NCBI GenBank assembly: GCA_041815005.1
Contig: JBGXYD010000065.1
Span: 1 to 43,189 of the forward strand
DNA length: 43,189 nt
Origin: Leptotrichia sp.
GTDB lineage: Bacteria; Fusobacteriota; Fusobacteriia; Fusobacteriales; Leptotrichiaceae
Direction of reading: 5' to 3'
Shown: piece after piece, positions 1-43,189 of the stretch
Layout: each line of letters opens with the position of its first letter
How positions within the stretch are numbered: the stretch's first letter is position 1
Made by a program: the position numbers and the translations under genes
Notes under the pieces: model-generated
The model's input: the letters and a program-made list of their open reading frames with translations, nothing else
Databases searched by the model: none
What the model was told of the DNA's origin: nothing

Positions 1-418
1 CTCCATCCAATGCAAAACTTCGTTGAGTATTATTTAATGTTGCAATTATACTTTGATTTTTTAATTTAGAAAAAACTACTATTGGAGCTTCTTCAAAATA
101 TTTTTTTATATACTTTAATATTTTGGGATTATCCGCATAAATTTCTTCTAAATAAAAAGCAAGTAAATTTATTGAATCTGAAAGTTCTTTTTTCTTTACA
201 TCTATTAAGAATATAGTAAATTTGCTGGAAAAATTAACTAATTGCAGACATTTTCTTCTATCAAAGTAAAACACTTTCACACCCCACTCAAATATTTCTT
301 TTCCTTCTTCATTTTCCCTAACAGCTATTAACATTTCTCTTATTTTCTTATCTTCAAATTCTTCTGGCATTGGTATGTCATATTTTTTTACAGTTTCTTT
401 TGTTGCATATAAAATCAT
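1..418 (-). CDS. Partial (3' end off-window) hypothetical protein, DUF6933-like
   Basis: Manually translated open frame from ATG 418 (alternative in-frame ATG 472) to the window edge: MILYATKETVKKYDIPMPEEF...EWGVKVFYFDRRKCLQLVNFSSKFTIFL...; family assignment from recall only. Confidence 0.65.
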   Translation of the reverse strand, partial: MILYATKETVKKYDIPMPEEFEDKKIREMLIAVRENEEGKEIFEWGVKVFYFDRRKCLQLVNFSSKFTIFLIDVKKKELSDSINLLAFYLEEIYADNPKILKYIKKYFEEAPIVVFSKLKNQSIIATLNNTQRSFALDG

Positions 419-623
419 TGTTTTCTCACTTTCTTTATCCAAAAATTTATCCCGATTCTTCATCAAATCCATTGTCAATCTACCGTTCCTAAGCTAATTC
501 CAGCGTATATTCAAAATACCCGTCATATATTTTTTATACAAACTATCAATATTTCTCAGTACTTTCCTTCCATTCTGAATGATTTTTCCAAAATTTTCCA
601 TTACACATCTCCTGTAACTTATT

Positions 624-1475
624 TTAATTTTTTCTCAGCTCAAACACCACAATCTCAGGCTTTGCAAAAAACCTGATAAACATCTCGAATGCTCCTCCAC
701 CAACTCCTGAAGTAGTATAAATCTTGTGTCCGTTTGATTCTTTCATTCCATAGGCATATTTTTTATGTTTTACTTCTGCATGAAGGATGTATCCAAAAAA
801 TGTTATCTGTCCCCCATGTGTATGCCCTGATAGTGTAATATCAGCTTTTTCTTTTTCTGTATCTGTCATTTCCTCAAAATAATCTGGATTATGATTTAAC
901 AAAATTGCAAAATCCTCTTTATTTATTCCATTCAAAGCCTTTTCTGCATCAGGTTTTCCCTTTCTATAATCATCTACTCCGGCAATAAAAATCTTTTTAT
1001 TCCCTATTTTTATATCAGAATTTTCATTTACCAGAAGTTTATATCCGAGTTCCCTTAATTTCTGAGAATTTCTTTTTACATCATTGTAGTCGTGGTTTCC
1101 TAAAACAGCATAAGTTCCGTATCTAGGAATTTCCATTCCTTTCAAATCATTATAAAATCTGTCTATTTTCCCAGTCCAGTTTGTATAATCTCCACCAACC
1201 AGTATAATATCCTTTTCCTGTGAATTTACTAAATTTATAATCCTGTCCATCTGCCTTTTATTATATCTTCCCCAGGTATCAAGCTGAAAATCTGCAAGAA
1301 ACAGTATCTTCTTTCCGTTAAATTCTTCAGGAATATCTTTAGATTCTATCGTTATATTTCTCACCTGAATTTGGGTATATTCATAATGGGAATATATTAA
1401 AAATATTGCAATTAAAATAAAAAGACTAAAAAGAATTTTAAAAAACGGATGCATCTTCATCAACTTTTCTATCAT
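624..1475 (-). CDS. Metallophosphoesterase (YkuE-like, calcineurin-like) with N-terminal membrane anchor
   Basis: Motifs ADFQ, GGD, LGNHD, HNPD, SGHTHGGQ; SD GGGGAG upstream. Confidence 0.9.
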   Translation of the reverse strand: MIEKLMKMHPFFKILFSLFILIAIFLIYSHYEYTQIQVRNITIESKDIPEEFNGKKILFLADFQLDTWGRYNKRQMDRIINLVNSQEKDIILVGGDYTNWTGKIDRFYNDLKGMEIPRYGTYAVLGNHDYNDVKRNSQKLRELGYKLLVNENSDIKIGNKKIFIAGVDDYRKGKPDAEKALNGINKEDFAILLNHNPDYFEEMTDTEKEKADITLSGHTHGGQITFFGYILHAEVKHKKYAYGMKESNGHKIYTTSGVGGGAFEMFIRFFAKPEIVVFELRKN

Positions 1476-1485
1476 TTCATCTCCC

Positions 1486-1845
1486 CTATTTTAGCCAAAT
1501 ATATATTAATGTCATAAAAACTGTAACTGTAAAAAATCCGAATACTCTCCAATATCTGTAATACAAGGCTTCGCATAAAGCATATAAATTTAAAAAAATT
1601 AATGCTAAAAAAAGTAGGTATTCCCTCTCTTTAAAAAGAGAAATTATTCCTGCCGTAAAAAACAGGCAACCGATTAAAAACATTAGTATTACCTTTAGTC
1701 TAAGCTGAAAAACAGTAGTCCCTTTGGGTAACTCCCTATGTTGTAGTTTGGCTTTCATAATTTTATCTTTTCCAAAAAGATAATAACCATTTGTAATTAT
1801 TTCTATTAAGCCAAAAATTATCATTATAATTTTAAATATAGACAT
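1486..1845 (-). CDS. Hypothetical membrane protein (about 4 TM)
   Basis: 119-aa ORF with hydrophobic segments, tightly packed between co-oriented genes. Confidence 0.75.
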   Translation of the reverse strand: MSIFKIIMIIFGLIEIITNGYYLFGKDKIMKAKLQHRELPKGTTVFQLRLKVILMFLIGCLFFTAGIISLFKEREYLLFLALIFLNLYALCEALYYRYWRVFGFFTVTVFMTLIYIWLK

Positions 1846-1859
1846 TTTTCTCGCCTTTC

Positions 1860-2426
1860 CTACTTACTCACAAATTTTTTCACTTTTTCAAGAAACTGTT
1901 CCCTGTCTTCAGCTTTCCCTTTTGCCCTCAAGCTGTAATGAATCCATTTTGTCTGCTTTATTCCAATACCGCCAAGATTTGCTTTTTTCATCGTTAACCC
2001 AAATCCCGTTATATTCAATAGAAATTTAGGAGCTTCAGCCGTTGTAATCATTTTTGCTGTCTTTATGTTATTCAGAAGTCCTTTTATTCCATATTTTGAA
2101 CTTTCATATGCAAAATTTTTCAGCATTACCTTATCCAAAAAACCTTTTATCGAAGCAGGCATTGACATCCACCAGATTGGAAATATCAATGTGAGTTCAT
2201 CAGTCTTTTTCAATATTTCCTGATATTTTTCAACTAGTGGATCTGTACTTTTCCCCTGGGAATACAGTGCCAGTTCCTCTTCAGTCATTACAGGATTAAA
2301 TCCATCTTTATTTAAATCTATAACCGTATATTCTTCTTTCATCTCATCATATCTTCCCGTTACACTGTCTAAAATTGCCTTGTTAAAGCTTCCATGCCAT
2401 GGATGTGCAAAAATTATTGTTTTCAT
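1860..2426 (-). CDS. NAD(P)H-dependent oxidoreductase, flavodoxin-like fold (Flavodoxin_2)
   Basis: AHP..SFN, FPIWWMSMPA.KGFLDKV motifs; start placed at second Met (2426) after GAGG. Confidence 0.88.
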   Translation of the reverse strand: MKTIIFAHPWHGSFNKAILDSVTGRYDEMKEEYTVIDLNKDGFNPVMTEEELALYSQGKSTDPLVEKYQEILKKTDELTLIFPIWWMSMPASIKGFLDKVMLKNFAYESSKYGIKGLLNNIKTAKMITTAEAPKFLLNITGFGLTMKKANLGGIGIKQTKWIHYSLRAKGKAEDREQFLEKVKKFVSK

Positions 2427-2579
2427 TTTAAATTCCTCTTTTCTACTTTTCATAATTTATAAAAATTAGTATTAGATTGATTTGAGTTTTCTTAATTTTA
2501 TTCTTTTCAAAAAATTTTAGTCCATTGAAAAAATGAAAAAATATTGTTAAATCATTCTAATATTAAATTTTTTACATTT

Positions 2580-3431
2580 TTAAATTTTCTTTAAAGTAAA
2601 TACAACTATTTCAGGTTTTGCAAAAAACCTAATAAACATCTCAAGTGCAGTTCCACCCACTCCAGATGTTATATAGAGCTTATGCCCTCCATAATTTTTC
2701 ATTCCATAACCATACTTTTCCTTATTTTCTATTGCAGAAACCACAATTTTCCCAAACAACGTAACCTGCCCGCCGTGAGTATGCCCTGCCAGAATTATGT
2801 CCGACCGTTTTTTCCCTATTTCTGTCATTTCTTCAAAATATTCAGGATTGTGTGTCAAAAGGACTGCAAAATCTTCATTTCTTACATCTTCCAGTGCCTT
2901 TTCCGCATCAGGACTCCCTTTCCATAGATCTTCAACCCCAGCAATATATATACTTCCATTTCCAATTGAAATTTTTGCCTTTTCATTTCTAAGAAGAGTA
3001 TATCCCAGTTCCTTATGGTATCTGAGACTATCCTCCTCTGTTTCATAATCATGATTCCCTAGAACCGCATACACTCCATATTGAGGAATCTGCATTTTTT
3101 CCAGTTCCTTATATGTTTCTTTTGTGTATTTATCCCAAGTGGAATAATCTCCTCCGATTAAAATTATGTCCTTTTCCTGTGAATTTACAACCTTTACTAT
3201 TCTTTCCATCTGTTTTTTATTAAATCTTGTCATTGTATCCACCTGAAAATCTGCAAGAAATAATATCCTCTTGCCATCAAATTCCTTCGGAATATCTTTA
3301 GATTCTATTTTTATATTTCTCACCTGAATTTGTGTATATTCATAATGGGAATATATTAAAAATATTGCAATTAAAGTTAAAAAGCTAAAAAGAATTTTAA
3401 AAATCGGATGTATCTTCATCAATTTTTTCAT
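2580..3431 (-). CDS. Metallophosphoesterase (YkuE-like), paralog of 624..1475
   Basis: ADFQ, GGD, LGNHD, THNPE, AGHTHGGQ motifs; SD GGGAG; alternative GTG start at 3434. Confidence 0.9.
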   Translation of the reverse strand: MKKLMKIHPIFKILFSFLTLIAIFLIYSHYEYTQIQVRNIKIESKDIPKEFDGKRILFLADFQVDTMTRFNKKQMERIVKVVNSQEKDIILIGGDYSTWDKYTKETYKELEKMQIPQYGVYAVLGNHDYETEEDSLRYHKELGYTLLRNEKAKISIGNGSIYIAGVEDLWKGSPDAEKALEDVRNEDFAVLLTHNPEYFEEMTEIGKKRSDIILAGHTHGGQVTLFGKIVVSAIENKEKYGYGMKNYGGHKLYITSGVGGTALEMFIRFFAKPEIVVFTLKKI

Positions 3432-3657
3432 CACTTGTTCTCCCTGTAAGTTCTTTTTGCGTATTTTGTATATTTGGATTGTCAGTAAGAACTATTGCAC
3501 AAATAATATATACCAATATTCCTGTCCCTGCACAAAAAATCACAATAAGCCACAATATTCTTACAATACTTGAATCAATGTCAAAATACTCTGCAATTCC
3601 TCCGCATACTCCCGCTAATTTTCTATCCTTCACTGATTTGTATAATTTCTTTTCCAT
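3397..3657 (-). CDS. pspC: PspC domain-containing protein
   Basis: KLYKS..DRKLAGVCGGIAEYF.ID...VRI followed by TM helix; SD GGAGG. Confidence 0.88.
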   Translation of the reverse strand: MEKKLYKSVKDRKLAGVCGGIAEYFDIDSSIVRILWLIVIFCAGTGILVYIICAIVLTDNPNIQNTQKELTGRTSDEKIDEDTSDF

Positions 3658-3894
3658 AAGATAAACCTCCTAGTTTTTTTTATACTGTTTATTTATTTTA
3701 TTTCCAAATAATATTTTTTACCTTTCAATTTCAATTGATTTATCTTTTATTACTTCCAACTTTACATTTTAATCCAATTTAATTAAATAACCATTTTAGT
3801 TTTTATCCATAAATCTTCTAAATTAATACATGTTATCAATTCGGAAATAAGTTCTTTCTATTTTTTACAGTCTTAAAACGAGAATATATTAATT

Positions 3895-3913
3895 TGGCGA
3901 ACACTGTTCGCCA
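3895..3913. terminator. Inverted repeat downstream of leuA, probable terminator
   Basis: TGGCGAAC-act-GTTCGCCA 8-bp stem; U-tract weak in the leuA direction. Confidence 0.5.
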
Positions 3914-3928
3914 TTTTTAATATTTTAT

Positions 3929-5437
3929 TTATTCACTATAAAGTCTATTTAATCCATTAATATAAGCATTTATACTCGCTTCGACAACATCTGTACTCTG
4001 TCCTCTACCAATAAATCTATTTCCGTCTTTTTCAATTATAACAACTACCTGTGCCTGTGCATCAGTATCCCCCGTTATTGCTTCCAGTTTGTATTCTTCC
4101 AGTACGAAAGTATCGTTGAGTGCGAGATTTACCGCATTATAGGCAGCATCTACAGGTCCATCTCCGAGTGCCTCTTTTACAAATGTTTCATCATCTATTG
4201 TTACTGAAACTTCAGCTTTCGGTTTTTTTCCTTCTTTTCTTGAAATTTCAAAGTGTTTCAGGACAATTCTTCCTTCGATTTTTGCCGCATCTCCTGCCAC
4301 TAATGCAATAATATCTTCGTCTAGCACATACTTTTTCTTATCTGCCAGTTTCTTAAACTCTGAAAATAATTCTCCTATACTATTTTCTTCAATATGGTCA
4401 AATCCTAAAGACTGCAGTTTTTGAATAAAGGCATGCTTTCCTGACAATTTACCAAGTACTAGGCTATCAGTATTTCTTCCTACTGATTCAGGACTCATTA
4501 TTTCATAAGTTTCAGGGTTTGCCAACACTCCGTGCTGATGAATACCAGATTCATGAGCAAATGCATTTGCTCCGACTATGGCTTTATTAGGCTGTGTTGA
4601 AACTCCTGTAAGTAGACTTACCAATTTACTTGTTGGATATATTTGTTTTGTATCAATATTTGTGCTATATTCCTCAAATAAATCCTTTCTCGTTTTCAAT
4701 ATCATTACAACTTCTTCTAGTGATGTATTTCCAGCTCTTTCTCCCAATCCGTTTATTGTACATTCTATCTGTGTTGCTCCACCTTGAATAGAGGCAATGG
4801 AGTTGGCAACAGAAAGTCCCAAATCATCATGGCAATGTACAGAAATATCTACATTTTCAATACCTTTTACATTTTCTTTTAAATATTTTATCAATTCATA
4901 CATTTCATTTGGAGTTCTATATCCCACAGTATCAGGAACATTGAGAGTTGTAGCTCCAGCTTTTATAGCCTCTTCATAAACCTGCACTAAAAATTCTTTT
5001 TCTGTACGTGTCGCGTCTTCTGCTGAAAATTCAATATCATCAATAAATGATTTTGCATAAGCTACCATTTCTTTTACCTTATCCAAAATTTGTTCTTTTG
5101 TCATTTTCAATTTATATTCCCTATGTATTGGCGAAGTCGCAATAAATGTATGAATCCTTGGTTTTTTTGCCTTTTCAAGTGCTTTTGCAGCTGTTTCAAT
5201 ATCATTTTTCACCGCTCTTGCAAGACTTGTTACTGTTGAATTTTTAACATTTTCCGCAATTAATTTTACTGCTTCAAAATCTCCCGGAGAAGCCACAGCA
5301 AATCCAGCCTCAATTATATCTACTCCTAAACTTTCCAATTGTTTAGCTATTCTCAATTTTTCCTCCGCATTAAGGTTTACACGTGGTGTCTGTTCTCCGT
5401 CCCTTAATGTCGTATCAAATATCTTTATATATTTCAT
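3929..5437 (-). CDS. leuA: 2-isopropylmalate synthase
   Basis: DTTLRDGEQ, HCHDDLG, GERAGN, HESGIHQ, C-terminal regulatory domain GPVDA. Confidence 0.96.
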   Translation of the reverse strand: MKYIKIFDTTLRDGEQTPRVNLNAEEKLRIAKQLESLGVDIIEAGFAVASPGDFEAVKLIAENVKNSTVTSLARAVKNDIETAAKALEKAKKPRIHTFIATSPIHREYKLKMTKEQILDKVKEMVAYAKSFIDDIEFSAEDATRTEKEFLVQVYEEAIKAGATTLNVPDTVGYRTPNEMYELIKYLKENVKGIENVDISVHCHDDLGLSVANSIASIQGGATQIECTINGLGERAGNTSLEEVVMILKTRKDLFEEYSTNIDTKQIYPTSKLVSLLTGVSTQPNKAIVGANAFAHESGIHQHGVLANPETYEIMSPESVGRNTDSLVLGKLSGKHAFIQKLQSLGFDHIEENSIGELFSEFKKLADKKKYVLDEDIIALVAGDAAKIEGRIVLKHFEISRKEGKKPKAEVSVTIDDETFVKEALGDGPVDAAYNAVNLALNDTFVLEEYKLEAITGDTDAQAQVVVIIEKDGNRFIGRGQSTDVVEASINAYINGLNRLYSE

Positions 5438-5451
5438 AATATCTCCCTTTT

Positions 5452-6144
5452 TTAAGATTTTATTGAATAAATCGCAGCTTGTTCCGCATGAATAACTGCT
5501 GTATCAAATAATGGAATACTAGTATCTTCATGTTTTACAAGCATTCCTATTTCAGTACATCCCAATATTACTCCTTCTGCACCTTTATTTTCAAGTTTTT
5601 TTACAATTTCCAAATATTTTACTTTTGATTCAGGATTTATAATTCCAAGACAAAGTTCTTCATATATTATGTCATTTATAATTTTTATGTCATCTTTATC
5701 TGGAATCATAACATTTATTCCTCTTTCAACAAGCTTTTCTTTATAAAAATTTTGTTCCATAGTATATTTTGTACCGAGTAATGCTATATTTTTAATTTTC
5801 TTTTCCAATATTTTTTCTGCTGTCATTTCCGCAATATGTAAAACTGGAATGGAAATCTTTTCTCCAATTTGACTAATAACTTTGTGCATTGTATTTGTAC
5901 AAATCATAATAAAATCTGCCCCTGCTTTTTCCAAATTATATGCAGCTTCTCCCAAAATTTGTCCACTTTTTTCCCAATTTCCATTTGCCTGACATTCTTC
6001 TATTTCCTGAAAATCTACACTATATAGTACACATTTGGCTGAATGAAGTCCACCTAATCTCTCTTTAATAGTTTCATTTATTATTTTGTAATAGGTTAAT
6101 GTACTTTCCCAGCTCATTCCCCCTATTAATCCTATGACTTTCAT
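5452..6144 (-). CDS. Aspartate/glutamate racemase family protein (YgeA/RacX-like)
   Basis: IGLIGGMSWEST, CTNTMH, LGCTEI motifs. Confidence 0.92.
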   Translation of the reverse strand: MKVIGLIGGMSWESTLTYYKIINETIKERLGGLHSAKCVLYSVDFQEIEECQANGNWEKSGQILGEAAYNLEKAGADFIMICTNTMHKVISQIGEKISIPVLHIAEMTAEKILEKKIKNIALLGTKYTMEQNFYKEKLVERGINVMIPDKDDIKIINDIIYEELCLGIINPESKVKYLEIVKKLENKGAEGVILGCTEIGMLVKHEDTSIPLFDTAVIHAEQAAIYSIKS

Positions 6145-6171
6145 TTATACCACCTTTCAAAAGAAGAACCA

Positions 6172-6737
6172 TTACTCTTTAATAGCTTCAAATCTCAATC
6201 TCACATAATCAGCCAAAATTTGTCCATTTTCATTTTTTCCCAGTTCTTTTTCCACTTTTTCAGTTATTTCATCAATCAGTTTTTCTTGTATTTCTTCTGG
6301 AATATTTACAAGAATAGGTGCAGAAAAAGTTTGCAACCATCCTTTTAATCTGTCTCGGCTACAAAACGTCCACCTTTTTTCAAGGCTCGAGAAACTCCTT
6401 CCATTACTTTCTCTGGATTAGTCATCCAGTGTAGTGCCGCATTGGAAAAAATCGCATCAAATTCATTTTGGAATTTCATATTCTGTGCATCTCCCTGTAC
6501 TGCTTCAATCCCAATTTTCCTTGCTTCCTCAACAAACTTCTGACTTCCATCGAGTCCTAAAACTTTACACCCATATTCAGCAATTTTCTTAGTCAGCACT
6601 CCATCTCCGCAGCCTAAATCCAAGATATACTCATCTTTTTGTGGATTTAACCATTCTATTACTTCTTCTCCATAAGTTGAAACAAAACGTGCATTTTTTT
6701 CATATTTCTCTTTTTCCCAATGCTGGCTCGTGTTCAT
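6172..6737 (-). pseudogene. Class I SAM-dependent methyltransferase, internally deleted and frameshifted
   Basis: N-half (LDLGCGDG, FSNAALHW, GGRFVAE) stops at 6345; C-terminal part LKGWLQTF...ADYVRLRFEAIKE* lies in another frame ending at 6172. Confidence 0.85.
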
Positions 6738-6969
6738 CTCTGTATTTCCCTTCTCTATTTTTTTGAATCTATATTTATACTTAAACCTTCTTAAAATTAG
6801 CCTTTTAGAATAAAAACTGTTTGTATTTGAATAAAATATTCATAGCTTTGAGAGTTTGATTTTAAATGGTATTCCTATAAATTTAATAAAAATATAGATT
6901 TAGTAATCTTATCAAGTGTTATAATTTTAATTTAATTTTTAAATATTCATCTTAGATTTTCTTGAAAAA

Positions 6970-7458
6970 CTACATCTTCTCCCCACGGCTCATTGCCACA
7001 ACTCCGGTTTTAGCAATTTCGAGAATTCCATATGGTTTCATTATTTCTACAAATCCCCTAAGCTTTTGGACATCCCCTGTAAGCTCAATAGTTAAAGAGG
7101 TTGGTGATACATCCAACACTTTTCCCCTGTAAATATCTGCAATTTGTACAATCTGGGATCTGGTTTCATTGTCAGACTTTACTTTTATAAGCATAAGTTC
7201 CCTTCTTATTACTCCAGCTTCAGGAAATACTTTTACCTTTACTACATCTACTATTTTATATACCTGTTTTTGAATTTGATCAAGCGACTTATCATCCCCG
7301 TCAACAGTAAGGGTAAGCCTTGCATATCCCGGCTTATTTGTAACCCCTGCTGTCATCTTGTTTACAAAATATCCTCTCCTATTAAACAATGACATTATCC
7401 TCGCCACTATTCCATTGGTATTTTTTGCAATAATTAATATTTCATGCTCCCTATTCAC
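6970..7458 (-). CDS. ilvN: Acetolactate synthase small subunit
   Basis: ACT domain (ARIMSLFNRRGY), RELMLIKV, EIAKTG; true start likely GTG 7458 overlapping the ilvB stop. Confidence 0.93.
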   Translation of the reverse strand: MNREHEILIIAKNTNGIVARIMSLFNRRGYFVNKMTAGVTNKPGYARLTLTVDGDDKSLDQIQKQVYKIVDVVKVKVFPEAGVIRRELMLIKVKSDNETRSQIVQIADIYRGKVLDVSPTSLTIELTGDVQKLRGFVEIMKPYGILEIAKTGVVAMSRGEKM

Positions 7459-9169
7459 TTTCAAGCACCCCTTTCTTTCCAACCATTTGGGAAACACTTG
7501 TCCCTGCAGGTATCATAGGATATACATTTTCTTCCTTTTCCACTATACAATCAATTACAACTCCTTCATCAGATTCTATTAATTTCTTCAAATTTGCACG
7601 TAATTCTTCTTTTGTCTTAATTTTTATCCCTTTTATTCCATAGGCTTCAGAAATTTTTACAAAATCAGGATTATGTGTCAAATCCACAAAGGAGTATCTT
7701 CTATCATTAAACAGCTCCTGCCACTGCCTTACCATTCCTAGGAAAGAATTATTTATAATAATCACCTTTACTGGAAGATTATACTGCTTTATCATCATAA
7801 GCTCCTGAAAGGTCATCTGAAATCCTCCGTCTCCCACGACAAGTACTACCTTCTTGTCAGGCATGGCAACCTGTGCCCCTATTGCTGCCGGAAGTCCAAA
7901 TCCCATTGTTCCTGCTCCTCCTGATGTAATAATGGAATCAGGATTTTCATAGTCAATAAACTGTGCAGTCCACATCTGATGCTGTCCCACATCTGTCACT
8001 ACAATGGCATCTCCCTTCAGAATCTTATTCAGCTCTTCCAAAACCTCCTGTGCTACTAGACTGTCATCTCCAACTTTAGGATATCCTAAAGGATATTCTT
8101 CTTTCCAGCCTGTCACCTTAGAAATCCATTCTGTATTCTCTTTGGCTTCCACTTCCTTATTTAGCCCTTCCAGAACATTTTTCAAATCCCCTACTATTGG
8201 CACATCTGCCTTTTTATTCTTATCTATTTCAGCAGGGTCTATATCTATATGAATTATTTTAGCCCTTTTGCAGAATTTATTCGGATCCCCCGTAATTCTA
8301 TCGTCAAACCTTATTCCCGTGGCTATTATGAGATCAGCCTCATCTGTAGCATAGTTTGCCGCTACCGTTCCATGCATACCTAACATTCCGAGTGACAGTT
8401 TATTCGAGCTTGGAAAAGCCCCTAAACCAAGTAAGGTAGTAGTTACAGGGCTATTTATCTTTTCAGCAAATTCCTTCAGCTCCTTTGAGGCTTTCGCCTT
8501 TAGAATTCCTGCCCCTGCAATAATAAGAGGTTTTTTTGAATCCTGTATAAGCTTTAAAGCTTTTTTTATCTGTCCTTGATGTCCTTTGTATGTAGGATCA
8601 TATCCTTCCAGATGAAAGTCCTTGTTATACAGCTTATTAAATTCATCATAGGTAATTTCCTGTAACTGAATATCCTTAGGAATATCTATGAGTACAGGAC
8701 CAGGTCTCCCTGTAGAAGCTATATAGTATGCTTCCTTAATTATTCTAGGAAGCTCTTTTATATTCTGAACAAGATAGTTCATCTTTGTTATGGGCACTGT
8801 TATTCCCACAATATCACTTTCCTGAAAGGCATCCTTTCCCAGTAGTGAACTCCCCACTTGACCTGTAATTGCAAGCATCGGTATAGAATCCATATGAGCC
8901 GTCATTATCCCCGTAACAAGGTTTGTGGCACCTGGCCCTGATGTGGCAAGACACACACCAACCTTTCCTGATGCCCTCGCATATCCGTCTGCTTCATGGG
9001 CTGCTCCCTGCTCATGCCTTGAAAAATAATGATTTATCTTTTCATATTTATAAATTTCATCATAAATAGGTATTACCGCCCCTCCAGGATAGCCGAAAAT
9101 ATCTTCTATTCCAAGTCTATGCAGACATTCCAATAAGATTCTTGCCCCATTTATCATTTCCGTACTCAT
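7451..9169 (-). CDS. ilvB: Acetolactate synthase large subunit, biosynthetic type
   Basis: GYPGGA, RHEQGA, TSGPGATN, DVGQHQM, GDGGFQM ThDP motif; ATG 9169 after AGGTGG. Confidence 0.96.
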   Translation of the reverse strand: MSTEMINGARILLECLHRLGIEDIFGYPGGAVIPIYDEIYKYEKINHYFSRHEQGAAHEADGYARASGKVGVCLATSGPGATNLVTGIMTAHMDSIPMLAITGQVGSSLLGKDAFQESDIVGITVPITKMNYLVQNIKELPRIIKEAYYIASTGRPGPVLIDIPKDIQLQEITYDEFNKLYNKDFHLEGYDPTYKGHQGQIKKALKLIQDSKKPLIIAGAGILKAKASKELKEFAEKINSPVTTTLLGLGAFPSSNKLSLGMLGMHGTVAANYATDEADLIIATGIRFDDRITGDPNKFCKRAKIIHIDIDPAEIDKNKKADVPIVGDLKNVLEGLNKEVEAKENTEWISKVTGWKEEYPLGYPKVGDDSLVAQEVLEELNKILKGDAIVVTDVGQHQMWTAQFIDYENPDSIITSGGAGTMGFGLPAAIGAQVAMPDKKVVLVVGDGGFQMTFQELMMIKQYNLPVKVIIINNSFLGMVRQWQELFNDRRYSFVDLTHNPDFVKISEAYGIKGIKIKTKEELRANLKKLIESDEGVVIDCIVEKEENVYPMIPAGTSVSQMVGKKGVLESE

Positions 9170-9196
9170 CTTTTTACCACCTTTCACTTATTTTTT

Positions 9197-10420
9197 TTAC
9201 TCTCCTGTTATCTCCTGTGAATTTAACCTCTTTATCTCATAACCTTCCTTTTTAAAACTTTCTATTATTTTTTTTATATGCTCTTCTCCATTGGTTTCCA
9301 CAGTAACCTGAAGTTCCACCTCATGAAATCTGTCAAGATTCTTGAACTGATTATGTTCAAGTCTTATTACATTGGCATTTTCATCTGACAGTATCCGGGA
9401 AACAGCCACCAGTTGCCCTGGCTTGTCAGGAAGATCTACTGAAAACTTAAATATCCTTCCCCTAACAACAAGCCCTTTATTAATCATTGAGGATATTGTT
9501 AAAACGTCTATATTCCCTCCACTTAAGATGGAAATTATCTTTTTACCCTTTACATTCAGTTTTTTCAACCCTGCTACAGATAAAATTCCTGCATTTTCCG
9601 CTACGATTTTATGTTTTTCCACAAGAAGGAGAAAGGACTCCATTAATTCGTAATCTGAAACTGTTATAATCTCGTCAACATAGTTTTTTATATAGTCAAA
9701 GTCTATATCTCCTATTTTTTTTACAGCTGCTCCGTCTGCAATTGTACTTACTTCCTTGAGTTCCGTCACTTCCCCCAACTCAAGGGATTTCATGGCACTA
9801 GCAGCCCCTTCAGGTTCCACTCCGATAATCTTTATTTGGGGATTTTTTAGTTTAGCAGCAGCAGCCACCCCTGAAATAAGTCCACCGCCACCAAGGGGAA
9901 CCATAATTATGTCTGCATCAGGTATTTCCTCCATTACTTCCAATGCTATTGTCCCTTGCCCCTCTATGACATCTACATCATTAAAGGGATGAATAAACAC
10001 GTATCCTTCTTTTTCCTGTAGTTCTAATGCCTTCTGATACGCCTCGTCATAGACTTCCCCATGGAGAATAACCTCTGCACCATACTGTCTTGTAGCTTCT
10101 ACCTTTATAAGGGGGGTATGTCTTGGCATTACTATGACTGCCTTAATTCCCAGTTTTTGGGCTGCAAGAGCGACCCCCTGGGCATGGTTTCCAGCAGAAG
10201 AAGCAATTACCCCTCTGTTTTTTTCCTCCTTCGTAAGCTTTGCTATCTTGTTATAAGCCCCCCTTAGCTTAAAGGATCCTGTTCTTTGGAGATTTTCAGG
10301 TTTTATATATACCTGATTACCTGTTTCCTTTGAAAATACACTGCTATGAATCAGCTTTGTCTTTACGATTACTGTTCCCAGCCTTTCCCTTGCTTCCATA
10401 AAATCATATAACTTATGCAA
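9197..10420 (-). CDS. ilvA: Threonine ammonia-lyase with single C-terminal ACT domain
   Basis: KPENLQRTGSFKLRG PLP-lysine motif, SAGNHAQG, GGGGLISG; probable TTG start at 10420 after AGGTGG (track start 10429). Confidence 0.93.
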   Translation of the reverse strand: MHKLYDFMEARERLGTVIVKTKLIHSSVFSKETGNQVYIKPENLQRTGSFKLRGAYNKIAKLTKEEKNRGVIASSAGNHAQGVALAAQKLGIKAVIVMPRHTPLIKVEATRQYGAEVILHGEVYDEAYQKALELQEKEGYVFIHPFNDVDVIEGQGTIALEVMEEIPDADIIMVPLGGGGLISGVAAAAKLKNPQIKIIGVEPEGAASAMKSLELGEVTELKEVSTIADGAAVKKIGDIDFDYIKNYVDEIITVSDYELMESFLLLVEKHKIVAENAGILSVAGLKKLNVKGKKIISILSGGNIDVLTISSMINKGLVVRGRIFKFSVDLPDKPGQLVAVSRILSDENANVIRLEHNQFKNLDRFHEVELQVTVETNGEEHIKKIIESFKKEGYEIKRLNSQEITGE

Positions 10421-10576
10421 TTTTTCCACCTTCTTCTATTATTTTATCATTTATAATTTTTATTCTATTCCAATACGGTGTCAGCCCTCTTTTTTCAGTT
10501 CTGTTATTTTTTCTGTTCCAGCCTACTTTAAAGTCTACATTTTTAAATCTAGATTTTTTTCTTTGGGTATTTTTAT

Positions 10577-12241
10577 TTAGTCCAGTATCTCAATTGCCCC
10601 TTCGGCAGCTGATGACACATGCATCGCATACTTTTTCAAATATCCTCCAACTGTTATTTTATAAGGTTCCAACTTTAATTTTCTTTCTGCAATTTCCTCA
10701 TCTGAAAGTTTTACATTCAGTTTTCTCTCTGGAATATTTATCTCTATAATATCCCCATCCTGAACTATAGCTATCGTTCCACCCGCAGCAGCTTCAGGGG
10801 ATACATGTCCTATGGAAGCCCCTCTCGTTGCGCCTGAAAATCTTCCATCTGTTATAAGGGCTACGTCTTTATCCAGCCCCATTCCTGCAATCATGGCAGT
10901 CGGAGATAGCATTTCCCTCATTCCGGGTCCTCCTTTAGGTCCTTCATATCTTATTACTACCACATCTCCAGCCTTAATTTTTCCACCAACTATAGCTTCC
11001 ACAGCATCCTCTTCGTTGTCAAATACCTTTGCAGGTCCCGAATGCACAAGCATTTCTTTGGCAACTGCCCCTTCCTTTACTACACAGCCGTCCTGTGCAA
11101 GATTTCCCTTCAGTACAGCAATCCCCCCCGTGATATACGCAGGATTATCCCAAGTCCTTATAACATCATCATCGTTTATATAAGCATCCTTTACAAGCTC
11201 TGCCTGCGTCTGAAGGGCAACAGTCTTGGCATCTCCATTAAGCCTCCCGTTCTCATACATTCTCTTCATTACTCCTGTTACCCCACCTGCCCTGTACAAA
11301 TCCTCTATAAAGTATTCCCCTGAAGGAGAAAGTTTACATAGCTGAGGTGTTGTCCTTGCTATATCATTAAAATCATCCAAAGTAAGTTTTATACCGGCTT
11401 CATGGGCTATTGCAGGAAGATGTAATGCCGTATTTGATGATCCCCCAAGTGCCATATCCACAGCAACAGCATTTTCAAAGGCTTCCTTTGTCATAATATC
11501 CTTTGGTTTTAAGTCTGCCTTTAAAACTTCCATTATTTGCATTCCTGCTTTTTTAGCAAGCCTTAATCTTTCAGAAAACACAGCAGGAACCGTTCCATTT
11601 CCAGGAAGCCCCATTCCTAGTGCCTCTGTCAGGCAATTCATAGTATTTGCCGTATACATTCCTGAACATGATCCACAAGTAGGACAGGCAAGGTCCTCCA
11701 CCATATTCAATTCCTTTTTAGTTATGAGCCCTGAGTTATATTGCCCAACAGCCTCAAATACATTACTTAAACCAACCTTCTTTCCCTTATAGACTCCAGC
11801 CAGCATTGCCCCTCCACTTATAAATATCGAAGGAATATTCAGCCTCGCTGCTGCTATAAGCATCCCCGGTACCACCTTATCACAGTTTGGAATAAATACT
11901 ATGGCGTCAAACGGTGTCGCCATTGCAGTAGCCTCTATGGAATCAGCTATAATATTTCTTGTCACTAGGGAATACTTCATTCCCAGATGGTTCATGGCAA
12001 GCCCGTCACATATTCCAATTGTATTGAACTCCATAGGAACTCCTCCGGCATTTCTTATACCGTCCTTTACCGACTGTACCAAAGTCTGCAGATGTACATG
12101 TCCCGGTATTATTTCATTATAGGAATTGGCAATCCCGATAATCGGTCTGTCCATTTCCTCGTTTACAAACCCCAGTCCTTTCAATAGTGATCTATGGGGT
12201 GCCCTTGCTGCCCCTTTTGTTAAATTGTTACTTCTTGACAT
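10577..12241 (-). CDS. ilvD: Dihydroxy-acid dehydratase
   Basis: [38 protein letters not shown]; ATG 12241 after AGGAG. Confidence 0.97.
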
Positions 12242-12272
12242 TGATTTCACTCTCCTTAATATTTAAAATCTT

Positions 12273-12306
12273 AAAATTAAAAGGCGACTCCTTACTCGAA
12301 TCGCCT
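12273..12306 (-). terminator. Intrinsic terminator (attenuator) in the ilvD leader
   Basis: mRNA AGGCGAUUC-GAGUAAG-GAGUCGCCU followed by UUUAAUUUU; 9-bp stem about 30 nt upstream of the ilvD start. Confidence 0.85.
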
Positions 12307-12396
12307 CAAAAGTCTATATCAGATTTTTATTTCCAAGAAATGGTTAAAACTTATCCAGCTTAAACCTATTAAATTTTGCCAGGTTAAAATATCAGA

Positions 12397-12546
12397 TTAA
12401 TAGTAGTCGTTTCTTCTTTCTTTTACCGTTGGCATCATAAAATCATTCTTAGAAACTTTTAAGGCAGAAAATTTTAATTCCTTCACCAAAAGGACTTCAA
12501 GAACTTCTATAATGAGCAGTAATATGACTAATATTAACAATAACAT
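12397..12546 (-). CDS. Leu/Ile/Val-rich leader peptide of the ilv operon (49 aa)
   Basis: AGGAGG SD, ATG 12546, MLLLILVILLLIIEVLEVLLVKELKFSALKVSKNDFMMPTVKERRNDYY*; codons 2-13 are all L/I/V. Confidence 0.82.
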   Translation of the reverse strand: MLLLILVILLLIIEVLEVLLVKELKFSALKVSKNDFMMPTVKERRNDYY

Positions 12547-12583
12547 TTTTCCTCCTAAATTTAACTTAATCTATTATATAATT

Positions 12584-12612
12584 ATTTTATCAAAAATAAC
12601 CATTAATGTAAA
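12584..12612 (-). promoter_or_regulatory. Putative sigma70 promoter of the ilv leader
   Basis: TTTACA - 17 nt - TAAAAT with TGn extension; AT-rich context lowers specificity. Confidence 0.55.
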
Positions 12613-12628
12613 ATATAGTATTTTAATT

Positions 12629-12648
12629 TTTACCATATATATGGTAAA
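12629..12648. promoter_or_regulatory. Perfect 20-bp palindrome, candidate operator
   Basis: TTTACCATATATATGGTAAA is its own reverse complement, just upstream of the putative -35. Confidence 0.5.
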
Positions 12649-12765
12649 TGTAATTAATGTTTTAAAAATTATTTTTTTTGAAAAGTAATATTTTTCATGC
12701 AAATATATTTAAGTTATTTTCAGAGACGTATCCCCGTAATCAGATAATAGAAGAATGCCTATAAA

Positions 12766-12805
12766 AAGGACTGTATAGAAGTTAAAATTCTTTTAGACAG
12801 TCCTT
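12766..12805. terminator. Inverted repeat downstream of truncated pspA
   Basis: AAGGACTGTATAGAAG...CTTTTAGACAGTCCTT, followed by a U-tract on the minus strand. Confidence 0.7.
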
Positions 12806-12822
12806 ATCTTTATTAAATTAAA

Positions 12823-13374
12823 CTAACTTTGTTCCACATTCATGACAGAATTTTCCTCCATAGAATTAAATGCTGATATTTTCCCGCTTACTCCTGATGA
12901 AGATGTCATTGCATTAATTTTTTGTGCAGACTTAGCCATTTTTATTTTTGATTTTATTTCATTTTTTCTAGTATTGAGTTTTTGTATATCTGATGTAAGT
13001 TTATCATGCATTTCCCTCATTTTTAAAGAATTCTGAACTGTAATCACTTTTTCATTTTCCAATGATTGCAACCTTATTTTTAAAGATTCCTTCTTTTCAA
13101 GGAACATTCTTGCATCAGCTTCGTTTCCCGCCTGAAGAGCCTTTCTCACATAATTTTCCATTTTTTTCATTTCCTCTTCACATTCAGAAACTTTTCTTTT
13201 AACTGCACTTTCCTGTGCCATCACAGCAACTGTTTCAGCTTTTACACTTCCTAGATCCTTTTCCATATCCCTCAAATATTGGTCTATCATTTTTTCAGGA
13301 TCTTCCATCTTATCCAATAATGCATTGATATTGGATGACATTATCGTTTTAAACCTTTCTAAAATACCTGCCAT
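12823..13374 (-). CDS. pspA: PspA/IM30 family protein, probably C-terminally truncated
   Basis: GILERFKTIMSSNINALLDKMEDPEKMIDQYLRDM coiled-coil; ends shortly after AFNSMEE; SD AGGAGG. Confidence 0.85.
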   Translation of the reverse strand: MAGILERFKTIMSSNINALLDKMEDPEKMIDQYLRDMEKDLGSVKAETVAVMAQESAVKRKVSECEEEMKKMENYVRKALQAGNEADARMFLEKKESLKIRLQSLENEKVITVQNSLKMREMHDKLTSDIQKLNTRKNEIKSKIKMAKSAQKINAMTSSSGVSGKISAFNSMEENSVMNVEQS

Positions 13375-13394
13375 TTTCAATTCCTCCTATAATT

Positions 13395-14445
13395 TTATTC
13401 TTTAACAAAGTAAAGTATTACTCCCGCTACTATTAATGCCAGTATAACTGCTATTGCTATCTTAACTACTGATTTCGGATATTCTCCAACTATATTTCCA
13501 TTTTCCCCATTTATGATTATTTGATAGGATTTTCCGTTAAATGAATAAGACATTGAGTATATAGGTAACAGTAAAAGCCTATAATATTCATCACTCCAGA
13601 AAACAGAATACTCTATATTCCTAACTCTATCGTAATTTCTGAGTACTTCTAATTCAATTGTTTCATAAATTTTGTTTTCCATTTTTTTCTTAGCTTCCTC
13701 ATAACCCTCTCTCATGGGTACTTTAAAGATTTCAGAGTTATATCCGGATAAATATCCTGAGTTAAAACTGATTGTATTTTCAACATTAAACCCCCAGATT
13801 TTTTATAAGTTCGTCATCCAATGTTTTCGATGCCCTCATTATAATATTTTTAAACTTATTTTTAACTTGTCCATTTACATAATACCAGTCAGTAACTGTT
13901 TCTGTTTTTGTCTTTCCATCTTCTTCATAAGTTTCTGTTCTGTCTATCCCTCCTTCAGCAGTATAGCTGCTTTCTGCATTGTTATCAAAAGACCAGTAGG
14001 GAAGATACATTCCTGTTACTTTCCCGCTTTGATACAAATTTTTTAATGCATTGGGAGCAAACCACCTATCCTTTACCCAATTTGAAAAAAGATTTCCAAT
14101 TTCTTTTTTATCTACAAGAAAGGGTCTCATTCCATCAGGTTCTAGAACTGATACCGCCTTTTCACTCATTACAATATTTGAATCACAGTATGGACATTTC
14201 CCTGAAGTTTCATGAGAATTCATTTCAATTGTAGCACCACAGGAACTACACTCTATAATCGTCACGATTTCCGGCACTTCGTTTTTTATCCTTCCTTCAT
14301 ATTCCTTTATACTGTGCCTTTTCCATGTAAGGGTTTGAGGTAAATTTTTTTCCGTTCCACAGTTCTCACATTTCAAACTCTTAGACTTTGGATTGTATCT
14401 CATCATTCCGCCACAGCTTTTACATCTAAAATCGTCACTACTCAT
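13395..14445 (-). pseudogene. Zinc-ribbon-containing membrane protein, frameshifted
   Basis: Four CxxC motifs, YLPYWSF, C-terminal LLLPIY...INGENG + TM; frame switches at the G5 run 13791-13795 (NLG|FNVENTISFNSGYLSGY continues into the 13395..13715 ORF). Confidence 0.85.
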
Positions 14446-15086
14446 AATTTCTCCTTTCTATCTAATATGTAGTGATTTGTAAAACTAAATTCTCCTTTTA
14501 AAACCAATATATCCCAAATTTTTTGTTTTTTATTTTTCTCCATTTTACCTATGTTTCTTTTTTAGTTTTTTAATAATGACATTAAATTTATAAGAAAAAA
14601 TTGTAGTACAGTTATGTGACTTAATAGTGTGTTTTTTTGTGAAATTTTAAACTTAATTTGCTATAGACTTCGGAAAAGCCCTACTTTTGTATTCTTCTTT
14701 TAGCAGATTAAGTTTTTTCTTTAAGTGAAATTTTAATTATAACAAGATTTTTTGGTACCTTTTGATTTTTCAAAAAGCTCATTTATTTTACAAATACTTA
14801 ATTCATATGATTTGTATTTTTACTTTAATTATAAGTTTGAATTATTCACTCATATTATACCTCGAAAATCCAAAAAAGGTTATCATAAAATTATATTTTT
14901 TTAAATTTTTTAGAAAAATTTGAATACTTTAATCTAAACATAATAAACCTTTTAGTTGTTTTAGTTTTCAAATATGCTTTATCAAAGTTTGTTATTGACA
15001 GTAACAGATAAAAACTTGCTTACAATGTAAAATAACAGAAGCCTTTATAAATTAAAAATATTAAGATTCATATATTCAGAAATTTT

Positions 15087-15110
15087 AAAAAGAGGCTTAT
15101 GCCCCTTTTA
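15087..15110 (-). terminator. Probable terminator of the membrane protein gene
   Basis: AAAAGAGGC-ttat-GCCCCTTTT hairpin flanked by A/T tracts. Confidence 0.55.
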
Positions 15111-15120
15111 TCTTAATATT

Positions 15121-15456
15121 TTATTTATGCGTAATTGTAAAAATTATAGCCATAATAATTATCACTGCTGTAACTAGTAAAAAGAACCCGCTTATCACTA
15201 ATGAAACAAAATTCATCATATTCCGATTTTCATGATTTCTAATACATAAAACAGAAAGTATAAAACCTCCTAATATACATATTACGTTTATTGCTCCCAA
15301 TATATGGGACATCATATAGTTCATTTTAAATAATACCGCCAATTGATTTAATAATGGTATTAAGCTCATAACAAGAGCCAGTCTACTTACTTTCAAATGC
15401 TCTTCCTTCCCCTTAAACATATCCTTGTTTGATTTTCTAATATCTGCACTATTCAT
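15121..15456 (-). CDS. Hypothetical membrane protein (3 TM)
   Basis: 111-aa hydrophobic ORF with SD GAGGAG, divergent from the two-component system. Confidence 0.75.
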   Translation of the reverse strand: MNSADIRKSNKDMFKGKEEHLKVSRLALVMSLIPLLNQLAVLFKMNYMMSHILGAINVICILGGFILSVLCIRNHENRNMMNFVSLVISGFFLLVTAVIIIMAIIFTITHK

Positions 15457-15541
15457 AGCTATCTCCTCTTTTCTTATTTTTTAGAAAGACGCATACTTTA
15501 TTATATTAAAATTTTATTTTTAATATTCTAATACACTTCTT

Positions 15542-15610
15542 CCTTACAATGATATAATACCACACTAACCTTACAATAAGATTCCTTCTACTTTACATTT
15601 ACCTTACTTT
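15542..15610. promoter_or_regulatory. Direct repeats CYTTACA(A/T)T, candidate OmpR-family binding sites
   Basis: Copies start at 15542, 15569, 15591 and 15602 (spacings 27, 22, 11 bp). Confidence 0.55.
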
Positions 15611-15687
15611 TTCTGAAAATAGAAAAATAATACTCACTTATATGCTATAATAAATTATAAAATTTTTATATGTTAAGGAGACATAAA

Positions 15688-16392
15688 ATGACTGAAAAAC
15701 ATTTAATAAATAAATATATTTTAATTGTGGATGATGATGATGAAATTTTAAGCATGATCGTATCTATTTTAAATGATGCAGGATATAAAAATATAAAAAC
15801 TTCAAAAAATGTGAAAGATACATTGGAAACTATTAAAAACAATAATCCTGATATTGCCATACTGGATGTAATGTTACCTGATGGAAATGGTTTTGACTTA
15901 ATGAAAAGTTTAAGGGAAAAAAATGATTATCCTGTATTATTTCTTACAGCCCGTGGAGAAGATGAAGATATATTCAAAGGGTTCGGATTAGGTGCTGACG
16001 ACTATATTGTAAAGCCCTTTCTACCGAAGGAACTCCTGTTTAGAATTACTGCAATTTTGAGAAGAACTTATAAGGAGGAAAGCAACTTAGTGAAATTACA
16101 AGAATGCTATATTGATTTTTCCCGTGGAGAAGTCATAAAAAATAATGAAACTATTTCTTTGACTGCAAAAGAATATGAACTTTTATTGACTTTATATAGA
16201 AATGCTGGTCGCATTGTTACCATCGATACCTTATGTGAAGCAATTTGGGGAGAAAATGCCTATGTTTACTCAAATTCCCTAATGACTCATATTAGACGTA
16301 TCAGGGAAAAAATAGAGCTTGATCCTTCCCATCCTGTATCATTAATAACAATGAAGGGATTAGGCTACAAATTAATTGTGGAGGAAAAATAA
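15688..16392 (+). CDS. OmpR/PhoB family response regulator
   Basis: ILIVDDD, LDVMLPD, FLTAR, GADDYIVKPF, winged-helix HIRRIREKIE...GLGYK. Confidence 0.95.
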   Translation: MTEKHLINKYILIVDDDDEILSMIVSILNDAGYKNIKTSKNVKDTLETIKNNNPDIAILDVMLPDGNGFDLMKSLREKNDYPVLFLTARGEDEDIFKGFGLGADDYIVKPFLPKELLFRITAILRRTYKEESNLVKLQECYIDFSRGEVIKNNETISLTAKEYELLLTLYRNAGRIVTIDTLCEAIWGENAYVYSNSLMTHIRRIREKIELDPSHPVSLITMKGLGYKLIVEEK

Positions 16393-16393
16393 T

Positions 16394-17806
16394 ATGAAAA
16401 ATATACTAAAACTTGTTCACCGCTTCATTTTAATAATAATGTCAAGTCTCTTTTTACTTCTAATATTAAATTTAATATTTTATGGTTTTTGGATTGTTAA
16501 ATATATACCTTCCATTTCCCCTGAAAAGAACACATTTAAGACTGCCAATGCCTTAAAACTCGTAAATGGAAAGTATACTTTACCCAATAATATTTCCTAC
16601 CATTTAAAGGAACAAAATATATGGGCTTTGTTGATTGATAACGATACACAAAAAGTAATTTGGCATACAGATAATATACCTGATAATATTCCAAGACAAT
16701 ATTCAGTGGCAGATATTGCTGTCTTTTCCCATGGATATATAAAAAATTATCCTGTCTTTACTGCTAAAGTGGAGAATCATCTAATGGTGTTAGGATATCC
16801 AAAAAAAAGCTATTGGAAACATCCAACAGGATCTTGGGAATATAAACTTATTGAAAGTTTTCCCAAATTTATATTTATATCCTTTTGCTTAAACATTATT
16901 TTTATATTTCTAATATATATTTTCACTAATTCAAAATTTCTGAAGTCAGTAAATCCTATAATTAAAGGTATACAAGATCTAGCTAAGGATAATCCTGTGC
17001 ATTTGGAAGAAAAAGGTTTGTTGTCAGAACTTGCCCAAAACATAAATAAGACTTCTGAAATTTTACAAAATCAGAAGGAACAATTAAGAAATAAGGATAA
17101 TGCAAGAGCTAACTGGATTGCTGGAGTTTCCCATGACATTCGGACACCTTTGTCAATGATAACAGGATATACAAGTCAATTAAAGGAGCTCCCTGATTTA
17201 TCCTTTGATCAGTCTAAAAAACTTTCTATCATTTTAAAACAAAGTGAACGTATAAAAACATTAATAAATGATCTTAACCTCGCATCAAAACTTGAATATG
17301 ACATGCAGCCGTTCAGTCTTAGACAGGAAAATGCTATCTCTGTTGTAAGACAGGTAGTTGTTGATTTTTTAAATATAAATATTGATGAAAAGTTTTCCAT
17401 TGTATGGGAAACTAAAGATAATTTTATTTCCTGTTTTATTAACATTGACAAAAATCTAATAAAACGTGCATTGACTAATTTAATTCAAAACAGTATTAAT
17501 CATAATGAAGATGGATGTATAATCTATGTCTCAGTAAAGGATGACAAGAATAATTGTATAATTTGCATTGAAGATGATGGGATAGGAATATCTGATCATC
17601 AGTTAAAGAAACTTGACAATATTCCGCATTATATGTCCTGTAATACTGATTCTCAAGAACAACGCCACGGACTAGGTCTTCTAATAGTAAAAAAAATTAT
17701 TAATGCCCATTTAGGGAAAATAGAAATGGAACACAGTGAACATGGAGGATTTAAAGTTTCCTTAATTATTCCAAAAGCTGATATAACATCAGGGAAAATA
17801 TCATAA
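16394..17806 (+). CDS. Sensor histidine kinase
   Basis: Two TM segments, H-box SHDIRTPLS, N-box NLIQNS, DDGIG, GLGL. Confidence 0.94.
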   Translation: MKNILKLVHRFILIIMSSLFLLLILNLIFYGFWIVKYIPSISPEKNTFKTANALKLVNGKYTLPNNISYHLKEQNIWALLIDNDTQKVIWHTDNIPDNIPRQYSVADIAVFSHGYIKNYPVFTAKVENHLMVLGYPKKSYWKHPTGSWEYKLIESFPKFIFISFCLNIIFIFLIYIFTNSKFLKSVNPIIKGIQDLAKDNPVHLEEKGLLSELAQNINKTSEILQNQKEQLRNKDNARANWIAGVSHDIRTPLSMITGYTSQLKELPDLSFDQSKKLSIILKQSERIKTLINDLNLASKLEYDMQPFSLRQENAISVVRQVVVDFLNINIDEKFSIVWETKDNFISCFINIDKNLIKRALTNLIQNSINHNEDGCIIYVSVKDDKNNCIICIEDDGIGISDHQLKKLDNIPHYMSCNTDSQEQRHGLGLLIVKKIINAHLGKIEMEHSEHGGFKVSLIIPKADITSGKIS

Positions 17807-17833
17807 ACTGCAAATCCTATTAACTATTTTAAT

Positions 17834-17930
17834 AAAGGGGCTGTCTCATAAAGGACATATACCTCCAGACTTTTCAATTCTCATTGTCCAGTTTTTGGGT
17901 ACATGTTCTTACTTATGGAATAACCCCTTT
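17834..17930. repeat. Long imperfect inverted repeat between convergent genes (terminator or MITE-like remnant)
   Basis: AAAGGGGCTGTCTCATAA-AGGACATATACC ... GGTACATGTTCT-TTATGGAATAACCCCTTT nested pairing. Confidence 0.65.
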
Positions 17931-17986
17931 TAAATTTATCTTTACTATCTTAATTTCGAATTATTTTATATCTTTCTATTATTATT

Positions 17987-19063
17987 TTACTCTATGATAA
18001 TAAGCTCCTTACTGCTTCTATTGAGGATTTCACAGCCATCAGATGTTACTACTACATCATCTTCTATCCTTACTCCACCCCAACCTTCATAATACAGTCC
18101 AGGCTCTACAGTTACAATCATATTTTCCTTTAATTCAATATGGGATACACTTGACAAATATGGAAGCTCATGAATTTCAATCCCTATACCGTGTCCCAGC
18201 CCATGTCCGAAATATTCAGCATGACCTTTTTCCTTAAAGAAGTTTCTTACAACTTTATCTACATCATCAGACATCATTCCGGCCTTCACAGTGTCTACTC
18301 CCAAGAGCTGTGCCTCTAAAACCATGTTGTAGACCTCCCTGTGCCTTTCAGTTATATTGTTTCCATAGTAAATTGTCCTTGTCATGTCGGATACATATCC
18401 ATCATAATATGCCCCAAAATCCATTGTTATAAACTCATCCCTTTTTATTTTCTTATCACTTGCCACTCCATGGGGCATTGCACTCCTGTAACCGCTTGCC
18501 ACAATTGTGTTAAATGACCTGTCCTCAGCTCCCAGTTTTCTCTGGATATATTCCATATATCCTGCTATTTCCTTTTCCGATACCCCTTCCTTTATTACTT
18601 TCAATACCTCACTAAAGGCAATATCACTTATTTCTATAGCTTTTTTTATTATTTCGATTTCATCAGGAGTCTTAACCATTCTTTCCAATATAAGTTTGTC
18701 TCCCATAGGAACAAGTTCCCCTTTAAAGATTTCTTTTAATGTATTATAAAGAAAAAAAGTAACATTTTTATCTTCAAAACCTATTTTATTTATTCCCAGT
18801 CTTTCTGCATACTCTCCCACCTTATTCAATGTTCCTCGTGATATTTCCACAAATTCAAATCCCATAGGAACAACCTGTTCTTCAGCCTGTGTTCTATATC
18901 TAAAGTCTGAAAAGAAAAAGTTTCCTTTTTTAGTTGCAAGAGCAACTCCAGTTGTTCCTGTAAATCCTAAAAAATATCTTAAGTTATATAAATCTGTCAG
19001 AAATATCCCATCCAGATTCATTTCATCTAAGATTTTTCCCAATTTTTCTGTTCTTTTTACCAT
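17987..19063 (-). CDS. pepP: Xaa-Pro aminopeptidase/dipeptidase (M24 family)
   Basis: Creatinase N domain, PHG, DFG..SDMTRT, HGLGHGIG.EIHE, EPG, RIEDD. Confidence 0.92.
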   Translation of the reverse strand: MVKRTEKLGKILDEMNLDGIFLTDLYNLRYFLGFTGTTGVALATKKGNFFFSDFRYRTQAEEQVVPMGFEFVEISRGTLNKVGEYAERLGINKIGFEDKNVTFFLYNTLKEIFKGELVPMGDKLILERMVKTPDEIEIIKKAIEISDIAFSEVLKVIKEGVSEKEIAGYMEYIQRKLGAEDRSFNTIVASGYRSAMPHGVASDKKIKRDEFITMDFGAYYDGYVSDMTRTIYYGNNITERHREVYNMVLEAQLLGVDTVKAGMMSDDVDKVVRNFFKEKGHAEYFGHGLGHGIGIEIHELPYLSSVSHIELKENMIVTVEPGLYYEGWGGVRIEDDVVVTSDGCEILNRSSKELIIIE

Positions 19064-19283
19064 ATTTTATTCGGAATAATTCAAAAGCAAAGCTAAAATC
19101 ACTAAGTTGTAATTTTATAATAATACAATTTTTAATTTTGTTTGTACAGCTCCTACTTTGAATTTTCCTTCTCCCTTCTATTTTTTATATTTTATAATTT
19201 TTAAAAATCTATAATTCGAATAAATAAAGATTTTTCAGCTCCTTTTGTTTTCTCAAAAAATGTATTTTTTACTGCTTTAATTT

Positions 19284-20513
19284 TCAGTTTTTTTCAAATA
19301 TATTTTTATAAAAAAGAGCAATTTTAGATTCCCATGAATTTTTAGAAATCTCATTTAACAGTCCCCTATCTATTTCCCTTTTTTCCTTAGTATTTTCAAT
19401 CTGTTTTTCAATACCTTTTACTAAACGATTTACAAAATCAGGTTTTTCCTCCTCAACTGCCTTATCCGTATCATATATTGTAGGCATTTTGATATATTCT
19501 ATCACTCCAGAACTATTTATTTTATCTCCTAGCAATTCCCTTAGCCCTGCAATATCTGTAGTAACTGCCCTCAGTCCACTTCCAAGTGCCTCAACGGCTA
19601 TCAGACCTAAACCTTCAAAGTAAGAGGGTAATATAAATATATCCTTTGTCCTCATAATATTTGCCATTTCCTTTTGGGGTAAAAAGCCTAGAAGTTCAAT
19701 ATTTTTTAATCCTTCAATTGCATTTTCCACTCTTTTTATCTCATTTTTTTTCCCCGCACCTATAAGGGTCAATCGTACATTTTCTCTTTTTTCAGAAATT
19801 ATTTTAAAGGCTTCTATAAGTTCAAAAAATCCTTTTGATTCATCGTATTTTCCCACATAAAGAAGTTCTATATCGTTTTTTTCTTTTTTTTCATAAGATT
19901 CCATAGGATAAAATATCTTTTCATTATATCCTGCCCCAAGATAGATTATTTTATTCTCATCGCATCCATAGATTCTTATGATTTCCTCTTTTTGTGAATT
20001 GCTAAGAGAAAAAATAATATCCAGCTTTTCTATATTTCTAACATATTTTTCCTTCATTTTCTTATTTTTTTCAGATTGACGTAGATCGGTATTATGGCAT
20101 ATCCCTACAATTTTTTTACCCTTAAATATATCATATACTATGGATGTTAATATCCATAGATGATGGGATATTATAATATCAGGATTAAACTCTTCTTTTA
20201 TAAGATTAAGTTTTTCAGTAAAGGCTGTTTCCCAACTTTCCATCATTTCATCAGTCATTTCTGAATAAAGGGTGCTTTCATATGGCATCACATCACTCAT
20301 TCCAACTATAGGAAATGTAAGATTTTCATCTTTAAAAAACACTTTATAGTCTTTTTCCAACTTCATAATATCAATATTATAGTCATCTGTTGCAGCGTAT
20401 AGACACGCTTGCTCAACATCTTCGTATTTTTTCAAACCGTCGATTATATTTTCAAAATATACCCCGCTTCCCGTTTTTTGCGGTAATTGTGACAGAACAT
20501 GAAGTATTCTCAT
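19284..20513 (-). CDS. Glycosyltransferase family 4 protein
   Basis: TGSGVY N-terminus, YVGK..ESKG, PSYFEGLGLIAVEAL (EX7E) motif. Confidence 0.9.
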   Translation of the reverse strand: MRILHVLSQLPQKTGSGVYFENIIDGLKKYEDVEQACLYAATDDYNIDIMKLEKDYKVFFKDENLTFPIVGMSDVMPYESTLYSEMTDEMMESWETAFTEKLNLIKEEFNPDIIISHHLWILTSIVYDIFKGKKIVGICHNTDLRQSEKNKKMKEKYVRNIEKLDIIFSLSNSQKEEIIRIYGCDENKIIYLGAGYNEKIFYPMESYEKKEKNDIELLYVGKYDESKGFFELIEAFKIISEKRENVRLTLIGAGKKNEIKRVENAIEGLKNIELLGFLPQKEMANIMRTKDIFILPSYFEGLGLIAVEALGSGLRAVTTDIAGLRELLGDKINSSGVIEYIKMPTIYDTDKAVEEEKPDFVNRLVKGIEKQIENTKEKREIDRGLLNEISKNSWESKIALFYKNIFEKN

Positions 20514-20641
20514 ATATACTCTCCTTGTCTATTATATATTTTTATCCATTTGTAAAACTTCTAAAATTAATATGTCCCGAATTTTTCAGTTTTTACTTTT
20601 CTCGATTTTATAAATATTTTTTTATTTTTTTACCGACAGCA

Positions 20642-22252
20642 CTAAAACTTCACAAGAGCATCAGCATATTCCATCGCAAGTTCAGCACATCTTATTCCAT
20701 CTACGGCAGCGGACATGATTCCGCCGGCATATCCTGCCCCTTCCCCGCAAGGCATAAGCCCTTCAATATTTGAAAAATATCTTTCATCCCTAGGTATCTT
20801 CACAGGAGATGAACTTCTGCTTTCCACAGCAGACAATATTGCATCCCTGCTTCCAAATCCTTTTATTTTTCTGTCCATAAGGGCTATTCCCTCTTTTAAT
20901 GCCGTATTTATATATTCAGGAAATATTTCATTCAGATTGGCAAAACTATATCCCCTGAAATAGCTAGGTTTTACTTTTCCTAGGCTTCTGGATACCCTAT
21001 TCTCCACAAAATCTCCAAACAGCTGAACAGGTGCCTTGTAATCTCCACCACTCAGTTCATAAGCTTTTTCTTCCAGTCTTCTTTGAAATTCCACTCCTGC
21101 CATGACATCTTCTCCTTCAAAATCTTCAGGATACACATTTACAAGTATGGCAGAATTTGCATTTTCCAAATCCCTCTTAGAGTAGCTCATTCCATTTACC
21201 ACTACCCTACCTTCCTCACTTGCAGCAGGAACTACGACTCCCCCTGGACACATACAGAATGTATATACACCCCTTCCGTTAGATGCCTTTGCACTTAGCT
21301 TGTATTCTGCTGCCGGAAGCCTGTCTGCAAATTTGGCTCCATATTGGGAATGACTTATCATTTCCTGCCTATGCTCTATCCTCACCCCTACAGAGAATAT
21401 TTTCCTTTCCATATGGATATCTCTTTCATTTAACATATAAAAGGTATCCCTTGAACTATGCCCTATAGCCAGTATTACAATATCTGTCTCCAGTTCATAA
21501 GTCCTGTCTCCACCTTTCACGCTTACATCCTGTATGACTGCTCCTGTTATCTTATTGTTTTCATATTTTAGGGAAGTCAGCTTATTTTCAAATCTATATT
21601 CCCCACCCAGTCCTTCTATCTTCTTCCTTATATTTTTCATTATATCTATCAGTTTATCGGTACCTACATGAGGTTTTGACATGTAGGCTATCCTTTTTTC
21701 GGCTCCTGCCTTAATAAGTTCATCATAGACTTTCTGCATCCTGAAATTACTTGTATTTGTATTCAGCTTCCCATCAGAAAAAGTTCCTGCTCCCCCTTCT
21801 CCAAACTGTACATTGGAATACTTATTCAGTTTTCCCGTTTTAAAAAACATGTATACATCCTTTTCTCTTTCATCTACACTTTTACCCTGCTCAATTATTA
21901 TTGGTTTCAGTCCACCTTCAGCCAGTATAAGGGCAGCAAATATTCCGGCAGGTCCGCTCCCTATCACAAGAGGTCTTTTCCCTTTAAAATCTTTTACCCT
22001 GTTAATTTCATATGGCTTTTTTTCTATTTTTCTGACATTTTTCACATCTTTAAACATTTCCTCATTATCCAGTTCTACATCTACAGAATAGACATATACT
22101 ACATTTCCCTTGTTTCTTGCATCTATTGCCTGACCCGCTATCTCAAAGGATTTAAAATCCTCAATCTTTATATTCAATAGGTTTGCAGTAACCCCCTTTA
22201 AAGTATTTTCCGTATGTTTTACCGGCATCTTTATATTACTTATTCTTAGCAT
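20642..22252 (-). CDS. Uncharacterized FAD-dependent oxidoreductase
   Basis: IGSGPAG, GEGGAGTFSDGKL, FCMCPGG, GEGAGYAGGIMSAAVDG. Confidence 0.9.
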   Translation of the reverse strand: MLRISNIKMPVKHTENTLKGVTANLLNIKIEDFKSFEIAGQAIDARNKGNVVYVYSVDVELDNEEMFKDVKNVRKIEKKPYEINRVKDFKGKRPLVIGSGPAGIFAALILAEGGLKPIIIEQGKSVDEREKDVYMFFKTGKLNKYSNVQFGEGGAGTFSDGKLNTNTSNFRMQKVYDELIKAGAEKRIAYMSKPHVGTDKLIDIMKNIRKKIEGLGGEYRFENKLTSLKYENNKITGAVIQDVSVKGGDRTYELETDIVILAIGHSSRDTFYMLNERDIHMERKIFSVGVRIEHRQEMISHSQYGAKFADRLPAAEYKLSAKASNGRGVYTFCMCPGGVVVPAASEEGRVVVNGMSYSKRDLENANSAILVNVYPEDFEGEDVMAGVEFQRRLEEKAYELSGGDYKAPVQLFGDFVENRVSRSLGKVKPSYFRGYSFANLNEIFPEYINTALKEGIALMDRKIKGFGSRDAILSAVESRSSSPVKIPRDERYFSNIEGLMPCGEGAGYAGGIMSAAVDGIRCAELAMEYADALVKF

Positions 22253-22272
22253 AATTCCCTCTTTTTAAATTT

Positions 22273-23031
22273 TTATTTTTCTTCAATATTAAATATCTCC
22301 GTAGGATCTATTTTAAATTGAAGCATATTTGCAGTTTTTCTTCCATTATCCCCACCTTTTCTCTGAACAGTTATTCTACCAATTTTCAAAGAACCTCTCG
22401 GTGTAATTTTTACTTCTCCATTATCAAAATAATAATTTATAACAGAATTTATATTTTTTAAAGTCCATCTTACTTTTGAATCTATTTTTTGTACAACTAG
22501 AACCCATTCTGCACAAAATTCTCCTCTCCCTCTTAAAATATCTGTTATTATGAGAACTTTATTTTTATTAAACCAGTTTAGTAACTTTTCTTTTTCCATT
22601 TCATCAAATTCATCTAAAAACATTCTTTTATTATTTCTTGAAACTTTGTAAGGGAGAAGCTCGCCAGTAAAATACTGTAAAATTTTATAAACTTCTTTAT
22701 TGATATTCCAAAGCTCATTGTATTTTGCCAACCATCTTTTATCCACCTGATTAAACCCTTGTCTATTGCTTACTAACTTTATCTGAATATTTTCAACATC
22801 TATCTTCTTTTTTAATTTAATCTGTATCTGAACATTCAAGTCTGCTTTATAACCATTTAATATTACCGCTTTGACATACTCTATCTTTTTTATTTCATAT
22901 CCCATTAATTCCAGCCAGATTTTTGCTTCCGAATCCTGATTCCAGTTATTAAATTTGAAAGCTATTTCTTTTTCATTTTTAAAGCCATCTTTAGCTGTTT
23001 TAGAACCTAATTTAATCAAATAATTTCCCAT
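22273..23031 (-). CDS. Type II restriction endonuclease, HinP1I-like (probable GCGC)
   Basis: GSKTAKDGFKNE, KAD...NIQIKLVSN..GFNQVDKRW, QRKGGDNGR.TANMLQFKIDP match my recollection of R.HinP1I. Confidence 0.87.
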   Translation of the reverse strand: MGNYLIKLGSKTAKDGFKNEKEIAFKFNNWNQDSEAKIWLELMGYEIKKIEYVKAVILNGYKADLNVQIQIKLKKKIDVENIQIKLVSNRQGFNQVDKRWLAKYNELWNINKEVYKILQYFTGELLPYKVSRNNKRMFLDEFDEMEKEKLLNWFNKNKVLIITDILRGRGEFCAEWVLVVQKIDSKVRWTLKNINSVINYYFDNGEVKITPRGSLKIGRITVQRKGGDNGRKTANMLQFKIDPTEIFNIEEK

Positions 23032-24016
23032 TATATACCTTCTTCTTATTTTTTATAGATTTTAGAATATTTTCTCCTATCTTTTCAATAACATTCACTG
23101 TCATAGCATTCCCAGCCTGTGATAATACTTTATTATTCACAAAAAAGTTATCTTTCTTTACTATAGAAGCTATTTCTTTTGGAAATCCCTGTATAAGAAG
23201 AGCCTCATACCCATTTAAACGCTTTATTTTCCCATTTTTTATATATAGCAATCCATGCCTTCCTGTTCTCAATGTAGGAAAAAAACCTTCATATCTCCTT
23301 AAATCAGACTGTCTGTAATCAATGACACTGTTTTCCCATTTTAATATATCCTCTATCCTATAATTTTCTTCAATATTGTATTTATTGCTAAGATATCTTT
23401 TAAATGTTTCGTTATCTTTTTTTAGTTCCAGTTCATTTTCTGCATCTATGTAATCTTCAAAATTATATATAAATTTTTCTTCTTTAGGAAATTCAAAACT
23501 ATAATTATCAATTTCTTTCTTGAATCCTATCAGATATATTCTTTCCCGCATTTGTGGTACACCAAAATCTATACTGTTAAGTACTTTCACATATACATTA
23601 TAACCTGCATCTTCTATTTCTTTTTTTATTGTCCTTAAAGTATTTCCTTTGTCATGATTAACTAATCCCTTTACATTTTCCAATATAAAATATTTTATAT
23701 TTTTCTTTTTCATGATTTCTATCAGAAAATAGATTATCTGTCCCCTGCTGTCCTTAAACCCTTCCCTCTTTCCGACAATGGAAAAACTTTGACAAGGAAA
23801 TCCAGCTATCATCATGTCAAAATCCGGCATACTTTCAATTTTTATTTTTGTCAAATCCCCAAAATTTCTTTCATCATTAAAAAATCTTTTATATGTTTCT
23901 GCGGTATTCGGATCAATTTCACTATGTCCCACACATTGAAAGCCATTTCTTTCTAAACCTATTCTTCCTCCACCTATTCCTGAACAGAAATCAAAAAATT
24001 TTATAGATTTTTCCAT
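23012..24016 (-). CDS. DNA (cytosine-5)-methyltransferase, cognate of the adjacent endonuclease
   Basis: FCSGIGG, GFPCQ, ENVKGL, PQMRER, QGFP, GNAM motifs; overlaps the endonuclease start. Confidence 0.95.
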   Translation of the reverse strand: MEKSIKFFDFCSGIGGGRIGLERNGFQCVGHSEIDPNTAETYKRFFNDERNFGDLTKIKIESMPDFDMMIAGFPCQSFSIVGKREGFKDSRGQIIYFLIEIMKKKNIKYFILENVKGLVNHDKGNTLRTIKKEIEDAGYNVYVKVLNSIDFGVPQMRERIYLIGFKKEIDNYSFEFPKEEKFIYNFEDYIDAENELELKKDNETFKRYLSNKYNIEENYRIEDILKWENSVIDYRQSDLRRYEGFFPTLRTGRHGLLYIKNGKIKRLNGYEALLIQGFPKEIASIVKKDNFFVNNKVLSQAGNAMTVNVIEKIGENILKSIKNKKKVYNGKLFD

Positions 24017-24133
24017 TATAAACCTTCCTTTTAACTATAATTTTAGTTAAGCACCTAAATACAACATTTACTAACACTCAATCTTCAATTGCTCCAATTT
24101 TTAATACATAAACCAATGTATAAGACTGGGAGT

Positions 24134-25357
24134 TTATTCACAGATTGCCTGTCCTGCACGTATTCCTGAAGCCCATGCCCACTGAAGATTGTAGCCTCCA
24201 CATTCACCATATACATCCAATATTTCTCCTGCAAAGTACAGCCCTTTTACTTTTTTAGACTCCAACGTTTCCAGATTCACTTCATCCAGTGCTACTCCAC
24301 CAGCTGTAACTTGTGCATTCTTAAAGCCATTTGTGTCAACTATTTCTATCCTGTACTCTTTCAGCAGCTGACAAATCTTCCTGATTTCCTTTTCACTTAA
24401 ATCTTCAATCTTCTTTGATAGTTTTTCAATACCCGAGACTTTACATAAAAACTGTCCCAACTTTTTATTTATCATTCCGTTAAAGTAGTTTTCCATCGTT
24501 AAATGTGATAATATTTTTTTCCGTTTTTTCAACATTTCAAAAAGCTCATCATATTCAAATTTAGGCATAAAGTCTATTTCAAGCTCAACTTTTTCATACA
24601 GTGGAACAACAAACGAAATATTAAAGATGACATTGCCCGAAACTCCATAATCTGTAAACAGAAGTTCTCCGTCATATGTACATACTTTTTCCCCATTGCC
24701 GAAAGCCGTTACGTCTGTATCAAGTTTTATTCCCTGCAGTCCTTTTACTTTTGATTTTTCGGTTTTCAGCTGAACGATTGACGGCACTAATTTCGTTACT
24801 TTATGACCTAGTTCTTTTGCCAGCTCAAATCCGCTTCCATTTGACCCTAACTCCGGATAGGATTTCCCTCCTGCTGCAAGTAAAACTTTATTTCCTATTA
24901 CTTTTCTTTTATCTTCAGAATGAATTATAAATTGAAATCTGTCTTTTTCAATTTTTTTTACATAGAAATCCGTCAAAAATTTTACTCCAAGTTTTTCTGC
25001 CTCAAATCTTAAAGCATCAACTACAGAAGCCGCTTGTCCACTTAGAGGATACACTTTTCCTCTGGCTTCTTCATTACAAACTACTCCCAGTTCTTCAAAA
25101 AAATCCATTGTCTTCTCTGGATTAAAGTCTTTCAGTATTCCTCTTACTCCTTTTATTCCCTTACCTATGGAAAAATAGTTGGGTATATCTGCTCCCACAT
25201 TTGTAATATTGCAACGTCCATTTCCTGTTACAAGAAGCTTTTTCAATACTCTGTCCTTTCTCTCCAGCACAAGGACTTTCCTTCCTCTTCTGCTTATTTG
25301 AATAGCAGCCATAATACCTGCCGCTCCTCCTCCTATTATCACTATTTCAGGTTTCAT
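24134..25357 (-). CDS. HI0933/BaiN-family flavoprotein
   Basis: GGGAAG, TGNGRCN.TN, GGKSYP.LGS.G, VTAGGV, GGYNLQWAWASG. Confidence 0.93.
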   Translation of the reverse strand: MKPEIVIIGGGAAGIMAAIQISRRGRKVLVLERKDRVLKKLLVTGNGRCNITNVGADIPNYFSIGKGIKGVRGILKDFNPEKTMDFFEELGVVCNEEARGKVYPLSGQAASVVDALRFEAEKLGVKFLTDFYVKKIEKDRFQFIIHSEDKRKVIGNKVLLAAGGKSYPELGSNGSGFELAKELGHKVTKLVPSIVQLKTEKSKVKGLQGIKLDTDVTAFGNGEKVCTYDGELLFTDYGVSGNVIFNISFVVPLYEKVELEIDFMPKFEYDELFEMLKKRKKILSHLTMENYFNGMINKKLGQFLCKVSGIEKLSKKIEDLSEKEIRKICQLLKEYRIEIVDTNGFKNAQVTAGGVALDEVNLETLESKKVKGLYFAGEILDVYGECGGYNLQWAWASGIRAGQAICE

Positions 25358-25533
25358 TTTTCCCCTCTATATCCTTTTCTATATTTTTTATTTTTATAAG
25401 GATATTTTATCATATTATCCCCTTTGTTTATAGTTTTTTTCATAAAATATGTTATAATATATTAGATATCATTACTCATAAATATTATTAATTATAGCAG
25501 ATAGTCTTATTTAATAGAAATTGGAGGTATGTT

Positions 25534-26160
25534 ATGAAAAATCCATATTCAAAAAAGGGAAAAAGCTTATTGTTTACATGTCAAAATATTAAGTCCTTAG
25601 AAGTGCTGGAAAAAGAAGGAAGATTCTTTAACAAAAAGGAATACATTGAAAAACACCTTGAGGATATCACTCCTATGATTATAAGATCCTATGACTGGTT
25701 TGTTGAGGCTGCACAGAAACGAATAAAAAAGCCTGATGATGTAAACTACCAAGTATGGTGTGCCGTGAGTGCCGATGCATGTATGAGACCTACTGAAAAT
25801 GAAGTTGTCTACATTCTTGAAGTTCCCAATGAAGAGATAATATATTTTAGTGGAGCCAAATGGGATTATGTCATAAATATGCACTATGTTCCTACAGATG
25901 ACGAGGATTATGACAGGTATATTAAAGACATTGAAAGTAAAGGTTTTGCAAATTCCTATGAATTCATCATTGGAAGATATGCAGGAAAATATCTTCAGGA
26001 GGAAAAGCGTATAAGAGACAGTTGGATACGTGTGTTCGACATAGACAGATGGAACGTTAGAGAAGTACAGGCAAATCTATGGGAAATAAAAAAAGAGTGG
26101 GTAAAACACATTGTAAGGCATGGGGAAAAAATTCCAAAGGAATATTATTTTAATGACTAG
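25534..26160 (+). CDS. Conserved hypothetical protein, DUF3841-like
   Basis: YDWFV, WDYVIN.HY, SW..VF, QANLWEIKKEWV pattern; SD GGAGG. Confidence 0.8.
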   Translation: MKNPYSKKGKSLLFTCQNIKSLEVLEKEGRFFNKKEYIEKHLEDITPMIIRSYDWFVEAAQKRIKKPDDVNYQVWCAVSADACMRPTENEVVYILEVPNEEIIYFSGAKWDYVINMHYVPTDDEDYDRYIKDIESKGFANSYEFIIGRYAGKYLQEEKRIRDSWIRVFDIDRWNVREVQANLWEIKKEWVKHIVRHGEKIPKEYYFND

Positions 26161-26312
26161 CTTTAAAAATACTGGGCAATTATTTCTCCAAATACTGAAA
26201 TTATTTATTATGAATCTGATAGTATAGCACATATAAGAACTTTAAAAAACTTTTAGTTTTAGCTGACACACTATGAAGTGCCATTTTTTAGATCGCCTTT
26301 TTTAATACAATT

Positions 26313-27101
26313 TCATTTAAACATTCCCTTTACAACCTTAAATACAAGCTCCGGAAGATTTATCAGTATAGGCGGGTCCTCAGGAAATGCTTCCCTTAAA
26401 TTTATTGTAAATTCCTTCTTTCCTTGTATCGGAACATCTATACTGCTGTCTATTTTTGCCCTTAGACAGTCCTTCAGGTCAAAATATTTTAAAAGCCCAC
26501 TTCCTTTTTCTATAGAGCATGCTAGTAGCCAGTATTTTCCATCAGGAATATTGTTAAGCTCACATATATTCCCTGTCTTTTCAGGATTGACTACTTTACC
26601 TACAACTGGAGGATGATTAGGTACAGGAATCTTAAACAGCCCTACAAAAGTAACCTCACTTCTATATTCTGGAGGATATATAAGATTTACTGTCAGAGAG
26701 TTGTAATTTTCTGTATACTCACATTCGTAATAGGATTCTTTCAGAAGTTTCTCATTTTCCCTGTATTTAATCACCGTATTATATAGTTTTTCCATTTTTT
26801 TCCTGTACTCCTTTGGAGAAAGTCCTGTATTCTTCTTAAAAATATTTGTAAAAGAACCTGAACTTTCATATCCTGAATCAAGCTGAGTCAGAATAATACT
26901 GCTCTGCCCTGACAGGAGATTTTCTATCGCCTTCTCCATTTTAAGAAGGGATATAAATTCCTTTGCAGAAAATCCTGTCTCCCTTTTAAATTTCCTGCTG
27001 AAATAGAATCTGGTATATCCGAATCTTGCCGCAATCTCTTCAATCCTATAATTCTTATCCAGGTTTTCCCTCATATACATTGTAACATTCTTTATATCCA
27101 T
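26313..27101 (-). CDS. AraC family transcriptional regulator with N-terminal HTH
   Basis: YFSRKFKRETG, GYESSGSFTNIFKKNTGLSPKEYR. Confidence 0.9.
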   Translation of the reverse strand: MDIKNVTMYMRENLDKNYRIEEIAARFGYTRFYFSRKFKRETGFSAKEFISLLKMEKAIENLLSGQSSIILTQLDSGYESSGSFTNIFKKNTGLSPKEYRKKMEKLYNTVIKYRENEKLLKESYYECEYTENYNSLTVNLIYPPEYRSEVTFVGLFKIPVPNHPPVVGKVVNPEKTGNICELNNIPDGKYWLLACSIEKGSGLLKYFDLKDCLRAKIDSSIDVPIQGKKEFTINLREAFPEDPPILINLPELVFKVVKGMFK

Positions 27102-27290
27102 AATCTTTTATCCTTTTAATTGATTTCAATCTAGATATATTATACCACATATCCCTTTATTTACCCATAAGATAGTTATTCTATCAGGTTTACAGCCTAT
27201 AATAGAAAAAGTGCAATTCATGATAAGAACTTGTATGAGTTCTGATGTATAATAGGATATAAGTAGAACAAAAAGAAAGGAGATAGTTAA

Positions 27291-27725
27291 ATGAATAAAG
27301 TCATACATGTTAATAGAACTCTAAAATGTCCTGTGGAAGAAGCCTTCTCATATTTTTCAGATAATGATAAAGTTAAATGGATGACCTGCCTTGATGCTGA
27401 TATTGATGATTTTGTCGGTGGAAAATACGAGCTTTTCTGGAATTTAGAAAACAGGGATAAAGACTCTACAGCAGGATGTAAAATTTTAGCATACATCCCT
27501 TATGAATTTATAGCCTTTGAATGGAAAGGTCCCAGTATTTTTCCTGTAATGAATAATTCTGTCCCTTTAACAGTCTGTTCAGTTTCTTTTATACCAAAAG
27601 GAAATAATACTGATATTCACCTGTTTAGCAGCGGATGGGGAGATTCTACGGAATGGGATAAGGCAAGGGAATATTTTTATAATGTATGGAATAAGCTTTT
27701 TGATGCTTGGGAAATGACAGAATAG
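27291..27725 (+). CDS. SRPBCC/AHSA1 domain protein
   Basis: CPVEEAFSYF, GGKYELFW, IAFEW, C-terminal helix; SD AAGGAG. Confidence 0.85.
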   Translation: MNKVIHVNRTLKCPVEEAFSYFSDNDKVKWMTCLDADIDDFVGGKYELFWNLENRDKDSTAGCKILAYIPYEFIAFEWKGPSIFPVMNNSVPLTVCSVSFIPKGNNTDIHLFSSGWGDSTEWDKAREYFYNVWNKLFDAWEMTE

Positions 27726-27771
27726 AAACATAGAATTTAAGAAAATCAAATGAATTTGAGGTGTATAAATT

Positions 27772-28113
27772 ATGAAAGTGAAAAATATAATTGCAGGATT
27801 GCCTGTAAAAAACCTGGCAAAATCTGCAGAATGGTATAAGGATGTATTCAGCCCCAAAGAAGAACTTGTACCTTCTGATGGAGTGATAGAATATAAAATT
27901 GGAGATATGTGGATTATGCTCTTTGAAGGAAAGGTAGTTGACTGTGATAACTGTGTAAATTTTGAAGTGGAAAATCTGGAAAAAGAATATAAAAGATTAC
28001 AGGACACAGGCATAATAAAGAATGAAGCGATAGAAGAAGTTCCTGGTGTAGTCAGGTATTTCAGCTTTAAGGATCCCGATGGAAATAACCTGTGCCTTGT
28101 GGAAGTTTACTGA
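27772..28113 (+). CDS. VOC/glyoxalase family protein
   Basis: LPVKNLAKSAEWY, NFEVENL, FKDPDGN. Confidence 0.88.
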   Translation: MKVKNIIAGLPVKNLAKSAEWYKDVFSPKEELVPSDGVIEYKIGDMWIMLFEGKVVDCDNCVNFEVENLEKEYKRLQDTGIIKNEAIEEVPGVVRYFSFKDPDGNNLCLVEVY

Positions 28114-28142
28114 TTGTTATTGTCTGTATACAATAATATAAC

Positions 28143-28184
28143 AAAAGGCTATCTCAAAAAGAATATTTTTGAACTTAGCCTTTT
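28143..28184. terminator. Bidirectional terminator-like inverted repeat between convergent genes
   Basis: AAAAGGCTATCTCAAAAA...TTTTTGAACTTAGCCTTTT. Confidence 0.65.
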
Positions 28185-28189
28185 CTTAT

Positions 28190-28477
28190 TTACTTGACAA
28201 ATATTTTGAATCCAGGTGCATATTTTGGTACATCAAATTCAATTATTTTATAGTCTGCTATTTTTTCAATGAAAAAAGGATCTTCTTCTATTATGGTATA
28301 GACTTCCTCTTTGTTTTGTGCATTTAAAAGAATTATTCCTCCATCTCGTGGTTTTTTTCTTCCAGAACAAATAAAGTTTCCCTTTTCGTAATATTTATCC
28401 AAAAAATCTCTATGGCTTTCTAAATATTTTTCCACTTCAGATAAATCTTTTTTATAAATTAGTTCCACTATAAACAT
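28190..28477 (-). CDS. YciI family protein
   Basis: HRDFL, SGRK.PRDGGII, EDPF. Confidence 0.88.
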   Translation of the reverse strand: MFIVELIYKKDLSEVEKYLESHRDFLDKYYEKGNFICSGRKKPRDGGIILLNAQNKEEVYTIIEEDPFFIEKIADYKIIEFDVPKYAPGFKIFVK

Positions 28478-28488
28478 TATTTTCTCCT

Positions 28489-29034
28489 TTATCTTTGATA
28501 TTTTTTTATATATTCCAAATAATTTTCAGCACTTTTCTCAAGCATATTTTCTGTTAACCTAGGGATAACATGTGGTGAATTACCATATGTATAGAAAAAT
28601 GGTAAATCTTTAGCCCCAACATATTTTATTATTGTCCTAAATGGAACTAAAATTTCTTCTATTGAAAAATAATTTTCACCCGTATGAGAGTAATATTCCT
28701 CCTTTCCCCCGACTGTTACAGCTAAACCAATTTTCTTCCCATTCAATTTATTTCCCTCTGAACCGTATGCCCATCCATAAGTAAAAACTTCATCAAAATA
28801 TTTTTTTAAAAATGATGGTGAACTAAACCAGTATAAGGGAAACTGAAATATTATGTGACCATATTTTTCTAAAATTTTTTGTTCCTTTTCAATATTAATT
28901 TTTTCATCCGGATATTCTTTATATAATTCATGAACTGTTATTTCTTCCTGATTTTCTAAAAGTTTTTCCTTCCATTTTTTATTGGTTACCGAATTTTTTA
29001 TATCAGGATGTACCAAAATTACTAATGTTTTCAT
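28489..29034 (-). CDS. NAD(P)H-dependent oxidoreductase (KefF/YwrO-like flavodoxin fold)
   Basis: VHP, EQ..L, FQFPLYWFSSP, GWAYG..G.KL.GK. Confidence 0.9.
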   Translation of the reverse strand: MKTLVILVHPDIKNSVTNKKWKEKLLENQEEITVHELYKEYPDEKINIEKEQKILEKYGHIIFQFPLYWFSSPSFLKKYFDEVFTYGWAYGSEGNKLNGKKIGLAVTVGGKEEYYSHTGENYFSIEEILVPFRTIIKYVGAKDLPFFYTYGNSPHVIPRLTENMLEKSAENYLEYIKKYQR

Positions 29035-29119
29035 GTATAATACCTCTTTTTTTTTAAGATTTTCTCAATTATATTATATAATATTAATTTTGTAAATACA
29101 CACAATTTGGTTACAAAAT

Positions 29120-29137
29120 GGTTACTTTTTGGTAACC
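29120..29137. promoter_or_regulatory. Candidate HxlR-family operator
   Basis: GGTTAC-N6-GTAACC perfect inverted repeat, plus an extra GGTTAC half-site at 29109, between the divergent oxidoreductase and regulator. Confidence 0.6.
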
Positions 29138-29191
29138 TCTTTACTTAAAGTGCTATTTGTGAGAAAATAATACATATTTTATTGAATAGAG

Positions 29192-29560
29192 GTGAGTATT
29201 ATAAAAGAATATTTTTTAGGTATTGAAGCAACTATTGAAATTTTTTCAGGAAAATGGAAGCTTCTTATTGTGTATGCACTTATTCAAAAATCTAGAAGAA
29301 CTAGTGAACTTAAAAAAATCATCCCAAATATTTCTCAAAAAGTTTTAATACAGCAACTAAGAGAGTTAGAAAAAGATGGAATAATAAAAAGATACGATTA
29401 TAATCAAATGCCACCTAAAGTTGAGTATTCATTAACAGAATATGGAAAAACTTTTATCGATATCATTTATGCAATGTGCTTCTGGGGAAAAGAAAATATC
29501 AAATTAAGACAGAAAAAAGGAGAAAATATTGTTTTAAATTCAATTAAATCAAATTTATAG
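29192..29560 (+). CDS. HxlR (DUF24) winged-helix transcriptional regulator
   Basis: GKWK.LI, ISQKVL.QQLRELE.DG, PPKVEYSLT. Confidence 0.92.
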   Translation: MSIIKEYFLGIEATIEIFSGKWKLLIVYALIQKSRRTSELKKIIPNISQKVLIQQLRELEKDGIIKRYDYNQMPPKVEYSLTEYGKTFIDIIYAMCFWGKENIKLRQKKGENIVLNSIKSNL

Positions 29561-29602
29561 CCTTAAAAAATTATAAAAAATAAATCCATTTTTTCCTAAA
29601 AT

Positions 29603-29674
29603 AAAAAACGAGCCGTGTGCTCGTTTCTTGTATGAAAGAAGTCTAAATGTAGAGATGGGGCGTCTCTCTTAGAC
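29603..29674 (-). ncRNA. Putative small regulatory RNA (about 72 nt)
   Basis: Own promoter; 5' hairpin GUCUAA-GAGAGA-CGCCCCA-UCUCU-ACAU-UUAGAC; pyrimidine linker; terminator AAACGAGC-ACACG-GCUCGUUU-UUU; no ORF. Confidence 0.75.
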
Positions 29675-29680
29675 AACATA

Positions 29681-29709
29681 GTTATACCATATTTTTTTTT
29701 AGATGTCAA
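29681..29709 (-). promoter_or_regulatory. Near-consensus sigma70 promoter of the sRNA
   Basis: TTGACA (29709-29704) - 17 nt - TATAAC (29686-29681), TGn extended -10, A-tracts upstream. Confidence 0.85.
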
Positions 29710-29764
29710 TAATTTTTTCAAAAAAAAATATTTTTTTTGAATTTTTTTTCATTTTCATTCTCTT

Positions 29765-29793
29765 CTATAACCTTATTTTTTTAAGGGTTATAG
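29765..29793 (-). terminator. Inverted repeat downstream of ilvE
   Basis: CTATAACCTTA...TAAGGGTTATAG; U-tract not obvious. Confidence 0.5.
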
Positions 29794-29842
29794 AGCACAT
29801 TTTCTAAAATTTAATAATTTTTAATTTTTATTTGGTGTTTTT

Positions 29843-30781
29843 TTAAACTTCAAACATCCATTTTTTAGAAAATTCATGTTCCCCTGCTATGACCTTTTCA
29901 AATTCTTCCTTTAGAAGTTTATAAAATTTTCCGGCTCCTGCTTTTCCAGCATAATTAGGTGTACCGATAGGTCTTCCGTCTAATGCTTCTGCATAGACTA
30001 TTTTCATAGCTGTACCTGTTACAAGAAGCTCATCAGCTGAAAACACCATTGAACGATCGATTTTTCCCCTATTTATTTCATAACCGTTATATTCAAGTAA
30101 TTCCAGCATCGACCTTACTGTTATACCTTCAAGGGCCGCAGAACCTGTATCTGGAATTAATATTTTTCCCCTATAGATTACTATAAGATTTGCAACAGAG
30201 GCTTCTACCACATTTCCTGTATCGTCAAACATCAATGCTTCATCATAACCATTTCTCTGGGCATCACTTGTGGCAAGGAATGAGTTGATATAGGAACCTC
30301 CTGCCTTTGCCTTTGTAGGAATTGCAGCATCATTGTACTTTCTGTAAGTGGAACTCATAAACTTAAGCCCCCCTTCATCAGTAGTCACATAGTCCGCCAA
30401 TGGGAGCATATAAACTCCCAGCTCAAAGGTAAGTCCCTTCTTTTTAGGGGAAATTCTAGGCTCACTACAAAATACAAATGGCCTTATATAAAAATCTTCC
30501 TTAACTTCATTCTTTTTTACCAGCTCAGAGATTATATCCTTAAATTCATTCCATTCAATATAATATTCAAACCCTAGCATTTTAGAAGCATTCATTAACC
30601 TTATATAATGATCTTCTAACCTAAATATTTTTACCTTTCCATTTCTATAATATCCTCTTATTCCTCCAAAACATGTTGTACCATATTGTAGACTATGTGT
30701 CGCTATACTTACTGTAGCATTTTCAAATTCTGTTATTTCATTATTGAAATAGGCATATTTCATAAATTCCATTTTTGACAT
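29843..30781 (-). CDS. ilvE: Branched-chain amino acid aminotransferase
   Basis: SLQYG..CFGGIR, YIRP, AK.GG.Y, DEAL, LEGIT, GTA (class IV PLP enzyme). Confidence 0.92.
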   Translation of the reverse strand: MSKMEFMKYAYFNNEITEFENATVSIATHSLQYGTTCFGGIRGYYRNGKVKIFRLEDHYIRLMNASKMLGFEYYIEWNEFKDIISELVKKNEVKEDFYIRPFVFCSEPRISPKKKGLTFELGVYMLPLADYVTTDEGGLKFMSSTYRKYNDAAIPTKAKAGGSYINSFLATSDAQRNGYDEALMFDDTGNVVEASVANLIVIYRGKILIPDTGSAALEGITVRSMLELLEYNGYEINRGKIDRSMVFSADELLVTGTAMKIVYAEALDGRPIGTPNYAGKAGAGKFYKLLKEEFEKVIAGEHEFSKKWMFEV

Positions 30782-30974
30782 TTCTATTTTACCTCCATAT
30801 TTTTAATTTTATTGTCTATTATACATTTTATCATTTTAAAATCCATAAGTAAAATTTATTATAAATATACTCTCTATAATTTTCATAAATATACATTACT
30901 TATCTATATACAGCATCTGTCTGTAAATAAAGACTTACCATTTGTTGTCACTTATTTAGAGAAAAACCGTTTTT

Positions 30975-32033
30975 CTAGATTTTCCTTATTTCCCCTCCGC
31001 CTACAAGTTCATTTTCCAGATAGAATACGATATGTTGTCCCTCACTGCTTTCATGGGTTCTCTCCTCAAATTCAAATACAGTCCTTCCCTCTTTCATCTG
31101 CAAATTTCCCTTCAATCCCTTAGAGGAAAATCTTGGTCTTGCTATTATTTCTTTACCTAAAAGCTCCAAAATTTCATAATGGAACTTATAATTGATAATC
31201 TCTATCTCCTTAACCAGTATATCTTCAAATTCCCCTATGACTACTTCATTAGTTTCCGGTCTTATTCCAGATACAAAAAAGGCTCTTCCAAGATTCAGGC
31301 CCAGACCTCTCCTCTGACCTTCAGTATAGAACTGATATCCCATATGCTTTCCTATTATATTTCCTTCCTTATCTACAAAATTGCCCTCCCTTACCTTATT
31401 CCCCAGGACTTTCTTCAAGAAGGGGATATATCCGTCTGGAGCGAAGCATATTCCCTGGCTGTCAGGCTTACTATGAGTATGTATTCCGTTATTTTTAGCA
31501 ATTTCCCGGACTTCTGCCTTCTCATATCCTGAAAGTGGAAACAGAAATCTCCTGATAGTTTCCTTATCGAGCCTGTAAAGCATATATGTCTGATCCTTGC
31601 TGTTTTCCTTATCCCATAAGAGAAGGCTGTTTATGCTCTTTTTGGAATAATGCCCTGTAGCAATATGCTGTATCCCCATTTTATCTGCAAAGTCCACAAT
31701 CTTTCTTATCTTTACCTTTTCATCACAGATTACACAAGGGGATGGCGTCTTCCCTTCACTATACGTTTTTACAAAATATTTCATAACTTTATCCTTAAAT
31801 TCTTCAACTACATTTATGGTGTAATGAGGAATCCCCAAGGTGTAACACGTATATTTGGCATCTGTTATATCATCTAAGGAACAGCATGTCTTTCCACTAT
31901 TTTCAGACAGCTCATCAGGAAGGTGCTTTAATGTCACCCCTACCACGTCATATCCCTGCTCCTTTAATAAAAATGCGGCGACAGAACTGTCTATGCCGCC
32001 GCTCATTCCTACTACTACTCTTTTTTTATCCAT
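30975..32033 (-). CDS. mnmA: tRNA 2-thiouridine(34) synthase
   Basis: MSGGIDSS PP-loop, TP.PC, ATGHY, KDQTY.L, DSQGICF, GQRRGLG. Confidence 0.92.
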   Translation of the reverse strand: MDKKRVVVGMSGGIDSSVAAFLLKEQGYDVVGVTLKHLPDELSENSGKTCCSLDDITDAKYTCYTLGIPHYTINVVEEFKDKVMKYFVKTYSEGKTPSPCVICDEKVKIRKIVDFADKMGIQHIATGHYSKKSINSLLLWDKENSKDQTYMLYRLDKETIRRFLFPLSGYEKAEVREIAKNNGIHTHSKPDSQGICFAPDGYIPFLKKVLGNKVREGNFVDKEGNIIGKHMGYQFYTEGQRRGLGLNLGRAFFVSGIRPETNEVVIGEFEDILVKEIEIINYKFHYEILELLGKEIIARPRFSSKGLKGNLQMKEGRTVFEFEERTHESSEGQHIVFYLENELVGGGEIRKI

Positions 32034-32099
32034 TTGCTATCTCTTTCTTTTTTATCCCCTTTTTATTTCACACATTTTTCAGGAAATCCGCTCCAAATC

Positions 32100-32936
32100 T
32101 TAAATTTTTTTAAGATATTCAGCCAATGAAGTCCCTTTACGCCCCAGGATTTTTTCTATGTCATCTGAAATTCCTGACTGTTCATTTTCTGCAATTGCAG
32201 TATAAGTTGAAACCCACGAATCGTATTCCCATTGCTCAGCTTCCCATATTTTACGTGATTCATAGGCCTCCTCCACAGTTTCATCAACATACTTGATTTC
32301 TTTTCCGGAATGTCTGCTTACAATTTCTGTAATTTCATCCATTGTCAATTCTTCCGGTCCTGTCATATTCAAAGTCTGATTTTCCCATTTTTCTGGATTT
32401 TCCAAAATTTTAGCAACCACTTCTGATACATCCGAACGAACTACTGCCGAAACCTTTCCATTTTCTGCAGGTCCCTTTATTTCCCCATACTCCTTACATA
32501 GTGCCACAAAAAAGTCAGTATAAAAGTTATCTCTCAAAAATGTATATTTAAAGCCTTTTTCTTTAATATACTCTTCTGTCGTATAATGATCTCTTCCTAG
32601 CGTAAATACAGAATTTTTTGAAGCATTGTAAAATGATAGATAAATAATATGTGAAACTTTTGCCATTTTAGCCGCATCAATAAAATCCTTATGCTGCTGA
32701 ACACGGTTAGGATTTTCTGAACCTGACACCATAAAAAGTACATCAATTCCTTCTAATGATTTTATAGTATCTTCTGACTTATCATAATTCGATTTAAAAA
32801 CATCAGAAAATCCCATTTTTTCAGCCTTTTCCTTATTTCTAGCCAAATTTCTCACTTTTATGCCATTTTCTCTACATAATCTAGAAACTATACCACCTAA
32901 GTTTCCTGTTACTCCAGTTAATGCTATTTTAGGCAT
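32100..32936 (-). CDS. NmrA-like/atypical SDR NAD(P)H oxidoreductase
   Basis: TGVTGNLG, QQHK.FIDAA, YLSF, FLRDNFY, V.RSDV. Confidence 0.88.
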   Translation of the reverse strand: MPKIALTGVTGNLGGIVSRLCRENGIKVRNLARNKEKAEKMGFSDVFKSNYDKSEDTIKSLEGIDVLFMVSGSENPNRVQQHKDFIDAAKMAKVSHIIYLSFYNASKNSVFTLGRDHYTTEEYIKEKGFKYTFLRDNFYTDFFVALCKEYGEIKGPAENGKVSAVVRSDVSEVVAKILENPEKWENQTLNMTGPEELTMDEITEIVSRHSGKEIKYVDETVEEAYESRKIWEAEQWEYDSWVSTYTAIAENEQSGISDDIEKILGRKGTSLAEYLKKI

Positions 32937-33052
32937 TTTATTTTCCTCCTAGTTCTTATTTTAACTGTTTTAAATTTCATCTATCAGAAGTTACTCAATT
33001 ATCATTAATCGTACACCTGCCCTCTTTTGATAGATCCTGTTTTATAAATTTT

Positions 33053-33996
33053 TTACCAATTCAAAAAATTCATAATCACACTTATCATAATCTCTTTTTC
33101 ATCAGGTTTAGATTCTGCAAGTAAAAGTGTTATTGCTACCAATGTACTGTAATTTATAATTTTTTTGCCATTTTTAAAAAGAAAGTTATTTTTTGTAAAA
33201 ATACAAGAATATGCTTGCGGCTATTCTTTTACAGCCATCTACAAATGGATAATCTTTTACTATAAAGTATAATAAATTTGCTGATTTTTCCTGTATTGTA
33301 GGATAAGCCTCCTCTCCAAAAGCACTTTAATATACGGAATCTATTATTCCTTTCAATGCAGCAGAACTTTTTTCTCTCCCAAATATATTGGATTTTTCTG
33401 AAAATGACATTGAATTTATTAATTCTCTACATTCTTCATAAGTTATCCTATATGTTTTATCTATATCAAATTTTGGTTTCAGCACTTTTTGATGATCATA
33501 GTTATCCAATAACTCCAATGCTAAAGTATATTCTTCTATTACTTTAGTAATTTCACTACTTTCGATATCAAGTGCATCCGCAAGCATATTAGATTGTATT
33601 TCAACAACTCTATTCAAAACTTTTAATCTTTTTTCATTTAATGCATATCCTTTAATCAGATAATCTTTTAAGATTGATGAAGCCCATTTACGAAACTCAA
33701 TTCCTCTTTGAGATTTAACACGATAACCGACTGAAATTATAACATCAAGATTGTAATAATCTACTTTATATGTTTTACCGTCTTTTGCAGTTGTTGCAAA
33801 ATTTGCAACAACTGAATTTTTCTCAAGTTCATTTTCAACAAAAATATTTCTAATATGTCTTGAAACTGTTGATTTATTTTTATCAAACAATTGTGCCATC
33901 TGGTCTAATGATAACCAAACAGTTTCCTTTTCAGGCGATACTTCTACCTGTAATTCCTAATTCTCCATTTTTAAAAACTATTGATTCTCTTTTCAC
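33053..33996 (-). pseudogene. RhuM-family/Fic-DOC fusion protein, multiply disrupted
   Basis: GTG 33996 with SD; frameshift near 33956; RhuM motifs (YNLDVIISVGYRVKS); premature TAA 33327; degenerate Fic motif YPFVDGCKR; second frameshift near 33200; terminal stop 33053. Confidence 0.9.
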
Positions 33997-34024
33997 AATA
34001 ACCCCTCCAATTATTCTTTTTCTA

Positions 34025-36703
34025 TCATTTCACAACCACATTTACCAGTTTATTAGGAACGACTATTACTTTCACAATTTCTTTTCCATCAATAAACTTT
34101 TTCAATTTTTCTGATGTAAATGCCAGTTTTTCAGCTTCATCTTTTGAAATTCCTATTTTTGCAGGTAATGTATCTCTTACTTTTCCATTTACTTGAACTA
34201 CTAAGTTAAAATTATTTTCTACTGTTAATTTTTCATCAAATGTAGGCCATTTTTCATCAAATGTAAATGTTGTATTTCCGATTTCCTGCCATAATTCATC
34301 TGCTACATGCGGTGCAAATGGTGCAAGCAATAATATTGTTTTATCAAGTACTTCTTTCCATATTTTTGCTGATTCAGAAGATCTTTCATTCTTATCAATA
34401 ACTTCCTGCTTGTATGTTGTCATATCGTTTAAAAGTTCCATTATAGCTGCAATTGCTGTATTAAAATGAAAATCATCTTCTATACTTTCAGTAACTTTCT
34501 TTATAGTTTGATGTAATTTTTTCTGAATATTTTCATCTTTTCCGTTTCTACTGTCTAAATTAATTCCGTAGTTATTCGCTTTTTTAACATTGCTATCAGC
34601 AAAATTAACAGTATCGGAAATCAATAAATAAAGTCTATTAATGAATCTATATGCTCCAGCAAGTCCGTTCATATTCCATTCCAGTTCTTTTTCAGGCGGT
34701 GCAGCAAATAATGTAAACACTCTTGAAGAATCTGCTCCATATTCCTTTACAATTTCTTCCGGATCTAACCCATTATTTTTAGATTTACTCATTTTTTCTA
34801 TTTTCGTAACTAACTCTTCCCCTGTTTCTTTTGATACAGCCACACCATTTTGTACTTCTACTTCATTTGCAAATAAGTATCTTCTCTCATTTGCTGAATA
34901 ATATGATGGACCTAATACCATTCCTTGAGTAAGCAATCTTTTAAACGGCTCATTTGTATTCACATATCCTAAATCTCTTAATGACTTATGGAAAAATCTA
35001 GCATATAACAAATGCATTACAGCATGTTCTATCCCTCCTATATACTGGTTTACAGGAGTCCATTTATCAGCGTCGGCCTTCTCAAAAGGTTTTTCTTCAT
35101 TTCTAGGATCCAGGTATCTCAGATAGTACCATGAAGAATCTACGAAAGTATCCATAGTATCTGTTTCCCTTCTTCCCTTTTTACCATTTGGAAGTATTAC
35201 ATTCTTAAATTCTTCTGATGTTTCAAGAGGATTCCCCTTCCCGCTAAATTCTATGTCTGTCGGAAGCTTTACTGGAAGATTTTCCTCTTCTTCCAAGTAT
35301 ATGTTCCCCTCTTCATCATAAATTACAGGAATCGGTGTCCCCCAGTATCTCTGTCTACTTATTAGCCAGTCATGAAGCCTGTAATTTACCGTCTTTTTCC
35401 CTAGACCTTCCTTTTCAAGTTTTTCAGTTATATCTTCCTTTGCCTTTTCATTATCTAGTCCATTAAACTCTCCTGAATTTACAAGCTTTCCTTTTCCCGT
35501 AAATGCTGTATCTGTTTCTTCTGAAGAGATATCTTCTATATTTCCGTCCTTATCCACAGGCGAGATGACTTCCTTTATTGGAAGATTATATTTTTTTGCA
35601 AACTGAAAATCCCTTTCATCATGAGCTGGTACAGCCATGACTGCCCCTGTCCCATAATCCATTAGTACATAGTTAGCTACCCACAAAGGAACCTTTTCCC
35701 CATTTACAGGATTAATTACATAAAGTCCTGTGAATACTCCTTCCTTTTCCTTGTCCTCTGCAGTCCGGCTAATCTTATCCTCGTTTATCATCCTTTCCAC
35801 AGCTTCCCTTATAGAAGGAGTTGCCTTCAGTACAACTTCATCCACTAGAGGATGTTCAGGAGCAACTGTAGCATAAGTTACACCGTATAATGTATCTGGT
35901 CTTGTGGTAAATACCGGAATTACCGCCTGTCCTCCTTCATTAAACTGCAAGTTGCTATCCTTCCTGTCTCCTGAAAGATTATAATCAAGTATAAAGTCTA
36001 CTTCTGTCCCTGTGGACTTCCCTATCCAGTTCTTCTGCATCGCAAGCACCTGTTCCGGCCAGTGTCCACGAAGCTCTTCATGACCTTGAAGCAGTTCTTC
36101 CGCATAATCAGTTATTTTAAGATACCATTGTGATAATTCCTTCTGGATTACATCCGTCTTTCCATGCCTCCAGCATTTGCCATTTTCAACCTGCTCATTT
36201 GCCAGAACCGTGTTACAGTCTGGACACCAGTTAACATATGATTTTTTCTTATACGCAAGCCCTTTTTTATACATTTCGATAAAAAATTTCTGGTTCCATT
36301 TATAGTATTCGGGAGTATATGTACTTAATTCCCTATTCCAGTCATAGGAAAGTCCCATCAGCTTTAGCTGCCTTCTCATATTATCAATATTAGCCTTAGT
36401 CCATTGTCCCGGATGTGCCCCGTTATCAATTGCTGCATTTTCTGCAGGAAGTCCGAAACTGTCCCATCCGAAAGGATGAAGTACGTTAAATCCCTTCATT
36501 TTCTTGTATCTGGCTATTGCATCTCCTATAGCGTAGTTCCTTAGATGTCCCACATGCAGCTTTCCTGATGGATAGGCAAACATTTCCAATACATAGTAGT
36601 TCTCTTTCCCTTCGATTTTGTTCTCACTTTTAAAAATATCCTTTTCCTGCCATTTTTCTTGCCATTTTTTCTCAATTTCCTTAGGATTGTATTCTCTTGC
36701 CAT
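34025..36703 (-). CDS. leuS: Leucine--tRNA ligase
   Basis: HVGH, GWDSFGLPAENAA, GTGAVMAVPAHD editing domain, KMSKS. Confidence 0.98.
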   Translation of the reverse strand: MAREYNPKEIEKKWQEKWQEKDIFKSENKIEGKENYYVLEMFAYPSGKLHVGHLRNYAIGDAIARYKKMKGFNVLHPFGWDSFGLPAENAAIDNGAHPGQWTKANIDNMRRQLKLMGLSYDWNRELSTYTPEYYKWNQKFFIEMYKKGLAYKKKSYVNWCPDCNTVLANEQVENGKCWRHGKTDVIQKELSQWYLKITDYAEELLQGHEELRGHWPEQVLAMQKNWIGKSTGTEVDFILDYNLSGDRKDSNLQFNEGGQAVIPVFTTRPDTLYGVTYATVAPEHPLVDEVVLKATPSIREAVERMINEDKISRTAEDKEKEGVFTGLYVINPVNGEKVPLWVANYVLMDYGTGAVMAVPAHDERDFQFAKKYNLPIKEVISPVDKDGNIEDISSEETDTAFTGKGKLVNSGEFNGLDNEKAKEDITEKLEKEGLGKKTVNYRLHDWLISRQRYWGTPIPVIYDEEGNIYLEEEENLPVKLPTDIEFSGKGNPLETSEEFKNVILPNGKKGRRETDTMDTFVDSSWYYLRYLDPRNEEKPFEKADADKWTPVNQYIGGIEHAVMHLLYARFFHKSLRDLGYVNTNEPFKRLLTQGMVLGPSYYSANERRYLFANEVEVQNGVAVSKETGEELVTKIEKMSKSKNNGLDPEEIVKEYGADSSRVFTLFAAPPEKELEWNMNGLAGAYRFINRLYLLISDTVNFADSNVKKANNYGINLDSRNGKDENIQKKLHQTIKKVTESIEDDFHFNTAIAAIMELLNDMTTYKQEVIDKNERSSESAKIWKEVLDKTILLLAPFAPHVADELWQEIGNTTFTFDEKWPTFDEKLTVENNFNLVVQVNGKVRDTLPAKIGISKDEAEKLAFTSEKLKKFIDGKEIVKVIVVPNKLVNVVVK

Positions 36704-36753
36704 TATTCCTTTTCCTCCATAACTTTTAAAATTTATATAATTTGTATAATTTA

Positions 36754-37578
36754 TTAACCTAATTCCTTTATCTTTTCTTCTGACCTTTCAGTAATATAGA
36801 GCTTATTTCCTTTTTCAGCTACTTCCTTATAAAGTGCCAGTGCTTCTTTTATATTACCCATTTCTTCTTTGTATTGTGCAATATTATATTTTGCAAAAAT
36901 TTTATTTATCTTTTCTTTAGATATTTTTATAATTTCTTCATATAGGTTAATTATTTCTTCCCTATTATTTTCATGATAAATAAGATTTTTTAAAATGTCA
37001 AAGTATATTTTCATTTCCATAGTAATTTTATGTCCATTTTTTTCTAGTATCTCCAGTCCGTATTCATAGATTTCTCCAGCTTCATCTTTCCTATTTAGGA
37101 TACATAAAAATAAAGATTTATTGTAGTAATACAATATCTTTAGATTTGGTCTTACCCTTTTTTTCCCCTTAAAATCAATTTCTTCTAATATTTTAAGTGC
37201 TTCCTCCGTCTTTCCGAGTGCTGAATGTCCTGCTGCCAAATTGATTTTTAAACAGATTTTATACAGAACCCTTTTAGTCTTCTGTAATTCCATTTCAGTT
37301 AATTTTATAAATTTTTCAGGTTCCAGCTCATTATTTAAAACATCTATATATTTTTTGTATATTCTCTTGAATACAGCTCTTTCAGCTACAATTAGAGATG
37401 AAATAATAAATATATAATTCAGACAGTTAAATAAAATTTTATTATCATTATACCAGAAGTATAATTCATCATTTTTCATCAATACTGTTAAAAAAATATA
37501 ATATATTACCATAAATAAGATAAATATTATAGCTATTATAATATTTACTTTCTTTTCTATATTTATGACTTTATTCAA
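36754..37578 (-). CDS. Membrane-anchored tetratricopeptide-repeat-like protein
   Basis: Two N-terminal TM segments, helical repeats (NLAAGHSALGKTEEAL; NIAQYKEEMGNIKEAL); TTG start after GGAGG. Confidence 0.75.
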   Translation of the reverse strand: MNKVINIEKKVNIIIAIIFILFMVIYYIFLTVLMKNDELYFWYNDNKILFNCLNYIFIISSLIVAERAVFKRIYKKYIDVLNNELEPEKFIKLTEMELQKTKRVLYKICLKINLAAGHSALGKTEEALKILEEIDFKGKKRVRPNLKILYYYNKSLFLCILNRKDEAGEIYEYGLEILEKNGHKITMEMKIYFDILKNLIYHENNREEIINLYEEIIKISKEKINKIFAKYNIAQYKEEMGNIKEALALYKEVAEKGNKLYITERSEEKIKELG

Positions 37579-37629
37579 TTTTTCAACCTCCTTACTACTA
37601 AATATTATAAAAAATTACATTTTACTTAG

Positions 37630-38328
37630 CTACTTGGCCATTTCTGACAGTATTATCCCACCTGCTACAGATACATTAAGGGAGTTTATCTGCCCTTTAA
37701 GATGTATCTTCACTATTTTATCACAATGCTCCCTCACCTTTTTCCTCATGCCGTTTCCTTCACTTCCAAGTACAAGACAAACCTTATCAGGATATTTTTC
37801 CTCATAATAGAAACTCTCCCCGTCAGCTTCTGCACCATAGACTGTATATCCATACTTCTTAAACTTATCTATTGTATCTGCGATATTGGTAACTTTTACT
37901 ATGTCTACATGTTCAATTGCCCCCGTAGAAGATTTTACCACAGTTTCTGTCACCTTCACATTATTCCTGTCCTGAATGACAATCCCGTCTGCACCAAAAC
38001 ATTCTGCACTTCTTATAATTGCTCCAAAGTTTCTCGGATCCTGAATCTGATCCAGAATAACCACTATCGACTTATCCTTTCTTAAAACCTTTTCCAGAAA
38101 CTCTGTCATATCAAGATAATAATCAAACTCTGAAACCAGTGCTGCTACTCCTTGAGAATTATCCACCCTTTTATCTGTATAGAATACTTTTATATTCCTT
38201 CTGCTTGCCAAAGCCAGTATCTCTTTTATAGTATCCTTCCTTATCCCTTTATACACTTCTATTTTCTCTATATTCTTATCTGACTTTAAGGTTTCTATTA
38301 CCGGATTTATCCCTATTATTTTTTCCAT
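37630..38328 (-). CDS. rlmB: 23S rRNA (Gm2251) 2'-O-methyltransferase
   Basis: DPRNFGAIIRSA, GSEG.G, SLNVSVA SPOUT motifs. Confidence 0.93.
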   Translation of the reverse strand: MEKIIGINPVIETLKSDKNIEKIEVYKGIRKDTIKEILALASRRNIKVFYTDKRVDNSQGVAALVSEFDYYLDMTEFLEKVLRKDKSIVVILDQIQDPRNFGAIIRSAECFGADGIVIQDRNNVKVTETVVKSSTGAIEHVDIVKVTNIADTIDKFKKYGYTVYGAEADGESFYYEEKYPDKVCLVLGSEGNGMRKKVREHCDKIVKIHLKGQINSLNVSVAGGIILSEMAK

Positions 38329-38532
38329 CTTCTCTCCTAGTTAAATCTAAATTCTTTTCTATTGTTTTATATTATACCACATCTAGCCCTATTTTAGTAA
38401 AATTTTATATCCGTCCTTACTTAATTCATAATTCATAACATCTATAGATATGAAAAAAGTTAGATATGAATTTATTGAAGGATTAAATAGCAAACTAAAA
38501 ATAATAGGAAACTGTGATGAGATAAAAAAATC

Positions 38533-38580
38533 CGATAATCTAAAAAGCTAACATATATCAGAATTTTTTTAGATTTATCG
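38533..38580 (-). terminator. Inverted repeat downstream of the ABC permease gene
   Basis: CGATAATCTAAAAA...TTTTTAGATTTATCG with flanking A/T tracts. Confidence 0.55.
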
Positions 38581-38614
38581 AACTTTTTTCATCTGTTCGG
38601 TTGATGGGAAGCCC

Positions 38615-40129
38615 TTATTTAATTAAACCTTCTTTTTTCAGATAATTTCTCGCCACATCTTCAGCTTTTTCCCCTTTCACTGCTACCCTATAATTCATTT
38701 GGGACATTTCACTGTCTGATATCCTATCAGATAGTTTTTCCAGTATTCTCTTTAATTCAGGATGCTTTTCTAAAGTATTTTTTTTCATAAGAGGAGCTCC
38801 CTGATAAGGTGGAAACAGTTTTCTGTCATCTTCTAGTACCACAAGGTCATACTGGGCAATTTCAGCATCTGTAGAGTAGGCATCTATCAAGTTTATATCT
38901 CCGCTCTGAATTGCAGCGTATCTTAACTTTGGTTCAAATTCCTTTATATCATCCAGTTCAAGAACATACAATTTTCTAAGTCCTGGATATCCATCTTCCC
39001 TGTCATTAAATTCTCTTGTAAATCCTGCTTTTATTTTCTCCTTAATTTTAGCAAGATCCGAAATCCTGATTATTCCATTTTCTTCTGCAAATTTTCTTGG
39101 AACAGCTAGGGCATAAGTATTATTATATTTCATAGGACTTAACATCACCATGTTAAATTTCTTTTCCATTCCTGACCTTGCCTGTTCAAAAACTTTTTGT
39201 GCATCATTACTTGCAGGTGTTTCCTTCAGGAAGGTGAAAACTGCTGTCCCTGTAAATTCAGGATAAATATCTATATTTCCTGATTTCAGAGCATTAAATA
39301 CAAATGTAGTTGTCCCCATTCCCACTTTCAGCTCCACCTTTATATCGGTATTTTCTTCTATTAAAAGTTTATACATATTTATCAGTATTTCAGGTTCAGT
39401 TCCCAGTTTCCCTGAAATTACAAGTTTTTTCCCTTTCCCCATAATACCTGTATAACTGGAACCAAAAACAAAGACTGCTATTATAAGCATAAGGGATATC
39501 ATTATTTTCTTCAGGCTGAATTTCTCCATCCTTTTAAAGATATAATCAAATGCTACTGCAAGTAGTGCTGCAGGAATTGCACCTAGCAGTATCAGATAGT
39601 TGTTATTCCTATCAAGACCAAGTAATATGAGTTTTCCCAGACCTCCTGCCCCCACAAGTGACGCCAGTGTTGCAGTTCCTATTATCAGTACTGCTGCTGT
39701 CCTTATTCCTGCCATTATAACAGGCATTGCAAGAGGAAGCTGTATCTTGACCATCTGCTGCAATCTATTCATCCCCATCGCCCTTGATGCCAGCATATAT
39801 ACCGGATCGACTCCTATTATTCCCGTATATGTATTCCTCAGTATAGGGAGCAGTGAATATATGGTAAGGGCTATGACAGCAGGTTTCCTTCCTATCCCTA
39901 CTAGAGGAATGAGAAGTGCCAGTATTGCAAGTGAAGGAACTGTCTGCATAATACCTGTTATCCCGATAACGGAATCAGCTATCCTTTTGTGGTAGCTTAA
40001 AAATATCCCTAGAGGTACAGCTATTAAAAGAGCTATAATCAGTGCAATAAAAGAAATCTGTATATGTTCCATTATCGCCTTTAAAAGTTCTTCCTTCCTT
40101 TCTACTAAAGTTAAATATAGTCCGTTCAT
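38615..40129 (-). CDS. Glycine betaine/choline/carnitine ABC transporter fused permease-substrate-binding protein (OpuBB/OpuCB-CC-like)
   Basis: QTVPSLA, EAA-like loop, GAGGLG; C-terminal YPEFTGT, NNTYAL, FPPY. Confidence 0.92.
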   Translation of the reverse strand: MNGLYLTLVERKEELLKAIMEHIQISFIALIIALLIAVPLGIFLSYHKRIADSVIGITGIMQTVPSLAILALLIPLVGIGRKPAVIALTIYSLLPILRNTYTGIIGVDPVYMLASRAMGMNRLQQMVKIQLPLAMPVIMAGIRTAAVLIIGTATLASLVGAGGLGKLILLGLDRNNNYLILLGAIPAALLAVAFDYIFKRMEKFSLKKIMISLMLIIAVFVFGSSYTGIMGKGKKLVISGKLGTEPEILINMYKLLIEENTDIKVELKVGMGTTTFVFNALKSGNIDIYPEFTGTAVFTFLKETPASNDAQKVFEQARSGMEKKFNMVMLSPMKYNNTYALAVPRKFAEENGIIRISDLAKIKEKIKAGFTREFNDREDGYPGLRKLYVLELDDIKEFEPKLRYAAIQSGDINLIDAYSTDAEIAQYDLVVLEDDRKLFPPYQGAPLMKKNTLEKHPELKRILEKLSDRISDSEMSQMNYRVAVKGEKAEDVARNYLKKEGLIK

Positions 40130-40869
40130 TATTTTTTCCCCCTCTTATTTCCTGATGAAATAAATTCCTTCACAAATTTATTTTGCGGATTTCTTCTTAT
40201 TTCCTCTTCACTTCCCTGCTGCACCAGTTCTCCGTCCTTTATAATGCATATCTTGTCCCCCAGATAGAAGGCTTCCTCTATATCATGTGTTACAAATACT
40301 ATTGTCTTATTTATTTTCTGCTGCATTTCCTTTATATCCTTCTGAAGTCCTCCCCTTGTAACAGGATCAAGTGCACTGAAGGGCTCATCCATCAATATTA
40401 TTTCCGGATCTGCTGCCAAGGCTCTTGCTATCCCTATCCGCTGAGCCTCTCCTCCTGACAGCTCCTGGACATTCCTTTTCCTATATTTTTCAGAATCAAG
40501 TCCTACCATTTTCAGAAGTTCATCTATCTTTTCATTTATCCTATTTTTCTTCCATTTTTTCAGTTCCGGTACAACTGAGATATTTTCCTCCACAGTCATA
40601 TGCGGAAAGAGGGCTACCTGCTGCAATACATATCCCATACCCCAACGTAATTTATGAATATCGTACTCCCTTATATCCTGTCCCTTTATAAGCACTTCCC
40701 CAGAAGTATTGTCTTCCAGCCGGTTTATCATTTTCAGGGCTGTAGTCTTTCCGCTTCCGCTAGGTCCTATAAACACTGTAATCTCACCACTGTTTATCTT
40801 CAGATTAATATTTTTAAGGCCTTCATTTCCATTGGGATAAGTCATTCCCACGTTTTTAAATTCTATCAT
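40129..40869 (-). CDS. Osmoprotectant ABC transporter ATP-binding protein
   Basis: GPSGSGKT, LSGG, MDEPFSALD, VTHD. Confidence 0.93.
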   Translation of the reverse strand: MIEFKNVGMTYPNGNEGLKNINLKINSGEITVFIGPSGSGKTTALKMINRLEDNTSGEVLIKGQDIREYDIHKLRWGMGYVLQQVALFPHMTVEENISVVPELKKWKKNRINEKIDELLKMVGLDSEKYRKRNVQELSGGEAQRIGIARALAADPEIILMDEPFSALDPVTRGGLQKDIKEMQQKINKTIVFVTHDIEEAFYLGDKICIIKDGELVQQGSEEEIRRNPQNKFVKEFISSGNKRGKK

Positions 40870-40926
40870 AATTTTAATATTCCCTTCAAATTTACTCTAT
40901 TCTCTTCCTTAATTACAGTTTCCAGG

Positions 40927-41382
40927 TCATCGGCTTTGTAGTCCATTATCTTTTTCAGCATTTTCAACATTATCAAGCATTTTTTTCAGTAATTTTTCCA
41001 TTGTCCTTATTTCTTCAGCTGTAAATCCTTTATAACTACAATCCAGCATTATTTCAGATATCTCATCATATTCCTTTTTTAATGTTGCTGCATACTTAGT
41101 CAGTTTTATCAATGTTTTCCTTTTATCCTTTTCATCAGGTATCCTTTTAATGAGTTCTGATTTTTCCATCCGATCTATCATAGTCGTCAACGAACTCATG
41201 GCAAGCCCTGTCTTTCCAGAAAGTTCCCTTATACTTATCCCATCCTTTTCCCATAGTACATGAAGTATTCTTCCCTGTTCACCATTAAAGGCATCAATAT
41301 TCCTTTCAGATAATATCTTATTCATAAGCCTCCCATTTATCTGCCGTATCCTGCTTATATATAGCCCACAATTTAATGACAT
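40927..41382 (-). CDS. MarR family transcriptional regulator
   Basis: EQGRILHVLW, SLTTMIDRME, DKRKTLIKLT. Confidence 0.92.
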   Translation of the reverse strand: MSLNCGLYISRIRQINGRLMNKILSERNIDAFNGEQGRILHVLWEKDGISIRELSGKTGLAMSSLTTMIDRMEKSELIKRIPDEKDKRKTLIKLTKYAATLKKEYDEISEIMLDCSYKGFTAEEIRTMEKLLKKMLDNVENAEKDNGLQSR

Positions 41383-41406
41383 TTTTCCTCCATTTTTATT
41401 ATAATA

Positions 41407-41493
41407 TTAAAATTTTTCATACACTTCCTTTATCTATCTGTCACGTATACCCCTTAAATAATGGTTTCTTGCGTTTTCAAGCTGCTTCAACAT
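41407..41493 (-). pseudogene. N-terminal remnant of a probable NTF2/SnoaL-like protein gene
   Basis: SD GAGGAG, MLKQLENARNHYLRGIRDR*IKEVYEKF*; resembles recalled N-termini of NTF2-like proteins. Confidence 0.5.
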
Positions 41494-41512
41494 AAAAACA
41501 TCTCCTCGATTC

Positions 41513-41540
41513 TATTACTATATAGTAATATATTACTATA
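41513..41540. promoter_or_regulatory. Overlapping perfect palindromes, candidate MarR operator
   Basis: TATTACTATATAGTAATA (41513-41530) and TATAGTAATATATTACTATA (41521-41540); near copy TTACTATATAGCAA at 41680-41693. Confidence 0.65.
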
Positions 41541-41716
41541 TTAAATTAATTTTGTCAATATAATTATACAGCCATTATACATATAGAAAATTTAAATTAA
41601 TAAATTACAGCTATTAATAGGATATTTTTTGTGAAATTTATATTATTTATTGATTTATTTCACACTTTATGATACTGTGTTACTATATAGCAATATATAT
41701 TGTGAGGAGGTTCCAC

Positions 41717-42790
41717 ATGTCTAAAAATAAAGAAATATTACCAAATAAAAAGAAAGACAATACTGAGAAGGCTGTAGTTTTAAAAAAGCCATGTTCTGCA
41801 AAAGAACTGGAAATTTCCAAAATTCCTGTTCCCGAAATAAAACCTGGATGGGTACTTATTAAAATAAAGGCTTTTGGTATTAATAGGGCAGAAATCCTGA
41901 CTAGAAACGGACATTCCCCTTCTGTAAAACTTCCAAGGGTCATAGGAATCGAATGTGTGGGGATCGTTGAAAATCCTTCTGATAGCTCCTTTAAAAAGGG
42001 AGAGCCTGTCTTTTCAATGATGAACGGTATGGGAAGGGATTTTGACGGAAGTTACGCTGAATACACTCTAGTTCCTTCAGAGCAGGTCTACAGACTTAAT
42101 TATGATATTTTTAAAAATTTGGATAAACAACGTAAAGATATATCCACCGATACAGATAAAGATGGATTTTCAGAATGGGCAAAAGCCGCTGCCTATCCAG
42201 AGCTTTATTATACTGCCTACGGCTCTTTATTTAAAAGCCTTAGACTAAAATCAAAAGAAGCCCTTCTCATAAGGGGTGGGACAGGTTCAGTGGCACTTGC
42301 AGCAATTCAGCTGGCAAAAGCTGTAAATGCTACAGTGATAGCAACTACCCGTAATAAATCAAAAGAGTCTTTCCTAAAGGAAAAAGGTGCAGACATAGTT
42401 ATAGTAGAAGATGATCTTTTTGAAGAAAATCTGAAAACATATTGTCCTAATGGAGTTGATAAAGTTCTTGAGCTGATAGGATCTTCCACTTTAAAATCGT
42501 CCCTAAAGGCAACCATGCAAGGTGGGATTGTTTGTATGACCGGCTGTTTAGGCGGCTGGGTAGTGGAACAGTTTGAACCTTTAGATGATATTATTTCAGA
42601 ATCATACCTGACTTCCTTTAATAGCACCTTTATTAAAAAGGAAACTATAGAGGAAATGTTCCAGTTTATATCAGAAAATCATATAGAACCTTATATTTCA
42701 ATGACTTTTACATTGGATGAAATCTCTAAAGCCCATAAATATCTTGAATCAAATAAGACAAATGGAAAGGTCGTTGTTATAACCTTCTAA
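41717..42790 (+). CDS. Medium-chain reductase/quinone oxidoreductase (zinc-binding ADH superfamily)
   Basis: KAFGINRAE, GIECVG, DGSYAEY, RGGTGSV, GKVV; ATG 41717 after GAGGAGG. Confidence 0.9.
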   Translation: MSKNKEILPNKKKDNTEKAVVLKKPCSAKELEISKIPVPEIKPGWVLIKIKAFGINRAEILTRNGHSPSVKLPRVIGIECVGIVENPSDSSFKKGEPVFSMMNGMGRDFDGSYAEYTLVPSEQVYRLNYDIFKNLDKQRKDISTDTDKDGFSEWAKAAAYPELYYTAYGSLFKSLRLKSKEALLIRGGTGSVALAAIQLAKAVNATVIATTRNKSKESFLKEKGADIVIVEDDLFEENLKTYCPNGVDKVLELIGSSTLKSSLKATMQGGIVCMTGCLGGWVVEQFEPLDDIISESYLTSFNSTFIKKETIEEMFQFISENHIEPYISMTFTLDEISKAHKYLESNKTNGKVVVITF

Positions 42791-42851
42791 TATTTCAACA
42801 TTATGTCTTATCTCTTTTTAAATTTGTTCAATAAAATTATTTATTTTAGGT

Positions 42852-42922
42852 GTAGTGGTATGTGTATAATTACAATATTTGTTGGAATATTCAATCTTTT
42901 TAGTTTACAACCATACCACTAC
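42852..42922. repeat. 11-bp perfect inverted repeat with 49-nt spacer
   Basis: GTAGTGGTATG (42852-42862) / CATACCACTAC (42912-42922). Confidence 0.55.
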
Positions 42923-43030
42923 TATACATATCATAGTTACAAAATTGTAGTAGTTCTTTTAAAATAATTATATTTTCTGCGTTACAATTGAACTAAGAAA
43001 AAACTCTTCATTCTGTTGGAAAATCTTTTA

Positions 43031-43189
43031 CTAAAAACTAGCTTTAAATCCTATTCCCCCTCTGAAATTATCTCCCTTAGTATCATATCCAAGATTTAAC
43101 ATCACTTCAAATAACCTATTTTCAAGTCCTATGTTTAAATCTGTCTTAAAATTCCCTTTCCTATTCTCCTTTTCATTTCTCAAATTATA
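43031..43189 (-). CDS. Partial (C-terminus only) fusobacterial-type autotransporter beta-barrel
   Basis: Manual translation YNLRNEKENRKGNFKTDLNIGLENRLFEVMLNLGYDTKGDNFRGGIGFKASF*; GYDTKG.N.RGG and terminal Phe are typical of fusobacterial type V proteins. Confidence 0.8.
   Translation of the reverse strand, partial: YNLRNEKENRKGNFKTDLNIGLENRLFEVMLNLGYDTKGDNFRGGIGFKASF

Follow-up and report, generated by a model that had tools for sequence, protein, structure and literature searches.

The leader peptides ilvL and ivbL are about 32 aa long. Attenuators named for enterobacteria are those of ilvGMEDA, ilvBN and leu, in the described model of which polymerase and ribosome are kept in step by a pause that follows region II (PMC1183508). 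Upstream of ilvD, Listeria monocytogenes carries Rli60, a tested leader attenuator with a 13-aa peptide (PMC5864092), and Staphylococcus aureus a leucine-rich attenuator peptide of 26 aa that is supported by mutants (PMC5794164). Since both organisms possess such ilvD leaders, the kind of system is already known, and the contrast drawn in an earlier note on this DNA, which set leader-peptide attenuation against the T-boxes and CodY of Firmicutes, does not hold. Another ilvD leader, the motif WRC-18-2, is described as a structured leader with a terminator and a weak riboswitch candidate, reported from Veillonella only; one F. nucleatum genome was included in that survey, and its supplement makes no mention of ilvD (PMC8632094). 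Elsewhere, the sections consulted mention Fusobacteria only as too sparsely sampled (PMC4833913). Our search of the literature outside subscription journals yielded no description of such a leader in Fusobacteriota; RNA-mapping papers on Fusobacterium and their supplements could already list it. The attenuator survey of Lopatovskaya et al. from 2010 reportedly predicted none in Fusobacteria.

The window studied here, i.e., the whole analysed stretch of 43,189 nt of Leptotrichia sp. DNA, contains an ilvD-ilvA-ilvB-ilvN operon. Directly observable upstream of ilvD are a promoter-like site, a Shine-Dalgarno (SD) sequence, an ORF rich in Leu, Ile and Val (L/I/V) codons, overlapping complementarities for an antiterminator and a terminator, and the conservation of this arrangement before ilvD (Table 1). 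Together with the predicted RNA structures, these features very probably represent a ribosome-dependent transcription attenuator of the operon, which would be off by default and switched on by a shortage of charged Leu, Ile or Val tRNA. This mechanism, predicted as it is, had already been proposed in the earlier note and is the best-supported reading, as the upstream ORF (uORF) is conserved, linked to ilvD and devoid of a microprotein signature. The system resembles the ilvL/Rli60 kind and, by its testable features, is best read as a member of it.

Table 1. Features of the ilvD leader and the downstream operon, in the order of transcription.
Feature	Coordinates	Strand	Remark
Predicted sigma-70 promoter (-35, 17 nt spacer, extended -10)	12584..12612	-	10/12 consensus matches, TG present
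SD sequence AGGAGG of leader ORF	12551..12556	-	Present in 36/37 family leaders; the remaining one is cut by a contig end
Leader ORF, 49 codons	12397..12546	-	46-56 aa in 36/37 own-family genomes
Control codons 2-21, 18 Leu/Ile/Val	12484..12543	-	Same stretch is the predicted protector 5' strand
Outer protector helix, 5' strand, codons 9-10	12517..12522	-	Predicted pairing with 12428-12423
Antiterminator 5' strand, codons 28-31	12454..12465	-	Predicted to sit inside the protector too
Second antiterminator segment, 5' strand, codons 32-34	12446..12453	-	Predicted partner 12339-12332
Outer protector helix, 3' strand, codons 40-42, invariant GT	12423..12428	-	Predicted
Second antiterminator segment, 3' strand	12332..12339	-	Predicted; extends the antiterminator of the window
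Antiterminator 3' strand	12303..12314	-	Overlaps terminator 5' arm by 4 nt
Intrinsic terminator, 9-10 bp stem and U-rich tail	12273..12306	-	Predicted; covarying stem
ilvD, dihydroxy-acid dehydratase	10577..12241	-	TIGR00110 above cut-off
ilvA, threonine ammonia-lyase	9197..10429	-	TIGR01127 above cut-off; longest-ORF coordinates
ilvB, acetolactate synthase large subunit	7451..9187	-	TIGR00118 above cut-off; longest-ORF coordinates
ilvN, acetolactate synthase small subunit	6970..7497	-	TIGR00119 above cut-off; longest-ORF coordinates

Like Rli60, the Leptotrichia leader precedes ilvD and combines an ORF rich in branched-chain amino acid (BCAA) codons with alternative terminator and antiterminator structures, and the super-attenuation observed in start-codon mutants of Rli60 is predicted for it as well (PMC5864092). 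The two differ, however, in that the short Rli60 peptide of 13 aa is followed by structures located downstream of it and the system is layered under CodY (PMC5864092), whereas the leaders of the family studied here measure 46-56 aa, contain the antiterminator strand within the ORF and occur in an order where CodY was found in 0/41 genomes. The S. aureus leader shares the position before ilvD, the conserved Ile/Leu codons and the terminator, but has 26 aa with approximately eight control codons, is CodY-dependent, and its predicted antiterminator targets the U tail instead of the terminator 5' arm (PMC5794164). With the enterobacterial attenuators (PMC1183508) the locus has in common the mixed L/I/V control codons and the four-segment logic of protector (I:II), antiterminator (II:III) and terminator (III:IV); in contrast to them, the ORF of most family leaders runs on for 60-83 nt from the start of segment II, the antiterminator strand, to its stop, the terminator is 117-178 nt away, and no pause site came to light. 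The form found in genus g15 of the sister family, where the stop lies on or just after segment II, comes close to the classic attenuator. WRC-18-2, set beside the Leptotrichia leader by its description, is likewise a structured leader with a terminator before ilvD, but no uORF is mentioned in the part of the report consulted (PMC8632094). What is new here is the phylum and the geometry, namely a frame of 46-56 codons kept open without sequence selection and the gap of 115-180 nt to the terminator.

All four genes assigned to the operon in the earlier note exceed their respective NCBIfam cut-offs. They are followed, 3' of ilvN, by a methyltransferase fragment, a racemase and leuA. The former two (window positions 3929-6737, reverse strand) comprise a short methyltransferase ORF of 130 aa, beyond whose stop the sequence looks like a possible continuation of the gene, and an amino-acid racemase; in several relatives leuA follows soon after ilvN without either of them. 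Of the 36 family leaders with enough sequence, 32 have a promoter site like that of the window, placed 32-68 nt ahead of the uORF. Further upstream, a PspA-like gene (12823-13380, reverse strand; 185 aa) is shorter than the family models and scores below their cut-off, and is followed at 12805-12762 by what appears by eye to be a long-looped hairpin of 9 bp with a U tail, which may insulate the ilv promoter.

The coordinates given in the earlier note for the SD sequence, the 49-codon ORF, the helix and the terminator were all correct on re-checking, and the claimed richness in control codons was borne out as well. An SD-led, translatable leader ORF precedes the biosynthetic operon, and its control codons are cognate to the operon products: every one of codons 2-13 and 18 of codons 2-21 encode Leu, Ile or Val. 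With 14 such codons among codons 2-16, it surpasses all others in a genome-wide set of 258 intergenic SD-ATG ORFs 12-70 aa long (the runner-up has 12) and lies above all 1238 transmembrane-like windows taken from proteins of the same genome (maximum 13). GTC accounts for 69% of the Val codons in the leaders vs 8% genome-wide; this excess is mostly due to one inherited position, and pairing may be its cause.

An intrinsic terminator is predicted before the first gene of the operon. Its 9-bp stem (12306-12298 : 12290-12282) is followed by an interrupted U tail ending at 12273, and the ilvD start at 12241 lies approximately 30 nt further on. The 12-bp alternative helix proposed in the earlier note to overlap the terminator 5' arm, and thus a mutually exclusive antiterminator, was recovered with standard pairs at 12/12 positions, of which two are G-U; the duplex has a predicted energy of -17.8 kcal/mol (z -3.4 vs 100 shuffles), and the whole leader folds with z -3.2. 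Covariation, which the earlier note had suggested looking for in both helices, was found in the terminator and not in the antiterminator, which is conserved instead. In the 31 aligned family leaders used for the helix tests (g7 and g11 were set apart), 99.7% of cells in the terminator are paired, three of its pairs are changed on both sides, and its covariation exceeds that of 500/500 shuffles. The antiterminator is paired in 87.5% of cells, as compared with 23-70% for slid controls, but within the family its sequence hardly varies: a single pair is compensated, and covariation is not beyond shuffles (217 of 500). Measured as a duplex, it reaches p<=0.05 vs shuffles in 32/37 family leaders.

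Better evidence for the antiterminator than covariation within the family is its apparent rebuilding across lineages. The g11 leader joins codons 24-32 with the arm of its own terminator through an unrelated helix of at least 17 pairs, and in g20 and g26 antiterminators appear rebuilt from other unrelated sequences. When leaders and targets were cross-matched, the cognate leader was best for 6/15 targets; with the whole terminator arm, a longer target chosen after the first result, the cognate was best for 8/16, where about one is expected by chance. Five of these eight matches fall in one sequence group, and g7, g23/29, g25 and G070 failed. Terminators of G070, G042 and G131 were set by hand, the automatic picks being wrong (G070) or the second of two hairpins (G042, G131). 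No clear antiterminator was found in g7 and G070, and in g15 the duplex is short and reaches p<=0.05 in 0/14 leaders, with the antiterminator predicted to form in about half of them (mean P 0.47). Among the individual loci, two of genus g7 (L008, L009) have an L/I/V-rich leader and a terminator without a convincing antiterminator. Three loci of g23 and g29 (L155, L160, L165) carry two tandem terminators directly 3' of the leader stop and upstream of ilvD, the similar 5' arms of which both match one 7-nt strand within the leader ORF. At several loci of g2, g7, g13 and g14 (e.g., L018, L003, L020) the terminator lies 80-320 nt from ilvD, and some of these gaps contain, by eye, a promoter-like stretch, possibly a second, unattenuated promoter.

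In the earlier note, stalling at the control codons was thought to leave the antiterminator free and full translation to melt it. Predicted folding agrees with the first part. For 47 distinct leaders, transcripts ending in the terminator loop were folded with the ribosome at different positions, and a helix was counted as formed at P>0.5: the antiterminator formed in 10/47 leaders without a ribosome, in 39/47 and 38/47 with the ribosome at codons 6 and 12, respectively, and in 27/47 with the ribosome at codon 18. The second part is insufficient. In the window, 66 nt separate the start of the antiterminator strand from the leader stop downstream of it; a ribosome that has reached the stop therefore leaves this strand uncovered, and at equilibrium the antiterminator forms again (P 0.92 in the window; 21/47 leaders). 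For this reason a protector hairpin is needed, an element missed in the earlier note, and it is predicted to pair codons ~9-21 with codons 28-42. As RNAalifold misaligns the control codons in the family alignment, protector pairs were scored sequence by sequence. At least seven of the nine pairs of the outer helix are present in 27/31 leaders (a best-of search with no null); in g13 two pairs are compensated, and four g1 genomes carry a C-C mismatch. With the ribosome at the stop and 15 nt more of RNA, the 3' half of the antiterminator strand is predicted to be sequestered in 25/32 long leaders, and the invariant GT at codon ~41 to be paired in 28/32. Sequestration of the antiterminator strand exceeds that in synonymous shuffles in 36/44 leaders. 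The protector is thus predicted in most leaders, yet the region as a whole is no stabler than synonymous shuffles (above them in 19/44, p<=0.05 in 2). In the full-length RNA of the window the terminator prevails (P 0.74-1.0) wherever the ribosome is placed; since the finished terminator wins at equilibrium in every case, the switch would have to be kinetic.

These foldings suggest the following course of events. With no ribosome on the leader, or behind one that has already passed through, the leader ORF would fold into the long protector hairpin, which would hide the antiterminator strand, let the terminator form and keep the operon off by default. A ribosome stalled within codons 2-21 would cover the protector 5' strand and free codons 28-34, which could then pair, approximately 140 nt downstream, with the nascent terminator 5' arm, so that RNA polymerase would continue into ilvD. 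If translation is fast, or does not occur, the protector would close first, and the choice between the structures would be a kinetic one. We infer that an open frame of about 50 codons serves to make the ribosome traverse all antiterminator segments and clear the protector 3' strand before the stop.

The conservation of the uORF before ilvD, which the earlier note had proposed to examine by alignment, is evident in much of the order and does not extend to the outgroup loci examined. An ilvD-like match is present in 112/187 genomes of the order, and 81 upstream regions were examined. These cover the own family (37 genomes) and genus g15 (14) completely, as well as the four genomes from three small families; the rest of the sister family is represented by 26 of its 57 genomes with a match. 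An L/I/V-rich uORF precedes ilvD at 37/37 own-family loci, with 11-14 L/I/V among codons 2-16 and a length of 46-56 aa in 36 and 30 aa in one, and at 14/14 g15 loci (10-13 L/I/V, 25-46 aa). Among the other sister-family loci, 10/26 have an SD-led uORF (at least 8 L/I/V) followed by a terminator, and no such uORF was detected at the four small-family loci. All of the 15 named Fusobacteriales ilvD loci carry the uORF; where these have enough flanking DNA, the gene order is ilvD-ilvA-ilvB-ilvN, often with leuA or ilvC next. By comparison, 0/62 ilvD loci of outgroups from other phyla reach 8 L/I/V. As the genomes are kin, these counts overstate independence. The only short leader of the family, L143 (30 aa), has its stop on the antiterminator strand, a geometry as in g15; its genome (G173) is 74% complete, and the leader may therefore be an assembly variant. 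At L026 (G028), a locus without the uORF, the AT-rich intergenic region upstream of ilvD contains a G+C-rich stretch that has no Rfam match at cut-off.

Selection on the leader appears to act on nucleotides and length and not on the peptide. Third positions of codons 2-13 differ by 0.055 per site, whereas those of ilvD in the same 89 close pairs differ by 0.298, from which it follows that the nucleotides themselves are constrained here. In codons 37-49, replacements outnumber synonymous single changes (258 vs 71; 156 vs 1871 in ilvD), which points to no such constraint on the amino acids. This lack of selection at the protein level argues against the 49-aa product being a functional membrane microprotein, whose place before ilvD would be incidental or secondary. 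Such a protein would agree with the hydrophobic N-terminal run of 12-20 residues, the length kept within 46-56 aa in 36/37 family genomes and the few homologues called as hypothetical proteins. The run, however, is almost free of Phe, Ala, Gly and Met, is interspersed with Glu, Gln or Asn, and draws 96% of its hydrophobic residues in codons 2-16 from L/I/V (36 distinct leaders), as opposed to 63% in transmembrane-like windows; it is thus not the mixed-composition segment under protein-level selection of a single-pass membrane microprotein. Moreover, the g15 forms vary from 25 to 46 aa. Nor is the ORF conserved apart from the ilv genes, an outcome that in the earlier note would have spoken against attenuation: a short pattern for the mid-leader motif, run against 52 family genomes, hit the ilvD leader in 26 of them, a single time each; the only other hits, two in number, carry 2 mismatches, and one of these comes from the 15 family genomes in which no ilvD was detected. 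We therefore regard a microprotein as very unlikely.

A frame of about 50 residues could also reflect an attenuator with a second input, in which the hydrophobic N-terminus leaves the tunnel and engages SRP or the translocon, resulting in membrane targeting or in an arrest modelled on the SecM and MifM families. At roughly this length the first 10-15 residues would emerge from the ribosome, and in shuffles of each of the 14 long leaders tested, the frame stays open by chance with P 0.07-0.26. We nevertheless consider such an input highly improbable, because a conserved C-terminal arrest motif is missing, short forms exist in g15 and G173, and the RNA geometry can account for the length. Similarly, the strong nucleotide-level conservation along the leader and the failure of equilibrium folding alone to give a clean switch would suit a terminator controlled by a protein or by a small-molecule-binding RNA fold, with the ORF not acting as sensor. 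Against such control speak the conserved SD and start, the length differences in the control region, which amount to whole codons, and the L/I/V bias, which persists in genera with unrelated RNA sequence; in addition, Rfam at cut-off matched nothing on the leader or on the loci of six relatives. Control of this type has scarcely any likelihood in our view. Known regulators were looked for individually and not found: the T-box riboswitch (RF00230) had no match in the leader, the only T-box-like match of the genome being on another contig, and the CodY domain PF06018 was found in 0/41 genomes of the order with positive controls, the own genome being 86% complete. A search for plasmid sequences returned weak, AT-rich partial matches to Clostridium only, which were dismissed as chance.

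Other candidate leaders were noticed in the same genome (G000). On contig C131 (2528-2566, forward strand; L180), an SD-led ORF of 12 codons, three of them Trp, lies approximately 260 nt before a gene that is trpE-like by a sequence motif, and is followed by hairpins with U tracts. This is likely a second leader-peptide attenuator, and a Trp-rich leader before trpE suggests that attenuation is a general habit of the group. On contig C45 (11493-11721, reverse strand; L179), a T-box-like RNA, which falls short of the Rfam cut-off with 61 of 93 bits (E 5e-13), precedes an ORF that resembles, by eye, a glutamine-hydrolysing asparagine synthetase.

For ribosome-dependent attenuation of ilvD, the long leader makes it testable how a ribosome uncoupled from RNA polymerase could decide on termination. 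Fusobacteria are classed, at the phylum level, as runaway transcribers (PMC13323073). In scans of this genome alone, run with no control genome, terminators lie at most 12 nt from a stop in 25/158 cases (16%; crude scan) or in 22-23% of 95-192 (second scan), and the median distance from stop to terminator is 29-45 nt. The frame of the leader seems to be selected for its length rather than its product, although shared ancestry weakens this conclusion. It is conceivable, if still rather doubtful, that the ORF is selected for length and not for sequence, that the ribosome serves as a timed helicase running through a protector of approximately 100 nt, and that the gap of 115-180 nt acts as a clock in place of pause-and-couple synchronisation. 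If so, the order, which contains both short- and long-leader forms, would offer a natural test case for sensing by the ribosome without coupling. The ilvD leader would extend ribosome-dependent amino-acid attenuation to the Fusobacteriales, an order in which CodY was not found (0/41 genomes).
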